Origin: Candidatus Zixiibacteriota bacterium
Lineage (GTDB): Bacteria; Desulfobacterota; Binatia; UBA9968
DNA: 64,000 nucleotides
Assembly: GCA_035574315.1 (NCBI GenBank)
Contig: DATLYW010000037.1
Location: forward strand, 43,853-107,852
Reading direction: 5' to 3'
Shown piece by piece: positions 1 to 64,000 of the stretch. The notes beneath the pieces are model-generated. The model saw only the letters and a list, made by a program, of their open reading frames with translations. It was not told the origin of the DNA and did no database searches. The position numbers and the translations under genes are program-made. Numbering within the stretch: position 1 is the first letter of the stretch; each line of letters opens with the position of its first letter.

Positions 1-159
1 GTTCAGATATTCGCTGACGAAATGGTAGTGCTGCTGGCAGTAAAGAGCGGTCTGCTCGCGGGTGAGCTTGCCCTGCGCCCACAGCTCGAAGAACGGATGG
101 TTCTTGCTGTGCCTGCGGTCGCGCGTCGCGACCAGCTGATCGTGAAAACTAGCCGCCAT
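1..159 (-). CDS. PqqC/TenA/THI-4-like (heme-oxygenase-like fold) protein, N-terminal part only (3' end lies beyond window start)
   Basis: Reverse-complement of 1-159 reads MAASFHDQLVATRDRRHSKNHPFFELWAQGKLTREQTALYCQQHYHFVSEYLN from an ATG at about 157-159, preceded by GGAAGGAG. The HPFF...W..G.LTREQ...Y..Q.Y.FV pattern parallels the second PqqC-like protein at 33475-34227. Confidence 0.5.
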   Translation of the reverse strand, partial: MAASFHDQLVATRDRRHSKNHPFFELWAQGKLTREQTALYCQQHYHFVSEYLN

Positions 160-189
160 GACTCCTTCCCTTCGCTTTTCGTGACCGCG

Positions 190-1929
190 TCATCCCTCGC
201 CCCGTTCGAGCGTTTCCGCGACCGGCTTGAGCCGCATGTCGAGAATGGCAAGCTGCCCGGCGGCGACCGCTCTCAGCCCCCGCTCCACCGCCTTTCGAAC
301 CTCGGCCGGCTCTTCGATCGTCTCTCCATAACCGCCGAAGACGCGCGCCAGCAACGCGTAATCCGGACAGGGCGCGATGTCAAGCCCGGCGAAGCGGTTC
401 GCCCTGACCGCCCACCCCTGCGGGTAATATTTCGGAACCCCGGTTTTCTGGGATAAATAGCCCTGGTTGTTGAACATGATGATGAGGATCGGGAGCTGGT
501 GCTCCTGGGCCGCGCCGAGCGCCCCGGGCACCGGGTCGTAGTTGAACGCCCCGTCGCCGATCAGGCAGACCACGGTCCGTTTGGGGTTTGCCGATTTCAC
601 GCCGAGGGCGGTGGGCAGCCCGGTGCCGAGACCGCCGATGCAGCCTGCGAAAAACGACCCCGGGGCAAGCCCGTCCAGATAGCGGTGTACGGCGAGCCGG
701 TGCGTGATCGTTTCCTCGACGACCATCGCGTCCGGAGGAAGCGCACGGCTGATCTCGTGCGCCACCCAACGCGTGTCCATCGGCTTGGCGGCGCAGAGCG
801 CAGCCGCCTCTTCGCGCCAGCGCCGGCGCCGTGCCTCGTTGCGCTCCTTCCACGCCTCCGCCCGGCGGGCCCGCTCGGGTTCTCCGGGGGAAACGCGTTT
901 CCTCAGGGCCCGGAGCAGCTCCTCGAGCGACCTCTCGATCTCGCCCGTCAGGCAGAGGTCGGCGGCGAACCCGTGATAAGGAAGCTCCGTCCGCAGCGGA
1001 TTCTCGTCGAGCCATGCCACCCGGGCTCCCGGCCGCTCGGGCCGGCGCGACGCCGGATGCCAGGGGGCGATCGTGGCGAGCGCGAGGAACGCGTCCCCTT
1101 CGCGGAGGTATTCGGCGGGCGTATAACCGGCGTGCAGCGCATGCGCACGCGGAAAATTGATGCAGCCCGTGCTGCGGGTCTCGACGACGCCGGCGCCCAG
1201 AAGCTCGGCGATCTCGACCAGGCTTTCGACGGCGTGCGGCGTCCGGCCGGCGTCTTCAGCGATGATGATCGGATTTTCCGCGCGAGCGAGCATCTCGGCC
1301 AGCTCTTCGATCCCTTTCGGATCGGCCACCGGCGCGGGCGCCTCGATCCGATCCGAGGCGACGTCCCGCGTCATCGGCGCGAAAAGGTACTCCATCGGAA
1401 TCGACACGAACACGGGGCCGCGCGGCGCCGCCATGGCGATCCTGCAGGCGCGCTCGATCGTCGCCGGCAGGATCGACCGGGCGTTTACGCCGAAGCTCCA
1501 CTTGACGGTGGGCTCGACCAGGCGCGCCGGACCGCCCACGTCGGCCAGGTGGCCGAGCCATTGACCGCCCACGTCCGGCCCCTCTTCCTCCCCGAAGCCC
1601 ACGGACTCGCCCGTGAAAACGACCATCGGCACCTGTTCGTGCAGCGCGCCGCGCATCGCCATCGTCGCGTGCAGCGCCCCGACCGTGGTGTGGATCATGA
1701 CCGCCGGCAGTTTTCCGGTTGATTTCGCGTATCCGCTGGCCATGCCCACCGCGACCTCCTCGTGCCGCGTGCTGAGATAAAGCGGGATCCGCTCTGCGCC
1801 CGGCTCGGCGAGCGCCTCCCAGACCGGCGACCACTCCGAGCCCGGCGAGGCGAAGATGCGCTCCACGCCCATTCCGCCCAGGACGCGCAACAGCGCCTGT
1901 GCTCCCGTCAGCCCCTTCGTTTCGATCAT
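190..1929 (-). CDS. Thiamine-diphosphate-dependent enzyme (acetolactate synthase / benzoylformate decarboxylase superfamily)
   Basis: 579-aa ORF with an N-terminal TPP-enzyme pyrimidine-binding domain (GxGVERIFAxPG...EQVPMVVFTGE) and a C-terminal ThDP-binding motif (GLGTGLPxAxG...IGDGAFNY...MFNNQGY). Confidence 0.85.
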   Translation of the reverse strand: MIETKGLTGAQALLRVLGGMGVERIFASPGSEWSPVWEALAEPGAERIPLYLSTRHEEVAVGMASGYAKSTGKLPAVMIHTTVGALHATMAMRGALHEQVPMVVFTGESVGFGEEEGPDVGGQWLGHLADVGGPARLVEPTVKWSFGVNARSILPATIERACRIAMAAPRGPVFVSIPMEYLFAPMTRDVASDRIEAPAPVADPKGIEELAEMLARAENPIIIAEDAGRTPHAVESLVEIAELLGAGVVETRSTGCINFPRAHALHAGYTPAEYLREGDAFLALATIAPWHPASRRPERPGARVAWLDENPLRTELPYHGFAADLCLTGEIERSLEELLRALRKRVSPGEPERARRAEAWKERNEARRRRWREEAAALCAAKPMDTRWVAHEISRALPPDAMVVEETITHRLAVHRYLDGLAPGSFFAGCIGGLGTGLPTALGVKSANPKRTVVCLIGDGAFNYDPVPGALGAAQEHQLPILIIMFNNQGYLSQKTGVPKYYPQGWAVRANRFAGLDIAPCPDYALLARVFGGYGETIEEPAEVRKAVERGLRAVAAGQLAILDMRLKPVAETLERGEG

Positions 1930-1991
1930 GCGTTACTCCCTCGCGATCTTCCGGGCGGCCGGGGTTCCCGCCCGCCGGCCCCGACCGCTGC

Positions 1992-3011
1992 TCAGTTCAG
2001 GTTGTAGAAACGCCTGGCGTTGTTCACGAGGATATCCTTCTTCGCGTCCGGGGAAAGATCCTCGCGGCGCCAGACGATCACGGCCGATTCCGGCCAGCTC
2101 ATGTCCCAGTGCGGGTAGTCCGAGGCGTACATGAGCGTCTTCGAACCGATCTCGCGTACGACGTAGCCCATCATCTTTTCCTCGGGCTCGCAGCCGTAAT
2201 AGATGTTTCCGCCCGTGAGGTACTCGCTCGGCTTGCGCTTGCACAACGGCGCTTCGACCTTGCCGCGCTTTTCCCACTCCTCGTCCATGCGCTCCATCCA
2301 GTAAGGAATCCAGCCGCAGCCGATCTCCAGGTAGCCGATTCTCAGGTTCGGAAACTTTTCCGGGATACCGGCGAAAATCATCGCGGTGAGCTGCCGCAGC
2401 ACCGGGAACGGGTGGCCGGTGGTATGGAGGCAGATGAACTGGTCGAAGATCTCGCTTCCCGGCTCGTCGCCCCCGAACGCGTGAATCGCGATGGGCGTGT
2501 TGAGGCGCTGCGCCTCCTCGTACAGAGGATAGAATTCCGGCGAGCCGAGATTCTTGCTGTGCGCCTGCGCCGCCAGCATGCCGCCGCAAAGCCCGAGCTG
2601 AGTGACGGCGCGGTTCAGCTCCCGAGGGCATTCCGCCGGATTGTTGACCGGGAGGTTCGCCACCGCCTTGAGCCGCGGCGACGCCTTGCAGTACTCGGCG
2701 ATGTAGTTGTTGTAGGCCCGGCACAGCGCGGCGTTGAACTTCGGATCGCGGATGCGGCCGATGCCGAGGCCGCTGGTCGGATAGATCACCGCGGTGTCGA
2801 TCTCCTGGCGGTCCATGGCGGCGAGACGTTCCTCCACCTTGGCTCCCGAATGGCCCAGCGTGCCGCCCAGGTTCCGGTCGTAGGTCTCGCGCGGCAGGAA
2901 CGGCGCGGTCTGATTCCGGTAGGGAGCGTCGAGATACGGCCGGATCGCATCGTCGGTATCCCGCGCATGAGCGTCCGAGTCCAGCACTTTGAGAGCATCC
3001 CGTAATTCCAT
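1992..3011 (-). CDS. Amidohydrolase-2 family metal-dependent hydrolase/decarboxylase (ACMSD/LigW-like), paralog 1
   Basis: The track ORF runs 1992-3398, but the likely start is the internal ATG (MELRDALKVLDSDAHA) at 3009-3011, preceded by AAGGAGGAGG. Motifs DxHxH, HxxG and the C-terminal DYPHWD are typical of PF04909. Confidence 0.8.
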   Translation of the reverse strand: MELRDALKVLDSDAHARDTDDAIRPYLDAPYRNQTAPFLPRETYDRNLGGTLGHSGAKVEERLAAMDRQEIDTAVIYPTSGLGIGRIRDPKFNAALCRAYNNYIAEYCKASPRLKAVANLPVNNPAECPRELNRAVTQLGLCGGMLAAQAHSKNLGSPEFYPLYEEAQRLNTPIAIHAFGGDEPGSEIFDQFICLHTTGHPFPVLRQLTAMIFAGIPEKFPNLRIGYLEIGCGWIPYWMERMDEEWEKRGKVEAPLCKRKPSEYLTGGNIYYGCEPEEKMMGYVVREIGSKTLMYASDYPHWDMSWPESAVIVWRREDLSPDAKKDILVNNARRFYNLN

Positions 3012-3046
3012 TTCGTTTCTCCTCCTCCTTAGAGACCGCAGGCCGG

Positions 3047-4213
3047 TCAAGCATGCGCCGCCGCGGTGCCGCCGTTTCCGGACGGGCGCAGGGCGGTTTC
3101 CGGGACCCGCAGGCCGTAGAGGGTCGCTACGTTGCCGCTCAAGAGCCTCACGCGGTCCGCGGCGGGAAGATGGCCGAGGTCGCGGGCGATCACCTCGCGC
3201 GAGCGCGGCCAGGTCGAGTTCTGGTGCGGATAGTCGTTCGACCACATGCAGTTCGCGGTCCCCCACCACGAGAAGAGCCGCCCGCCCACGCGGTCGTTGA
3301 AGAACGTGGCGAAGACCTGGCGCGCGAAGTATTCGCCCGGCTCGCGCGCGATCGGAAGGGTTTCGCGGTGACGGTGGCGCCGATAGGCCTTGTCGCACTG
3401 GCCGAGCCAGAACGGCATCCAGCCGATCTCGTTTTCCACCGACACGACCTTGAGCCTGGGATAGCGCTCGAGCACCCCAGAGAAGATGATGTCGAAGAGC
3501 GCGTCCTCGATCTCGCGGGTCTGGTTGACGCCGATCCGGTAGCGCGCCATTCCGTGGGCGGTCTGCCGGTGCATGCTGTCACCGAATCCCGTCAGGATAT
3601 GGAGGTGCACCGGCATCTCGAGATCCTGCGAGGCGGCCCAGAAGCGCTCGTAGTGCGGCGACGTGAAGGGAAGCTCGGGGTCGGGCGCCTGCCAGATCAT
3701 GCTCCCCACCATGCCGTTCTTCTTGCAGCGCTCCAGCTCCGCGACCGCGTGATCGACATCGTACATGGAGATCAGAGCGATCCCGAAAAGCCGGTCGGGA
3801 GCGCCGGCGCAGAATTCGATCAGCCAGTCGTTGTAGGTCCGGAACAGCGCTTCCTGAAGCGCGGCGTCCTTGATGCAGTAGAGCCCCAGGCCAAGGCTCG
3901 GATAGAGAACTTCCGCCGAAACCCCGTCCTGCTCCATGTCTTTCATTCGCTCGGCCGTATCCCAGCCGCCTGCGCGCGCGACCGCGAAGCCGGCCCGGCG
4001 GAAGTGCTCGATGTTCTCGGCCCTCTGGCCGGCCATGAAAAGACCCCCGACCGCCTGCGCCGGGATCTCGGGAGACCCGAACATCCAGGCGTCCCGCCCC
4101 TCGTCGAAATAGAGCCTGGGCGCGCGGTCGCGGAGCGCCGGCGGCAGCCTTTTTTCCCACAGGTCGGGAACCTCGATCACGTGGGAGTCCGCCGATATGA
4201 TGATCTCCTCCAT
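3047..4213 (-). CDS. Amidohydrolase-2 family protein, paralog 2
   Basis: 388 aa: N-terminal MEEIIISADSHV, HLHIL, and C-terminal WSNDYPH are PF04909-type. The gene is tightly spaced with its neighbours. Confidence 0.8.
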   Translation of the reverse strand: MEEIIISADSHVIEVPDLWEKRLPPALRDRAPRLYFDEGRDAWMFGSPEIPAQAVGGLFMAGQRAENIEHFRRAGFAVARAGGWDTAERMKDMEQDGVSAEVLYPSLGLGLYCIKDAALQEALFRTYNDWLIEFCAGAPDRLFGIALISMYDVDHAVAELERCKKNGMVGSMIWQAPDPELPFTSPHYERFWAASQDLEMPVHLHILTGFGDSMHRQTAHGMARYRIGVNQTREIEDALFDIIFSGVLERYPRLKVVSVENEIGWMPFWLGQCDKAYRRHRHRETLPIAREPGEYFARQVFATFFNDRVGGRLFSWWGTANCMWSNDYPHQNSTWPRSREVIARDLGHLPAADRVRLLSGNVATLYGLRVPETALRPSGNGGTAAAHA

Positions 4214-4223
4214 GGCGCGTCTC

Positions 4224-5213
4224 CTATTTTTTCGCCCACAGCTGATCGAAAAAGCCGCTCTTCTCCATCTCGTTGACGAAGGAGTTGTCGATCATTTCCT
4301 GGGGTCTCACGTTTTTCGCCCGCGCGTCGGTCGCCGTCACCTCGTCGAGGATCGCCTGCAACGCTTCGGGCTTCAGGACCAGCCGGGGCTCGAGCGCCTT
4401 GATCTCGGCGTTGTAGGCCGCGTCGAGGATCGTTCGGTCGGTGAGGCGGAGCTGTTTGCCGAGCACCTTGTAGACGAACTCCCTGTCGGTATGCAGGATC
4501 CTGGCCGACTCGGCCATCGCCCTCATGAAGCGGGCGATCACGTCCCGCTTCCTGGCGATCACCGAGCGCTTCGTGACGAACGCGGTCGCCGCATAGGGGA
4601 TCTTGAGATCGGGGCCGTACACCACGTAACGGTACCCTTCCGCCAGGGCCTTGGCGTCGGAGGGGGCGGTCAGCGTGGCGACCTCGATGCGCTTGCTCAG
4701 AAGCGCCGCCAGGCTCTCCGGGTCGCCGCCGGTCTGGATGAAGCTGAAATCCTTGCCCGGGTCCATGCCGTAGCGCCGCAGCGCCTGAACGGTGAAATAA
4801 TGGGTGTTACTGCCGATCCGGCTCACCCCGATTTGCTTTCCCCGGATGTCCTCGGGGCGCCGGATGTTCCCGCCGGCGAGGATGCTCTGCGTCATGACGT
4901 TTTTCACGCCGCCCACGAACACCAGATCGGTGGCTCCCTGGATGTAGGCGCGGACGTTGCCGATCCCGCCCGTGAGAGTCATTTCGGCGTCACCGCTCAG
5001 GATGGCCGCTGTGACCACGGTCGACGACGCGATGAAAACCAGACGATGATCGATTCCGTACTTGTCGAAGATTCCGGCGGCCTGGGCGATCCACGGCATG
5101 GACTGTGACATCACGCGTGCCGAATGAATGGTGAAGAGCCTGTCTGCCGCGCGCGCGCCCGTCGCCAGCAGGCACCCGAGAAGCAGTCCGCTCAGGATTC
5201 TACGGATTGACAT
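4224..5213 (-). CDS. ABC-transporter substrate-binding protein, NMT1/THI5/SsuA-like, with signal peptide
   Basis: Start reassigned to ATG at 5211-5213 (MSIRRILSGLLLGCLLATGARA), preceded by AGGAGG. It has a secretory signal and an NMT1-type periplasmic binding fold. Confidence 0.7.
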   Translation of the reverse strand: MSIRRILSGLLLGCLLATGARAADRLFTIHSARVMSQSMPWIAQAAGIFDKYGIDHRLVFIASSTVVTAAILSGDAEMTLTGGIGNVRAYIQGATDLVFVGGVKNVMTQSILAGGNIRRPEDIRGKQIGVSRIGSNTHYFTVQALRRYGMDPGKDFSFIQTGGDPESLAALLSKRIEVATLTAPSDAKALAEGYRYVVYGPDLKIPYAATAFVTKRSVIARKRDVIARFMRAMAESARILHTDREFVYKVLGKQLRLTDRTILDAAYNAEIKALEPRLVLKPEALQAILDEVTATDARAKNVRPQEMIDNSFVNEMEKSGFFDQLWAKK

Positions 5214-5583
5214 CGAAGAGGTCCTCCTTAACCTCAAGAGGTCGATATCGCCTCCTATCCAGTGAATTCGTGGCTGCACAGACGCCGTATCATGGCGTCT
5301 GGCGGCCGAGCTATGCCGTTCGCGTCGGTTCAATCGTCGAAATTTCAATCCAGGAACGCGAAACCGGAAAACCGCAAGCCGCCGTCCTCCAGGTCTCGGC
5401 CCATTTCCGCTGGATGTCTGCCTGCCATGAAGCTCCCTGGCACGTCGCGTTCCGTCGAGCCCCCTTCTTCTACTCCTTTACGGAAGCGATTGTCAAAACG
5501 GACGGCGATGGGCTCCCGTAGCTCGCCGGGACCGGAAGCGGGGAACCATGGACTACGGCATCTCCGTCGTGCCTGGGGATCGC

Positions 5584-6612
5584 CTATCTCCAGAAGCGCT
5601 CTCTCCAGCGCGGCACGGCGTCCGGGTTGACGACGGTCTCGGGCACGCGGCCCTCGAGAACCGCGAGAATGCTCTGTGCGGCCATGCGCTGGCCCGCTTC
5701 GAGGGAGCCGGGATTGTTGCCGATGATATGCGGCGTCAGGATCAGGCGGGCCGGGTCGACGCGGCGCAGGGGATTGTCCGGCGGCAACGGCTCTTCCTCG
5801 AAGACGTCGAGGGCGGCTCCGGCGATCAGCCCATCGTTCAAGGCGCGGCAGAGATCCTGCTCGTGAAAGACCTGTCCGCGCGAGGTATTCACGATATAGG
5901 CGCTCGGCTTCATCATGCGGAGCTGCTCCATCCGGAGCATCCCGCGGGTCTCCCGGGTCAATACCACGTGCACCGTGACCACGTCCGATTCCCGCAACAG
6001 CTCCTCCAGCCCCACCTTGCGCACGCCCACCGACGCCATCGTTTCATGGGAGACATAGGGATCGTAGCCGATCAGCTTCATCTCCCAGCCGCCGAGCCGT
6101 CTGGCGACGGCTTTGCCGATGCGACCGAGCCCGATGATTCCGGCCGTCTTTCCGAGCATCAAAGCGCCGCGGTTCTCGGGCTCCTTCCATCCCCCGCCGC
6201 GCAGCCACGCCTCGTTGAGCTTCAACCGCTTGAAGAGCGCCGCGATCAGGCCGACCGTAGCCTCCGCCACTCCGAGGTAATTCTCCGGGGTCGGGCTGTT
6301 GCAGCACAGAATCCCCAGCTCGGTGGCGGCTTCGACGTCGACGGTCTCGATGCCGATGCTCGACTTCACCACCGCCTGGACGCGGGGGCAGGCGGCCAGG
6401 ACGTCTCGGCCGATGAAGTCGCGTCCCGCGGGATAGATCGCGTCGCTGTCGCCAACGAGCGCGATCAGCTCGCGCGTGTCGTAGCGAAAGGAGCGAAAGT
6501 CGTCGGCGGACTTGCCCAGCACCAGCTCGCAACCGGCTGCACGCAGGAGATCCTCAGCCAGCTTCAGGCGGGCTGGCCCCGTTACGCAGACCTTGCGACC
6601 CCGAACGCTCAA
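5584..6612 (-). CDS. D-isomer-specific 2-hydroxyacid dehydrogenase (PGDH/GyaR-like), NAD-binding
   Basis: The GxGxxG Rossmann motif (GIIGLGRIG) and the catalytic region are typical of the family. The likely start is TTG at 6610-6612, overlapping the upstream TGA as TTGA. The track ATG at 6666 would overlap the upstream gene by 57 nt. Confidence 0.75.
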   Translation of the reverse strand: MSVRGRKVCVTGPARLKLAEDLLRAAGCELVLGKSADDFRSFRYDTRELIALVGDSDAIYPAGRDFIGRDVLAACPRVQAVVKSSIGIETVDVEAATELGILCCNSPTPENYLGVAEATVGLIAALFKRLKLNEAWLRGGGWKEPENRGALMLGKTAGIIGLGRIGKAVARRLGGWEMKLIGYDPYVSHETMASVGVRKVGLEELLRESDVVTVHVVLTRETRGMLRMEQLRMMKPSAYIVNTSRGQVFHEQDLCRALNDGLIAGAALDVFEEEPLPPDNPLRRVDPARLILTPHIIGNNPGSLEAGQRMAAQSILAVLEGRVPETVVNPDAVPRWRERFWR

Positions 6613-7643
6613 GCCGCCGCTCCCTCGAGATTGTAGAGCCGTTTCGCGGCCCCGGCGAAGAGCCAACGTTTGGCTTCGTCGTCCAGATCCTCGCGCCGGG
6701 CCAGATGTTGGATGTTCTCGGGAAACTCGGAATCCCAGTGCGGGTAGTCAGACGCATAATAGACCGTCCGGTGGCCGAGGAGACCGGCTGCCGCCCCGAC
6801 GAGCGGCTCGTAGTCCTCGGCATGGAAAAAGATCCGCCCCTCCTTGAAGTACTCGCTCGGCTTGCGGCGGCAGTTCGGCGCCTCCACCCTGCCCCGTTTC
6901 TCCCACTCCTCGTTCATCCGGCCCATCCAGTAGGGGGCCCAGCTGCAACCTGCCTCCATGAAGGCCACCCGCAGCTTTGGGAAACGGTCGAAGACGCCGC
7001 GGAACATGAAGCTCGTGAGCTGCATCATCTGCGCGAAGGAATGCGACAGCGTGTGCACTTCGATGAACTGATCGAACAGGTCGCCGGCGAAGTAATGAGG
7101 GCCGCGAACGGTGGCGTGGATTCCCACCATGCAGTCGAGCCGCTCCGCTTCCTCGTAGATCGGCCAGTAGCTCTCGTGACCGAGGGGGAGGCGCAACCCG
7201 ACCGCGGGCAGCATGACGCCGACGAGCTTGAGCTCCCGGATCGCGCGGCCGAGCTCCTTGACGGCCTCGGGCACGTCCTGGAAGGGAACCAGTGCGACCG
7301 CCTTCAGGCGGGGGCTCACCTTCTGGAACTCTTCCGAGACGAAGTCGTTCCAGGCTCTGGCGTACGCGACCGCGACATCGGGCTCGCGGATCCAGCCGAT
7401 GCTGAGCCCGTTGGTCGGGTAGAGCACCGCCGTCGAAACGCCGCCCCGGTCCATGGCCTCGAGCCAGCTCTTTGCGTCGCGCGCCCGGGTGCCGAGCGTA
7501 CCGGATAGCGAACGGTCCCAGCTGTCCCGCGGCGTGAGCGTGGCCGCGCGCTTGCGGTAACGCTCCTCCATGTAGGGCTTGAGCTGGCTGTCCTCTTCGG
7601 TGATGTGTCCATCGGCGTCGATCACCTCGTAGCGTTCCGCCAT
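6609..7643 (-). CDS. Amidohydrolase-2 family protein, paralog 3
   Basis: Start at ATG 7641-7643 (MAERYEVIDADGHI), preceded by GGAGGA. HATV, EAGCSWAPYW and ASDYPHWD are conserved PF04909 features. Confidence 0.8.
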   Translation of the reverse strand: MAERYEVIDADGHITEEDSQLKPYMEERYRKRAATLTPRDSWDRSLSGTLGTRARDAKSWLEAMDRGGVSTAVLYPTNGLSIGWIREPDVAVAYARAWNDFVSEEFQKVSPRLKAVALVPFQDVPEAVKELGRAIRELKLVGVMLPAVGLRLPLGHESYWPIYEEAERLDCMVGIHATVRGPHYFAGDLFDQFIEVHTLSHSFAQMMQLTSFMFRGVFDRFPKLRVAFMEAGCSWAPYWMGRMNEEWEKRGRVEAPNCRRKPSEYFKEGRIFFHAEDYEPLVGAAAGLLGHRTVYYASDYPHWDSEFPENIQHLARREDLDDEAKRWLFAGAAKRLYNLEGAAA

Positions 7644-7952
7644 GGCGCGCTCCTCCCCGGCGCTTTTTTCTGTGTTTCGTCTACTCTTCAAGGGACCGCG
7701 CTGTCAAGCCGCGCCGCAGGACGTGGCTTGACGGTTGCGGATCCGGGCGGTAGTCTGCGGCCGTCGCCGAACAATAGACGGTATCCTGTTCCCGGCGCTC
7801 TGTCTCGAACCGCGAACCGCCGCGTGGCGGCACGGCACCAACGGTTTGAGCGCCTGAACGATTTGAAGCCTCGATGGCGATCGCGGTTCGAGCGAGCCCG
7901 GCCACGATGCTCATGTACTGGCGAGCTCATTCAGTACCCGGACGGCTCTCGG

Positions 7953-8171
7953 ATGGCTAATCTCTATTACAACGACCGCCTCATCATCGCCCACGCCTCC
8001 CTGCATCCGAGCAGCAAGCTCTGGAGCGCGGGCGCCGAGATCACGTGGAAGGTCTCCGGCTCGCGGCGCTCGCACACCATCGGCGGGCTTGGCGAGCGCT
8101 TCCGGACGGCCGAAGAGGCCGAGAAGTTCGCGATCGATCTGGCCAAGGCGTGGATCGACGCCAATCCGTAG
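7953..8171 (+). CDS. Hypothetical small protein (72 aa)
   Basis: ATG at 7953, MANLYYNDRLIIAHASLHP...AKAWIDANP. It sits alone in a roughly 650-nt gap with low coding density. No recognisable domain. The RBS is weak. Confidence 0.35.
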   Translation: MANLYYNDRLIIAHASLHPSSKLWSAGAEITWKVSGSRRSHTIGGLGERFRTAEEAEKFAIDLAKAWIDANP

Positions 8172-8299
8172 GTCGAGCACGGCGGGAACACGCCGCAGCG
8201 AAACGCGACGGTCGATCCGGCGCTCCCTCCAGGGCGGCACGGCCGGCCTGATGCGTCGGCCCCGCCGCGAAGCGCCCGTGTTTTTTCTCCCGGTCGGCG

Positions 8300-8491
8300 T
8301 CAGTCGGCGGAACAGGAGAAGGGGCTCCCGACGCAACTGACGATCTTACTCCAGTTATCCGCGAGCCTCGCTCCCACGTCCGTGTTCTTGACCCCGAGCC
8401 AAACGACCAGTGTGACGAAAAAAACGATCAAGGTGTATTCGACCAGCCCCTGTCCTTTTTCCGTTTTTCGCACGTCCCGCGCGGGCGCCAT
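8300..8491 (-). CDS. flp: Flp family type IVb pilin
   Basis: 63 aa with GQGLVEYTLIVFFVTLVV, the Flp/Fap motif (G-x-x-x-x-E-Y) followed by a hydrophobic helix. Confidence 0.75.
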   Translation of the reverse strand: MAPARDVRKTEKGQGLVEYTLIVFFVTLVVWLGVKNTDVGARLADNWSKIVSCVGSPFSCSAD

Positions 8492-8787
8492 CGCTCACCG
8501 TCTCCTTCTGCGAAGTTGTTGTCTACACGCCGAAGACCGTCACGGCACGGACCGTGCCGATTCCGATCCGAGGAATGCCCAAGGAGTTCGCTCGTCCATC
8601 GACGTCGACCGAAAGAGGTCCGAGACGTGGACAGTAACGATTTCCTGTTTTCTGTTTTTTGTTGACCTCCCGTCCTTTGAACTATCGAACCGTCCCCTAG
8701 CGGCGCGAATCTCCGCGGCATCGGTCGCTCCGTCTTCGGAGCCGCCGCACTGCCCGCATGACGGATATCGCGCCCTCGCGAACCACC

Positions 8788-9819
8788 CTACTTCGGTACC
8801 AGCACTTCCTTCAGGCGCGCGACCTGCCTGGAGTCGAGGTTGAAAAGGCCCTTGACGATCCTTTCCATCTCGTCGCCCGTGACCGGGTCCACCTCGAGCT
8901 TGGCTTTACGCGCTTCCGCGAGGAACTCGGGATCCTTGTACGTTTCAAGGAAGGCGCGCCTCAACGTTTCCACCCGCTCTCTGGGGGTCCCGGGGGGCAA
9001 AAAGTAGGGGCGCGTAACCGTCGCGATGTCGTGCACCGCGTATTTGAGAAGGTCCTTGGCGTCCTGGGTTTTGGCGTAGTCGATCGCCAGGGGCACGTGA
9101 GGCAACTCCGGGTGTTTTTTCGGCATCGCCTGGATCACCACCGCCACCTCTTTCGAGTCCAGCCCTTTACGCCAGGTGGACTTGATCGACTCCCACGCCC
9201 AGCAGCCGCCCGCGAGCTCCCCGCTTTCCGCGGCCAGCCGGATGTCCGACGTGCCCTTGTAACCGTCGACCACCTGGATCGGCAGCTTCAACGCCGCCTT
9301 GAGGGTTCGGGCGACGTCCGAAGCGGTACCGCCCGGACCGACGCCCCCGAGCTTCACCGGCTCCCTGGCGGCGAACCACGCATCGACGGTGGTGACGCCG
9401 GAGGTCCTGCTGAGGGCGCATACGGGATGATCGACCGCAGGGGCGCCGAGATACTCGAAACGGCGGCCGTCGAATTCGATACCCTTGGCTCCCATGATCT
9501 GCTGCAGGATCAGCCCGCCGATGTTGTTGCCGATCGTCAGGCCGTCCGGCCTGGCGCTCTGGTACATGAAGTTCGCCTGGATGATGCCGCCCGCTCCCGT
9601 CATGTTCTCTACGACCACGGAGGGGCGCCCGGGAATGTGCTTACCGAGATGGCGGCCGATCGCCCTGCTGTAGGTGTCGAAGCCTCCGCCGGGGCTGAAC
9701 GCGACGATCAACCGGATGCTCTTCCCCCGGTAGAACGCTTCTTGTGCCGGTGCCGGCACGGCCGCAAGCGCTGCACAGCAGCCAGCGGCGGCCAGGAGGC
9801 GCCGCAAATGTACTTTCAT
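8788..9819 (-). CDS. tctC: Tripartite tricarboxylate transporter substrate-binding protein (TctC/Bug family)
   Basis: 343 aa with a signal peptide and motifs IVxFxPGGGxD, ENxxGAGG and VDGYKG, characteristic of PF03401. Confidence 0.85.
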   Translation of the reverse strand: MKVHLRRLLAAAGCCAALAAVPAPAQEAFYRGKSIRLIVAFSPGGGFDTYSRAIGRHLGKHIPGRPSVVVENMTGAGGIIQANFMYQSARPDGLTIGNNIGGLILQQIMGAKGIEFDGRRFEYLGAPAVDHPVCALSRTSGVTTVDAWFAAREPVKLGGVGPGGTASDVARTLKAALKLPIQVVDGYKGTSDIRLAAESGELAGGCWAWESIKSTWRKGLDSKEVAVVIQAMPKKHPELPHVPLAIDYAKTQDAKDLLKYAVHDIATVTRPYFLPPGTPRERVETLRRAFLETYKDPEFLAEARKAKLEVDPVTGDEMERIVKGLFNLDSRQVARLKEVLVPK

Positions 9820-10269
9820 GATCTCTCCTCGCGGTTTCTGTCAAATTTTCGCCGGCGGTTTCCTTTCCTATTCGAAAACCGGCGACCGTGTCAAATGCAA
9901 AAGGCCGCGGGTACCGCCGACGTTCGCTTCGGCGATCCACAGCGGAATTCACAAAACTTGTGGATAAGTTGTTCACAACCCGGTGTTCGCCGGAGCGGGC
10001 CTCTGCGATGGAAGCGGCTGCGCTCGGAATGCCCAAATAATTGGCGATGCAGATGTAGAGAAATCAAAGGGTTACAGAGGTTTTAAAGCTCTCCTCGGAG
10101 CGGGCGAAGGACGAAAACCCCGTCTCGAGGCGGAAACGGCGCAGAGGCCCGCTCGGGCGGCGCCCGGAGCTTTACGTTAACGAAAAATTTTTGCGGCGCC
10201 GTAGCTTTTCGCGAAGCGCTGAAGTATGTTGGGTGCGAAGTAATGTACGCCCCCCGAAAGGAGAGCGAC

Positions 10270-10539
10270 ATGCGTCCCAGTGCCTGGGATTTTCAGAACC
10301 GGTTGACCGCCATATTGAACAGCGCCCGGCAGAACGGCCAGCCCTACATCGATGTCGAATCCGATCAGCTTCACCGCCAGGTCGACGCAAATCTGAACGC
10401 GAACCAGACGATGCCGGTGTGTTGGGACGTGATGATCCGGATGATGCGCGCGGGCGACGCCGTGCTGCGGGAACCCGCGAATGGACAGACCGGTAACCTG
10501 GTGATCCGCTACAACATCCGGGCGGCGCGGCGGGCGTGA
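10270..10539 (+). CDS. Hypothetical protein (89 aa)
   Basis: Internal ATG (MRPSAWDF...) preceded by AAAGGAGAG. It lies at the edge of an AT-rich island (10000-10260) in an otherwise GC-rich region. No domain recognised. Confidence 0.35.
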   Translation: MRPSAWDFQNRLTAILNSARQNGQPYIDVESDQLHRQVDANLNANQTMPVCWDVMIRMMRAGDAVLREPANGQTGNLVIRYNIRAARRA

Positions 10540-10582
10540 CGCAGGTCCGCGCGCCGGTTCTCGCGCGCCACGGCGCGGCGGC

Positions 10583-11017
10583 TCATTCGGCCTCGCCCGG
10601 CTCGATGCTCAGCACCCGCACCTCGAAGTTCAGCACTTTTCCCGCCAGCGGGTGGTTGAGATCGAGGACCACGGTATGATCCTTGATCTCGTGAACCCGC
10701 ACGGAAAAATCCTCGCCGTGCGGCCCGCGAGCGCGCAGCACGGTGCCGACGATCAGGCCGCTCGCGGGAATCTCGTCTCGCGGCACTTCCTTGAAGTAAT
10801 CGGCGTGCACGGGACCGTAGCCGTCCTCGGGCTGGACCCGCAGGCGCCTCTTTTCGTTGATTTCCATCCCCGACATCCCGTTCTCCAACCCGGGGATGAT
10901 CTCATGCCGCCCGTGCGTGTAGGTCACGGGCTCCTCCCCCACGTTCGTCTCGAGGACGTTTCCCTCCTCGTCCGAGAGCGTGTACTCGAAGCTCACGACG
11001 GAACCGTCTTTGATCAT
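10583..11017 (-). CDS. FKBP-type peptidyl-prolyl cis-trans isomerase (SlyD/FkpB-like)
   Basis: The real start is ATG at 11015-11017 (MIKDGSVVSFEYTL...), preceded by GGAAGGAGAG. 144 aa. The long 244-aa track ORF is an upstream extension. FKBP domain with an inserted flap (IF) region. Confidence 0.8.
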   Translation of the reverse strand: MIKDGSVVSFEYTLSDEEGNVLETNVGEEPVTYTHGRHEIIPGLENGMSGMEINEKRRLRVQPEDGYGPVHADYFKEVPRDEIPASGLIVGTVLRARGPHGEDFSVRVHEIKDHTVVLDLNHPLAGKVLNFEVRVLSIEPGEAE

Positions 11018-11281
11018 CTTTCTCTCCTTCCTGCAGGAGCGTCCTGCTTCGGATACGCTTAGAACGACGCGGACGGAATGTCTGTGCCGTTCGGGACGAA
11101 GGGTCGCGCCGGGGTGCAACCCGATTCGGGGAGCCGGAGGCAGGCGCCGCCGGCCTTTGGCGTTTCGGCGATTGTTTTGATCGGCGAGTCTCGCTTTGAA
11201 ATTTGCGAACGGTCCCAGCGTAGGCCTTTCGCGGCGTTTTGTCAACGCTTGGCCCGCCAGGCACAGGCAAAAAACGATCGT

Positions 11282-11310
11282 TTGACAACGGGCGCCGGAC
11301 CGCGTATAGT
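11282..11310 (+). promoter_or_regulatory. Sigma70-type promoter (TTGACA-N17-TATAGT) for the RRM gene
   Basis: TTGACA at 11282-11287, a 17-nt spacer, then TATAGT at 11305-11310. This implies a leader of roughly 190 nt before the ATG at 11507. Confidence 0.5.
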
Positions 11311-11506
11311 GCATCATCTTCTTCAGTATACGGCCTTCTGATGAGGAGCATGCGATCGCGAAGGCCGGATTCGGTCTCTCCTTGCGAAAAGAAACCTAAC
11401 GGACACCGACCAGAGCTCGGTTTCCTCGCGAAACTCCTGTTCTGCTCCAATTAGCTTCTAGTCTCAGGGTACAGACGCCTTAATTCTCTCTTTCAAGGAG
11501 GAGAAC

Positions 11507-11818
11507 ATGAGTAACAAATTGTACGTCGGCGGTTTGCCGTACTCGGTAACGAGCGACCAGCTGCAGGAAATCTTCGCCAGCCACGGGACGGTGGAATCCG
11601 CCGCGGTGATCGCGGACAAGTTCACCGGCCAGTCTCGCGGCTTCGGCTTTGTCGAGATGAGCAGCGGCGCGGAGGCGCAAAGCGCCATCCAGGCGCTCAA
11701 CGGAACGGAGCTCGAGGGACGCACGCTGACGGTCAACGAAGCGAAACCGCTGGTCCGGCGGGATGCCGGCCGCGACGGCCGGACCCACGGAAACCGCAGC
11801 GGGCGCAACCGCTGGTAG
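11507..11818 (+). CDS. rbp: RNA-recognition-motif (RRM) RNA-binding protein with a Gly/Arg-rich tail
   Basis: RNP2 (KLYVGGL) and RNP1 (RGFGFVEM) motifs are present, with a C-terminal RGG-like tail. The RBS is AAGGAGGAG. Confidence 0.9.
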   Translation: MSNKLYVGGLPYSVTSDQLQEIFASHGTVESAAVIADKFTGQSRGFGFVEMSSGAEAQSAIQALNGTELEGRTLTVNEAKPLVRRDAGRDGRTHGNRSGRNRW

Positions 11819-11833
11819 TCTCCTAAAAGCAGC

Positions 11834-11866
11834 AAAAAGGGGCAACGGGTCGGTTTGCCCCTTTTC
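11834..11866 (+). terminator. Rho-independent terminator after the RRM gene
   Basis: AAAAGGGGCAAC-GGGTCGG-TTTGCCCCTTTT: a GC stem followed by a T-tract. Confidence 0.6.
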
Positions 11867-11923
11867 CGTCGGGATTGCGCCTGGTCCTTCCGCGGCGCGT
11901 CGGATCCCCAGTTCTGGCCAGTC

Positions 11924-12862
11924 ATGGGAACCGATATTCGGATCGGCACCTGCGGATACGCCTATCCCGGCCCGCCTCCGAAGGGCTGGTTCGGCGCGTT
12001 TTATCCCGAAGGAATGCCGAGCCGCTGGGACCCTCTCGAATACTACGCGCGGATCTTCACGACCGTCGAGATCAACTCGAGCTTTTACGGGCCGCCTTCT
12101 GAGCGGACCGCCGCCGCCTGGGCGAGCAAGACCCCGCGCGATTTCCTTTTCACCCTGAAGCTCTGGCAGAAGTTCACGCACCCTTCGAGAATCGGGCACG
12201 GTTCGTCCGCCGGGTCCTGGGAGCCGGTCGGTCCGGCGGATGTCGACAAGATGCGCGCCGCCCTTGACCCCCTGCAGGACGCCGGCAAGCTCGGCGCGCT
12301 GGTTCTGCAATATCCTCCGAGCTTCGACCGGGCGCCGCAGAACCTGGAGCGCCTGGAGTCCACGCTCTCGCTGTTTCCATACTGTCCCAAGGCGATCGAG
12401 CTGCGCCACAAGAGCTGGAGCGACGAGCTGGAGAAGACCCGCGAGATCGTCGAGCGCCATCGCGCGGCCTGGATCGTAATCGACGAACCGAAGTTCGCCG
12501 CTTCGATCCGCCAGCCCTTCGAGCCGGTCGGTTCGTTGTTTTATTTTCGCGCCCACGGCCGCAACGCCAGGACATGGTGGCGCCACTCGGAAAGCTGGGA
12601 GCGCTACGACTACTGCTACTCGCGCGCCGAGATCCGCCAGCTCGCGGCGAAGATCGCAAACGCCTCGTCGCGCCCGGGCCTGCGCGCGTCCTTCGTGTTC
12701 TTCAACAACCACGCGCGCGCCAGCGCGGCGGCCAACGCCGTCATGATGGCGCAGGAGCTGGGCGTGCCGCTGAGGGCCATGCCTCCCGAGGCGATGCTCG
12801 CGCAATTCCCCGAGCTGATACCCGGCGGGAGCGGCGTTGACTTGGCCGGACGCCGCCGTTAG
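11924..12862 (+). CDS. DUF72 (YecE-like) family protein
   Basis: Start at ATG 11924 (MGTDIRIGTCGYAY). The track's TTG at 11855 lies inside the terminator. The IGTCGY...FYP signature identifies DUF72. Confidence 0.75.
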   Translation: MGTDIRIGTCGYAYPGPPPKGWFGAFYPEGMPSRWDPLEYYARIFTTVEINSSFYGPPSERTAAAWASKTPRDFLFTLKLWQKFTHPSRIGHGSSAGSWEPVGPADVDKMRAALDPLQDAGKLGALVLQYPPSFDRAPQNLERLESTLSLFPYCPKAIELRHKSWSDELEKTREIVERHRAAWIVIDEPKFAASIRQPFEPVGSLFYFRAHGRNARTWWRHSESWERYDYCYSRAEIRQLAAKIANASSRPGLRASFVFFNNHARASAAANAVMMAQELGVPLRAMPPEAMLAQFPELIPGGSGVDLAGRRR

Positions 12863-12910
12863 AATCCGCGACGTGCTCCGCGAGGCGGAGCCGACGCGCA
12901 AGGAGCCGCT

Positions 12911-13270
12911 ATGATTCTCTCACGAAACGCCGACGTGCGGGCTTTGACGGTCAAGACGATCGAAGGAAAGCCGATGCGAGGCGAGCTGCTCGTCAAGCCC
13001 CTGATCAAAGGCGACGAGATGACGCTTCTCGAAATCCACTACGAGCCCGGCGTCGGCGCCCCGCTTCACGTTCACTCCCACGAGTCGCTCGCCTATGTGG
13101 TCAAGGGCAAGGTCAAGATGACCGTGGGCCAGGAAGAATACATTCTGGGCCCGGGGGACGTCTGCCGCCATCCGCAGGGCGTGCCCCACGCAGTCGAGGG
13201 GCTGGAGAACTCGATCGTCGTCGAGATCAAGTCTCCGGCGCCCGAGATCGCGAGCTTCCTGGGCACTTGA
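12911..13270 (+). CDS. Cupin domain protein
   Basis: 119 aa with the two cupin His motifs (HVHSHESLAYVVKG ... PHAVE). Confidence 0.7.
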   Translation: MILSRNADVRALTVKTIEGKPMRGELLVKPLIKGDEMTLLEIHYEPGVGAPLHVHSHESLAYVVKGKVKMTVGQEEYILGPGDVCRHPQGVPHAVEGLENSIVVEIKSPAPEIASFLGT

Positions 13271-13310
13271 GATCGACTTCGGCTCGCCGCGGGCCGACGA
13301 GGAGTCGCGC

Positions 13311-13664
13311 ATGGCCGGACAGGCAAAGTACATCATGATCGCAAGCATGGACGTGGACCCCGATTACGAGGCGCTGTTCAACGAGGTGTACGACCGGGAG
13401 CACGTTCCCTATTTGAGCCAGGTCCCGGGAGTTGTTTCGATCAAGCGCTACCGCCGCGAAGAGCTGACGATGAACATCGGCGGGGAGCGCAAGACGATCC
13501 GACTGGAAAACGAGCCGAAATATACGGCGATTTACGAGCTCGAAAGCCCCGAGGTCCTGACCAGCAAGGCCTGGGACGAAGCGGTCGAGAAGGGACGCTG
13601 GCCGTCGCAGGTGCGGCCGCATACCAGGAACCGCCGGCACGTGCTGCTCAAGCTCATGGACTGA
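13311..13664 (+). CDS. Hypothetical protein (117 aa), possible dimeric alpha/beta-barrel fold
   Basis: No clear motif. The size and composition resemble the EthD/ABM-like small proteins that often sit next to cupins. Confidence 0.4.
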   Translation: MAGQAKYIMIASMDVDPDYEALFNEVYDREHVPYLSQVPGVVSIKRYRREELTMNIGGERKTIRLENEPKYTAIYELESPEVLTSKAWDEAVEKGRWPSQVRPHTRNRRHVLLKLMD

Positions 13665-14127
13665 CCTTCGCGCCGCGTTCCAGCGCTCTTTCGATCTCCC
13701 CGCCGATCCTGTCCCCCTCTTCCCCGCGGACGTTCTTTTCGTAGAGCGGGAAAAGCTGGCGTTCTTCCGCGCGGATGTGCCGCTCGAGGAGGTCTCCGAG
13801 GTCGAACAGGCGCCTGGCCGCGTCGCCGGTTTCCTCGAGCGCCTCGAAGGCGGCGGCGAGTCGCCGGTGCTCCGCGACGAGCCGGTCGATCAGGGCTCCG
13901 CTGTCGGCCGCCCGCGCGCGCAGCCAGGGGAACAAAACCTTCTCCTCGGCGCAGAAATGAGGGACGAGATTGCGCTCGTAGAACTCGCGCGCCTCCCGCA
14001 CCCGCTGCCGCACCCCTTCGGCTCCCGCCGGGCGGATCTGTCCGAGCGCCTGCTTGCGGCAGCGAAGCGCCAGCGCCAGACCGTGGTGGTGGTCGTGCGA
14101 GAGCGGTATCAGGCTCGGATGACGCAT
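13654..14127 (-). CDS. Hemerythrin-like (HHE cation-binding) domain protein
   Basis: The true start is ATG 14125-14127 (MRHPSLIPL...). The 437-aa track ORF is a GC-driven extension. H...E...H spacing (HFCAEE..., HRRL, HIRAEE...LFP) is typical of hemerythrin HHE. Confidence 0.55.
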   Translation of the reverse strand: MRHPSLIPLSHDHHHGLALALRCRKQALGQIRPAGAEGVRQRVREAREFYERNLVPHFCAEEKVLFPWLRARAADSGALIDRLVAEHRRLAAAFEALEETGDAARRLFDLGDLLERHIRAEERQLFPLYEKNVRGEEGDRIGGEIERALERGAKVSP

Positions 14128-14144
14128 GACGCCACAGGGGCCGG

Positions 14145-15320
14145 TCAAATGACCCGCTTGGCCCGAAGGTCCGCGACCGCGGCGTCGTCGTAGCCGTGCG
14201 CTTTGAGGACTTCTTCGGTGTGCTCGCCCAGGACGGGCGGCGGCCGGTCGATACGCGGCGGCGTGCGGCTGAGGTCGACCGCGCTGCCAACCATTTTTAC
14301 CCTGCCCATCCGCGGGTGCTCGACTTCCACGGGAAAGCCGTACTCCCGCACCTGGGGATCGGCGAAGACCTCGTCCAGCGTGTTGAGCGGGGCCGCGGGA
14401 ACGTCCGCGGCCTGGAGCTTCTGCAGCCAGTCCTCCCGGCGGCCACCGCGAAAGATCTCCTGTAGCATCTCCGACAACGCGTCGTGGTTTTCGATACGGC
14501 CCTTGCGATCGCGAAAACGGGGATCGTCGGCCCACTCCGGCCTGCCGGCCACCTGAAACATGGCGCGCCAGAACTTGTCCGGCGAGGACATGTGGAGGAC
14601 GAACGGCCGCCCTTCGGAGTCGACAAACGCGAAGACTCCGGCGGTCCTGGTCCGGTGAGCGCGTCGCGGCACGTGTCCGGTCTCGAAATAGCGCGCGGCG
14701 TTTTCGCCGACGAACGAGATCGAAGCGCGCAGCAACGACGTCTCCACCCGCTGTCCTTTGCCGGTCGCCATTCGATGCACCAGGGCGGCGAGGATCCCGT
14801 AACAGGCGTAGATCCCGGTGAGGTGATCGGAAAACGAGATCCCCATACCCTGAGGCCTGTCCGGATCCGTGAGCAGGCTGAGGAGCCCGCTTCGCGCCTG
14901 ACCGATCGTGTCGTAGCCGGGCAGGTCCCGGTACGGCCCCTTTTGCCCGAACCCGGAAATCGAGCAATAGATGATCTCGGGATTGACCTCGCGCACGTGG
15001 TCGTAACCGAGGCCGCGCTTGTCCATGGTTCCGGGGCGGAAATTCTCGATGAGGACGTCCGCGCGCGCCGCGAGCTGGAGCGCCACCGCACGGGCCTCAT
15101 CCCGCCGGAGGTCGAGCGTGACGCTCTTCTTGTTGCGGTTGAGGCTGCAAAACGTCGCGGAGTAGTTGCGATCGCCCCACCCCCGGAACGGGTCGCCGCG
15201 CTCGGGTTCCTCGATCTTGATCACCTCCGCGCCCATGTCGGCCAACAGCTGGCCGGCAAAAGGCCCCGTTACGTAGCTTGCCATCTCGATGATCCGTATC
15301 CCGGCGAGCGCTCCGCTCAT
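14145..15320 (-). CDS. CoA-transferase family III (CaiB/BaiF) protein
   Basis: GIRIIEMASYVTGPFAGQLLADMGAEVIKIE is the hallmark N-terminus, and the catalytic Asp region is conserved. The start is probably MSGALAG at 15320. Confidence 0.85.
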   Translation of the reverse strand: MSGALAGIRIIEMASYVTGPFAGQLLADMGAEVIKIEEPERGDPFRGWGDRNYSATFCSLNRNKKSVTLDLRRDEARAVALQLAARADVLIENFRPGTMDKRGLGYDHVREVNPEIIYCSISGFGQKGPYRDLPGYDTIGQARSGLLSLLTDPDRPQGMGISFSDHLTGIYACYGILAALVHRMATGKGQRVETSLLRASISFVGENAARYFETGHVPRRAHRTRTAGVFAFVDSEGRPFVLHMSSPDKFWRAMFQVAGRPEWADDPRFRDRKGRIENHDALSEMLQEIFRGGRREDWLQKLQAADVPAAPLNTLDEVFADPQVREYGFPVEVEHPRMGRVKMVGSAVDLSRTPPRIDRPPPVLGEHTEEVLKAHGYDDAAVADLRAKRVI

Positions 15321-15522
15321 ACGATGCTCCACACAAGTAAGGTGGGGTCCGTGGCTGCCGGCTGGCGCGTCCCGTTCGAAGAAGAGCCGACCCGGAACCC
15401 AAGGCCGCGGACCCGAATCATCAGTGAGTCCGTAAGAGGCTCGCCCAAGCGGTCCCGTTTCGATGCCTGGGCGCCAACGAGCTCACAAATAGCTCTTAGC
15501 TAGCCGCGCCCGGCGTCCGAAG

Positions 15523-16275
15523 TCAAGGATGGGTGTCGCCGCCGGAGCCGCGGTCCGGCGCAAGGCGATCTTCGAGACCCAGGCGCCGGCCGACGAAGGC
15601 GGCCGCCGGAGGCAGGACGACCGCGAGCAGCCCGAGAAGAACCCACGGTCCGGGATCCCCGGAGGCAAAAGCGGCTTCGAGCTGGACGCTGGCAAAGGTA
15701 AGCGCGAGCCAGCCCGGAATGCGACCCAGCAGGCTGGCGCCGAAAAAGTCGGCGAAGCGTATCCCGGCGGCGCCGACGAAAAGGTTCACCAGGGTAAAGG
15801 GCGCGACAGGCAGCAGCCGGAGCACGAGGACCGTGAGAAAGCCGCGGCGTGCCGCGTGGCGGATGACGGACTTCAACCGCGGAGCGGTAAAGCCCTCCAG
15901 CACTTCCCGGCCCGCGAGCCGCCCGATGGTAAAGGCGACTGCGGCGCTGACGAGCCACCCGGCCAGCGCGTAGAGATTTCCCGCGATCGGCCCGAAGGTC
16001 ATGACGGTCGCGAGGGTCAGAGCCGTCGCCGGAACGAACGCGAGGCTGGCGAGGACGTAGGCGCCGACGACCACGTACGCGGCCGCCGGATCATTTCGGA
16101 TCGACTCCTGCCACGCGGCGATTGCCGCGGGATCGATCCAGGCGGCGAGCGGGGTCCAGCGCCAAAGCAGGAAGAGCAAAAGGAAAAGGAGCGCCGCGCC
16201 CGCACGCTTGCAGCGGCCAGCGAAGGCAGGTTCCGGCGTAATCGGAGCCGGCCGTGAAAGCGATTGATCGCGCAT
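15523..16275 (-). CDS. DedA/TVP38/TMEM64 (SNARE-associated) family membrane protein
   Basis: A multi-TM protein with the DedA-type re-entrant motif region (GxxxVxxxRLLPxxP). The exact start is uncertain. Confidence 0.65.
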   Translation of the reverse strand: MRDQSLSRPAPITPEPAFAGRCKRAGAALLFLLLFLLWRWTPLAAWIDPAAIAAWQESIRNDPAAAYVVVGAYVLASLAFVPATALTLATVMTFGPIAGNLYALAGWLVSAAVAFTIGRLAGREVLEGFTAPRLKSVIRHAARRGFLTVLVLRLLPVAPFTLVNLFVGAAGIRFADFFGASLLGRIPGWLALTFASVQLEAAFASGDPGPWVLLGLLAVVLPPAAAFVGRRLGLEDRLAPDRGSGGDTHP

Positions 16276-16555
16276 GTGGTTTCAGGTTAAAGGGTCGGCC
16301 CTGTTGGCGCAAGCCTTCCACGGGAGCCGCTGTGCGGTTTCCACTTCTTCGCGTCGATCCCGGATTCAGGTTGCCGTCGACGCGGGCACCCTGGCCGCAC
16401 CGCCTCCCCTGCGCAGCGGAGGCGACGATCGGGCCACTTCGATTAAACGCCGGTGCTCGATTGAACGGCGAAGCGGCGATAGGTCGACGAACGTTGCAAT
16501 AATTGACTGCGGGCAACCCCCGTGTTACGAAGCAAAAACTTCGCGAGGAAGACAC

Positions 16556-18043
16556 GTGGGGCTGAAATTCGAGGAGTTGAGATCGCTGGATCTGCGCCGA
16601 TGCGCCAGCGCAGGAGATATCGTCGCCGCGATGCGCCACTGCGCCTTCGGAGCGCGCATGCTGGGAGAGATGGCGACGACTCTGCACCAGTTGATCCTCG
16701 ACCGCGAGCGGCCTCTGGTGATCTACGACGGCCTGCCGGATTCCCCCCTGGGCCGTCTTCTCGCGCGCTTCGTCGAGCGCGGCTGGTGCCGCAAGATCCT
16801 CCGGCCCGAACAGTACGCCCGGCGCGCAAGCGGCAAGGAGACGGTGCTGGTGGTCGGCGGATTCTCTGAACGGCACGCCGACGCGGTCTACCGCAAGCCC
16901 TCGCGCGCGCTGTTCATCAATCAGTTCGATCTCGCCCGCCCCGGCCAGATCCGGGACGGCTACTTTCCCGACGCGGTCTTCGCCGATCCGCGGCTGGTGC
17001 TTCCGGTGATCGACTGCGCGCTTACGGAATGGCTGGACGGGCGGCGCTGGTCGGCGGGTCGGCTGCTCGCGAGCCTCGGCGCCTACGGCGGCGTCGCTTC
17101 GCAGGTCGCTCGGGCGGCAACCGCGCTGCAGCGGATGGTGCAGGATCGCGACTGTCTCCGCTTCCTGACCGTCAGCGGAGCGATGACGGTCGGCAAGATG
17201 GACCTGGTGATCTGCGACATGATCGAGCACGGTTTCATCGACGCGATCACCTCCACGGGCGCGCTCATGGCTCACGGCCTGGTGTCGTCGATCGGGCTCA
17301 AGCACTACAAGTACGATCCGTCCTACGACGACACGACGCTGGCGCGCCACCGCCTGAATCGCGTGACCGACACCCTGGAACCGGAAACCAACCTCGACAG
17401 CGTCGAAGAGGTGATCGGCAAGGTGATCGAGCCGATCGACGGATCACGCCCGATCAGCCCCGCGATCCTGAACCGGCACATCGGGCGATACCTCGCGCGC
17501 CGGTTTCCGCGGGAGCGCGGCATCCTGAAGTCCGCCTACCAGCACGGCGTTCCGGTCTTCGTTCCCGCCTTCGTCGACTCGGAGCTGGGAAACGATCTCT
17601 ACATCCACAACCTCAAGCGCCGCCGGCGCGGCCGCAAGCCGATCCTGATCGACCACGAGATCGACAGCAGGGAGCTGATTCGCCTGGTGACCGGGGCGAA
17701 GCGATTCGGCATCTTCACGATCGGCGGCGGCGTGCCGCGCAACAACGTCCAGAACGTCGCCCCCTTGATCGAGATCATCAACGAGCGGCTGGGAGCGATC
17801 TATCCGGAGCGCCGCTTCCACTACGGCATTCGCATCTGCCCCGACCGGCCGCACTTCGGCCATCTGTCAGGGTGCACCTATTCGGAAAACGAGTCCTGGC
17901 GCAAGGCGGCGCCCGACGGCGTCTACGCGGAGGTGCAGGCGGACGCGACGCAGGTGTGGCCGTTTCTCGTGAAATTTCTGATGGACAACACCGCGGGCTC
18001 CGGCCGGACCGCCCGCGACGGCGAAAGGAGGAAGAAACCGTGA
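16556..18043 (+). CDS. Deoxyhypusine synthase-like protein
   Basis: The DHS core motif VSGAMTVGKMDLVICDMIEHGFIDAITSTGALMAHGL...KHYKYD matches the archaeal/eukaryotic DHS GAMVPAGMR...IDVxVTTGANLTHDL...KHYKG. The likely start is GTG at 16556, preceded by GAGGAAG. It carries a roughly 120-aa C-terminal extension. Confidence 0.7.
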   Translation: MGLKFEELRSLDLRRCASAGDIVAAMRHCAFGARMLGEMATTLHQLILDRERPLVIYDGLPDSPLGRLLARFVERGWCRKILRPEQYARRASGKETVLVVGGFSERHADAVYRKPSRALFINQFDLARPGQIRDGYFPDAVFADPRLVLPVIDCALTEWLDGRRWSAGRLLASLGAYGGVASQVARAATALQRMVQDRDCLRFLTVSGAMTVGKMDLVICDMIEHGFIDAITSTGALMAHGLVSSIGLKHYKYDPSYDDTTLARHRLNRVTDTLEPETNLDSVEEVIGKVIEPIDGSRPISPAILNRHIGRYLARRFPRERGILKSAYQHGVPVFVPAFVDSELGNDLYIHNLKRRRRGRKPILIDHEIDSRELIRLVTGAKRFGIFTIGGGVPRNNVQNVAPLIEIINERLGAIYPERRFHYGIRICPDRPHFGHLSGCTYSENESWRKAAPDGVYAEVQADATQVWPFLVKFLMDNTAGSGRTARDGERRKKP

Positions 18044-19023
18044 AGCCGCGGGCCATCCTGGTGTTCGTCTTCTGGACGCTTTTCCATGCGGACGCGCGAT
18101 CGCAGGAAATCGTCGACATCGCCCACAGCGCGCTCTCGGCATCCCAGGCGATCCTGTTCGTCACCCGGGACGCCGGCATCTTCAGGAAGTACAACCTCGA
18201 ACCGCGCATCATTTACATCGTCGGCGGGCCCACCAACACGGCGGCCTTGATCTCGGGGAGCGTCGACTTCAACATCTTCGCCGGCCCGGCCTCGGTCGCC
18301 GCCAATCTCGGAGGCGCGGATACCGTGCTCCTCATGACGTTCGTGAACACCCTCGAGCACGCGGTCTTCACGCACCCGTCGATCACGAAACCCTCCGATC
18401 TCAGGGGCAAGCGGATCGGCATCGCCCGGCCCGGCTCGGCTGACCACTACGCGGCGACCGTCGCGTTGAGAAAATGGAATCTCGATCCGGAAAAATCGGT
18501 GAACCTCATCTCGATCGGCGGTCCACCCGACCGCTACCTGGCGCTCCAGGCCGGGCGCGTGGACGCTATCCTCATCCAGCCCCCGCTGACGACCCGGGCC
18601 CAGAAGGCAGGCTTTCAGCGGCTCGCCGCTCTCGTCGACTTCGGCGTCGACTACGTCGGTACCTCGCTCGGCACCACCCGCGCCGTGATCCGGAAGAAAG
18701 AAGAGCTGGTGCGCCGCGTGGTCTCGGCTTTCGTCGAGGGCATTCATTTCTACAAGACCAACAAGGAAGCGAGCCTCAGGACGATCGCCAGGCTCATGAG
18801 AACCCAGGACGCGGAGGCTCTGGAGGAAGCCTACAGCGCGTATGCCGTGAAGTTCATGGCGCGCGTTCCCTACCCGACCACCAGGGGAGTGGAAGCCGTG
18901 CTCGAGGACCTGGCCAAGAACAACCCGAAGGCCAAAGGCGCGGACCCCCGCCGATTCGTCGAGCCGCGATTCTTAAAGGAGCTCGAGGACAGCGGCTTCA
19001 TCAGCCGGCTCTACGGGAAATAG
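18040..19023 (+). CDS. NMT1/SsuA-like ABC substrate-binding protein (signal peptide)
   Basis: GTG start at 18040-18042 overlaps the TGA of the preceding gene (GTGA) and is preceded by AAAGGAGGAAG. It has an N-terminal hydrophobic signal and a periplasmic binding fold. Confidence 0.7.
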   Translation: MKPRAILVFVFWTLFHADARSQEIVDIAHSALSASQAILFVTRDAGIFRKYNLEPRIIYIVGGPTNTAALISGSVDFNIFAGPASVAANLGGADTVLLMTFVNTLEHAVFTHPSITKPSDLRGKRIGIARPGSADHYAATVALRKWNLDPEKSVNLISIGGPPDRYLALQAGRVDAILIQPPLTTRAQKAGFQRLAALVDFGVDYVGTSLGTTRAVIRKKEELVRRVVSAFVEGIHFYKTNKEASLRTIARLMRTQDAEALEEAYSAYAVKFMARVPYPTTRGVEAVLEDLAKNNPKAKGADPRRFVEPRFLKELEDSGFISRLYGK

Positions 19024-19042
19024 TCGCCGGAGACCCTCGGCT

Positions 19043-20761
19043 TCAGCGCGCGGGCTCGACGTCGAGCGCCGACCGTTCGGTGCCGACCGCGATCCGGTCG
19101 TGCACCTTGCGGATGCCGGATACCCCATGGGCGGCGCTCACGGCTGCGGCCCTCTGACTGTCGGATGCGACCCGGCCGCTCAGGTAAGCCGTGCTCCCGG
19201 TAACCGACACCTCGACACCGCGGACGGCCCGGGCATGGATCGCCTTGAGGATCTCGAATTCCAGCCGCTCGTCTCCGCGCTCGAGGTCGACTCGCGGGGC
19301 GGATTCGACGGCAACCCGGTCGATAACCGACGTGACAGCCGGCACCGCGCGCACCGCCCGCAGCGCCGCCTGCTTCTGGCGTTCGGTCGCCACGCGCCCC
19401 TCGAGACGGGCGATGCCGTCCTTGACGGAGACCCTGACCCCTTCGATCGCCCGGTTCGCGATCGCGCGCCGCGCCAGGTCCTCCGCGGAAGCCGAGCCAT
19501 CGTTTTTATCGTCCGCCGGGAAAGGCCGGGCTGGGGCCCCACGTTCCGCAGTTGAATCCTTCGGCGCCGCGACGGCTGCAGAATCGGACAGCGACTCCGT
19601 CGGGATCTCGCGTTGGGCGGGAACAGGGGCCTGGTGTTCCGCTTCCCGAAGCGTGCTCGCGCCGGGCGGAACAGAGAGCGGCGCGTCGCGGTCGACTCTC
19701 GCCTGCGCCAGGCGCCGGCTGAGATCGGAGAGCGCGGAGTCGAAGCTCGGATAGAGCATGGCGCCTGCGACCGCGGTCGCGACCGCCGCAGCCGTCCCGC
19801 TCCAGAGCGCCGCACGGTCTCCCCGCCGCCGCCGGCCGGCGACCGTCGCCTCGAATTCCGGGAACTCCCTCCTTCCCTCCCCCGCCTCCACGGAGAGAAG
19901 AGAGGTTGGCGACGGCTGCGTGTCGGCCGGAGCGGCTTTTTTCGCACCGGGAAGCAGGCGAAGATCGACGGCTGCCTCCTCCACCATCGCCCGGCTCACT
20001 CGCTGCCGCGTTGTGGCGTACCCGGTGACCAGTGCCTGATCGCAAAGCAGGTTGATCAGCCGCGGCACCCCGCGGCTGTATTTCCACACCGCGCGGACCG
20101 CCCCCCGATCGAAAAGCGCTTCTCGCCCGCACCCGGCCCGCCTGAGGCGCATGCCGATGTAGCTGTCGACTTCCGCTTCTCCCAGGGATTTCAACCGCAA
20201 CCACAACGCCACCCGCTGCCGCAACTGCCGCATGTCCGCTCCCGCCAACCGCTCCTCCAGCTCCGGCTGTCCCGCCAGCACCATCTGCAAGAGCTTTTCC
20301 TTTTCTGTCTCGAGATTGCTCAGCAGGCAGAGCCCCTCCAACGCCTCCTCGCTCAGCTCCTGCGCCTCGTCGATCAAAAGCGCCACCCGCCGACCCCTGC
20401 GCGCCCGGGACGCCAAATATTCCCGCAAACAGCCCCATGCCGCCCTCCACCCTTCGCCCATGTTCCCCAACCCAAGCTCCCCTCCTATCTCGCGCAACAA
20501 CTCGTGGAATCCGACCTGGCCGCTCACCCCGCTCACGCAGGCCACATCGACGTCCTCTGCCAGCGCTCCCATCAGCCGCCGCAACAGCATCGTCTTGCCC
20601 GTCCCGACCTCCCCCACGAGCACCACGATCCCCTTGCCTTGCTCCACTCCGTAGCGCAACCCCGCAAACGCCTCCCGATAGATCTCGTTCTCGTAATAAA
20701 ACCCAGGGTCCGGCGTCACGCTGAACGGCCGCTCGCGAAAACCGAAGTACTCCAGATACAT
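19043..20761 (-). CDS. ExeA/GspA-like AAA ATPase (AAA_16) with a central TM/linker and two C-terminal BON (OsmY-like) domains
   Basis: The N-terminus MYLEYFGFRERPFSVTPDPGFYYENEIYREAFAGLRYGVEQGKGIVVLVGEVGTGKTMLL matches ExeA. It is followed by a Pro/Ala-rich linker with a hydrophobic segment. Two repeats (VSVKDGIARLEGRVATERQKQAALRAVRAVPAVTSVIDRVAV and VEVSVTGSTAYLSGRVASDSQRAAAVSAAHGVSGIRKVHDRIAV) fit the BON domain. Confidence 0.75.
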   Translation of the reverse strand: MYLEYFGFRERPFSVTPDPGFYYENEIYREAFAGLRYGVEQGKGIVVLVGEVGTGKTMLLRRLMGALAEDVDVACVSGVSGQVGFHELLREIGGELGLGNMGEGWRAAWGCLREYLASRARRGRRVALLIDEAQELSEEALEGLCLLSNLETEKEKLLQMVLAGQPELEERLAGADMRQLRQRVALWLRLKSLGEAEVDSYIGMRLRRAGCGREALFDRGAVRAVWKYSRGVPRLINLLCDQALVTGYATTRQRVSRAMVEEAAVDLRLLPGAKKAAPADTQPSPTSLLSVEAGEGRREFPEFEATVAGRRRRGDRAALWSGTAAAVATAVAGAMLYPSFDSALSDLSRRLAQARVDRDAPLSVPPGASTLREAEHQAPVPAQREIPTESLSDSAAVAAPKDSTAERGAPARPFPADDKNDGSASAEDLARRAIANRAIEGVRVSVKDGIARLEGRVATERQKQAALRAVRAVPAVTSVIDRVAVESAPRVDLERGDERLEFEILKAIHARAVRGVEVSVTGSTAYLSGRVASDSQRAAAVSAAHGVSGIRKVHDRIAVGTERSALDVEPAR

Positions 20762-20770
20762 CCCGGCCTC

Positions 20771-22999
20771 TCACCCGGCGAGCTTGTCGCCCTCCCCGGA
20801 CGGAGCGCTCGCGCTGGCCCGCGCCGCAAGCACCGAAGCTCCCGGCGGGCGGCGTCGACCGTGGCGGCCGGTGAAGAGCGCGTGCAGGGCGCGCATGCTC
20901 CCCGGGTCGCAAAGCAGCCTTCTTTTCTCGGCCGCGGTAAGCGTCTCCAGTCCCAGCCTGAGCGCTTTCGACAGCAGTCCCCGATTCAGCGGCCGCGGAA
21001 CGCTTCCCGCCCGGCCGCGAAGACGGAGGTGAAGGGCGTTGGCGTACGGATCCATGACGGCACGGGCGAATCCGCGGGCATCGGCCCGCTGCGCTTGCAG
21101 CTCCGCCAGAGTCTTCTCGAGGTCGAGCAGAACGGGCGGCGGCGCCGATTCTTCGGGAATCACGAACAGGCGCCAGCGCCTGAAGCGGCGGCCCAGGGCG
21201 ACGCGGCTCGAATAGACGGAGAGCGTCGCCGAGAGCAACAGCGAGGCCGCTACGGGCGCGAGCCACCAGCCATAGAGCGTATTTACCCGCGTCACGATGC
21301 CGATCCAGAGAAGGGAAAAGAGCATCGACGTCCCGTGGTAGCGGAGGGCTTCCCCCCAGCCGATCTCGCAGTCCTCGCGCCGCTGGCTCCCCCACGCGAT
21401 CCGGCGACCGAGGAGCGTGGCGACGACGAACTTGCTGTGGAACCACATCCGGACCGGCGCGAGCATCATCGAGATCACGATCTCCAGCGCCACGCTGGCG
21501 CAAAGCGCCGCGGCTCCCCCGAAAAGATCGGCGCGGCGCTGCCGGACGATCAGCGCGAGGGCGAGGAGCTTCGGGAGCAGCAGGAGCACGGCGGTCGTGC
21601 CGACCAGCGCGATCGCCCACTGCGGATTCCACCGGGGCCAGAGCGGAAACAACGCGGGCTGCGGCGAGAAGTAGCTGGGCGGCAGGAGCGCGTCGGCGGT
21701 GATTTCGGCGGTGCACAGCACGAGAAACAGGAACCACAGCAGCGCCGAAACGTAGGACATCACGCCCATGAGGAAGACGTCGCGATGTCCGCCCCGGATT
21801 CCGTCGCCCGCCAGCAATTTCAGGTGCTGCAGGTTTCCCTGGCACCACCGCCGGTCGCGCTTCAGCTCGTCGAGCAATGTGGGGGGCGTTTCCTCGTAGC
21901 TACCGGACGGCTCGCAGAAAAGCCACACTTCCCAGCCCCCACGGCCGATCAGCGCGGCCTCGACGAAGTCGTGGCTCAGGATTTCCCCGCCGAGCGGAGG
22001 CTTTCCCGGCAGGCGCGGCAGGCCGCAGTGAGCGATGAACGGCGCGATGCGCAGGATCGCGTTGTGGCCCCAATAGCAGCTTTCGCCGAGCTGCCAGAAA
22101 TAAAGGCCGGCTGCGAGCATCGGCCCGTACGCCCGGTTGGCGAACTGCTGGACGCGGGCGAAGAGCGATTCCCGGTTAACGGTAGCGGGCAGCGACTGGA
22201 GAATGCCGACGCGCGGGTTGCGCTCCATCGTCCGCGCCATGCGGACGATGGTCTCGCCGCTCATCACGCTGTCCGCGTCGAGGACCGCCATGTAGTCGTA
22301 ATCCCTTCCCCAGCGGCGCAGGAAATCCGCGATGTTGCCGCTCTTCCGCTTGATCCTGGCCCTGCGGTGCCGGTAGAAAAGGCGGCCGGAAGCTCCCAGT
22401 CGGCGGCACGCACGGGCCCAGGCGAGCTCTTCCTCCACCTGGATGTCCGGATCCGAGGTGTCACTGAGCACGAAAAAGTCGAAGCGGTCGATCTCTCCCG
22501 TGGCTTCGAGCGAGCGATAGACGGCTTCCAGGCCCGCGAAAACGCGCTCCACGTTTTCGTTGCAAATCGGCATCAGAACCGCCGTTCGCGAGCGCAGCGG
22601 AGCCCGCTCGCTCCCGCGCTCGAGCCCCGCCGTCACCGTCCGGGTGCCGTGTTTCCACAGCGTGGCGAAGCCGGCAACGGCCGTCCAGAAGCCGAGCGAG
22701 ATCCAGGAGAACAGAACACCGAAAAGCGTAACGAGCATCAGCTCGGATCGGTCGAGCCATGGATAGGGAAAGGTCTGCGTCAGCGACCAGCTGGCGAGAA
22801 CCGTCTGCGATGAGATCAGAAGCGCCAGCATGGCCCGCCGGCGCCGGACGCGCCGCTGCCAGTGGGGTCTCGCCTCCGGCGCCGCCGGCTTCTCCAACGG
22901 CGTTCGGAGCGTCGCACGGGCGAGCGCGCGCCACAGGCGCCGGATCGGGTTTCTCTCCATCCGGGGCGGGGAAATCGATATCCGGTGGATCGCCGGCAT
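20771..22999 (-). CDS. opgH: Glucans biosynthesis glucosyltransferase H (OPG synthase)
   Basis: A GT2 membrane glycosyltransferase with DAD, RDRRWCQGNLQH (QxxRW) and flanking multi-TM blocks, collinear with MdoH. The start is uncertain (candidate ATGs at about 22999 or 22960). The track ORF extends to 23191. Confidence 0.85.
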   Translation of the reverse strand: MPAIHRISISPPRMERNPIRRLWRALARATLRTPLEKPAAPEARPHWQRRVRRRRAMLALLISSQTVLASWSLTQTFPYPWLDRSELMLVTLFGVLFSWISLGFWTAVAGFATLWKHGTRTVTAGLERGSERAPLRSRTAVLMPICNENVERVFAGLEAVYRSLEATGEIDRFDFFVLSDTSDPDIQVEEELAWARACRRLGASGRLFYRHRRARIKRKSGNIADFLRRWGRDYDYMAVLDADSVMSGETIVRMARTMERNPRVGILQSLPATVNRESLFARVQQFANRAYGPMLAAGLYFWQLGESCYWGHNAILRIAPFIAHCGLPRLPGKPPLGGEILSHDFVEAALIGRGGWEVWLFCEPSGSYEETPPTLLDELKRDRRWCQGNLQHLKLLAGDGIRGGHRDVFLMGVMSYVSALLWFLFLVLCTAEITADALLPPSYFSPQPALFPLWPRWNPQWAIALVGTTAVLLLLPKLLALALIVRQRRADLFGGAAALCASVALEIVISMMLAPVRMWFHSKFVVATLLGRRIAWGSQRREDCEIGWGEALRYHGTSMLFSLLWIGIVTRVNTLYGWWLAPVAASLLLSATLSVYSSRVALGRRFRRWRLFVIPEESAPPPVLLDLEKTLAELQAQRADARGFARAVMDPYANALHLRLRGRAGSVPRPLNRGLLSKALRLGLETLTAAEKRRLLCDPGSMRALHALFTGRHGRRRPPGASVLAARASASAPSGEGDKLAG

Positions 23000-23212
23000 C
23001 GAGATCGGCCTGGGTTTCCTTCGCTCCCCGGAGTGCGGTTCGCCGTGGCGCTGGCCGTCGCTCGTGAGCGACCATGGCTCGATGCCGGTCCGGCGCGAAT
23101 CCCCGTGACAGCGGAGCCAGCGTTCGGCCGCACGGCCGTCACGCCACACTCCGAGATTGTCCGACCGGTTGCGGCTGTCCGAACTGCCCATGAACCCCTG
23201 CTTCTCCTTGAA

Positions 23213-24784
23213 CTATGGATCGACCCGGTACGCCCAGGTCTCGGTCAGCGTGTCGCCGCCGTTTTGCAGGAACGCGCGGAGCTCGAGCGGCTTGTCGCCG
23301 GGCGGCCTGATTTGAAACGCCGCTCGCCAGCCGCGCGTGACCGGGTTCTTGAAGACGTTCTGCTGGACGAGCTGGCCGTCGGCTCCGACGCTGATGACCG
23401 CCCGAACCGGAGCGCCCGCTGAAAGCGCCCGCAGTTTCCCGCCGTCGAAATCGACGACGAAACGCAGCAGATCCTCCCGGTCGCCTCTGCCGATACGCGT
23501 GGCGGTGGCCCGGCCGGAAGACGGTTCCAGCGGGTCCTCGCTCTGGAACTGGATGCGATAGGCGAAGTCGATCGGCTGGCCCACCTGCGGCAGAGACTTC
23601 GGGATCCAGTAGGCGACGATGTTGTCGTTGATTTCCTTCGGGCTCGGAATCTCGACGAGCTTGACGTATCCGGATCCCCAGTTGCCGATCGGCTTGATCC
23701 AGGCGTTGGGGCGCAGCTCGGGACGGGTTTCGAGGTCCTCGTAGCTCTGGAATCGCCGGTCACGCTGGAGCAGCCCGAAGCCGCGCGGGTTGTCGACGTG
23801 GAAATAGCTCACGCGCAATCGTTCCGGGTTCACGAGCGGCCTCCAGATCCACTCGCCCGTGCTGGAGGCGATCAGCAAGCCGTCGGAGTCGTGGACCTCG
23901 GGACGCCAGTCGCCGGTCCGCGCCTTCTCTTCCCCGAAAAGGAACATGCTGGTCAGAGGGGCGATTCCCAGCTCGCGCACCCGCCTGCGCTCGAAGAGAC
24001 GCCCCCGCACCTCGACGACGGTTCGATCGCCGGGCCGTAACACGAATTCGTAAGCTCCCGCGAGGCTCGGGCTGTCGAGCAAGGCGTAGAGGCGGATTCG
24101 CTGCGCCGACCTGGCCGGGCGCTCGATCCAGAATTCCCTGAAACTGGGAAATTCCTCGCCGGTCGGAAGTCCGGTATCGATCGCCAGGCCGCGGGCGGAA
24201 AGCCCGAAGACCTGATGCCTCGCCACTGCGCGAAAATAACTGGCGCCGGCGAACACCAGCACGTGATTCTGCTCGCTCCGTCTGTAGAACGGGTAAGTGA
24301 TGCGAAAGCCGGCAAACCCGAGGTCGACGGGAACGCGGCTGCCGAATTTATTGCGGCCGTAGTCGAAAAGCTTCGGGGAAAACGGCACCTTGTAGACGCC
24401 GTTTTCGTTCAGGACGTTGATGCCCACGCTGTGGGTGTAATAGAGGCCGGGGTGGATGAACTGGATCTGAAAATTTCCCCCGGAATCGCGCCACAACGAG
24501 TGCTCGGTCCGGAAACGAATGTCGCGGTACTCGTCGTAGGTCACCTGCTTCAGGAAATCGGGGATCTGCTGCGGCGGCCGGAACGCCTCCGCGGCAAGCT
24601 TCCGGGCGATCCGCGACACCTCGTCGAAGCCGAAACGGGCGTTGCCGAACGCAGGGGGCGCAAGGAGAAAGAGCGCCAGGCTCAAGCAGGACGCGCGTTT
24701 CCTGATCACTGCGTGAAAAAAAGCGAAGCCGGAACTCCAGCGCCGTTGCGGCCGGCTGGCGGCTTCAGGAGAATTGGACGCCAT
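23213..24784 (-). CDS. opgG: Periplasmic glucan biosynthesis protein OpgG/OpgD (MdoG family)
   Basis: A roughly 520-aa MdoG-family periplasmic protein (FRFxxE...FLFGE...WRPxVHDSDGL). There is an N-terminal signal region with an RR pair (RPQRRWSSGF). The start is probably ATG 24784 (AAGGA RBS). Confidence 0.85.
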   Translation of the reverse strand: MASNSPEAASRPQRRWSSGFAFFHAVIRKRASCLSLALFLLAPPAFGNARFGFDEVSRIARKLAAEAFRPPQQIPDFLKQVTYDEYRDIRFRTEHSLWRDSGGNFQIQFIHPGLYYTHSVGINVLNENGVYKVPFSPKLFDYGRNKFGSRVPVDLGFAGFRITYPFYRRSEQNHVLVFAGASYFRAVARHQVFGLSARGLAIDTGLPTGEEFPSFREFWIERPARSAQRIRLYALLDSPSLAGAYEFVLRPGDRTVVEVRGRLFERRRVRELGIAPLTSMFLFGEEKARTGDWRPEVHDSDGLLIASSTGEWIWRPLVNPERLRVSYFHVDNPRGFGLLQRDRRFQSYEDLETRPELRPNAWIKPIGNWGSGYVKLVEIPSPKEINDNIVAYWIPKSLPQVGQPIDFAYRIQFQSEDPLEPSSGRATATRIGRGDREDLLRFVVDFDGGKLRALSAGAPVRAVISVGADGQLVQQNVFKNPVTRGWRAAFQIRPPGDKPLELRAFLQNGGDTLTETWAYRVDP

Positions 24785-25353
24785 AAAAGATAAGTCCTTT
24801 TTGCGTACGGGCAAGCCCCATGCCATCGGCGGGAGGCCGGGTAAGCTACCGAAACATGGTTCTTGTGTTGCGGCGGGCGGCGCTACGGCACCCTCGATGC
24901 AGGGGTTGCCCTACAGGCACGGAGGGAAAATCCGCGAAATCGGGAGCGGTCGCGCTGACTCGGTCCTGACGGAACAACAACCGGGACAGGCGGAACGTGT
25001 GACGCAATCCGGTTACGGCCGCGGCGATCCTCGCGGAGTCCGTCGAGATTTCTCCACTGCCGAAAGAACCGAGCTTCGGAGCCGGAGCGCGGCAAAGGGA
25101 GAGGAGGTCTTCCGCCCGCCGCTCGAGTCGTTGCGGGAATGGCCAGGGGAGGCGCGGAAGCGATCCCGAAGCCGGCGCGCTCGACTTCCCACCGCGCTGC
25201 GAGAAGTGCGGCTTTTGAGGCGCTGCGCACGATTTCGCGCAAAGGAACAGCGCCGTGCGGCACGGCGCCTCTCGATCCGCCTGGACAAGCGGCCGGAAAT
25301 CCTCTACAGAATGAAGGCGCACCTGAGGGCACAGGAGGGGCACGCTCGTCGCG

Positions 25354-26841
25354 ATGCGGCAGGATTTGATCCGCAAGGGGTGGTTTCCCGCGTTCCTTTT
25401 CCTTCTCCCGATCCTGCTCTACGCCGGCTGTACGACCGGCGTCATACCCGCCACGGGGGAAAAGCGTTATCTCGGCTACAGCTGGGAGCAGGAGGTCAAT
25501 CTCGGCCGCAAGGCGAGCAAGGAGGTGGCCGCGGCCTTCGGCCTCTATCGCGACCCGGGGCTCGAACGCTATGTCGAGGAAGTCGGACGACGGGTCCTGG
25601 CGCGAAGCCATCTCCGGCGGCCGGAAACGGACCCCGAGATTCGCAACACCCCGGTCACCTTCCAGATCCTCGACAGCCCCGTGATCAACGCCATGGCGCT
25701 TCCCGGAGGGCACATCTACGTCACCCGCGGAATGCTCGCTCACTTGAACAGCGAGGATCAGCTCGCCTCGGTTCTGGCGCACGAAATCGGCCACGTGAGC
25801 GCCCGCCATGCGTCGCGCCAGGCGTGGCAGCAACAGCTCGGACAGGGGCTTCTCCTGGGAGGCGCGCTCATCGGCCAGATCGTCGGCCTGCCCGCAGAAC
25901 AGATTCTCAACCTCGGAGGAGCCGCGGCGCAGCTGATCTTTCTCCGCTACAGCCGCGAGGACGAGCTGGAGGCGGACCGCCTCGGCGTGGAGTACACCTC
26001 GCTCGCCGGATACGACCCGACCGCGGTCACGGGACTCTTTGAATCCCTCGATCGAATGCAGGAGAAGGAAGGTCAGGGGCTGCCCAATTTTCTGTCGACG
26101 CACCCCAATCCAGGAGACAGGATCGCCCGAATCCGGCAGTGGAGCAGCGGCCGGCGGAGCGAGCGCCCGCGGGACGGCCGGTACTTCGACGCGATCGACG
26201 GCATGGTGTTGGGGGAAGATCCGCGACACGGGTTCGTCGAGCGCGACGTCTTTTACCATCCGGATCTGCGCTTTCGCTTTCCCGTCCCGCGTGGCTTCCG
26301 CGTCGTGAACCAGCCTGCACAGGTGATCATGGTCGAAGGCGCCAGGCGCGCGATCCTCGGCTTTGCGTCATCCCCTGAAAAATCGCCCGAGGCGGCCGCT
26401 GCGCGATTCGCCCGGCAAGGCGGACTGCGTGTTCTCGACAACCGCCGAGCGCGCTCGAACGGGCTTCCCGCCGTCGCCCTGCTGGCGGATGCGAAGATGC
26501 AGAACGGGCGGGTCGCGAGGCTGCTCGCTTATTTCGTCGAGTTCGGCGGAAACGTCTACCATTTCGTCGGCTATACCTCTCCGGAAGCTTTCGGCGCGTT
26601 CCGGGGCGTATTCCTGCGGACGATGGAGGGCTTCGGAGAGCTGCGAGACCCGGCCATGCTGAGCCGCCAACCCGTGCGCCTCGCAACGCTGCGCGTCTCC
26701 CGCCCGGCACGGTTTCGCGCCTTGATCCCCCGGGGCGCTCCCGGCGAAATGACCCCGGAGGATCTCGCCATTCTGAACCAGGTGCGGCTCGACCAAATGA
26801 TCGAGCCCGGCACGGTGCTGAAGTTTCCCCGTTCCTTTTGA
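25354..26841 (+). CDS. M48-family zinc metallopeptidase lipoprotein (BepA/LoiP-like) with C-terminal LysM-like domain
   Basis: Lipobox LLYAGC, HEIGH plus a downstream E (EDELEADR), and a C-terminal LysM-like segment (TPEDLAILNQVRLDQMIEPGTVLKFP). Confidence 0.8.
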   Translation: MRQDLIRKGWFPAFLFLLPILLYAGCTTGVIPATGEKRYLGYSWEQEVNLGRKASKEVAAAFGLYRDPGLERYVEEVGRRVLARSHLRRPETDPEIRNTPVTFQILDSPVINAMALPGGHIYVTRGMLAHLNSEDQLASVLAHEIGHVSARHASRQAWQQQLGQGLLLGGALIGQIVGLPAEQILNLGGAAAQLIFLRYSREDELEADRLGVEYTSLAGYDPTAVTGLFESLDRMQEKEGQGLPNFLSTHPNPGDRIARIRQWSSGRRSERPRDGRYFDAIDGMVLGEDPRHGFVERDVFYHPDLRFRFPVPRGFRVVNQPAQVIMVEGARRAILGFASSPEKSPEAAAARFARQGGLRVLDNRRARSNGLPAVALLADAKMQNGRVARLLAYFVEFGGNVYHFVGYTSPEAFGAFRGVFLRTMEGFGELRDPAMLSRQPVRLATLRVSRPARFRALIPRGAPGEMTPEDLAILNQVRLDQMIEPGTVLKFPRSF

Positions 26842-26973
26842 TCCCCGGCGGCCGCCCCGTCGAATGGAATCCGCCGCGCGATGTTGTATGATGGAGCGGG
26901 CCTGCGCCTTCCGGCCTTCGGCGTCCGGCCAACGGAGCGTCATCCGGCCGATGCCGAGCGCCGGTCGAAACTC

Positions 26974-28113
26974 ATGGCATCCCATTCATCCGAGAGTGCG
27001 ACCCTGTCGCAGGGAGCCGACGGGACGGTCCGCTGCTCCGGCGCGTGGAAGGCGGGCAACGTGCCGGAGCTGGAGCGCCGGGTCGCCGCGCTGCGGCCGC
27101 CCGCCGCCGGCGGGCAGATCTGGGAGATGGGCGGGATCACCGCGATGGACACAGCGGGAGCCTGGCTCGTGCGCCGCTCGATTCGCCGTTTGGAGCAACG
27201 CGGCGCGCGCGTGGAGCTTCGCGGCCTCCGTCCGGAGTTCGACGAGCTGATCCGCTGGGTGTCGCGCAACGGCTCGCCGGAGGATACCGCGGCCGGCAGG
27301 CGGAAAGCGGGTCTCGTCGAAAGCCTGGGCCGCCTCGCGTGGGAGATTCAGGCCCAGGCCTTCGGCTTTCTCTCGTTCCTCGGACAGAGCATGCTGGTGC
27401 TGGCGCGGCTCGCCGTTGCGCCGCACCGGATGCGCTGGCAGGCGTTTTTTTACAACCTCAAGGCCGGCGGACTGGAGGCGATTCCGATCGTGGGTTTGCT
27501 TTCGTTCCTGATGGGAATCGTCATCGCGTATCAGGCGGCGGTGCAGCTGCGGCCGTACGGGGCGAACGTCTTCATCGTCGAGTTCGTGGGAATCGCCATG
27601 CTCCGGGAGATCGCCCCGGTGATCACCGCGATCATCGTCGCCGGCCGCTCCGGCTCCGCTTACACGGCGCAGATCGGTACGATGGAAGTGACCGAAGAGG
27701 TCGACGCGCTGCACACGCTGGGAATCGGGCCGCTGGAGCTGCTTGTCGTCCCGAAGGTGCTCGCGCTCGCGCTGGCGCTGCCGCTGCTGACGGCGTTCGC
27801 CGACGTGACCGGCGTGCTCGGCGGAATGGTCGTGGCCAGCACGCAGCTGAACGTCCCTTTCGACGTGTTCCTCGACCGCTTCAAGAGCGTCATCTCCCTC
27901 ACCAATTATCTGATCGGCGTCGGCAAAGCCCCCGTCTTCGCGTTCATCATCGCGATGATCGGGTGCTACCAGGGATTTCGGGTGAGCGGCAGCGCCGAAA
28001 GCGTCGGCCGCCATACCACGATCAGCGTCGTTCAGGCCATTTTTCTCGTGATCGTCTTCGACGCGCTCTTTTCGATCCTCCTCAGCTGGATGGGGATCGG
28101 GCTCTTCGCGTAA
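26974..28113 (+). CDS. MlaE/YrbE-type ABC permease with an N-terminal STAS (MlaB-like) domain
   Basis: The N-terminal roughly 100 aa form a STAS-like domain (VRCSGAWKAGNVPELERRVAAL...MDTAGAWLV). The rest is an MlaE permease core. The start is probably ATG 26974 (MASHSSE). Confidence 0.75.
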   Translation: MASHSSESATLSQGADGTVRCSGAWKAGNVPELERRVAALRPPAAGGQIWEMGGITAMDTAGAWLVRRSIRRLEQRGARVELRGLRPEFDELIRWVSRNGSPEDTAAGRRKAGLVESLGRLAWEIQAQAFGFLSFLGQSMLVLARLAVAPHRMRWQAFFYNLKAGGLEAIPIVGLLSFLMGIVIAYQAAVQLRPYGANVFIVEFVGIAMLREIAPVITAIIVAGRSGSAYTAQIGTMEVTEEVDALHTLGIGPLELLVVPKVLALALALPLLTAFADVTGVLGGMVVASTQLNVPFDVFLDRFKSVISLTNYLIGVGKAPVFAFIIAMIGCYQGFRVSGSAESVGRHTTISVVQAIFLVIVFDALFSILLSWMGIGLFA

Positions 28114-28118
28114 CGGCC

Positions 28119-28907
28119 ATGGATTCGAACGGACGGGAAGCGGTCGTGGAGGTCCGGGACGTCAGCACCCGCTTCGGCGCCGCCGTGGTTCACGATCGCA
28201 TCAGCCTGACGGTGTACCGCGGCGAGATCTTCGCAGTGGTCGGCGCCAGCGGCAGCGGCAAGTCCATGCTGCTGCGCGAGATCATCATGCTGCGCCGGCC
28301 GGACGCCGGGTCGATCCGGCTGCTGGGCCGCGAGGTGACGACACTGCACGAGACGGATGCGCTCGATCTCAAGCGTCGCATCGGCGTGCTCTTCCAGCAC
28401 GGCGCGTTGTTCAGCGCTCTGACGGTGGCGGAGAACATCGCCGTGCCGCTCCGGGAGCATACCCGCTTGAGCGCGGACTTCATTCGCGAGATAGTGGCGA
28501 TCAAGCTCGACTGGGTACGCTTTCCGCGCGACAGCGTTCACAAGTACCCGAGCGAGCTGAGCGGAGGCATGCTCAAGCGGGCGGCTCTGGCCCGGGCCAT
28601 TGCGCTGGATCCGGAGCTGATTTTTCTCGACGAGCCCACGGCCGGCCTGGACCCTGCCAGCGCGTCGGCGCTGGACGAGCTGATCCGGCAGCTGAAATCG
28701 ATTCTGGGCCTCACGGTAGTGATGGTGACCCACGATCTGGATTCGCTCTGGCAGGTCGCGGACCGCGTCGGCGTTCTCGGCGACGGGAGAATCCTTCAGG
28801 TCGGCACGATGGAGGAGCTGTCGCGGTCGGACCACCCGGCGGTGGCGGAATACTTTCGCGGCGTCCGCGGCCGCGCGGCGCGGGAGCAGGCATGGAACCA
28901 AAGGTAA
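28119..28907 (+). CDS. MlaF-type ABC transporter ATP-binding protein
   Basis: Walker A GASGSGKS, signature LSGGMLKR, Walker B LIFLDEP. The start is ATG 28119. Confidence 0.85.
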   Translation: MDSNGREAVVEVRDVSTRFGAAVVHDRISLTVYRGEIFAVVGASGSGKSMLLREIIMLRRPDAGSIRLLGREVTTLHETDALDLKRRIGVLFQHGALFSALTVAENIAVPLREHTRLSADFIREIVAIKLDWVRFPRDSVHKYPSELSGGMLKRAALARAIALDPELIFLDEPTAGLDPASASALDELIRQLKSILGLTVVMVTHDLDSLWQVADRVGVLGDGRILQVGTMEELSRSDHPAVAEYFRGVRGRAAREQAWNQR

Positions 28908-29815
28908 GCTACACCCTGGTCGGCGCCTTCGTTCTGGTCTTCGGAGCGGTGCTGATCGTCATCGTCCTGTGGCTGGTGAAAAAAGGGCCGCAGGTTCGCT
29001 ACCGGGATTATCGGGCTTATTTTCGGGAGTCGGTGTCGGGATTGAACGAAAACGCGGCGGTGAAATATAAAGGAGTCAACGTCGGCAGGGTGAAGGAGAT
29101 CCGGCTCGACCCGCAGGATCCCGAACGGGTCCGGCTCACCCTCGAGATCGACGCCGGCGCCCCGATCAAGGAAGATACCGTGGCGACGCTGGGCAGCCAG
29201 GGATTGACCGGTTTGGCGTTCGTCGAGCTTTCCGGCGGGACGCGCGAGGCTCCGCTGCTGGAGGCGCGGCCCGGCGAGGACGTTCCAGTGATCCGGACGC
29301 GGCCGTCGCTGTTCATGCGGCTGGATCAGTCGGCCTCCACGCTGCTCGCAAACCTCAACCGGGTCGCCGAGAGTATGGCCGAGCTGACCGACGAGGAGGG
29401 TCGCCGGTCGCTCAGGCAGATCGTCCGGGATGTCGGCCATCTGGCCGCCGGCCTGAAGGAGCGCGAAAAGCAGCTCGGGCAGCTCTTCGCCAGCGCGGAC
29501 CGGACGCTCGAGAGCGCTCGCGAGGTCACGGCCGAGCTTCCGGCCCTGGTCGCGCGCGTGTCGCGTGCGGTCGGCGCGCTCGAGGAGATGGCGGAGCAGA
29601 TCGGCCGGACCGGCAAAACGGTGGACGCGATGGTTGCGGGGAGCCGGGAAGACGTCCGGCGCTTCACCAACGAGACGCTGGCAGAGACCGGCGTTCTCGT
29701 CGCCGATCTGCGCCGCCTGACCGAACGGCTGCAACGAATTGCACGCGAGGTGGAGCAAAATCCGAGGTCGCTCCTCTTCGGCCGCCGGCCGCCCCCGCCG
29801 GGGCCGGGGGAATAG
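28892..29815 (+). CDS. MlaD/MCE-domain protein
   Basis: An N-terminal TM helix, then an MCE domain (VKYKGVNVGRVKEIRL), then a coiled-coil tail. It overlaps the mlaF stop by 16 nt. Confidence 0.8.
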   Translation: MEPKVSYTLVGAFVLVFGAVLIVIVLWLVKKGPQVRYRDYRAYFRESVSGLNENAAVKYKGVNVGRVKEIRLDPQDPERVRLTLEIDAGAPIKEDTVATLGSQGLTGLAFVELSGGTREAPLLEARPGEDVPVIRTRPSLFMRLDQSASTLLANLNRVAESMAELTDEEGRRSLRQIVRDVGHLAAGLKEREKQLGQLFASADRTLESAREVTAELPALVARVSRAVGALEEMAEQIGRTGKTVDAMVAGSREDVRRFTNETLAETGVLVADLRRLTERLQRIAREVEQNPRSLLFGRRPPPPGPGE

Positions 29816-29816
29816 G

Positions 29817-30449
29817 ATGGGGTCGCCCGAAATCCGCCGGATCGTTGCGCTCACCCTGGCCGTCGCCTGGGTCTCGGCCTGCGCGGTTTTTCCCGAGGCA
29901 CCGAATCGCCCGACCAGCCGTTACCGGCTCGCCCTTGACGGCGCCAACCCGGTGTCGTGGCCGCAGTGCCCGTCTCCCGCCGGCGTCCTGGTCGTGAGCG
30001 CGCTGCGCGACGAAGCCGCAGTAGCCTCCAACGGGATCGCATACCTCCTGCGGCCGCACGAGGTGAAATACTACGCCTACAGCCAGTGGGTGGAGGACCC
30101 CGCGCGCCAGCTTCTGCCTCTCGTGATCCAGGCCCTCGAGCGGACCAACTGCTGGACCACGGTCACGCACGCGGAAAGCGGGTTGCGCGCGGACTATCGG
30201 CTCGACGCGGAGATCCTGCAATGGCAGCAGGAATTCTTTCCCACACCGAGCCGGGTGCGGCTCGCCTTTCGCGCCGAGCTGGTGGCGCCGTCGGAGCGCG
30301 CCATCGTCGCCTCCCGACGTTTCGAGCTGGTCGAGGAGGCCGAAACCGGCGACGCCTACGGGGCGGTCATCGCGAGCAACCGGGCCGTCAACCGCTGGCT
30401 GCTGGCGCTCGCCGAGTGGGCGAAGGCGGCCGCTTCGCAGAGACGCTGA
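29817..30449 (+). CDS. ABC-type transport auxiliary lipoprotein component (DUF330-like)
   Basis: ATG 29817 ([22 protein letters not shown], lipobox), about 210 aa. It sits immediately after the MCE gene, as is typical for this family. Confidence 0.55.
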
Positions 30450-30457
30450 ACGCAGCC

Positions 30458-30775
30458 GTGGCGTGGGCTTATCTCGTGATCGCCGGCATCCTGGAGGTCT
30501 GCTGGGCGATCGGCCTCAAATACAGCGACGGCTTCGCGCGGCCGTGGCCGTCCGTCGCGACCGTGGCGGCGATGGCCGCAAGCTTTTATTTTCTGGCGCT
30601 GGCCGTGAAGGCGATTCCGGTGGGGACCGCCTACGCCGTCTGGACGGGGATCGGCGCCGCGGGCACCGCAATGCTGGGCATGCTGCTCTTCTCCGAGTCG
30701 GCGGCGCCCGGGCGCTGGTTGTCCATCGCGCTGATCGTCGCGGGAATCGTCGGCCTGCGGCTGAGCTCCGAGTAG
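30458..30775 (+). CDS. sugE: SMR-family small multidrug efflux protein (SugE/EmrE-like)
   Basis: GTG start ([23 protein letters not shown], compared with SugE MAWIYLLIAGLLEV...), 105 aa, four TM helices and a conserved Glu. Confidence 0.8.
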
Positions 30776-31356
30776 CCCCGCACCACGAAAGAGGTGACGA
30801 ACGCCTCGACGAGGGCCGCCAGCAGCAGCAACGGCACGATCACGCTCCAGAAGAGCCTGAGGCCGTTGCCGAGATCGTTCGTCAGGCTCGACTCGAAGCT
30901 TCCGAAAAGGCGCTTCAGCGCCCGGCTCCCGATCAGGATGCCGGCGCTGGCGCCGAGCAGAACCGCGGGAAGCTCGAAGATCCCGTGCGGCGCGATCGCG
31001 AGCAGCGACAATGCCACCCCGCGCGCCTGGATCGAGGCGTAGAAGACGAAGCCCAGCGCGAAGCCGTTGAGCAGCAGGAAGCCGACCGGGAGAACGGCGC
31101 CGGCGAAGCCGAGCACGAGCACGAGCAGGGTCTTGAGGCCGTTGTTGAGGAAGATCGCGAGCGCGAGCGCGGGCTTCGGCAGCGCCCCCAGAGTCCGGGC
31201 GAAGACCCGGAGCGATTCGCGAAACGCAGATCCGAACTCGAGCGTGTGCGCCGCCGCCAGCGCGCCGATGATCGCGCCCGCCGCCAGCAGCGAGACGCTG
31301 ATCTTCAAGTGGGGCTGGAGCTGCCGAAGATAAGCGCGTTGTTCCGGCCGGAGCAT
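30631..31356 (-). CDS. SpoIIM/DUF95-like membrane protein
   Basis: A multi-TM protein. The start is probably [10 protein letters not shown] at 31356. Its 3' end overlaps sugE convergently by about 145 nt, which is unusual, so one boundary may be wrong. Confidence 0.45.
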
Positions 31357-31460
31357 GGTCCCGCGATGATAGCAGATCGCTCCCGGGAATTCACCCGCTC
31401 CCGCCGCTTGACAAGAGCCGGCCCGCTCCATATGGTTCGTGGCCGAAGGACAGGCCCGCC

Positions 31461-32378
31461 ATGGTGATCGATTGCCACGCCCACGTCATGCCCAAGAGCT
31501 GGTTCGATCCGAAGTCGCCGCCGTCGATCTTCGATCTGGACCGCCTGTTTCGCGAGCAGGACGAGGCCGGGGTCGACCTCACCGTCTTCGGCAACAACTG
31601 GATCCGCTCGCCGCAGGGCGCCGATCCGCTGCGTGTGGTCAAGGAGTTCAACGAGCACGCCGCGGAGCTGACCTCCAGGCACCCCAGGCGACTCCTCGGC
31701 CTCGCCTGCTCGGTGCCGTTCGACGACGGCGAGATTCTCAAGGAGACCGAGCGGGCGATCAAGCAGTACCGGCTGAAGGGCATCATGATCAATTCCAGCG
31801 TCAACGGGGAATACCTCGACTCGCCGCGCGCCGAGCCGTTTTTCGCCCTGGTGTCCGAGCTGGACGTGCCGCTCTTCGTGCATCCGCCGAAGTTCACGAT
31901 CGGCAACGAGAAGATGGAGATCTTCAGGCTGCCGGAGATGCTCGGCCGTCCGTTCGACACCACGCTGTCGCTCACGCGCTTCATCTTCAGCGGCGGCTTC
32001 GAGCGCTTTCCGAACCTGAAGATGGTTTGCGCTCACGTGGGGGGCGCGCTCCCGATGCTGCCGGGGCGCTACGGCTTCGGATACGAGCTGAGAAAAGATT
32101 CGACCTTCGGGCCGTGGGAGCCCGACGTGATGACCCGTCCCCCCGCCTCTTATATCGAGCAGCTCTACTTCGACACGGTCTGCTATCACCCCCCCGCCGT
32201 GCAGTGCGCTATCGATACGGTCGGCGTCGATCACGTGGTATTCGGCAGCGACTCTCCGCCGGTCCCGCTCCCGCTCGCCCGGGCCGTGGATACGGTGCGG
32301 CGGCTCCGCATTGCGGAAAGCGACAAGCAAAAGATTCTCGGCGGCAACGCGGCCCGGTTGCTTCGCCTGGCGGTCTGA
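31461..32378 (+). CDS. Amidohydrolase-2 family protein, paralog 4
   Basis: The N-terminal MVIDCHAHV and C-terminal VFGSDSP are PF04909 hallmarks. Confidence 0.8.
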   Translation: MVIDCHAHVMPKSWFDPKSPPSIFDLDRLFREQDEAGVDLTVFGNNWIRSPQGADPLRVVKEFNEHAAELTSRHPRRLLGLACSVPFDDGEILKETERAIKQYRLKGIMINSSVNGEYLDSPRAEPFFALVSELDVPLFVHPPKFTIGNEKMEIFRLPEMLGRPFDTTLSLTRFIFSGGFERFPNLKMVCAHVGGALPMLPGRYGFGYELRKDSTFGPWEPDVMTRPPASYIEQLYFDTVCYHPPAVQCAIDTVGVDHVVFGSDSPPVPLPLARAVDTVRRLRIAESDKQKILGGNAARLLRLAV

Positions 32379-32389
32379 GCGGCGTTCTC

Positions 32390-33436
32390 CTACCAGCCGG
32401 CGGCGGCGACTTCGGCGATCGCCTGCAACGCCCGCTCGATATCCTCGCGATCGACGTCGAGGTGCGTCACCATGCGCACCCGCGTGCGATCGACGGGGCC
32501 GCCGAGAACCCTGCGCTCGGCGAGCCGCGCGAGGAACTCCGCAGCGGTGAGCCCGGTCTCGCCCACGTCGTAGAGCACGATGTTGGTCTGGACTTTACGC
32601 TCGTCGATGCGGATGCGCGGCAGCCGCGCCAGGCCGGCGGCGAGCGCCCGCGCGTTCTCGTGATCGATGTGCAGCCGCTTGGGCCCCTCTTCGAGCGCCA
32701 CCAGACCGGCCGCGGCGAGCACGCCGACCTGGCGCATCCCGCCGCCGAGCATCTTGCGCAGCACGCGGCAGCGCTCGATGAAGTCGCGCGACCCGACGAT
32801 CATGGAGCCGACCGGCGCGCCGAGGCCTTTGCTCAGGCAGAACTGAACGGAATCGCACTTGCGCGTCATCTCGGCCACGTCCTCGCCTAGATAGACGGCG
32901 GCGTTGAAGATGCGCGCCCCGTCGAGGTGCACCCGGAGCCCGGCCTCGTGAGCGCGATCGCAGATTTCGTGCACGAGCGGAGTCGGATAGACTGTCCCTC
33001 CGGCCATGTTGTGCGTGTTCTCGAGCGCCACCAGGGCGGTCTGCGGCCGGTAATAGGCCTTCTCCCGGATCGCCGGCGCGATCCGCTCCCACGTGAGGAT
33101 GCCGTCCTCCCCGGCGACGACCCGGGGCAGCACGCCGGCGATCGCCGACATCGAAGCCATCTCGTAGTTGTAGACGTGCCCGGCGGCTTCGCAGATCACC
33201 TCCTGCCCGCGCGTGGTCTGTGCCATGAGACAGACGAGGTTTCCCATCGATCCGGACGGCACGAACAGCCCCGCCTCGCGGCCGAAGATCTCCGCGGCGC
33301 GCGCCTGGAGGCGGTTCACCGTCGGGTCTTCGAGGTAGACGTCGTCGCCAACCTCGGCTTCCGCCATGGCGCGCCGCATCGCCGGCGACGGCCTGGTCAC
33401 CGTGTCGCTTCGCAAGTCGATCACTTTCTCGCCCAT
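32390..33436 (-). CDS. ltaE: Low-specificity L-threonine aldolase
   Basis: The real start is ATG 33434-33436 (MGEKVIDLRSDTVTRPS...), preceded by GGAGGGG. It has PLP-dependent fold-type I with the threonine aldolase N-terminal signature and a K in SKGLGAP. The 568-aa track ORF is an artefactual extension. Confidence 0.85.
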   Translation of the reverse strand: MGEKVIDLRSDTVTRPSPAMRRAMAEAEVGDDVYLEDPTVNRLQARAAEIFGREAGLFVPSGSMGNLVCLMAQTTRGQEVICEAAGHVYNYEMASMSAIAGVLPRVVAGEDGILTWERIAPAIREKAYYRPQTALVALENTHNMAGGTVYPTPLVHEICDRAHEAGLRVHLDGARIFNAAVYLGEDVAEMTRKCDSVQFCLSKGLGAPVGSMIVGSRDFIERCRVLRKMLGGGMRQVGVLAAAGLVALEEGPKRLHIDHENARALAAGLARLPRIRIDERKVQTNIVLYDVGETGLTAAEFLARLAERRVLGGPVDRTRVRMVTHLDVDREDIERALQAIAEVAAAGW

Positions 33437-33474
33437 ACTCCCCTCCGGAGCCCGGGCCCCGCGGCGGCCGGTCG

Positions 33475-34227
33475 CTAACGCACGCCGTCTTCGATCTCCC
33501 GGATGACCTCCTGCGCGAGCGACGGCCGGACGAACGCGTTGTAGATCGCGTCGTTCTGCAGCCACATGATGTCGGCCCGCTGCCGCACCGCCTCGCGCAT
33601 CTCGTGCTGCAGGTGCGGCTCCATGCAATAGCGCCGGATCACGTCGATGACCATGCGCCCGTGTCCCTCGTCGTGGTACTCGTGCGCCCGGAAGAAATCC
33701 AGGCTCTCCCTGGGAATCCACGGATAGTGGCGCTCCAACGCCTCGCGCTCCTCGCGCATGCGCTGCGGCCCCCCGCCCTCGAAGACCAGGCCCGTGCCGA
33801 TCGCCACCGCCCAGTGGCTCTGCTGGACCAGCGAAACGTACATCTCGAGAGCCGCCCGGACGGCCGGCAGAGGCTCGTAGCTCAGGATGTCGTCGCGCGC
33901 GATTCCCAGCCCTTCGGCGAACCGGACCCAGAGCTCCCGGTGGCTCGGATACTTGCCGCCGAAGAGGTCCTCGCCTTCCTCCTCGACCATGTTCTCGAGC
34001 AGCATGCGACGCAGCTCGGGAACCGGGCACTTTTGATAACGGATGCCGAAGAAGCGATGGATGTTGCGGAACTCGTGGAACTGGTTCATCGCCCACGCTT
34101 GCAGCTGCTCTCGCGTGAGCCTGCCCGAAAGCAGCAGCTGGCGGACGGGATGAACCCGCGGGTGGCGCTCCCGCAGCGCCCGCTGGAGATCCTCGATCAG
34201 CTCGTCCGGCTGTAGCAAAGCGGTCAT
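33475..34227 (-). CDS. PqqC/TenA/THI-4-like iron- or haem-oxygenase-fold protein
   Basis: Start at ATG 34225-34227 (MTALLQPDEL), preceded by GGAGGAGG. HPRVHP...LTREQLQAWAMNQFHEF and the EYHDEGHG motif are consistent with PF03070 family proteins. Confidence 0.6.
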   Translation of the reverse strand: MTALLQPDELIEDLQRALRERHPRVHPVRQLLLSGRLTREQLQAWAMNQFHEFRNIHRFFGIRYQKCPVPELRRMLLENMVEEEGEDLFGGKYPSHRELWVRFAEGLGIARDDILSYEPLPAVRAALEMYVSLVQQSHWAVAIGTGLVFEGGGPQRMREEREALERHYPWIPRESLDFFRAHEYHDEGHGRMVIDVIRRYCMEPHLQHEMREAVRQRADIMWLQNDAIYNAFVRPSLAQEVIREIEDGVR

Positions 34228-34358
34228 AACTCCTCCTCCGGCCCAGGAATCCGTGGTATCCGGCGCCCTCAGCCTAGCGCTGAACCGCCGCCGCAATCAA
34301 CAGGCCCCGGGCGCCGCGCGCGGTTGTCTTTGGTCCCGTCGTTGACTAACATAGAGCC

Positions 34359-35123
34359 GTGGTTTCCGTGTCGCTGCGCGGCCTGACGAAACGGTACGGC
34401 TCCGTCACCGCGGTCGACGGAGCGAACCTGGACGTCCGCGCCGGCGAGCTGCTCGTGGTCGTCGGCGAGAGCGGCTGCGGCAAGACGACGACGCTGCGGC
34501 TGATCGCGGGTCTGGAGCAGCCCGATGCCGGCACGATCTTCATCGGCGGCGTGCCGGTGAACGATGTTCCAGTCGGGCGGCGCGGTGTCCAGATGATCTT
34601 CCAGAGCTACGCGCTCTGGCCGCACATGAAAGTCTTCGACGAGAAGCGCTACACCAACCTGACGCTGCCCCTCAAGGTCCGGAAATGGCCGGCCGAGCGG
34701 ATCGCCGGGTTCCTCCGCCCCCTGGCCGAGAAGCTCGGCATCGACCGGTCGTTCTTCCTGAGAAAGCCGCCGGAGCTTTCCGGCGGCGAGCAGCAGCGCG
34801 TCGCCCTGGGGCGCGCCATGGCGACGTCGCCGCGCATCCTGCTCATGGACGAGCCCCTGAGCAACATCGATCCGCCCAACCGGCTCAAGATGCGCGCCGA
34901 GATCGTCAGGTTTCACCGCGAGCACCGGCTCACGACCGTCTACGTCACCCACAATCTGGCCGACGGGATCGCGCTGGCGGACCGCATCGCGGTCATGCGG
35001 CTGGGCCGGTTCGAGCAGGTCGACACGCCGGAGAACCTGCTGCGCCGGCCTGACACCCAGTATGTCGCCGACTTCTTCGAAGCGGAGCGCCTCAGGAAGC
35101 GGCCGGTCCTCGAAGGAGCCTGA
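34359..35123 (+). CDS. ABC transporter ATP-binding protein (orphan, PotA/MalK-like NBD)
   Basis: Walker A GESGCGKTT, signature LSGGEQQRV, Walker B LLMDEP, H-loop. There is no adjacent permease. Confidence 0.8.
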   Translation: MVSVSLRGLTKRYGSVTAVDGANLDVRAGELLVVVGESGCGKTTTLRLIAGLEQPDAGTIFIGGVPVNDVPVGRRGVQMIFQSYALWPHMKVFDEKRYTNLTLPLKVRKWPAERIAGFLRPLAEKLGIDRSFFLRKPPELSGGEQQRVALGRAMATSPRILLMDEPLSNIDPPNRLKMRAEIVRFHREHRLTTVYVTHNLADGIALADRIAVMRLGRFEQVDTPENLLRRPDTQYVADFFEAERLRKRPVLEGA

Positions 35124-35911
35124 TGCGTCCCGGGCTCGCGGCGTCGCTGCTCCTCGCTGCGCTCGGCGCCGCAGCCACCGCGGCCGGGGCCTCCTGCCGC
35201 GACCCGGACGTCGCCGGCGGATTTCCACGGCAGGCTCATGCCGCGAGCCCCGACGCGCTGATCGAGTACTTCGGCCACAACTTCTTCCAGATCACGAGCA
35301 AGCGGGGCACCCGGATCGTCACCGACCCGCTGGCCCCCGGGATGCACCCGACTCCGGCGCTGAGGCCCCACGTGGTCACGATCGGCCGCGAGCACCCCAA
35401 CCACAATTATGTCCAGCTGGTGCAGGGCAATCCGGTGATTCTTCGGGGCCTGGTCGACTACGGCGCGGAATGGAACAAGATCAGCACGACGGTGGGGGAC
35501 GTGCTGATCTACTCGCTGCCGATCTACCAGCAGCAGTTCGGCAACGCACTCAAGGGCGCCGCCTTCGTTTTCGACCTGGGCCTCCTCTGCATCGCTCATC
35601 TGGGCGACCTCAGCCACAAGCTCGCGCCGAGCCAGCTCAAGGCCCTGGGGAAGGTGGACGTGGCCATGATTCCGATCGGCGGCACCTTCACGATGCCGCC
35701 GGCGACGGCGCGGGAGGTGCTCGATCAGCTGAAACCCAAGATCGCCATTCCGATGCACTACCGCGAAGACATGGCGCTGCTGGGCATGTTCCTGGAGGGG
35801 CTGCCCCACCGGCGCCTTGGAACCCACAGCTTTCCCGTGAGCAAGAGCGCTCTCCCCGCCCGCACCGAAATCGTCGTGCTCAGCCCCTGGGCCGGGAGGG
35901 AAGACCGTTGA
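35123..35911 (+). CDS. MBL-fold metallo-hydrolase, secreted
   Basis: A signal peptide, then HxHxDH-like IAHLGDLSH and MBL-fold signatures. The start overlaps the preceding stop. Confidence 0.65.
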   Translation: MRPGLAASLLLAALGAAATAAGASCRDPDVAGGFPRQAHAASPDALIEYFGHNFFQITSKRGTRIVTDPLAPGMHPTPALRPHVVTIGREHPNHNYVQLVQGNPVILRGLVDYGAEWNKISTTVGDVLIYSLPIYQQQFGNALKGAAFVFDLGLLCIAHLGDLSHKLAPSQLKALGKVDVAMIPIGGTFTMPPATAREVLDQLKPKIAIPMHYREDMALLGMFLEGLPHRRLGTHSFPVSKSALPARTEIVVLSPWAGREDR

Positions 35912-35926
35912 GACGGCGGCCGGCCG

Positions 35927-36916
35927 TCAGATCTTGAAAGCCTCCAGGGTCTCTCGGGCGAACAGCTCGTCGAGAACGAGCGGCGCCGCGACAAGCCCTT
36001 GCTCGTGCAGATAGCCGTTGAGGGTTTCGAGATTCCGGCGGTTGGGCTCGAGGCCGTAGGGCCAGTAATCCTCCCCCATCAGGTCGCGGATCTCCTCGTA
36101 TTCCGCCGCCGTCCACGGCAGGCTCACGCGCAGCACGTTGGTATCGTAGAGCTCGCGCATGCACCGATCCTTCGCCTCGCAAAACGCCTTGTAGAGCGCT
36201 TGCGCCACCCAGGGAAAAGCCTCGTAGACGGCCCGGCGAACGACGACGACGTGCATCAACGGGAACAAGCCGGTGCGCCGGTAGTAGTCCATCTCCGCTC
36301 GCTTGTAGTCGGGAAACAGCCGGCGTACCTTCGGGGAGCCGGCGACGAAGCAGCTCGGCATGCGCGGCGACATCATGGCGTCGATCTCGCCCGTTTCGAT
36401 CATGTCGTTGAGCGTGCGGTCCGGAATGCTTTCGATCCGGATGCGCGGAGGCAGCTCGAAATCGACCCGATCCTTGCGGCCCGGATGCTCTTCGCCCGCC
36501 TGGACCCAGAAGATCTCCTCCGGCGCGACGCCGTACTCGTGCTGGAGCAGGCCGCGCAGCCACACGGCGGCGGTCATGCTGTACTCCGGTACGCCGACAC
36601 GCTTGCCGCGCAGGTCCTCGGGACGCGTGATCCCGCGCTCGGCGTTCACGAAAATGCAACGGTGGCGAAACGTCCTGGAGGGGAAAACCGGGATCGCCAC
36701 GAAAGGCCGCCGGCCGCGTCCCGCGGCGATCAGCAGCGCGCCGAGCGAGAGCTCCGACGCGTCGAACTCCTCGTATTTCATCATGCGCCAGAAGATCTCC
36801 TCGACCGGCATCACCAGGTAGTTGAGGTCGATCCCTTCGGGTTTGACCGCGCCTTCCCGCAGGGGCCGCGTGCGGTCGTAGTCTTCGCAGGCGAGGGTCA
36901 GCAGGATCCTTTTCAT
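35927..36916 (-). CDS. 4,5-dihydroxyphthalate decarboxylase-like protein (cytoplasmic NMT1/PhtD fold)
   Basis: 329 aa with no signal peptide. Its periplasmic-binding-protein-like fold resembles the PhtD family. Confidence 0.55.
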   Translation of the reverse strand: MKRILLTLACEDYDRTRPLREGAVKPEGIDLNYLVMPVEEIFWRMMKYEEFDASELSLGALLIAAGRGRRPFVAIPVFPSRTFRHRCIFVNAERGITRPEDLRGKRVGVPEYSMTAAVWLRGLLQHEYGVAPEEIFWVQAGEEHPGRKDRVDFELPPRIRIESIPDRTLNDMIETGEIDAMMSPRMPSCFVAGSPKVRRLFPDYKRAEMDYYRRTGLFPLMHVVVVRRAVYEAFPWVAQALYKAFCEAKDRCMRELYDTNVLRVSLPWTAAEYEEIRDLMGEDYWPYGLEPNRRNLETLNGYLHEQGLVAAPLVLDELFARETLEAFKI

Positions 36917-36932
36917 GGCGCCGCTCCCGACG

Positions 36933-37577
36933 TCACGAACGCTGCGCTTCGTCGACGAGCTTCACGAAATGCTGCAGCTCGTTCACGAGCCCGCCGTGCC
37001 TCTTCTGGGCCAGCGTGGCGGCGAGATAGGCGCTGCCGAGGCAGATCCCGGTCGCTCCGGCCTGGACGTAGTCCTTGACGTTGTCGAGGCCGACCCCGCC
37101 GGAGACCATGAAGCGCATCTCCGGGAACGGGCCGGCCATCTGGCGAAGGAAGAGCGGTCCGCCGACGCAGTCCGCCGGGAAGATCTTCACGAGGTCCGCT
37201 CCCGCCCGGTGCGCCGCGAGGGCCTCGGTCGGCGTGGCCGCGCCGGGGATGCAGGCGGCGCCCGCTTCGTGGCAGACCGGGACCAGCTCCAGCTCGAGGG
37301 TCGGGGCGACGATGAACTCAGCCCCCGCCTCGAGAGCCTGGCGCGCCTGCTCCTTGGTGAGCACGGTTCCGGCCCCCACGCGAAGCTGGCCCTGGCGCGC
37401 CAGTGTCCTGATGATGTCCAGCGCTCCGGGGACGCTGGAAGTGATCTCGATGAACTTCACTCCGCTTTCCGCCACGGCCCGGGCGATGGCGAGCGCGTCC
37501 TCGGAGGTCCGGGAGCGCACCACCGCGACCAGACGCCGGCGTTCCATCTCGCGCACGATCTCCCCTCGTTCCATCAC
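36933..37577 (-). CDS. eda: KDPG / 4-hydroxy-2-oxoglutarate aldolase
   Basis: 214 aa. LVAVVR...IEIT and a Schiff-base Lys region (KIFPA) are typical of Eda. Confidence 0.8.
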   Translation of the reverse strand: MMERGEIVREMERRRLVAVVRSRTSEDALAIARAVAESGVKFIEITSSVPGALDIIRTLARQGQLRVGAGTVLTKEQARQALEAGAEFIVAPTLELELVPVCHEAGAACIPGAATPTEALAAHRAGADLVKIFPADCVGGPLFLRQMAGPFPEMRFMVSGGVGLDNVKDYVQAGATGICLGSAYLAATLAQKRHGGLVNELQHFVKLVDEAQRS

Positions 37578-37587
37578 GCAAAAACTC

Positions 37588-38355
37588 CTAGCTGAGGCTC
37601 AGCCCTCCGTCCACGATCAGAGTCTGTCCCGTGACGAAGTCTCCGCCCGTGATCAATCCCAGGATCGCTGCGGCGACGTCGTCCGGGCTGGCGATGCGCC
37701 GGAGCGGGTAGGCGTTTGCCGCCTTGGCCACGACCTCGCGGTACTCCGCGCCGAAATGTCCGCTCATCCAGGGCGTGTCCGTGAAGGCCGGTGCGACGCA
37801 GTTGACGCGGACGCGCGGCGCCAGCGCCACCGCCAGTCCCCGCGTGAGGTAGATCAGGGCCGCCTTCGCCGTACCGTAGGCGAGCGAGGAGATCGTCGGC
37901 GGGGCAAGGATTCCGGAGATGGACGAGACGTTGACGACCATTCCTTCGGCCTCCGCCAGGAGCGGCGCGGCGGCGCGCGTGGCGCGAAACGCTCCCTTGA
38001 CGTTCACGTCGAGGATCTCGTCCCAGATCTCGTCAGTAAGCCCGTCGAGATCGGAGAGCGCCACCCAATGCGTGAGCCCCGCGTTGTTGACCAGGACGTC
38101 GAGCCGGCCGAAATGATCGCGCACCCGATCGACCATCCGTCTCACTTCGTCGTCGCGCTTGAGGTCCGCCTGTACCGCCAGCGATTTCACGCCGTCCCGC
38201 TCCATCCGGGCGGCGAGGTCCACGGCTTCCCTGGCGGACTTCCGGTAATGGATCGCCACGCCGGCGATTCCCGCCGCGCAGAGCATGCGCACGACCGCTC
38301 CGCCGATACCACCCGCGCCCCCGGTCACGAGAGCCACCCTGCCGTCGAGTTTCAT
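37588..38355 (-). CDS. SDR-family oxidoreductase
   Basis: TGGAGGIG cofactor motif, NNAG, and the YxxxK catalytic motif. Confidence 0.85.
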   Translation of the reverse strand: MKLDGRVALVTGGAGGIGGAVVRMLCAAGIAGVAIHYRKSAREAVDLAARMERDGVKSLAVQADLKRDDEVRRMVDRVRDHFGRLDVLVNNAGLTHWVALSDLDGLTDEIWDEILDVNVKGAFRATRAAAPLLAEAEGMVVNVSSISGILAPPTISSLAYGTAKAALIYLTRGLAVALAPRVRVNCVAPAFTDTPWMSGHFGAEYREVVAKAANAYPLRRIASPDDVAAAILGLITGGDFVTGQTLIVDGGLSLS

Positions 38356-38487
38356 GATCCGCTCCAGGGGCGGCCAAGGCCGCCCGTCTTCAATGTGCCG
38401 CCGCGCGGTTCAGCAGTCGGAAAGGCCGAAGGTTCTGTCGATCGACACGAAAAACGGGACCTGCCAACCTGGAACTTCGAACGCTCT

Positions 38488-40221
38488 TTATTTCCGCGCC
38501 TCTCGCCGCCGCAGCGCGGCGGTTTCCTCCTCGTCGATCGTCCAGTCCTCCGGTAGCCGCACGAGCGCGGCGGGATCGCCGCGATAGCGGATCGCCACGC
38601 CGTACGCTTCCCGCGCCTGCTCCGGCGAGACGTACCCTTCGATCACGTCCCAGAGCACCCTGGCCGGCTCGCGCTCGAGCGGGTCGCCGAAGCCCCCGCC
38701 GCCGGGCAGGTTCAGATGAACGACGTCGTCGTTCTTGAGATCGACCATCGCCTTGGGATGCAACCGCGTGCCGTCGTGCAGAAAAACCTCTCCCGGCGCC
38801 CCCTCCTTGCCCCCGAGCAGGCCGGGCGCCGGGTACTTCGTCCGGTCGGCGATCGAGCTTACGCTCCAGCGCCCCCGCCCGCGCCGCGCGAACTCGGTGC
38901 ACTGGCCGAGCCCGCCGCGCCATTTTCCCGGCCCGCCCGAATCGCGGCGCAGCTCGCGCTTCTCCAGCACCACGGGGGAAAGGCTCTCGATCACTTCCGC
39001 GGGCACGCCCGCCACCCCGCTCGGAAATCCGACCGCGCTCAGACCGTCCTTGGACGGCCGCGCGCCGGTGCCCCCTACCTGGAAGACGGTCAGCGTGAAA
39101 GGCGGGTTATCGCCGCGCCACACGCTCAACCAGATCGGGTCCGCCCCCGGCGCCATCAGTCGGCCCGGGAGGGCTCCCGAAAGGGCGGCGAAAATCGCGC
39201 TCGGCAGGAAGTGGCCGATCACCTGGCGGCTCGCCACCGGCGCCGGCTCGAGCGCGTTGAGAATGCTTCCCGGAGGCGCGCTGACGCGCACCGGCCTGAA
39301 GCTTCCCTCGTTGTGCGGCACCTCCGGGCAGATCGCCGCCTTGATCGCGAAGCTCGCGTATGCGTGGGTGTAGTTGAAAACCACGTTGATGCCGCGCGAG
39401 CTCTGCGGCGAGGAGCCCGCGAAATCGATCGCGATCTCGCCGTCGCCGACGGTCACGGCGCAGCGGATGAGGATCGGCTCCTCGAAACCGTCGCTCCAGG
39501 TCTCGCTCGTCCAGCGACCGCGCGGCAGCTTGCGGATCTCGCGCCGCACCGCCTCTTCCGAGCGGCGCACGATCTCGTCGGCGATCGGATCGATGCTTTC
39601 GAGCCCGAACTCGTCCATCATCTCGAGCAGCGCCCGCCCCCCGGCGTCGTTGCAGGCGGTCTGGGCGTAGAAGTCGCCGATCACCTCGTCGGGTTGCCGC
39701 ACGTTGGCGCGCACGATCTGCATGAGGATCTCGTTGGGCGCGCCGCGGTCGAAGAGCTTCATGATCGGCAGGCGCAGCCCTTCCTCGTAGACCTCGCGCG
39801 CTTCGGCCGACAGAATCCGTCCGCCGATGTCGGCGCTGTGGCAGGTATTGGCGAACAACGCCACCGGCCGGCCGTCCTTGAAGATCGGCGTCGTGATCGT
39901 GATGTCGTTGATCTGGCCGGCGGTCATCCAGGGATCGTTGGTGATCAGCACGTCGCCGGGCGCCAGCTTCTCGGGCGGAAAGGCGGCCAGGAAATGCTTC
40001 ATCGACGTGGCCATCGCGTTGATGTGGCCGGGAGTGCCGCTGATCGACTGCGCGATCATCCGCCCGCGCATGTCGAACAGACCGCAGGCGAGGTCCTGGC
40101 TCTCGCGCACGATCGTGCTGAAGGCGGTGCGGATCAAGGCGTCCTGCTGCTCGTTCGCGACCGACAGCAGCCGGCTCCAGATGACCTCCAGCGTGATCGG
40201 ATCTATCGCTTTAGCTCCCAT
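38488..40221 (-). CDS. hyuB: Hydantoinase B / oxoprolinase family protein
   Basis: 577 aa. The N-terminus DPITLEVIWSRL...RTAFSTIVRES is the canonical HyuB start. It overlaps hyuA by 11 nt. Confidence 0.85.
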   Translation of the reverse strand: MGAKAIDPITLEVIWSRLLSVANEQQDALIRTAFSTIVRESQDLACGLFDMRGRMIAQSISGTPGHINAMATSMKHFLAAFPPEKLAPGDVLITNDPWMTAGQINDITITTPIFKDGRPVALFANTCHSADIGGRILSAEAREVYEEGLRLPIMKLFDRGAPNEILMQIVRANVRQPDEVIGDFYAQTACNDAGGRALLEMMDEFGLESIDPIADEIVRRSEEAVRREIRKLPRGRWTSETWSDGFEEPILIRCAVTVGDGEIAIDFAGSSPQSSRGINVVFNYTHAYASFAIKAAICPEVPHNEGSFRPVRVSAPPGSILNALEPAPVASRQVIGHFLPSAIFAALSGALPGRLMAPGADPIWLSVWRGDNPPFTLTVFQVGGTGARPSKDGLSAVGFPSGVAGVPAEVIESLSPVVLEKRELRRDSGGPGKWRGGLGQCTEFARRGRGRWSVSSIADRTKYPAPGLLGGKEGAPGEVFLHDGTRLHPKAMVDLKNDDVVHLNLPGGGGFGDPLEREPARVLWDVIEGYVSPEQAREAYGVAIRYRGDPAALVRLPEDWTIDEEETAALRRREARK

Positions 40222-42280
40222 TTCTGAACTCGACGATAATGTTGAGGTGTCGATCCACGACCGCGTGGCCGCGTGCGCCGATGATCAGCGTCGACTCCCG
40301 CTCCTCGACGATCGCCGGCCCTTCCAGGACGGCGCCGGGCGAAAGCGCGTATCGGTCGAAGACCGGCGTCTCGACGAAACCGCCGCGCTCGGGGAAATAG
40401 GCGCGCCGCGAGCCCTTGCGGGCGCCCGCGGCCGATCCGCCGCGCGGGAGCTCGATCTCGGCCTCCGGCACCGGGCCGGTTGCGACCACGCGCCAGTTGA
40501 TGATCTCAAGGGGAACGTCCGGGCCGCGCCTGCCGTAGAGCGCCCGGTAGGCGGTCTCGAACGCCGCGGCGATCTCCGGGACATGGCCCGCGCCGAGCCG
40601 CCCGCCCGGAAGCGGCACCGAGACCTCGTGCCCCTGGCCCACGTAACGCATATCGGCGGTCCGCTGATAAGAGATCTCCCCGGGCGCGAGTCCCGAGCTT
40701 TCCAGCACCGCTCTGCCCTCCTCGGCCATCTCGTCGAGCAACCGGTTCGCCAGCGCCCAATCCTGGTTGTCGAGGCGGCTGTAGGCGCTGCGCACGAAGT
40801 CGAAGGCCAGCGGTGCGGAAAGCAGGCCGAACGTCGAGCCGACGCCGGCGCCGAACGGCGAGATCAACGCGGGGAGGCGAAGAATCTCGGCGACGCGATA
40901 GCCGTGCACCGGCCCGGCCCCGCCGAAAGCGTAGAGCGGCATGCGGCGCGGATCCTTGCCGCGCTCGCCGAGGTGCGCGCGCGCGGCGTTGGCCATGTTC
41001 TCGTTGACGATCTGATGGATGCCCCAGGCGGTTTCCTCGGCGCTTTTCCCCAGGGCGGCGCCGAGGCGCGCGAGGGCGGCGCGGGCGCCTTCGTGGTCGA
41101 GCGCCATCCTGCCGCCGAGGAAGTAACCGGCGTCGAGATAACCCAGAATCAGATCGGCGTCCGTCACCGTCGGCTCGGTTCCTCCCCGGCCGTAGCAAAC
41201 CGGTCCCGGATCGGCGCCGGCGCTTTCCGGCCCGACCTTCAACAGGCCCAGAGAGTCGACGCGGGCGATGCTGCCGCCGCCGGCGCCGATCTCGATCATG
41301 TCGATTACGGGAATGCGGATGGGCAGGCCGCTCCCCTTGCGGAAGCGGTAGACGCGGTCGACCTCGAACTCGTGAGCCTTCAGCGGTCGCCCGCCCGCGA
41401 TGGCGCAGAGCTTGGCGGTCGTGCCTCCCATGTCGAAGGACAGCAGATCGCGATGGCCGCAGCGCGCGCCCGCCCGGGCCGCCGCCAGCGCCCCCGCGGC
41501 CGGGCCCGACTCGAGAAGGCGAACGGGAAAGCGCGCCGCGGTCTCGCGGGTGGCGATCCCGCCGCTCGACAGCATCACGAAGAAACTCCCCCCAAAGCCG
41601 ATGCGATCGAGGCGCCGCTGCAGCTCGGCGAGATAGGAGGAGACCCGTTCCTGGACGTAGACGTTGGCGAGGGTGGTGCTCGAGCGCTGGAACTCGCGGA
41701 TCTCGGCGACCACCTCGGAGCTGAGCGAGACGCGGATCTCGGGCGCCACTTCCGCGATGATCTCGGCCGTGCGGCGCTCGTGCGCCGGGTTGCGAAAGCT
41801 GTTCAGATAGGAGACCGCGATCGCCCGCACGCCCCGGTCGCGCAACTCGGCGACGAGCCGCCGCACGAACTCCTCGTCGAGAGGTCGCAGCACCGACCCG
41901 TCGGCGGCCACCCGCTCGGGGACGTCGAAGCGCAGGTGGCGCGGCACCAGGGGCCTGGGCAGCTCGAGGTTGAGGTCGTAGAGCTCGTAGCGGTGCTCCC
42001 GCCCGATCTCGACCGCGTCGCGGAAGCCGCGGGTGGTGAGCAGCGCGGTGCGCGCCCCCTTGCGCTCGATCAGCGCATTGGTGACCAGCGTGGTGCCGTG
42101 GATCAGGACCCCTCGCTTCCCGTCGCGGCCCTCGGCCAGCGCCGGCCCGAGCACGTTTTCCACGGCCAGGCTCGGGTCACCGGGGGTGGTGAGCGTCTTT
42201 CCGATGACCGCCCGCCCGTCCTCGCCGACGAGCAGCATATCGGTGAAAGTACCGCCGATGTCGATGCCGACACGAAACAT
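40211..42280 (-). CDS. hyuA: Hydantoinase A / oxoprolinase family protein
   Basis: 689 aa. The N-terminus MFRVGIDIGGTFTDM is canonical for HyuA/N-methylhydantoinase A. Confidence 0.85.
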   Translation of the reverse strand: MFRVGIDIGGTFTDMLLVGEDGRAVIGKTLTTPGDPSLAVENVLGPALAEGRDGKRGVLIHGTTLVTNALIERKGARTALLTTRGFRDAVEIGREHRYELYDLNLELPRPLVPRHLRFDVPERVAADGSVLRPLDEEFVRRLVAELRDRGVRAIAVSYLNSFRNPAHERRTAEIIAEVAPEIRVSLSSEVVAEIREFQRSSTTLANVYVQERVSSYLAELQRRLDRIGFGGSFFVMLSSGGIATRETAARFPVRLLESGPAAGALAAARAGARCGHRDLLSFDMGGTTAKLCAIAGGRPLKAHEFEVDRVYRFRKGSGLPIRIPVIDMIEIGAGGGSIARVDSLGLLKVGPESAGADPGPVCYGRGGTEPTVTDADLILGYLDAGYFLGGRMALDHEGARAALARLGAALGKSAEETAWGIHQIVNENMANAARAHLGERGKDPRRMPLYAFGGAGPVHGYRVAEILRLPALISPFGAGVGSTFGLLSAPLAFDFVRSAYSRLDNQDWALANRLLDEMAEEGRAVLESSGLAPGEISYQRTADMRYVGQGHEVSVPLPGGRLGAGHVPEIAAAFETAYRALYGRRGPDVPLEIINWRVVATGPVPEAEIELPRGGSAAGARKGSRRAYFPERGGFVETPVFDRYALSPGAVLEGPAIVEERESTLIIGARGHAVVDRHLNIIVEFRNGS

Positions 42281-42372
42281 GATCGCTTTCCCGCTGCGCG
42301 ATATGCGATATCACTTCCCCGGAGGCCGGACGCGCGCTACCGAATGCTCCGGACGCGGGGCGGAAGGGATTT

Positions 42373-43389
42373 TCACGACTGGGCGAACAGATCCATGACG
42401 CGTTGTGTCTGATGCGCCGCGGCCGGCCGCAGCAGCGGGAGCTTGACGCCGGCGTCGCGATACTCCTGAACCCGCTTCTTGACCTCGTCGGGCGTTCCGC
42501 TCGCGGTCATCCCTTCCACGTAGGAATCGGGAACCGCCTTGATCAGGGCCTCCATGCCGCCCGCGGCGTAGGCCTTTTCGAAGAGCGGAATGTCCTCCTT
42601 GCGGATGTAAGGCTCGCCCACGCGCATCTTCGGGCCGGCGATGAACTTGATCTGGACGGGGTCGAGCTTGGTCGCCACTTCCCACCGCACAGCGTCGAGC
42701 GCCTTCTTGTGGTCGTCCTCGACCGAGCAGTTGATGATCTGCGCCACCTCGAAACGCGAGAAGTCGCGTCCGGCCCGCTCGGCGGCCTCGCGGACGATCT
42801 TCAGCGCGTTGACGGTGTACTCCGGCGAGCAGACGGCGTTGAGCACCACGCCGTCGCCGATCTCTCCCGCCAGCCGCAACCCCACGGCGGCGGTCGCCGG
42901 AACGTACAGCGGGATGCTCGCCCGGACCGGCTTCCAGCCGAGACCGACGTTGTCGAACCTCACGTACTTGCCGTGGTAGGAGACCTTTTCCCCGGTCAGC
43001 AGGAGCCGGATCGACTCGATGTACTCCCGGAGCACCTCGGGCGGCGTGGCGCCGACGTCCGTCGGCAACGCGTGCACCAGGGCGTGGCTCCGCGTGCAGG
43101 CGCCGGGCGCGAGCGTCATCCGCCCGCCGGTCAGCTCGTCGAGCGTCGCCAGGGACTGCGCCATGACGACCGGCCCGCGCAGCCGGACGATTTGCGTGGA
43201 GCCGAGCTTGAGCCTGCGCGTGGCCAGGCCGATCGCCGCCAGCGACGTCACCGAGTCCCGCATGAGCTCGATGGTCTCCGAGAAGAAGGCCATCTCGAAG
43301 CCGCGCTCTTCCGCCTGCCGCATGACGTCGGCCATTTCCCGCACGTCGGTGAACTTTCCGTAACCCAGCGCGTATCCGACTCTGGCCAT
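42373..43389 (-). CDS. LLM-class (luciferase-like) flavin/F420-dependent oxidoreductase
   Basis: 338 aa TIM-barrel LLM signatures (N-terminus MARVGYALGY, GRMTLAPG). Confidence 0.8.
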   Translation of the reverse strand: MARVGYALGYGKFTDVREMADVMRQAEERGFEMAFFSETIELMRDSVTSLAAIGLATRRLKLGSTQIVRLRGPVVMAQSLATLDELTGGRMTLAPGACTRSHALVHALPTDVGATPPEVLREYIESIRLLLTGEKVSYHGKYVRFDNVGLGWKPVRASIPLYVPATAAVGLRLAGEIGDGVVLNAVCSPEYTVNALKIVREAAERAGRDFSRFEVAQIINCSVEDDHKKALDAVRWEVATKLDPVQIKFIAGPKMRVGEPYIRKEDIPLFEKAYAAGGMEALIKAVPDSYVEGMTASGTPDEVKKRVQEYRDAGVKLPLLRPAAAHQTQRVMDLFAQS

Positions 43390-43486
43390 TCGCTTCTCCT
43401 TCTCGACGGACGATAGCTCGAAGCTTAGCCGAGCGACCGGGCAGCGTCAAACCGCGGCGGGCGGCCGGGCCGGCGGACGGAGCGGC

Positions 43487-44467
43487 TCATCGGTAAAGCT
43501 GCTTGTAGAAGCCCGAAGCCTCCAGCTCCTTGACGAACCGGTCGTCGTAGAAGCTCTCCGGCTTCGCGCTCTTCGCCCTCGGGTTGCGCGGCGCGATCTG
43601 ATTCAGCACCTCCTGCACGCCTTCGCGGGTGTTGTAGGGGATGCGCTCGACGTAATCCAGCGCATACTGATAGACCGCGTCGACCACCTTCGGATCGGTG
43701 GCGCGGGCGAAACGGCGGATCGCCCTCCGGCTCAGCTCGGGATCGGAGAACAGCCGCGCCACTCCTTCCGAGTAGGCTTTCATGAAACGGCGGATCAGGT
43801 CCTCGTTGGCCTGGATGAAGGAGCGGCGCGCCATCCAGGCGTCGTGCGGGAAGTAGATGCCGGCCTTGCCCATGTTCAGCAGCACGCGCGCGCCCGCCTC
43901 CTGTGCCCGCAGATTCGCCGGACTGGAGAAAGGCGCCGCGACGATCGCCCGCGTCTTCAGAGCCGCGGCGGCCGCGAAGAGGTCTCCCATCTGGATCAGC
44001 GTCACGTCCCGGTTCGGATCGAGGCCGTGCCGGTGCAGCACGTAGCGGATCGTGAAGTCGGTCGACGAGCCGAAGCGGGTCACCCCGACCGCCTTGCCGC
44101 GCAGGTCCTCGATGCTCTTGATCTCCGGCAGCGCCATGATGTAGAAAGCCGGCACCTTCGCCAGCGCTCCGATCATCACCACGTCCGCTCCCGCCAGCGC
44201 GGCGTCGACCGCCGCGTTGCCCGCCGCCGCGGCGAGCGGGAGATCGCCCCCGAGCATCGCCTGAACCATCTTCGATCCGGAAGTGATCAGGATCAGCCGC
44301 GGATCGATCCCGTGCTTGGCGAGAATGCCGCCTTCTTCAGCGACCCACAACCCGGCCTTGATGCCGGTGATCGCCGTGTAGCCGATCGCCAACGTCTCCG
44401 CCGCCGGCCTTCCCGGTACCGAGAGCATAGCTACGAGGAGCAGGAGCGTGCACGCTCTTTTCGCCAT
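43487..44467 (-). CDS. NMT1/SsuA-like ABC substrate-binding protein (signal peptide)
   Basis: Start ATG 44465-44467 (MAKRACTLLLLVAMLSVPG), preceded by GGAGG. It is the third secreted NMT1-type SBP in the window. Confidence 0.7.
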   Translation of the reverse strand: MAKRACTLLLLVAMLSVPGRPAAETLAIGYTAITGIKAGLWVAEEGGILAKHGIDPRLILITSGSKMVQAMLGGDLPLAAAAGNAAVDAALAGADVVMIGALAKVPAFYIMALPEIKSIEDLRGKAVGVTRFGSSTDFTIRYVLHRHGLDPNRDVTLIQMGDLFAAAAALKTRAIVAAPFSSPANLRAQEAGARVLLNMGKAGIYFPHDAWMARRSFIQANEDLIRRFMKAYSEGVARLFSDPELSRRAIRRFARATDPKVVDAVYQYALDYVERIPYNTREGVQEVLNQIAPRNPRAKSAKPESFYDDRFVKELEASGFYKQLYR

Positions 44468-44609
44468 ACGCCGGAGCCTCCTTGACAGTTTTCTGGTTCC
44501 CGGTTCCGGGCTTCCTCTCGTCCCGGTCTTCGGTCGCCCGTCCGTTTTTCCGTAAAGGAGTACTACACACCCGCCCGCGCACGGTGTCAAACGGTCGGTT
44601 GTGCCGCCC

Positions 44610-45608
44610 TCAGCCCGCCCGTCGGGCGGCGCGGGCGCGATACGCCGCGGCGAGGGCGTCGAGATGGCGCTCGAGCTGCTCGTAGCCCGCGTCGCGCGGC
44701 AGCTCTTTCAAGCCTGCGATCAGCTCTTTCAAGCTCTCCGTTTCGCGGTACAGCCCGGCGATGCGGTCGTAGTAAAGATAGTACGCGAGGTCGTGGCTGA
44801 GCTTCGCCTCGACGGCGGTTTCGGCGTGCTGGTCCCGCAGCTCGCGCCAGAAGCGTACCCGGTAGACCGGAAGCGCCTCGACCAGTCCGAGCAGCCGCGT
44901 CTTGACCCGCTCCGGGTCGTCCTCCTGCACCCCGCGCACGACCTCAGCCGCGAGCAGGTTCAGCTCCCGCGACAGCCGCCTGTCTTCCTCCACCGCCGCC
45001 ACCGCCCGCCGGGCGTTTACTTCGTCTCCGAGGCTGCGGAAGAACTCCACCGCTGCAAGCGCCGCCAGTGGCGTAACGACCGCCTCCTCGATCTCCCACG
45101 GGAGGTCGAAGTTGGCGTCACCGTGAAGGTCCTCGTGCAACACGACCACCACGCGCCGGAGCAGGCCCTCGCGCGCGAAGGCCGACGTCGCGCGCGAGCG
45201 GGCGTCGGCGAACTCGTTCCCCTGCCGGTAGTAGACGCTGTAACGGTCAACGCGGTAGACCTGCTCGAGCCGGCGAGCCTGCGGCGGCCCGGAAAGCGCG
45301 ATCGCCAGGCGAACGTCGACCGGCCGCCGGACCGCGATCGTTCCGGCGCGCTGCAGCCAGAACCAGACGATCGAAGGCGCGTCGGCGTCGTCGGCGGCGC
45401 GGCGCAGCGCATCCGTCGGCACGATGCCGATACTCCGCGCGAAAGTTTTGACCTCCTCCGCCATGCGCACCGTCCCGCGCAGGCCGGCGTATCGTTCAGG
45501 GGAAAGATCCAGGGCTGCGCACGACGCAAGCCACAGAGCGGCCCCCAGGCAGCCGAGTCCTCGCCCGGCGGCCTTCGAGCGGAAAGACGACCCGAAAAGG
45601 CGGCTCAC
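44610..45608 (-). CDS. Lipoprotein with HExxH motif (putative zinc metallopeptidase / predicted-aminopeptidase-like)
   Basis: Lipobox WLASC and an HEDLH motif. The size and organisation resemble PF10023-type predicted aminopeptidases. Low certainty. Confidence 0.4.
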   Translation of the reverse strand: MSRLFGSSFRSKAAGRGLGCLGAALWLASCAALDLSPERYAGLRGTVRMAEEVKTFARSIGIVPTDALRRAADDADAPSIVWFWLQRAGTIAVRRPVDVRLAIALSGPPQARRLEQVYRVDRYSVYYRQGNEFADARSRATSAFAREGLLRRVVVVLHEDLHGDANFDLPWEIEEAVVTPLAALAAVEFFRSLGDEVNARRAVAAVEEDRRLSRELNLLAAEVVRGVQEDDPERVKTRLLGLVEALPVYRVRFWRELRDQHAETAVEAKLSHDLAYYLYYDRIAGLYRETESLKELIAGLKELPRDAGYEQLERHLDALAAAYRARAARRAG

Positions 45609-45617
45609 GCGGCCCCC

Positions 45618-46499
45618 CTAGGCGGCGAAGAGCGAGGCGATCGGCACGCTCCGCGGGATGGCGCCGGTTGCGACGAGCATCTCCATCTCCGCCTGGAAGA
45701 TCTGTTGCTCCTCGTCGGTCCAGGTGAACTCGATCCGGGGGTAGCGCGCCGAGGCGAGCAGGGCGTCCCGGTCGCCGCCGTAGCGGCGCACGAAGGCTTC
45801 CCCGATCTCCTCGAGATGGCGCTCGCTGTAGGCGAACGAGTCGCGAAACGCCCGAAGCACCGATTCCTTCGATTCCGGATGGCGGGCGAGCCACTCTTCG
45901 CGCACGGCCACCATATGCTTGATCATCTGTTCGAAGCCGGTCAGGCGCATCCACGCCTCGCCGTCCGTGTAGAGGCAGCGGACGTCCGGCGCCGATTCGC
46001 CGCGAAAGAAAAATTGATCCAGGAGCACCACCGCGTCGACACGCCCGCTCCGCAGCGCCTCGAGCAGCTCTTCCTGGGGCCGGGCTTCCCAGCGCAGGGT
46101 CGCGTCGTCGACGCCCCACGCGCGCCGCAGCAGATAACGATGGATCGCATGCGGGCCCTGGTGCGTCGCGATGAGGGCGCCCGCGAGGTCCTGCGGCTTG
46201 CGGATCGGACCGTCGCGGCGCACGAAAACGCCGTTGCCCTTGAGCGTCGATTTCCACTCGGTCGCAAGCCCGACGATCGGGGCGCCTTCGAGCTTTCGCC
46301 GGAGAAAATTGGCGACGTAGAGATTGGCGACATGGACGTCGCCCCGAATCAACGCTTCCTCGAGGGCGCGGCTCGGAGGATCCGGTACTTCGACCACCTC
46401 GATGCGCAGCCCCGGCGGGCGGACTTTCCCGGCCGCCAGCGCGTAGTAGGTCCTGAACATGCAGAAACGGTTGCGGTAATGCGCGACCGTCAGCTCCAT
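45618..46499 (-). CDS. Cytoplasmic NMT1/THI5-fold protein (PhtD-like)
   Basis: Start ATG 46497-46499 (MELTVAHYRNRF), with no signal peptide. It overlaps the upstream M20 gene by 10 nt. Confidence 0.5.
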   Translation of the reverse strand: MELTVAHYRNRFCMFRTYYALAAGKVRPPGLRIEVVEVPDPPSRALEEALIRGDVHVANLYVANFLRRKLEGAPIVGLATEWKSTLKGNGVFVRRDGPIRKPQDLAGALIATHQGPHAIHRYLLRRAWGVDDATLRWEARPQEELLEALRSGRVDAVVLLDQFFFRGESAPDVRCLYTDGEAWMRLTGFEQMIKHMVAVREEWLARHPESKESVLRAFRDSFAYSERHLEEIGEAFVRRYGGDRDALLASARYPRIEFTWTDEEQQIFQAEMEMLVATGAIPRSVPIASLFAA

Positions 46500-47746
46500 A
46501 TCTTTCTCCGGGCCGGGACGACCGCCGCGCGAGGTTTGGTGCAGATATCCAGCGCCGCCAGCGCGTACACCTTCGTGCAGTTTACCATGTTCTCGATGCC
46601 CACGCCGCGGCGCAGGCCGCTCGGGGTGTCCCACTCCGCCGGCGCCTTGGTTTCCGTCGGATCGACCAGGTGCGTGCCGAAGCCCGGGCCGTAGGTGATG
46701 CTCGGAACCCCGTACGCGGCGATGCGCGAGCCGTCGCTCGTGATACCGTAGCGGACCGGCTTCGAATAGGGAACCGGCGTTCCGAAGACTCTCTTGTGCG
46801 CCCGCTCCATCGCCTTGACGACGTATTCGCTCTTCGGAATCTCGTAACCGTCGGTCGAAAGATAGAGATCGACCCGGACGTCGAGAATGTCGCCGTCGCG
46901 CCTGCGCACTTTTTCACACACCTGCTCGAGCTCCCTCCGGATCTCCATCGGCGGGGTTCCCGGCAGGGTCTTGACGATGACGAAGAGATCCGTAGTTGGC
47001 CGCGTTCCCGGCTTGAACGGATTGCCCCCCTCGATTGCGCCGATCTGCACGGTGGGCAGCATGAACTTGTGCGTGTACTTGCGCTGGTACTCCTTTTCCC
47101 AATCCTGGATCGCCTGCGCCACCCGCGCGGCGGCGAGCACGAACCGGGTGGCCTTGCCGTCGACGCTCACCCGGGCCCACACGAGCCCGGCGTTGCCGAT
47201 TTGCAGGTGCAGCCCCGTCGGCTCCCCGATGATGCACATATCCGCAGTGACGCCGTGATCCATCATATAACGAGCGCCGATTCCCGCTCCCCGATAGCTC
47301 TTTCCCTGGAACCTCCCGATCGGGGCCTTCTCGATCTCGCCGACGACACCGGAAATGATCACGTCGCCCTTAAGCCGAACCCCCGCGCGCTGGATCGCGG
47401 CCACCGCCTCGAGATAGCACGGGAAGGCCGCTTTCATGTTGACCAGCCCCCGGCCGTAGACCCGGTCGTCCTCCACCTTGGTCTCCTGCGGGCTGTCGAA
47501 GTGATCCAGGTGCGCGCAGAACATCAGCGTGGCGCCGCCGCCGGTGCCCTTGAGCCTGCCGATCACGTTCGGCCGCCCCTCTTCGACCTCCTGATACTCG
47601 ACCTCCATGCCGAGCTCCGCGAATTCCCGCCCGAGGTATTCGGCGAACTCTTTCTCCTCGCCTGTGAGGCTCACGATGTTGGCGGCGTTGCACGCAAGCT
47701 CCACCAGACGCTGCCGGTCGACCTGTTCGAGGACCTGCTCTTCCAT
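46490..47746 (-). CDS. M20-family metallo-amidohydrolase (ArgE/DapE/N-carbamoyl-amino-acid amidohydrolase-like)
   Basis: Start ATG 47744-47746 (MEEQVLEQV), preceded by GGAAGGAG. HxDxF (CAHLDHFD) and GEPTG, with a dimerisation insert. The 527-aa track ORF is an extension. Confidence 0.8.
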   Translation of the reverse strand: MEEQVLEQVDRQRLVELACNAANIVSLTGEEKEFAEYLGREFAELGMEVEYQEVEEGRPNVIGRLKGTGGGATLMFCAHLDHFDSPQETKVEDDRVYGRGLVNMKAAFPCYLEAVAAIQRAGVRLKGDVIISGVVGEIEKAPIGRFQGKSYRGAGIGARYMMDHGVTADMCIIGEPTGLHLQIGNAGLVWARVSVDGKATRFVLAAARVAQAIQDWEKEYQRKYTHKFMLPTVQIGAIEGGNPFKPGTRPTTDLFVIVKTLPGTPPMEIRRELEQVCEKVRRRDGDILDVRVDLYLSTDGYEIPKSEYVVKAMERAHKRVFGTPVPYSKPVRYGITSDGSRIAAYGVPSITYGPGFGTHLVDPTETKAPAEWDTPSGLRRGVGIENMVNCTKVYALAALDICTKPRAAVVPARRKIWS

Positions 47747-48071
47747 TCCCTGCTCCTTCCGTTCGTTGCCGAGATTGCGTTCATGTTCTGTAACACACCC
47801 GCCGATGGCTGCCAACGAGCGGAGTTGACGCGCGACGATCTTTCGCTTAGTAAAATGGCTTGCGGTTTTGGGTTCCTGGCCTTCGGGTCGAACTTTTTGA
47901 ACCCTGACCGGCCGCAAAGCGGCCCCGTCGGACGCCGCGCAGCGGTCGGATCGGTACTTCCGTGCGGATCGCGCTCGACATCGACGGCGTGCTCGCCGAT
48001 TTCCTTTCCCCTTTTCTGCGGCTGCCGGCTTGTCGCGCCGGCGCGGCCGGGCTCTGAGGAGGGTTCCTGCC

Positions 48072-48797
48072 ATGTACGGATGGCGCGCAAAGATCGGTCA
48101 CGTCGCCCCGTCGCGCGGCGACACGCTGGTCTACGAGTTCTACCGGATGCTGCCGGAGGGCTTCATGCTGCTCAACAGCACGGGGACGATCCGGCAGCTG
48201 GTCGATGCCGACTTCGACCGCCAGCTCGAGCGCATCGAGGAGGCGACGGCGGACCTCGTCGAGAACAGGTGCGACGCGATCATCATCGGCGGATCGCCGC
48301 TCTTTACCAGGCTCGGCTACGGCAGCGACACCGCGATGGGCCAGAAGCTCACCGCGAAATTCGGCGTGCCCGTATCGCCCGGGATCACCGGCGAGGTGGA
48401 GGCCCTGCGCACCCTCGGGATCCGCAAAGTCGTGGTCGCCACGCCGCACGAGGAGACGCTCAACCTGAGAATGAAGGCGTTTCTCGAGGCTTCCGGCTTC
48501 GAGGTGCTCAAGATCGAAGGCTACGGCGTGCGCAAGAACGCCGACCTGACCGACATGCCGGTCCATGCCGCCTACCGGATCGCCAAGCGCCTCTACGAGC
48601 AGGCGCCGGCGGCCGACGGCGTTTTCGTGCCGTGCCCTCGCTGGCCCACGATCGCGGACGTCGATCTCCTGGAGCGGGAGATCGGAAAGCCCGTGGTGAC
48701 GAGCTGCCAGGCCTACATCTGGCACGCGCTGCGGCTCGCGCGCGTGAAGGAAAGGATCGCCGGCTTCGGCCGGCTGATGGCGACGCTGGCCGGTTGA
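48072..48797 (+). CDS. Asp/Glu/hydantoin racemase family protein (maleate isomerase / arylmalonate decarboxylase-like)
   Basis: Start MYGWRAKIGHVAPS at 48072. Two Cys-containing half-site motifs (IIIGGSPL, VPCPRWPT). Confidence 0.7.
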   Translation: MYGWRAKIGHVAPSRGDTLVYEFYRMLPEGFMLLNSTGTIRQLVDADFDRQLERIEEATADLVENRCDAIIIGGSPLFTRLGYGSDTAMGQKLTAKFGVPVSPGITGEVEALRTLGIRKVVVATPHEETLNLRMKAFLEASGFEVLKIEGYGVRKNADLTDMPVHAAYRIAKRLYEQAPAADGVFVPCPRWPTIADVDLLEREIGKPVVTSCQAYIWHALRLARVKERIAGFGRLMATLAG

Positions 48798-48874
48798 CGG
48801 CCGCTCGCCGGCTAGCAGTTTCTGCTTGCTAGCTCCCGCTTCCCTGTCTCGAAGCGCGAGGGCTGAAGTGTCCG

Positions 48875-49627
48875 CTATTTTCGTCCGCCGAACACTTCCT
48901 TAAGAAGCCCGGTGACCCGCGCTGCCGGATCGGTGCGGATTTTCCTCTCCTCCTGCGCCACGACGTAAAACAGCCCGTCAATCGTCTTTTCAGTGACATA
49001 GCGGTTGATGTCGAAACTGATGCTTTCGGTGAACGGGATCTCTCTGTAGCGTGCGAGCAGATCCTCGTACCGGCGAACGACGTTCGTCTCCTTCATCGCC
49101 CGCTCGACGGTGGGACGAAACGCGGCGTAGAGCTTTTTGGAGGTCTTTGCCCTGAAGTAGTCGGTGGCGGCGGTGTCGGAACCCTGCAGGATCGAGCGGG
49201 CGTCCTCGAAGGTCATCTCGCCGATCGCCTCCCAGAAAATCTCCTTGGCGAACGGCACCGCCTTCTCTGCGGCCCGGTTCATGCTCAAAACGAATTCGTC
49301 GAGCTGCGGTCCATAGCCCACGAATCGCAGCGGCGTTTCGATCGCGCGGAGCTGAGCGGGGAGGAGGATCTTGATCGCTTGGTTGGCGAAGAAACCGTCG
49401 GTCCGGCCCGTCTGCAGCACCGCGTTTTCGGTGCCGATTTTGAGCGCCTCGCGCAGCCCCGCGCCGATTCTCGCTTCCCCGCGAGCCGTCGGCGGAGCGT
49501 CGAGACCCTTGAAGATTTCTCCCAGCTGCGCGGCCGTGTTCCCCGAAGGCGCGAGCAGCGCCGCAACGAGCGCAAGGCCCGCCGCCAGCGTACTTGGCGG
49601 CCGGAAGCCCGCGGGATCGCAGCTCAA
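48875..49627 (-). CDS. Secreted hypothetical protein (DUF4197-like)
   Basis: A signal peptide and a roughly 230-aa helical protein. Its start overlaps the upstream stop as ATGA. Confidence 0.4.
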
Positions 49628-50001
49628 GGAGACCTCGGTCGTTCCGGAGCGAGGCCGTCAACGGCGGCGGCGAACAACACGTCGGTCAGGAGATTGAAAA
49701 CCTCCTGCTTCGCCTCCCCGGGCGCAAGCTGGTAGGCCGTTCGCAGCGGATGAAGCGCTTCCCGCCACTGACGCAGGCTCAGGTGCGACCGCCCGAGGTA
49801 CAGATAGGCCTGGGCGAAGTTGGGATCGTCATGAATGGCTTGCTCGAAATAAGGGATGGCTTCGCGGAACTGCCCCCGGTTGAACAGAGCCACTCCCTGC
49901 TGGAAGCTCGCTTGCGCGGGGTGGAAAAGGTCGATCGCGGCACAGCCTGCGAGCCACAGGAGGAGAAACCCGGGCGCCAGAACGGCGGGCTTGGCGCGCA
50001 T
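49624..50001 (-). CDS. TPR-repeat lipoprotein
   Basis: Lipobox LLWLAGC and two or three TPR-like repeats (FQQGVALFNRGQFREAIPYFEQAI, AQAYLYLGRSH). Confidence 0.6.
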   Translation of the reverse strand: MRAKPAVLAPGFLLLWLAGCAAIDLFHPAQASFQQGVALFNRGQFREAIPYFEQAIHDDPNFAQAYLYLGRSHLSLRQWREALHPLRTAYQLAPGEAKQEVFNLLTDVLFAAAVDGLAPERPRSP

Positions 50002-50047
50002 TTCTTCGTTTCCCCCGGGAGGTCGTCCGGGCGACGGGCCGACGCGG

Positions 50048-50380
50048 CTATTCGCCCTTTGCGAACGCCGCCTTCAGCATCGATTCCAGCTCGCCTCGCT
50101 CGTGCAGCTCGTGCAGGATGTCGCAGCCGCCGATGAACTTCCCGTCGATGAAAACCTGCGGGATCGTCGGCCAGTTGGAGTAGCGCTTGATTCCCTCGCG
50201 AATCCGCGGGTCGGCCAGCACGTCCTCGGTGGCGAAGGGATAGCCGTACGATCGAAGGATCTCGACCGTGTGGGCGGAGAAGCCGCACTGAGGGAAATCG
50301 GGCGATCCCTTCATGTAAAGCATCACCTTGTTTTTCTTTACCTTCTCGTCGATCTGGTTGAGGATGTCATCCGCCATCAT
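50048..50380 (-). CDS. grxD: Monothiol glutaredoxin (Grx4/GrxD, CGFS type)
   Basis: CGFS active site in KGSPDFPQCGFS, WPTIPQVFI, and C-terminal GGCDI. Confidence 0.85.
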   Translation of the reverse strand: MMADDILNQIDEKVKKNKVMLYMKGSPDFPQCGFSAHTVEILRSYGYPFATEDVLADPRIREGIKRYSNWPTIPQVFIDGKFIGGCDILHELHERGELESMLKAAFAKGE

Positions 50381-50397
50381 TTCCTCCCGACGCCGCC

Positions 50398-50652
50398 TCA
50401 GCGGCCGAGCTTCTCCCACTGGGACGGCGTAAAAAGTTTGAGCGTCAGCGCGTGGATACGCTGATCTTGCATCGGGTCGCGGAGCGCCTCGTTGACCATC
50501 CGGTGCTGCTCGAGCAATCCCTTGCCCTCGAACGCCGGGGACACGATCAGGAGCTGCCAGTGGTCGCCCCCTCCGGTGAGATCCTGCAGCTCGATGGTCG
50601 ACACCGGAAAGGCTTTTTCCAGCGTATTCTTGATCTCTTCGGCGGTGATCAC
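50398..50652 (-). CDS. bolA: BolA-family protein
   Basis: 84 aa with a BolA fold (GGGDHWQLLIVSPAFEGK...H). It is the classic partner of Grx4. Confidence 0.8.
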   Translation of the reverse strand: MITAEEIKNTLEKAFPVSTIELQDLTGGGDHWQLLIVSPAFEGKGLLEQHRMVNEALRDPMQDQRIHALTLKLFTPSQWEKLGR

Positions 50653-50700
50653 GCCCGAATTGTACCGGGTCGCGACCGCCCTTTCAAGCGAGCGGCGCTC

Positions 50701-51210
50701 TCAGGACGAGCCGGGCTGAGGATCGAAGTCGCTGCGGACCTTTTTCATCATTTCTCTCAGGTCGATTCGCAGCTCGTCGAGCGTCGGCCGGCCCACGTAC
50801 CAGTAGCCGCAGTACAGGTTGTGGATCGTGAGATCCGGCAGCAGCGAAAAGGTATAGGGGATCGCCGTTACCCCGCGGCTCCTGGACGTCTCGGTCATGT
50901 CGAGCGACCGAACGATCTTACGGTCGTGGTCGCTCAGAAACGGAAACTCGGCTCCCAGCCCGGCCCGGAATGCCGCGCTGACCTCGGGCGGGTCCACGCT
51001 GGCGACGGCGAGCCTGCAGTAGCTGACCGCCAGCTCCCTCTGGAACTCCACTAAACGGCGCAACTGCACCTGGCACTTCGGTCACCAGTAGCCGCGGTAG
51101 AAGCAGAGAATCAGGGGGAAATTGCCGGCCAGCTCCGACAGCCGGACGGACCGGCCGTCGTGGTCGACGAATTCCAGATCGGGAAGCTGCCCGCCGATCG
51201 AGTACTTCAT
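50701..51210 (-). CDS. Peroxiredoxin/BCP-like (AhpC/TSA, thioredoxin-fold) protein with an in-frame TGA at 51082-51084: candidate selenoprotein (U-P-K-C)
   Basis: ATG 51208-51210 (GGAGG 5 nt upstream) opens MKYSIGGQLPDLEFVDHDGRSVRLSELAGNFPLILCFYRGYW. Then comes TGA, then PKCQVQLRRLVEF... in the same frame for 126 more codons, including the BCP-like FPFLSDHDRKIVRSL block. The TGA occupies the first Cys of a W-C-P-x-C redox motif. Confidence 0.55.
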
Positions 51211-51267
51211 GGGAACCTCCGCGCTTCTTTTCGCTGCGCTGCTTTTACCGCGGGCGACTCCGGGCCG

Positions 51268-52020
51268 TCAAATCCCCGTTTTCCGCCAATCGCGCGCTTC
51301 GAGCGCCTGCCCGGTCACAGCGGCAGAGGCGTCCGAGGCAAGATAGACGAAGACCCCGGCGATCTCCTCCGGCGCCGGGAGCGACAACGGATCCTCCTCG
51401 GGATAGGCCGCGGCGCGCATCGCGGTTCGTGTCGGGCCCGGATTGACCGAGTTCACACGAACGCCGTATTCGCGAACCTCCTCGGCGACCATCTGCGTCA
51501 ACCCTTCCAGCGCGAACTTCGAGGCGCAGTAAGCGCCCCAGCGGGGCTTGCCGACGCGTCCGACGCCGGAGGACACGTTGATGATCGAACCGCTGCGGCG
51601 CGGAATCATGATCCTGAGGGCCTCCTGAATCAGCAGAAACGGCCCCGTAAGATTCACCCGGAGCACCTCTTCCCACGCCGCCCGCGGGTACTCCACGATC
51701 GCGACGCGCGGTCCGAGCAGGCTCGCGTTGTTGACCAGGATGTCGAGCCCGCCGAAACGCTCGCGCGCTGCGCGCATCAGCTCGTCGACGTCCTCCGCCC
51801 GGCCGACGTCGGCGCCGACGGCGATCACCGTCGCGCCTGCGCCGCGAAGCTCCGCTTCCGCCGCCCGCAGCGCCTCCACGCCCCGCGCACAGATCAGGAC
51901 CGCGGCTCCGGCGCGGGCGAAGGCAAGCGCCACCGCCTTGCCGATGCCCCGGCTGGCGCCGGTGACCAGGGCCGTTTTGCCGGCGAGCGGTTTTTCGATC
52001 TCGCTTCCCATGCGAGGCAT
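51268..52020 (-). CDS. SDR-family oxidoreductase
   Basis: TGASRGIGKA, NNAS, YCASK (YxxxK). Confidence 0.85.
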   Translation of the reverse strand: MPRMGSEIEKPLAGKTALVTGASRGIGKAVALAFARAGAAVLICARGVEALRAAEAELRGAGATVIAVGADVGRAEDVDELMRAARERFGGLDILVNNASLLGPRVAIVEYPRAAWEEVLRVNLTGPFLLIQEALRIMIPRRSGSIINVSSGVGRVGKPRWGAYCASKFALEGLTQMVAEEVREYGVRVNSVNPGPTRTAMRAAAYPEEDPLSLPAPEEIAGVFVYLASDASAAVTGQALEARDWRKTGI

Positions 52021-52048
52021 GCTATACCATAATCGCGGAGCACTCGGA

Positions 52049-52960
52049 ATGAACGCGCATCACCGGCTGGTCCTCTACATGCTCCTCGCGCTGCTGCTCA
52101 CCTGCGCCGTCAGCCCGTGGATGGCGGCGGGAGCCGACTGGTTTCTTCGCGATTCGGCCGACCGCTATCCCTTCTCGCGCATCTTCAACCGCACCTTCAT
52201 GGTCTCCGGTTTCGTCCTGTTCGTCGCCGGGCGGAAATTTCTCCGCGTCGGCGGCCTCGCGGGGATTGGACTGGAACGCCGGCCCGGGGCCGCGGCCGAG
52301 ATCGCGACCGGCTGGTCGCTCGCCACCGGCTCCGTGGCGGTGCTGGTTGCGGGGCTCGTTGCCTTCGGTATCTTCACCCCTTTCTTCCGCCTGGCGCCCG
52401 GCGAGTCCGTTCGCCGCGTCGCCGACGCGCTTGCCTCGGGTTTCTTCGCAGGGTCGCTCGAGGAGGTCTTCTTTCGCGGCATCCTGTTCAAGGGGCTTCT
52501 GGCGTCCGGAAAAACCGCGCGCGCCTTCGTGCTGGCCAATCTTTTCTACGCCCTGATTCATTTCGTGAAGCCCGGCGAGCGCTATTTTCTCGATCGTCCC
52601 GACCCGTGGGCGGGCTTCCGGCACCTGGCCTACACTTTTTCCCCGTTTCTCGATCCCGCGGAGCTGTTGCCGGGAGCCGTCGGGCTGTTCCTGATCGGCC
52701 TGGTCCTGAGCTACGCCTTTCTGCGGAGCGGCGCGCTCTACCTGTCGATCGGCCTCCACGCCGGGTGGGTCTTCGGTCTCAAGATCATCCGTGTCTTCGG
52801 CGACTACCGCCGTGACGATCTCGGGTGGCTCTTCGGCGAGACCGATCCCAAGCTCGTCAGCGGCGTCGCCGCCTGGATCGGCATCGCCCTCGTCGGCGCC
52901 GCGGTCCACTACCTCACCCGCCCCGGCGCAATCGATCGGCACGCTCGAGGAGGGGCTTGA
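52049..52960 (+). CDS. CPBP-family intramembrane metalloprotease (CAAX protease/Abi)
   Basis: SLEEVFFRG (EExxxR), FxxxH and a downstream H motif in a multi-TM protein. Confidence 0.7.
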   Translation: MNAHHRLVLYMLLALLLTCAVSPWMAAGADWFLRDSADRYPFSRIFNRTFMVSGFVLFVAGRKFLRVGGLAGIGLERRPGAAAEIATGWSLATGSVAVLVAGLVAFGIFTPFFRLAPGESVRRVADALASGFFAGSLEEVFFRGILFKGLLASGKTARAFVLANLFYALIHFVKPGERYFLDRPDPWAGFRHLAYTFSPFLDPAELLPGAVGLFLIGLVLSYAFLRSGALYLSIGLHAGWVFGLKIIRVFGDYRRDDLGWLFGETDPKLVSGVAAWIGIALVGAAVHYLTRPGAIDRHARGGA

Positions 52961-53544
52961 GCTTTTCCGCGATCCGTCCGGCGATGAGGCGGTAGCCCTC
53001 CGCGTTCGGATGAATGCGGTCGGAGCGGAGCGCGGGATCGGAAAGGATGCCGCTCATGACGTCGGGCACATAGAGCGCCCCGAGCTTTTCCGCCACCTCT
53101 TCGAAGAGATCCGCGTACTCGTCCGCGAACAGGCCGAGGCGGATGCCCGCGACAACCACCATCGCGCCCCGCTCCTGGACCCGGGCGACGATTGCGGCGA
53201 GATTTTTCTTCGTTTCCGCGAGCGGCACCTTTCGCAGGAAATCGTTTCCCCCGAGGAGCACTACGACCACCCGCGGGTCATGCTCGAAAACGTCCTGCTC
53301 CACGCGCGCCAGGGCTTCTCCCGAGGTGTCCCCGCGCCGGCCGGTGTTCACCACCGCCATGCCCAGCAGGCGCCCCAGCTCCGACGGATAGTCCCGGCCC
53401 GCTTCGGCGCCGACGCCTTCGGTCAGGCTGTCGCCGAAGCAGACTACCGTCCGTCCCGCCGAGCGGAGGTTGCGGATCGAGCCGTACGGATCGCCGCCGC
53501 ACCCGAGCAGCGCGCATGCCAGCAGCAGCGCCGCGGCCGCTATC

Positions 53545-54633
<1,089 letters not shown>

Positions 54634-54637
54634 GGCG

Positions 54638-56365
54638 TCACTCGCGGCCGCCCGCCAGATCGCGGCCCGCCGCCCAATGCACCGCCAGGATGACGGCGAA
54701 GGAGACCAGCAGGAGAAAAATACCGAGGACCGAGATCGCGCCCACGAGCCCCTCTTCCTTGAGGTCGAAGATCACCACCGACACGACCTTGGACGCCGGC
54801 GAGAACAGGAGGATCGACGCGCTGAGCTCGCGGATCACGCCGATGAAAATGAAGCACCAGGCGGCGATCAGGCCCGAGCGCGCCAGCGGCGCGGTCACGT
54901 CCTTGAGCGACGTCAGCCGGTTCGCGCCGATGATGCGGCTGGCGTCCTCGAGCTCCGGGTGGATGCTCTTGAAGGTCGACTCCGCCTGGGAAAAGCCGAT
55001 CGGCATCTCCTTGGTGAGATAGGCGACGAAGAGGATCCACACCGTGCCGTAGAGGACGATCGGCGGCCGCGTGTAGACGATGAACAGCGCGACGGCGAGC
55101 ACGATCCCGGGGATGACCAGCGGCGCCAGAGCGAAGAACGACAGGAAGCGGGCGCCCCGCAGGATGTTGCGGTTGGTGATGTAGGCGACCAGCGTCGCCA
55201 GCAGCGTTCCCGCCGTGGCGGTGAGGACGCCGAGCTTGAAGGTGTTGAAGATCGCCCGCTGCGTGTCGGTGTACTGGAAAAGGACGAACTTGAAGTTGTT
55301 CAGCGTGAAGTTGTCCCAGTCGAGCGGCACCGCCCAGGCTTTCGAGAACGCCGCCTTGAGCAGGATCCAGTAGGGCAGGAAAATCGACAACGAGAGGACG
55401 CCCCCAACCAGCAAAAAGGCCGGGACGCGCGCCCATCCCAGCCGCACCAGCCGCCGCTGCCCACCCTTGCCGCCCACTGTGCTGAAGCCGCGCCGCCCGA
55501 GGATCTTCTTCTGCAGCGCGATCAGAGCCATCGTGGCCAGCAGGAGCGGCACCGAAAAGGCCGCCGCCAGGTCGAGCCGCGGCGGATACTGGAAGAACGT
55601 CCAGATCTGGGTGGTGATCGTGTGAATGCCGGCGGGCAGCCCGAGGATCGCCGGCGCGCCGAACAGCGACAGGGAGTGGAGAAAGGCGACGATGAAGCCG
55701 CCGAGCAGCGCCGGCAGCGCCAGCGGCAGAGTGATCGTGCACGCCGTCCGCACCTTGCTCGCGCCCAGGATCACCGCCGCGTCCTCGAGGTCCGAGGAGA
55801 TCAGCTCGCAGACGTTGGCGATCATGGAAAAAACGTAAGGGAAGCTGTAAAGGGCCATCACGAAGATGAGCCCTTCGAGGGTGAAGATATTGAAGAGAAA
55901 GCCGTCGCTTCCCGTGAGTGCACGGTAGAGCTTGTTGAGCGCTCCCGCGTTCGGCCCGGCCAGCAGCGTCCACGCGAACGCGCCCAGGAACGGCGGCGTA
56001 ACGAACGACGCCATGACCAGGGCGCGCACGCACCGCTTCAGCGGAAGGTCGGTGCGCGTCACCAGCCACGCCATCGACCCGCCGGCGGCCACCGCGATGA
56101 TCCCGACCCAGAACGAGACGACGATCGTGTTCCAGATCGCCTTGAGGAACGCGGCGTTGGTAAAGACCTCGACGTACTTGCGGAGCGTGATCCCGGTCTC
56201 GTCCACCAGGCTCGTGCTCACCAGCGAAGCGAGCGGGAGCACCATGAGAAAGACGAGCAGCAACGCGACGCCGGCCCACACGGGCAGCGTCGCGTCGCGC
56301 GTCGCGAGCCCGAGCCGCACGGCGGCCCGTGCCCGGCCGATCGTTTCCGTACCGGCGATCGACAT
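54638..56365 (-). CDS. ABC transporter permease, fused two-domain (FbpB/AfuB-like)
   Basis: 575 aa and roughly 12 TM segments, with two EAA-like loops. This is the typical Fe(III)-type duplicated permease. Confidence 0.85.
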   Translation of the reverse strand: MSIAGTETIGRARAAVRLGLATRDATLPVWAGVALLLVFLMVLPLASLVSTSLVDETGITLRKYVEVFTNAAFLKAIWNTIVVSFWVGIIAVAAGGSMAWLVTRTDLPLKRCVRALVMASFVTPPFLGAFAWTLLAGPNAGALNKLYRALTGSDGFLFNIFTLEGLIFVMALYSFPYVFSMIANVCELISSDLEDAAVILGASKVRTACTITLPLALPALLGGFIVAFLHSLSLFGAPAILGLPAGIHTITTQIWTFFQYPPRLDLAAAFSVPLLLATMALIALQKKILGRRGFSTVGGKGGQRRLVRLGWARVPAFLLVGGVLSLSIFLPYWILLKAAFSKAWAVPLDWDNFTLNNFKFVLFQYTDTQRAIFNTFKLGVLTATAGTLLATLVAYITNRNILRGARFLSFFALAPLVIPGIVLAVALFIVYTRPPIVLYGTVWILFVAYLTKEMPIGFSQAESTFKSIHPELEDASRIIGANRLTSLKDVTAPLARSGLIAAWCFIFIGVIRELSASILLFSPASKVVSVVIFDLKEEGLVGAISVLGIFLLLVSFAVILAVHWAAGRDLAGGRE

Positions 56366-56376
56366 CGGTCAGCCTC

Positions 56377-57396
56377 TTACGCGCCGAAAAACTGCGTGAA
56401 CCGCTTCTTGATCTCGGCGTTTCTCTTCTCGAGCTCGTCGGGATCCGCGTTCAGGAGCTTGAGGTCCTTCAGTTTCGGCTTGTCCGGCGGATAGGTGACG
56501 GCCGGATGACCGGTGTACAGCCCCTCACGATCGGCGAGCAGCTGTTGCGATTCGCGGGCGAAGATGAACTCCATGAAGAGCTTTGCGGCGTTGGGGTGCG
56601 GAGCGTCCTTGGCGACGGCCACCGGGGAGACCACGAGCGGGACTCCCTCCGCCGGGTAGACGATCTTGATCGGATTTCCCTGCTTGAGCGTCTTGTAATA
56701 GAAGTACTCCGCCCCGTTCACGCCGATCGGGCGCTCCCCCGACGCCACCACGCCGGCGGGATCGTTGGCCGACTGCACCAGGTGCAGGCTGTTTTTCGCC
56801 AGATCGCGAAAGTAGTCCCAGCCGTAGAGGTTCACCAGAGCGAGCACGTGCGTCATGATGATCCCGCTGTACCCGGGATGGGCGCTCACCATCCTGCCCT
56901 TCCATTTCGAGTTGAGCAGGTCTTTCCAGGTCTTCGGCGCGTCTTTTTCGGGCACGACCTTCGGGTTGTGCGCGATCACCGAGAGCGTCGCCCTCATTCC
57001 GAAGTAATAGCCGTCCTTGTCCTTGAATCCGGAGGGAAAAGGCTCTACCCCGCGCGGCGTGTACTTGAGCAGCATTCCCTTTTCCTTGAGCAGCACGAAA
57101 TGGCCGGCGTCGGACGTATGGATGATGTCGGCGTTCTTGATGCCCGCTCCGGCCTCCTGCATCACCCTCTGCAGCACGCGCTGCGACCCCGTGCGATGGA
57201 CCTCGACGTCGACGCCCGGGTATTTCGTGCGGAACGCGTGCGCGATCGCGGTCGAGGAAGGGATCGCCAGAGAGGTGTACCAGACGACCTTGCCCTCTTT
57301 TTTCGCGGCCTGGACGAGCGCGGCATCCTGGGCGAAAGCGACCGACACGCCGCCGAGACACCAAACGGCCGCCAGCGCGGCAACGAGCCTCATCAT
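56377..57396 (-). CDS. ABC transporter substrate-binding protein, Fe(III)/SBP_bac_1-like (FbpA/AfuA family)
   Basis: A signal peptide and an extracellular solute-binding fold. It is first in the SBP-permease-ATPase operon. Confidence 0.8.
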   Translation of the reverse strand: MMRLVAALAAVWCLGGVSVAFAQDAALVQAAKKEGKVVWYTSLAIPSSTAIAHAFRTKYPGVDVEVHRTGSQRVLQRVMQEAGAGIKNADIIHTSDAGHFVLLKEKGMLLKYTPRGVEPFPSGFKDKDGYYFGMRATLSVIAHNPKVVPEKDAPKTWKDLLNSKWKGRMVSAHPGYSGIIMTHVLALVNLYGWDYFRDLAKNSLHLVQSANDPAGVVASGERPIGVNGAEYFYYKTLKQGNPIKIVYPAEGVPLVVSPVAVAKDAPHPNAAKLFMEFIFARESQQLLADREGLYTGHPAVTYPPDKPKLKDLKLLNADPDELEKRNAEIKKRFTQFFGA

Positions 57397-57491
57397 GGAT
57401 TCTTACCTCCTTCCTGTGAGCATGGATCCCCTGAGCCCAATCCTCCATAGCCGACAGGCTTCGATGACGCAAGCGCCCCGCCCGCCCCGTC

Positions 57492-58865
57492 TCACCCCGC
57501 CCGCAGCAGCTCCGTCAGCTCCCGGATCGACGAAAGCTCCTCCAGCGAAGAGACGGCGGCGATGATTCGTTCCGCCCTCGATTCCGGCAGGGCGAGGCGA
57601 GCGTTCGCGCGGAACTTCTCCTGCAGCTCTTCCGGCGGCAGCGGCCACTCGGGTCCGCCCCGCGGGTGCGGCTGGTTTTCCTCGAGGACCGTCCCGTCGT
57701 CGAGCACGACCCGCACGTGGCCCGAGAAGTGGCGGGGGTAGTCGATCGACGGGTCCAGCTCGTAGCGGACCTTTGCCGCGAGCGCGAGAATTTGCGGATC
57801 GCGGATCGCCGCTTCGGAGAATTCTTCCAGGCCGGCTCTTCCACGCACCAGGATCGCGGCGATGCTGTACGGCAGACTGAACTTGGCGCCGTAGGAGGTC
57901 GCCGGCCGCCGCTTGCTTTCCAGCGGTTCCCAGAGCCGGTGCACCGGCCCTTCGGCCGTCCGGCAGACGATCTCCGCGATGCGTGCCGGGACGAGACCGT
58001 GCTTCTGCCGGAGCCTCAGAGCGCAATCCATGTAGGGATGGGATATCGAGCCGCAGGGATACGACTTGAACGTCAGCCGCGGGGTTTCCCAGGCCCGGCC
58101 GAGCTCCGCCAGCCCTCGAAAATCATAGTCGTCCGGACCCCCGAAGCAGCGATAGAAGCCGTGGCGGCCCTCGAAGACCGTCGCCGGTCCGCGAAAACCC
58201 TGAGCCGCGAGCCAGGTCGCGATCACGCCCGCGTGGGCCGACCAGCCCGGGTGGAGGCGCTTGGTCCAGGTCCCGTCGGCGAGATACTCGATGATGCCCG
58301 AGCTCTGGCTCCCGCACAGCCCGAGGGCATCGACCCATTGCGGCTCCGAGAGGCGGTAGAGCTTCCCCGCCGCAGCGGCCGCGCCGAAGGTGGAACAGAC
58401 CGCCGTCGGATGAAAGCCGCGCGCATGGAACCTCCCCGGCGCTACCAGACCGACCTTGCAGAGCACCTCCGTCGCGGCGATCGCCGCTTCCAGCACGGCG
58501 GCACCGCTGGCGTCCACTTCCTCGCCCACCGCCAGAGCCGTCGTCACCGCGCAGCATCCCGTGTGGACGATCGCTTCCTCCAGCGTGTCGTCGTAGTCCA
58601 GCCCATGGGCGAGAGTCCCGTTTGCCAGCACGGCGTTGGGCGCCGCCGCCCGGATCCGCGACCCGATCACGGTACTGTGCGGCGCCCCGCCCAATCGCTC
58701 GGCGACCCCGCAGACCATTCTCCCGAAGTCCATCGTCGACGAGGCCAGTGCAACGCCGAGCGTGTCGAGGAAAACGAGCTTCGCCTTGGCCGTAACCTCA
58801 GGCGGAACCGCGCCCAGCTCGAGCGAGGAGACGAAACGGGCTATCTGCTGCGAACAGGTCTCCAT
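57492..58865 (-). CDS. MmgE/PrpD family protein (2-methylcitrate dehydratase-like)
   Basis: 457 aa, PrpD fold signatures (DxLG...HGxDYDD). Confidence 0.8.
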   Translation of the reverse strand: METCSQQIARFVSSLELGAVPPEVTAKAKLVFLDTLGVALASSTMDFGRMVCGVAERLGGAPHSTVIGSRIRAAAPNAVLANGTLAHGLDYDDTLEEAIVHTGCCAVTTALAVGEEVDASGAAVLEAAIAATEVLCKVGLVAPGRFHARGFHPTAVCSTFGAAAAAGKLYRLSEPQWVDALGLCGSQSSGIIEYLADGTWTKRLHPGWSAHAGVIATWLAAQGFRGPATVFEGRHGFYRCFGGPDDYDFRGLAELGRAWETPRLTFKSYPCGSISHPYMDCALRLRQKHGLVPARIAEIVCRTAEGPVHRLWEPLESKRRPATSYGAKFSLPYSIAAILVRGRAGLEEFSEAAIRDPQILALAAKVRYELDPSIDYPRHFSGHVRVVLDDGTVLEENQPHPRGGPEWPLPPEELQEKFRANARLALPESRAERIIAAVSSLEELSSIRELTELLRAG

Positions 58866-60289
58866 GCCTGAGCTCTCCTCTGCGCCGGCCGTGCTCTGGG
58901 CCGCTCGCGCCCTCCGGCGACGGCGCGCAGGAGCGGATCGATCGGGCCCCCGGACTTCAGCCGCGTGACCGCGTCGATCGCCTCATCGATGCGAGGCTTC
59001 GGCAGCACCAGGCGCGCGCAGTCGCGGAACTTCTCGCACAACTCCTCCCATGTCATCGGTTTTTCGGGATGTCCGCGGGCGACATCGTATCGGCCCTCGA
59101 TGACGGTGCCGTCCTTCAGATGAACCCGCACCCGCGAGCGAACCTGATCGTAGCCGAGCGCTTCCAGCTCCTCGTCGACATAGAGTTTCACCCGCCGCAT
59201 GAGATCGACGACTTTCGGGTTCCGGACCTTGGCGTCCCTGAACTGCGCGATTCCGGCCTTGCGCTCCAGCACCCCGATCGCCATGCAAAACGGGATGCTG
59301 AACTTCCCCTCGAGCGCGGTCTTCGGCATCGGGTAAATGAGCGCGTTCGGAACGTTCGAGTTGGTTCCCACCTCGATCGAAGCGATATCCTCGGGACGAA
59401 GGTCGTGCTTCTTGACGAGATCGAGGATCAGATCCTGGGCCGGGTGCGAGAGCGAGCCCGACGGATAGGGCTTGATCGAGATCCCCGGCTCGACCAGGAA
59501 GTAGGGACGACCGAGCCTTCCCGAGATCTTGGCGGCGTCGTAGCCGCCCGCCATGGCATTGTAGAATCCCCTGGGAGCCTCGAGGATGTTCGGCGCCGCG
59601 GTGTGGCCGGCGCGTGCCAGCAGCGCCGCCATGGCGCCGTTTTCGGCCGCGCGTCCGGCATGGAGCGGCTTGGTCATCGTGCCGAAATTTTCCCGCAACC
59701 CCCCGGCCATGCTCGCCGCGATTCCCAGAGTCCGGGCGAGCGCCTCCGGTCCCAAGCCGAGGATCCTGGCGCACGCCGCCGCGGCCCCGAGGCCCCCGAT
59801 GGTCGCCGTCGAGTGAAACCCCGACTGATAGTGGCGCGGGTTGATCGCGTCGGCGATCCGGCACTCGACCTCGACTCCCAGAACGTATGCCAGCAGGAGG
59901 TCCCGCCCTCCCGCCTTTTCCCGCTCGGCCAGCGCAAGGGCCGCCGCCAGAACGGGCGTCGTCGGGTGGGTGAGCAGGCCGTAAACCGCTTCTCTGGACG
60001 TCGAGAGCTGGGTGTCGTCGTAATCCATCGCATGGCCCGCCACACCGTTTACCAGCGCGGCCATCGGGGCCGGAGCTTTCCAGCCGTGCCCCAGGATGCT
60101 CGCCTCCTCTCTTCCGCCCATCTCGCGGACGTACGCCTGGATGATGCGCGCCCCCTTTTCCGTGGAACCCGCCAGCGCCACACCCAGACCGTCCAGGATG
60201 AAGCCTTCCGCCAGTCGGATGACCTCCGCAGGGAGATCGCGGTACCTGGTCCTGGCGACGAAATCGGCTATCTCCTGCGTGATCCCCAT
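58841..60289 (-). CDS. MmgE/PrpD family protein, second paralog
   Basis: 482 aa, the same family (FILDGLGVALAG...HAMDYDD). It overlaps the downstream paralog by 25 nt. Confidence 0.8.
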   Translation of the reverse strand: MGITQEIADFVARTRYRDLPAEVIRLAEGFILDGLGVALAGSTEKGARIIQAYVREMGGREEASILGHGWKAPAPMAALVNGVAGHAMDYDDTQLSTSREAVYGLLTHPTTPVLAAALALAEREKAGGRDLLLAYVLGVEVECRIADAINPRHYQSGFHSTATIGGLGAAAACARILGLGPEALARTLGIAASMAGGLRENFGTMTKPLHAGRAAENGAMAALLARAGHTAAPNILEAPRGFYNAMAGGYDAAKISGRLGRPYFLVEPGISIKPYPSGSLSHPAQDLILDLVKKHDLRPEDIASIEVGTNSNVPNALIYPMPKTALEGKFSIPFCMAIGVLERKAGIAQFRDAKVRNPKVVDLMRRVKLYVDEELEALGYDQVRSRVRVHLKDGTVIEGRYDVARGHPEKPMTWEELCEKFRDCARLVLPKPRIDEAIDAVTRLKSGGPIDPLLRAVAGGRERPRARPAQRRAQAWRPVRSR

Positions 60290-60471
60290 CGTTCTCCTCC
60301 GGGTCTGCTCGGCCCAGGTCTGCCGCCACGCGGCGCTTCGCCAACAATCAAAAACCGGATACTCTTTATTAGTGGAAGCCTGGTTGCCGCTGGCTTCCCT
60401 TTAAATATTAAAACCGGGTGAAAAACAAGAGATTTTCGCCGTTCCGCCATGATGCCTCGGCCGTGCGGCTG

Positions 60472-60500
60472 TTGACACGGCGAGGGCCCTGGGCTAGCTT
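60472..60500 (+). promoter_or_regulatory. Candidate sigma70 promoter (TTGACA-N17-TAGCTT) upstream of the SAM riboswitch
   Basis: TTGACA at 60472-60477, and a -10-like TAGCTT 17 nt downstream. Confidence 0.45.
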
Positions 60501-60514
60501 ACCCGATTGTCTGG

Positions 60515-60630
60515 GCACCTTATCCAGAGTGGTGGAGGGATCGGCCCTTCGAAGCCACAGCAACCGGTTCCTGAAGAGGGAACGCTGGTGCTAATTCCCG
60601 CTCCCGGCAACGGGAGAAAGATAAGGTGAG
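60515..60630 (+). ncRNA. SAM-I (S-box) riboswitch aptamer
   Basis: CTTATCCAGAGTGGTGGAGGGATCGGCCCTTCGAAGCCACAGCAACC...GGTGCTAATTCCCGCTCCCGGCAACGGGAGAAAGATAAGG matches the S-box consensus cUCUUAUCaAGAGnGGuGGAGGGAcuGGCCCgAuGAAgCCcrGCAACC...GGUGCUAAuUCC...GAuAAG. P1 is CTTATC/GATAAG. Confidence 0.8.
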
Positions 60631-60636
60631 GGTCGA

Positions 60637-60672
60637 CCTCTTCTTATCTTTGCGATGGAAGAGGTTTTTTTT
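60637..60672 (+). terminator. Riboswitch expression-platform intrinsic terminator
   Basis: CCTCTTCTTATC-TTTGC-GATGGAAGAGG followed by T9. The 5' arm (CTTATCT) can alternatively pair with the P1 3' strand (AGATAAG) as an antiterminator. Confidence 0.6.
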
Positions 60673-60687
60673 TGGTACGAGACGGCG

Positions 60688-61455
60688 ATGAGCCTGACCG
60701 CCGAGCAGATCGAACGCTACAGCCGCCAGATCATGATTCCGGATCTCGGGGGCGCGGCGCAAATCCGCCTGCGCCGAGCCCGCGTGCTCGTGGTCGGCGC
60801 AGGGGGCCTCGGCTCCCCGGCCGCGCTCTACCTCGCCGCAGCCGGCATCGGAGGGCTCGGGCTGGTCGACAGCGACCGCGTCGAGCTGTCGAACCTCCAG
60901 CGGCAGATTCTCCACTCGACGGCGGACATCGGCCGGCCCAAGGTCGAGTCCGCACGGGAGCGCCTCCGGCAGCTCAATCCAGAAGTCGCGGTGGAGACTT
61001 ATCCCCTGCGTCTCGAGGCCGACAATGCCGCGGAGATCTTCGCCGGCTACGACTTCATCGTCGACGGAAGCGACAACTTCGCCACCAAGTTCCTGGTCAA
61101 CGATCAGGCGGTTGCCCTGGGAAAACCGTTCTCGCACGCGGGAATCGTGCGGCTCCAGGGCCAGACCATGACGGTCATTCCGGGAAAGAGCGCCTGCTAC
61201 CGCTGTGTCTTCCGGGAGCCTCCTCCGCCGGCCGAGATTCCGGGGTGTCAGCAGGCCGGAATCCTGGGGGCGGTGGCCGGAACCATCGGCTCGATCCAGG
61301 CAGCCGAAGCCATCAAGGTGCTCGCCGGGATCGAGGAGGGCCTGCTCACCGACCGCTTGCTCACCTTCGACGCCAGGGCGATGAAGTTCCACGCCGTGGA
61401 GGTTCGGAGGGACCAGAGCTGCAGCGCCTGCGGAGGGCTGCGCCCGCAACTGTAA
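60688..61455 (+). CDS. ThiF/MoeB/MoeZ-family E1-like adenylyltransferase
   Basis: Start MSLTAEQIERYSRQI. VLVVGAGGLGSPAALYLAAAGIG nucleotide-binding motif, and a CxxC...CxxC zinc site (CYRC...CSAC). Confidence 0.8.
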   Translation: MSLTAEQIERYSRQIMIPDLGGAAQIRLRRARVLVVGAGGLGSPAALYLAAAGIGGLGLVDSDRVELSNLQRQILHSTADIGRPKVESARERLRQLNPEVAVETYPLRLEADNAAEIFAGYDFIVDGSDNFATKFLVNDQAVALGKPFSHAGIVRLQGQTMTVIPGKSACYRCVFREPPPPAEIPGCQQAGILGAVAGTIGSIQAAEAIKVLAGIEEGLLTDRLLTFDARAMKFHAVEVRRDQSCSACGGLRPQL

Positions 61456-61528
61456 GGCGGGGCTCGAGGCGCCGGTCGGTGGAAGTGAAAGATGTTCTGA
61501 TTTAAACTGGTCAAGGAGGTTTGATTTT

Positions 61529-61807
61529 ATGGCAGTTAGAGTCCGCGTGCCCACGCCGCTTCGCAAATTCACGCACGGCGCGGACGAGGTCGATGCTCAG
61601 GGGAGCACGGTCAAGGCGATCGTCGAGGACCTGGAAAGGAAGTTTCCGGGAATCAAGGAGCGGATCTGCGACGAGAACGGGAAGATCCGGCGCTTCGTGA
61701 ACGTCTACGTCAACGGCGACGACATCCGTTTCCTGCAAAACCTCGAGACCTCTCTCAAGGAAGGGGACAGCATCTCCATCGTCCCCGCCATCGCGGGCGG
61801 CCGCTGA
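61529..61807 (+). CDS. MoaD/ThiS-family sulfur-carrier protein (CysO-like), C-terminus ...AIAGG-R
   Basis: 92 aa, a beta-grasp-type sequence ending in GG followed by one extra Arg. The RBS is AAGGAGG. Confidence 0.65.
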   Translation: MAVRVRVPTPLRKFTHGADEVDAQGSTVKAIVEDLERKFPGIKERICDENGKIRRFVNVYVNGDDIRFLQNLETSLKEGDSISIVPAIAGGR

Positions 61808-61821
61808 GCCGGAGCGGAGGC

Positions 61822-62823
61822 ATGGCATCGATCAGTCCCGTGCTGCGCCCCGTCCCGGAGGAGAGGCGGGAGCTCAGAAAGGTCGAATCGGTCCTCGAGC
61901 TGATCGGCAACACACCGTTGCTCGAGATCCGCAGGATCACCGAAGGATTGCCCTCCGGGGTGCGCATCTTCGCCAAGCTGGAAGGCTTCAACCCCGGCGG
62001 CTCGGTCAAGGACCGGGCCGCGCTGCGCATGGTGCAGGAAGGGATTCGAAGCGGGAAGCTGACGCGTGGAAAAACGATCCTGGATTCCACCTCGGGCAAC
62101 ACCGGCATCGCTCTGGCGATGATCGGCTGTGTCCTCGGCTATCCCGTGGAGCTGGTCGTTCCCGGCAACGTGAGCGTCGAACGCAAGCACATCCTGCACG
62201 CTTACGGCGCCAAGGTCACTTTCAGCGATCCGCTCGAGGGCTCCGACGGCGCCATCCGCCTGTGCCGCAAGATCTTCGAGCAGAATCCGGCGCGCTACTT
62301 CAAGCCCGACCAGTACTCGAACCCGATGAACCCGCAGGCGCACTACGAGACCACTGGACCGGAGATTTACCGACAAACGCGCGGCCGGATCACCCACTTC
62401 GTCGCCGGGATCGGCACCGGGGGAACGATCATGGGCGTGGGCCGCTATCTCAAGGAGGTCGACCCGTCGATCCGTGTCATCGCCGTCGAGCCGGACGACG
62501 CGCTTCACGGGCTCGAAGGCCTGAAGCACATGGCGAGCTCGATCGTGCCCGCGATCTACCACGAAGAAGAGCTCGACGACAAATTCCCCGTCTCAACGGA
62601 AGACGCCTACGCAATGGTCTACCGCCTGAGCCAGGAGGAAGGCGTGCTCGTGGGGCAATCTTCCGGTGCGGCGATGTTCGCCGCGCTCAAGCTCGCGCGC
62701 CGGCTGGAGTCCGGCACGATCGTGACGATCTTCCCCGACTTCGGCGACAAATACCTGAGCACCAATCTCTGGGTGGGCTGGCGCGACCGGATGGCGGTCG
62801 GCAATCTGAAGTTCGCGATCTGA
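61822..62823 (+). CDS. Cysteine synthase family PLP enzyme (CysK/CysM-like, candidate thiocarboxylate-dependent sulfhydrylase)
   Basis: PLP Lys in NPGGSVKDRAA, and GNTG, GTGGT loops. Confidence 0.85.
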   Translation: MASISPVLRPVPEERRELRKVESVLELIGNTPLLEIRRITEGLPSGVRIFAKLEGFNPGGSVKDRAALRMVQEGIRSGKLTRGKTILDSTSGNTGIALAMIGCVLGYPVELVVPGNVSVERKHILHAYGAKVTFSDPLEGSDGAIRLCRKIFEQNPARYFKPDQYSNPMNPQAHYETTGPEIYRQTRGRITHFVAGIGTGGTIMGVGRYLKEVDPSIRVIAVEPDDALHGLEGLKHMASSIVPAIYHEEELDDKFPVSTEDAYAMVYRLSQEEGVLVGQSSGAAMFAALKLARRLESGTIVTIFPDFGDKYLSTNLWVGWRDRMAVGNLKFAI

Positions 62824-62841
62824 AGACCGTCCGGGCCGCGG

Positions 62842-63306
62842 TCAGGGCACCGTGGCCCAGATCGAGATCACCAGAGCGCCGCCCTCGTGCGGCGGCCCTC
62901 CGAGCAGGAAGTTCCCTTTGTTTTGCAGCCGGACCGTGGTATCGAGCAGCCGCTTCTGCCCTTCCGTCAGGCTCACCTTGAGAGCGATCTGACGGTTGCG
63001 AAAAGCCTCCGGGGTCACGGTCAGGGCGCGGCCTCCCGGAATCTCGAAAACCGCCTTTCCTTTCCACGGCACGTTCTGTGCCTCCTCCCCGACGAGCCGG
63101 TAAGAGCGGTATTTCATCACCTTGAGCTGCTTTTCGAGCGGGGCCAGGCGCCCGTCGAACTCGTCGCTCTGATTGCTCGCGAGGATCGTTCCGATCTTGA
63201 TCTCGACCGCGGGCGCGGCGCTCTCCGCGCCGAGCGCCGGCGCGCCCGCGCCGAGGAGCGTGCTAAAAAGCAGGGCTCGCGTCGCTGTTTTCCACGGGAG
63301 CTTCAT
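62842..63306 (-). CDS. Secreted hypothetical protein
   Basis: 154 aa with a signal peptide (LLFSTLLGAGAPALGA). No domain recognised. Confidence 0.4.
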   Translation of the reverse strand: MKLPWKTATRALLFSTLLGAGAPALGAESAAPAVEIKIGTILASNQSDEFDGRLAPLEKQLKVMKYRSYRLVGEEAQNVPWKGKAVFEIPGGRALTVTPEAFRNRQIALKVSLTEGQKRLLDTTVRLQNKGNFLLGGPPHEGGALVISIWATVP

Positions 63307-63802
63307 CGTCGTCTTCCTGGTTCTGGTACAGCCAAATGACCGTGGTTTTCGTTTCGTCCTCGCGGAACAGGCCGACGCTGCGCCCGTGGGCGTTGATCGA
63401 TTCCACGACGGTGAAGTTGCCGCGGGAACCGGCTCTCCAGCTCGAAAGCAACGGCTCCAGGGAGACGACCCCGATCAGCACCGCGATCAGCGCCGGGACC
63501 GCCCAGACCAGCCGCGGCGACGCGAGCGCGTCACGCAAGCTTTCCACGACCCGCTCGCGCCGGGAGCGCCGCTCCGCGATCCTGCCCGCAACCGCGCGCC
63601 AGAAGGGGTCGAACGCGGGGCGCGGCGCCCGATCGCGGAGCACGCTCCGGAGCGATGCGTTCAGCCTTTCCAGCCGCCGCCGCTCCGCCTGGCACGCCAC
63701 GCACTCTTCCAGGTGCGCACGCACCGATTCGCCCTGCGCGCCTCCGATCTCGCCGTCCAGCCACGCTCCGAGCAGCTCCCTGGTGTTCTCGCACGCCGTC
63801 AT
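63263..63802 (-). CDS. Anti-sigma factor (zinc-finger, single TM)
   Basis: N-terminal HLEECVACQ (HxxxCxxC), a central TM helix, and ATGA-type overlap with the upstream sigma-factor stop. Confidence 0.6.
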   Translation of the reverse strand: MTACENTRELLGAWLDGEIGGAQGESVRAHLEECVACQAERRRLERLNASLRSVLRDRAPRPAFDPFWRAVAGRIAERRSRRERVVESLRDALASPRLVWAVPALIAVLIGVVSLEPLLSSWRAGSRGNFTVVESINAHGRSVGLFREDETKTTVIWLYQNQEDDDEAPVENSDASPAF

Positions 63803-64000
63803 AGGAACCCGCCCAGCTTCTCCTGCAGCTTCTTGCGGGCGTAGTGCAGGCGGCTCATCACGGTGCCCTCGGAGCAGCCCAGAACTTCCCCGATGTCCTT
63901 GTAGGACATCCCTTCGATGGTTCTCAGCACAATGACGGCTTTGTGCTCTGGAGTCAAATCATTGATCGCGGCGATCAGCCCCTCCCGCAGCTCCCGGTCG
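63796..64000 (-). CDS. ECF (sigma-70 family) sigma factor, C-terminal part (5' end beyond window)
   Basis: The reverse-complement reads ...DRELREGLIAAINDLTPEHKAVIVLRTIEGMSYKDIGEVLGCSEGTVMSRLHYARKKLQEKLGGFL*, a region-4 HTH. Confidence 0.7.

Follow-up and report, generated by a model that had tools for sequence, protein, structure and literature searches.

A SAM-I riboswitch placed ahead of three genes that look equipped for cysteine synthesis raises the question of why such an operon should be under methionine-type control. The operon, with the gene order SAM-I, thiF, cysO and cysM on the plus strand (60473-62823), lies in the 64-kb stretch of DNA analysed here (the window). An earlier, sequence-only reading assigned it to SAM-controlled synthesis of sulfur amino acids by a protein-thiocarboxylate-dependent route, a general class that proved correct, and explained the riboswitch by proposing that the CysK/CysM-fold enzyme makes homocysteine, a proposal that the related loci speak against. 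Comparison with about 160 of these, mostly from Binatia-like soil metagenome-assembled genomes and metagenome contigs, indicates that the window operon is most likely a cut-down version of a widespread soil-bacterial operon, in which known systems occur in a new arrangement.

The SAM-I leader

The SAM-I (S-box) aptamer (60517..60627, + strand) matches Rfam RF00162 with 90.1 bits (E 3.8e-20), against a gathering score of 44.4 bits. The match covers model positions 1-108 of 108, giving a four-helix aptamer, and is the sole Rfam match in the 64 kb. With a purpose-built model (R1) the aptamer scores 116.6 bits, which equals the highest score in the family, and homologous aptamers lie 5' of thiF in 111 related loci. 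A promoter-like motif, TTGACA-N17-TAGCTT, can be read from the sequence before the riboswitch (60473..60501, +). It scores under the threshold of a consensus scan, and its position is conserved in three related loci (L009, L010 and L164).

The aptamer is followed by an expression platform (60617..60674, +) composed of an antiterminator and an intrinsic terminator, both assigned by folding since a simple terminator scan missed the hairpin because of an internal mismatch. When the 3' strand of P1 is free, 60617-60626 pairs with 60642-60651 to form the antiterminator (MFE -21.4 kcal/mol). Without the antiterminator, a terminator hairpin forms at 60635-60666, followed by a U-run to about 60674 (-15.3 kcal/mol, z -2.0). 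The segment 60642-60651 is common to both structures, which are therefore mutually exclusive, and in the folded leader the P1 3' strand competes with the downstream terminator. The aptamer and the terminator/antiterminator platform described in the sequence-only reading are thus both upheld. The platform sequence GATAAGGTGAGG...CCTCTTCTTATCT...GAAGAGG-U9 is kept in L009, L012 and L022, and the leaders of relatives show various states of decay. Judged from these folds, the leader would be an OFF switch at high SAM, acting by transcription termination.

The E1, the carrier and the CysM-type enzyme

The first gene, thiF (60688..61455, +), encodes a ThiF/MoeB-type E1 adenylyltransferase of 255 aa (Pfam ThiF, 286 bits). 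It scores 268.9 with the NCBIfam MoeB subfamily model PRK05690 (cutoff 266), and among solved structures it is closest to the Uba4 adenylation domain, E. coli ThiF and MoeB. The start was set at 60688 because homologues align from this position and because an in-frame ATG at 60655 falls within the terminator stem. The enzyme had been described as MoeZ-like, a label that has to be dropped because Pfam identifies a ThiF domain only, with no rhodanese domain; the match to the MoeZ model NF005902 spans profile positions 10-262 of 392. A rhodanese domain is found on the E1 in none of the related loci, where the median ThiF length is 262 aa.

The second gene, cysO (61529..61807, +), lies 74 nt downstream of thiF, has a Shine-Dalgarno sequence AAGGAGG 8 nt upstream, and encodes a CysO/MetO-type sulfur carrier of 92 aa (Pfam ThiS PF02597, 66.8 bits). 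Its best solved relatives are M. tuberculosis CysO (3dwg_C, E 1e-23) and 4n6e_B (E 1e-23), MoaD-type solved proteins matching at E 1e-8 or weaker. The carrier ends in ...AIAGG-R, so that the free C-terminal Gly-Gly used for adenylation is not encoded in the window gene. This is usual in the family, as at least one residue extends beyond GG in 131 of 144 homologues (GGR in 61, bare GG in 13), and these residues imply that trimming is required, in line with the C-terminal processing step proposed earlier. The peptidase that might perform it is not linked to the operon. A motif scan of the 64-kb window found no JAMM/MPN peptidase, as had been stated for the operon alone, and neither did Pfam scans of 51 of its 56 predicted ORFs (the other five are three small ORFs and two that run off the window ends). 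Two JAMM motif matches in the window were rejected as lying inside unrelated large ORFs. No JAMM/Mec peptidase was found within about 4 kb of the operon in 80 genome loci, in which the motif matches were off-frame noise only. About 90% of the carriers would thus need C-terminal trimming, yet have no linked JAMM peptidase.

The third gene, cysM (61822..62823, +), starts just after the end of cysO at 61807 and encodes a CysM-type, fold type II PLP enzyme of 333 aa, a predicted beta-replacement enzyme (Pfam PALP, 240 bits), completing the trio of E1, GG-R carrier and CysM-type enzyme that the sequence-only reading had recognised. The protein exceeds the cutoff of TIGR01136 cysKM (356.5 versus 344.15) and falls under that of the E. 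coli-type cysM equivalog TIGR01138 (367.8 versus 394.2), the latter score being 61 bits above its score with the CysK model TIGR01139. It aligns with solved cysteine synthases (E 4e-71), including the PLP-lysine motif SVKDR and the substrate loop TSGNTG, and carries a short CysM-type loop, HGLEGLKHM, that is invariant in 81 sequences. Similarity to characterised enzymes was set aside as a means of class assignment, as identities of 40% to M. tuberculosis CysM and 42-43% to CysK1 and Salmonella CysM do not discriminate between them. In M. tuberculosis CysM, Arg220 reportedly binds the phosphate of O-phosphoserine (Agren et al. 2008). This residue aligns with Lys235 of the window enzyme, which is invariant in 81 family members, and since the position is still basic the substrate may be either O-phosphoserine or O-acetylserine. 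At positions conserved elsewhere in the family, the window enzyme differs privately in two places only, as its relatives do, and so gives no sign of a new function.

Of the 80 genome loci, 78 have cysM immediately 3' of cysO and the remaining two are truncated before cysM is reached; almost all metagenome loci have the two genes side by side as well. This strict adjacency mirrors the CysM-CysO complex of M. tuberculosis, and speaks against a different role for the enzyme, as a cysteine desulfhydrase or sulfur mobiliser whose sulfide or persulfide would load the adenylated carrier in place of the missing rhodanese domain. A rhodanese was not found near the operon, there is no other sulfur-transfer gene within it, and the E1 is rhodanese-less in all loci, all of which would suit such a role. 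It is nevertheless highly improbable, given that the Cds1 desulfhydrase model scores 55.9 bits (cutoff 600) whereas cysteine synthase models score 300-368 bits, and that a carrier loaded in this way would have no consumer in the window.

The thrC-like gene of related operons

The usual operon consists of SAM-I, thiF, a thrC-like gene, cysO and cysM. Among the 129 loci in which its presence or absence could be scored, the thrC-like gene lies between thiF and cysO in 111. The aptamer precedes 107 of these 111 operons but only 3 of the 18 that lack the gene (107/4 versus 3/15, Fisher p = 2e-13), and the window is one of these three, the others being L009 and L022. Among the GTDB loci, 45 have the full arrangement, two plus the window have the riboswitch followed by thiF-cysO-cysM, and 15 have thiF-cysO-cysM without an aptamer (one of these is cut off upstream). 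A filter-free search upheld the absence of the aptamer in the 10 of these 15 loci that were searched again. In 80 metagenome loci selected by their thrC-like protein, the gene never stands alone; in every locus whose sequence extends 5' of it, thiF directly precedes it, and cysO-cysM follows in almost every case. Of the 65 loci in this set with sufficient sequence upstream, 62 have the aptamer. On the CysM tree, the loci that lack the thrC-like gene are widely dispersed, which shows that it was lost several times independently. A 402-aa PLP gene 5' of thiF in L018 was considered as a displaced copy and rejected, as it encodes an IlvA-type dehydratase with an ACT domain.

The thrC-like protein has an N-terminal Zn ribbon and is 53.8% identical to a Nonomuraea protein, compared with roughly 35-38% to threonine synthases. 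The Nonomuraea locus (L081, from a plasmid collection) consists of a SAM-I riboswitch, the thrC-like gene and a 91-aa GG carrier, which matches the riboswitch-thrC-like-carrier layout published for MetM/MetO, where O-phosphohomoserine and the carrier thiocarboxylate yield homocysteine (PMC12172450; GapMind 2026 preprint). From this context and the 54% identity to an uncharacterised actinomycete gene, the thrC-like gene is probably of the MetM type.

These comparisons weigh against homocysteine synthesis by the CysM-type enzyme from activated homoserine and carrier thiocarboxylate. The riboswitch context suggested this role, and the invariant Lys235 and family-specific loop do mark a distinct subfamily. 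However, the aptamer tracks the thrC-like gene, not cysM, and is usually lost where that gene is absent, the reverse of the pattern that a role of CysM itself in methionine synthesis would predict. A dedicated MetM-type enzyme is predicted in 111 of 129 related operons, next to which a second homocysteine synthase would be redundant. The serine-type TSGNTG loop and CysM motifs, with no unusual private changes, also argue against it. Enzymes of the cysteine synthase family catalyse beta-replacement, and to our knowledge gamma-replacement in fold type II is known only for the ThrC/MetM branch. Homocysteine formation by the window CysM is accordingly very unlikely. Its product is most probably cysteine, for which the carrier thiocarboxylate would serve as sulfur donor as it does in Mycobacterium tuberculosis.

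The window operon is most likely a MetM-less derivative with its ancestral SAM switch still in place, and the missing gene for a thrC-like homocysteine synthase would explain the methionine-type control. In relatives a promoter-like motif precedes cysO; this motif is missing in the window. Loss of the thrC-like gene and of this internal motif, alongside the variously decayed leaders of relatives, could also be taken to mean that the window operon is a decaying remnant with no useful function, an interpretation to which we give almost no weight: none of the three reading frames is interrupted, and they have strong coding GC3 signatures and Shine-Dalgarno sites; the proteins share 70-85% identity with those of relatives and keep the invariant motifs, and no aptamer in the family outscores that of the window.

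A homocysteine synthase need not be encoded in the operon itself. If a MetM- or MetY-type enzyme elsewhere in the genome used the carrier, the riboswitch would control the supply of E1 and carrier thiocarboxylate, and CysM would be a co-user. The window covers 64 kb of a 143-kb contig and so only part of a genome, its carrier is as near to the Nonomuraea MetO-like protein (53% identity) as to CysO (49-50%), and the window, L009 and L022 keep high-scoring aptamers with intact terminators although they have no thrC-like gene. We consider this unlikely, however, as tblastn found no thrC-like sequence in the 64-kb window, the gene follows thiF in those of the 80 metagenome loci that have upstream sequence, and 15 of the 18 operons without it have lost the aptamer. 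A MetY-type enzyme was not found in the window or in related loci.

A predicted route to cysteine and its known counterparts

The account that we favour, and hold to be probable, is a SAM-I OFF switch over a three-gene carrier module for cysteine, with SAM control inherited from a MetM-containing ancestor. When SAM is low, the antiterminator would form and thiF-cysO-cysM would be transcribed. The residue after Gly-Gly of the carrier would be trimmed by a peptidase encoded elsewhere, ThiF would adenylate the carrier, and the carrier would then become a thiocarboxylate. On the CysM-type enzyme this would attack the aminoacrylate made from O-phospho- or O-acetylserine to yield cysteine, a step equivalent to the M. 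tuberculosis CysO/CysM route. In the ancestral Binatia-type operon the same carrier would also feed a MetM-type homocysteine synthase using O-phosphohomoserine. The metM-like gene would have been deleted in the window lineage together with the promoter-like motif before cysO, leaving cysteine synthesis by this route dependent on SAM-controlled read-through. Counting against this account is that no JAMM/Mec peptidase or rhodanese for maturation, sulfur loading and product release was found in the window or near the operon in the genome loci.

The three separate lineages that have an intact aptamer and no thrC-like gene (window, L009 and L022) could mean that SAM control is still useful there and not a leftover. 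S-box control of sulfur-assimilation genes has precedent, for example in the cysH operon of B. subtilis. Such control would be adaptive if cysteine from CysO/CysM were committed to methionine via transsulfuration (cystathionine gamma-synthase and beta-lyase) while general cysteine came from another synthase, and with the motif before cysO missing the whole module does seem to depend on the riboswitch. The sequence-only reading had offered a supply of cysteine to methionine synthesis as its weaker alternative. Yet metB, metC and metI were not found among the window ORFs scanned, and the aptamer is gone from most relatives that lack the thrC-like gene, a sign that SAM control is not generally favoured for cysO-cysM by itself; this explanation is rather improbable. 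A broader proposal, which we regard as speculative and doubtful, is that the riboswitch is kept because the E1-carrier-CysM module forms a SAM-governed entry of sulfur into methionine, CysM either taking activated homoserine or making cysteine committed to transsulfuration. Trimming and release would then be due to something other than a linked JAMM peptidase, and in Binatia-type operons one carrier would act as the hub for two PLP enzymes, for cysteine and homocysteine, under one SAM switch.

Among the closest counterparts of the favoured route to cysteine is the CysO-CysM-Mec-MoeZ system of M. tuberculosis (3DWG), in which an E1 is likewise needed for carrier activation. The window carrier, 49% identical to CysO, adjoins a CysM-type enzyme 40% identical to CysM, although other cysteine synthases match this enzyme at least as closely as M. 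tuberculosis CysM does. Several features set the window apart: its E1 has no MoeZ-type rhodanese domain, its carrier continues for one residue beyond GG, a Lys takes the place of Arg220 of CysM, Mec/JAMM genes are absent from the vicinity, and a SAM-I riboswitch governs the operon. Wolinella succinogenes is reported to make homocysteine by an HcyS-HcyF-HcyD-MetY pathway (Krishnamoorthy and Begley 2011, as cited in PMC5764234), which shares with the window a carrier with an extra residue after Gly-Gly, a rhodanese-less E1 and a sulfur amino-acid setting. In contrast, neither a fold type I MetY-type enzyme nor an HcyD JAMM peptidase was found in the window or related loci, and the PLP enzyme is CysM-type.

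The MetM/MetO route of Streptomyces albulus (Hasebe et al. 2024, as cited in PMC12172450 and the GapMind 2026 preprint) provides the characterised precedent for an upstream SAM riboswitch over a carrier operon (metM/metO; PMC12172450). The Nonomuraea locus served as its sequence proxy in our comparisons. The window's relatives carry a MetM-like thrC homologue, whereas the window does not, and the Binatia-type operons add thiF and cysM, so that two PLP enzymes seem to draw on one carrier; these operons have no linked Mec or MoeZ. Clustering of a carrier, an E1 and a cysteine synthase is also a feature of neighbourhood type 4c of Iyer, Burroughs and Aravind 2006 (ThiS/MoaD, E1-rhodanese, JAB and cysteine synthase; PMC1779556). 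The window operon, however, has no JAB peptidase or rhodanese fusion and has a SAM-I leader in addition, and most relatives have a thrC-like gene as well.

The protein-thiocarboxylate route to sulfur amino acids, known before from M. tuberculosis (cysteine) and from Wolinella and, since 2024, Streptomyces (homocysteine), is hereby extended to Binatia and their relatives, a soil lineage that is both abundant and uncultured. The operons suggest that two enzymes, one MetM-type and one CysM-type, draw on one carrier and one rhodanese-less E1, all governed by the same SAM-I riboswitch, and we found no description of that shared-carrier arrangement without a linked JAMM peptidase. The family offers a natural series of riboswitch loss after loss of the main target gene, with the window as an intermediate state. 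For annotation, thrC-like genes in Binatia-type operons should not be called threonine synthase, and a SAM riboswitch before a cysteine synthase gene should not alone be taken to mean a new methionine enzyme. In some relatives sulfate-activation genes lie 3' of the operon, and the Binataceae loci have a 200-aa ORF resembling the ThiF N-terminus 3' of cysM.

The SAM-I leader and its operon

The operon is headed by a SAM-I riboswitch at 60517-60627 (+), which covers the full model length and scores 90.1 bits (E 3.8e-20) against a curated Rfam threshold of 44.4 bits; the Rfam scan of the whole 64 kb returned no other RNA family. Its likely promoter, judged from the sequence, is a TTGACA-17-TAGCTT motif at 60473-60501, a position kept in relatives. 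Folding of the leader gives two mutually exclusive structures that have 60642-60651 in common. Pairing of 60617-60626 with 60642-60651 occurs with a free P1 3' strand; otherwise a hairpin forms at 60635-60666, with nine consecutive U after it. This agrees with the aptamer and expression platform described in an earlier sequence-only reading, and the predicted architecture is that of a classical terminator/antiterminator platform acting as an OFF switch.

Three co-directional genes lie downstream of the aptamer, and the trio named in that reading was confirmed in full. The first encodes a ThiF/MoeB-type E1 adenylyltransferase (thiF, 60688-61455, +) without a rhodanese domain; its best start was set at 60688, where homologues begin to align, since the ATG at 60655 falls within the terminator stem. 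The second (cysO, 61529-61807, +) encodes a 92-aa ThiS/MoaD carrier with the C-terminus AIAGG-R, whose best solved relatives are the CysO proteins of M. tuberculosis and Amycolatopsis (each E 1e-23). The third (cysM-type, 61822-62823, +) encodes a 333-aa PLP enzyme of the cysteine synthase family (E 4e-71 against solved cysteine synthases). Upstream the operon borders on divergent MmgE/PrpD-type genes; downstream are a convergent gene without assigned function and genes for an anti-sigma and an ECF sigma factor. A motif scan of the 64-kb window and Pfam scans of 51 of its 56 predicted ORFs detected no further met or cys genes, nor any threonine-synthase-like gene.

The MmgE/PrpD-family genes are tandem paralogues at 57492-58865 (-) and 58841-60289 (-), encoding 457 and 482 aa. 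Both fall far under the 2-methylcitrate dehydratase equivalog cutoffs, and an ABC transporter operon (53545-57396) precedes the pair. Elsewhere in the window, a 589-aa protein (16274-18043, +) matches the deoxyhypusine synthase domain PF01916 (232 bits) at residues 264-567 only, its N-terminal ~260 aa having no Pfam match. Adjacent glutaredoxin and BolA genes at 50048-50652 (-), a pair of the type typically tied to iron-sulfur and redox functions, adjoin a truncated AhpC/TSA-like ORF (50701-51069).

Operon architectures among relatives

NCBI has the identical PLP enzyme in a MAG labelled 'candidate division Zixibacteria', and soil metagenomes contain thousands of relatives above 80% identity. 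A search through one genome for each GTDB species gave a first sample of 80 loci, the bulk of them in Binatia and in MAGs that carry the label Deltaproteobacteria or Syntrophobacter. The cysO-cysM pair is present in 78 of these, the remaining two being cut off upstream of cysM, and most have a gene of 420-447 aa between thiF and cysO. This thrC-like gene encodes a PLP enzyme of fold type II with a zinc ribbon at its N-terminus and matches to the threonine synthase models. It is ~35-38% identical to haloarchaeal thrC genes and solved threonine synthases, and a protein search of a plasmid collection found 53.8% identity to a Nonomuraea gerenzanensis gene. At the Nonomuraea locus (L081, NZ_LT559118.1, 3816-5506) a SAM-I aptamer (68.7 bits) is followed by the zinc-ribbon thrC-like gene and a 91-aa carrier ending in GG, a layout equal to the riboswitch-metM-metO order given for Streptomyces albulus. 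In that species a SAM riboswitch is placed upstream of metM (PMC12172450), and MetM is described as forming homocysteine from MetO-thiocarboxylate and O-phosphohomoserine, helped by Mec and MoeZ (GapMind 2026 preprint). Because of this layout and the similarity to the Nonomuraea gene, the Binatia thrC-like gene is read as encoding a putative MetM-type homocysteine synthase. The L081 record itself is an 11.85-Mb chromosome filed as a 'plasmid' in PLSDB, where 3816-5506 is unannotated.

Aptamers at the related loci were sought with our own covariance model, built from 13 aptamers. The order aptamer-thiF-thrC-like-cysO-cysM was found at 45 genome loci, and aptamer-thiF-cysO-cysM at two (L009 and L022) in addition to the window. 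A further 15 have thiF-cysO-cysM without an aptamer (10 of the 15 re-checked by filter-free search; L029 is cut off upstream), and one complete genome locus (L048) has the thrC-like gene and no aptamer. A second, independent sample comprised 80 metagenome contigs picked by similarity to the thrC-like protein. There the thrC-like gene always lies directly 3' of thiF, with cysO-cysM nearly always next and no stand-alone copy in the 80 contigs, and 62 of the 65 loci whose upstream sequence is long enough have the aptamer.

Of the 111 operons that contain the thrC-like gene, 107 have the aptamer; of the 18 that lack the gene, 3 do (Fisher p = 2e-13, a value that overstates independence because of the shared phylogeny of the loci). 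On this pattern the riboswitch goes with the MetM-type gene, being nearly always found with it and usually lost in its absence. On a rough neighbour-joining tree of CysM, the loci that lack the thrC-like gene do not group together, which indicates several separate losses, and their leaders represent stages of decay. The promoter alone is kept in L010 (sister of L009), L018, L019 and L021. In L020 (2560-2665) and L164 (598-705) the aptamer is lost, and the promoter and a strong intrinsic terminator, a perfect 10-bp stem with a U-run, stand directly before thiF.

L164 is also the closest relative of the window with the same upstream PrpD and downstream sigma-factor synteny; its CysM is 85% identical, and it too is without the thrC-like gene and has lost the aptamer. 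All five parts of the operon are present in L162/L163, a relative at 84% identity. The window operon is a reduced member of this five-part family, in a rare state where the riboswitch is kept and the MetM-type gene is gone; its aptamer score matches the highest of the family and its platform is intact.

The taxon names attached to this group appear unreliable. NCBI files the source MAG under Zixibacteria, whereas Binatia and 'Deltaproteobacteria' MAGs hold the operon's closest relatives and its flanking synteny, and single matches are labelled Eisenbacteria, Verrucomicrobiia and even Enterobacteriaceae.

The CysM-type enzyme and its carrier

The PLP enzyme carries the PLP-lysine motif and a TSGNTG loop. 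The CysM model beats the CysK model by 61 bits at a score under the E. coli-type equivalog cutoff, and the enzyme's identity to M. tuberculosis CysM, Salmonella CysM and M. tuberculosis CysK1 is about the same (40-43%). A short loop, of the CysM rather than the CysK kind, reads HGLEGLKHM in the window (SIPGIRRW in Salmonella CysM, GVYALRNM in M. tuberculosis CysM) and is unchanged across 81 family members. Lys235 occupies the position of Arg220 of M. tuberculosis CysM, which is reported to bind phosphate, and O-phosphoserine and O-acetylserine therefore both remain candidate substrates. Strict adjacency to cysO is the strongest argument that the gene probably encodes a CysO-thiocarboxylate-dependent cysteine synthase. 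Sulfate-activation genes 3' of the operon in some relatives (ATP sulfurylase in L050; CysD and CysN/C in L066) fit a role in sulfur assimilation.

The sequence-only reading had instead proposed that this CysK/CysM-fold enzyme makes homocysteine, which now appears very improbable. Most relatives have a dedicated MetM-type enzyme in the same operon, and once the thrC-like gene is gone the aptamer usually disappears while cysM remains. The window enzyme has no unusual substitutions, its two private changes being the same number as in relatives, and no gamma-replacement chemistry is known from the cysteine synthase branch of fold type II.

Several relatives have additional small genes after cysM. 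An 87-aa stand-alone NIL-domain protein (PF09383), absent from the window, follows directly in L162 (6010-6273) and L163 (5099-5362), with similar small ORFs in L006, L018 and L022; the NIL domain is the C-terminal domain of the methionine transporter ATPase MetN. In L050 (5232-5834), and at equivalent positions in many Binataceae loci, a ~200-aa ORF matches only the first ~60 residues of ThiF (~50% identity). Other loci have a full-length second ThiF paralogue in its place. HAD hydrolase and ATP sulfurylase genes come next.

Among 144 carrier homologues, 61 end in GGR, 13 in GG and the rest in varied single residues or short tails, so trimming after Gly-Gly would be needed almost everywhere, as had been proposed for the AIAGG-R terminus of the window carrier. 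The reported lack of a peptidase in the operon also holds: no JAMM-like gene was found at any of the 80 genome loci to a distance of ~4 kb, or in the 64-kb window by motif scan and Pfam scans of 51 of 56 ORFs. A JAMM, metM or metY gene may lie elsewhere in the genome, beyond these 64 kb. The E1 is without a rhodanese domain throughout the related loci. In M. tuberculosis, release of cysteine from the carrier is a further task of Mec, the pathway's JAMM enzyme.

The nearest systems are CysO/CysM/Mec/MoeZ of M. tuberculosis, MetM/MetO of Streptomyces, HcyS of Wolinella and the neighbourhoods of carrier, E1, JAB and cysteine synthase genes catalogued in 2006 (PMC1779556). Overall, the window differs from them by the lack of JAMM, rhodanese and MetM/MetY and by its SAM leader. 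The individual parts (SAM-I riboswitch, ThiF-type E1, CysO/MetO carrier and CysM-type enzyme) are known already. In the five-part operon a MetM-type and a CysM-type enzyme apparently draw on one carrier, an arrangement for which no description was found in the literature searched.

Expression of cysO and cysM

A promoter-like motif (CCTTGCA(A/T)GG, ~17 nt, TAT(A/T)NT) stands before cysO in most close relatives, irrespective of whether they have the thrC-like gene. It lies 40-90 nt upstream of the gene in L012, L013, L017, L018, L020, L021, L022, L162 (4630-4665) and many others, and would give SAM-independent expression of cysO-cysM. The motif is absent from the window spacer (61456-61528). 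As the thiF-cysO spacer there is only 74 nt and lacks the motif, transcription of cysO and cysM in the window probably relies on read-through of the SAM-controlled leader.
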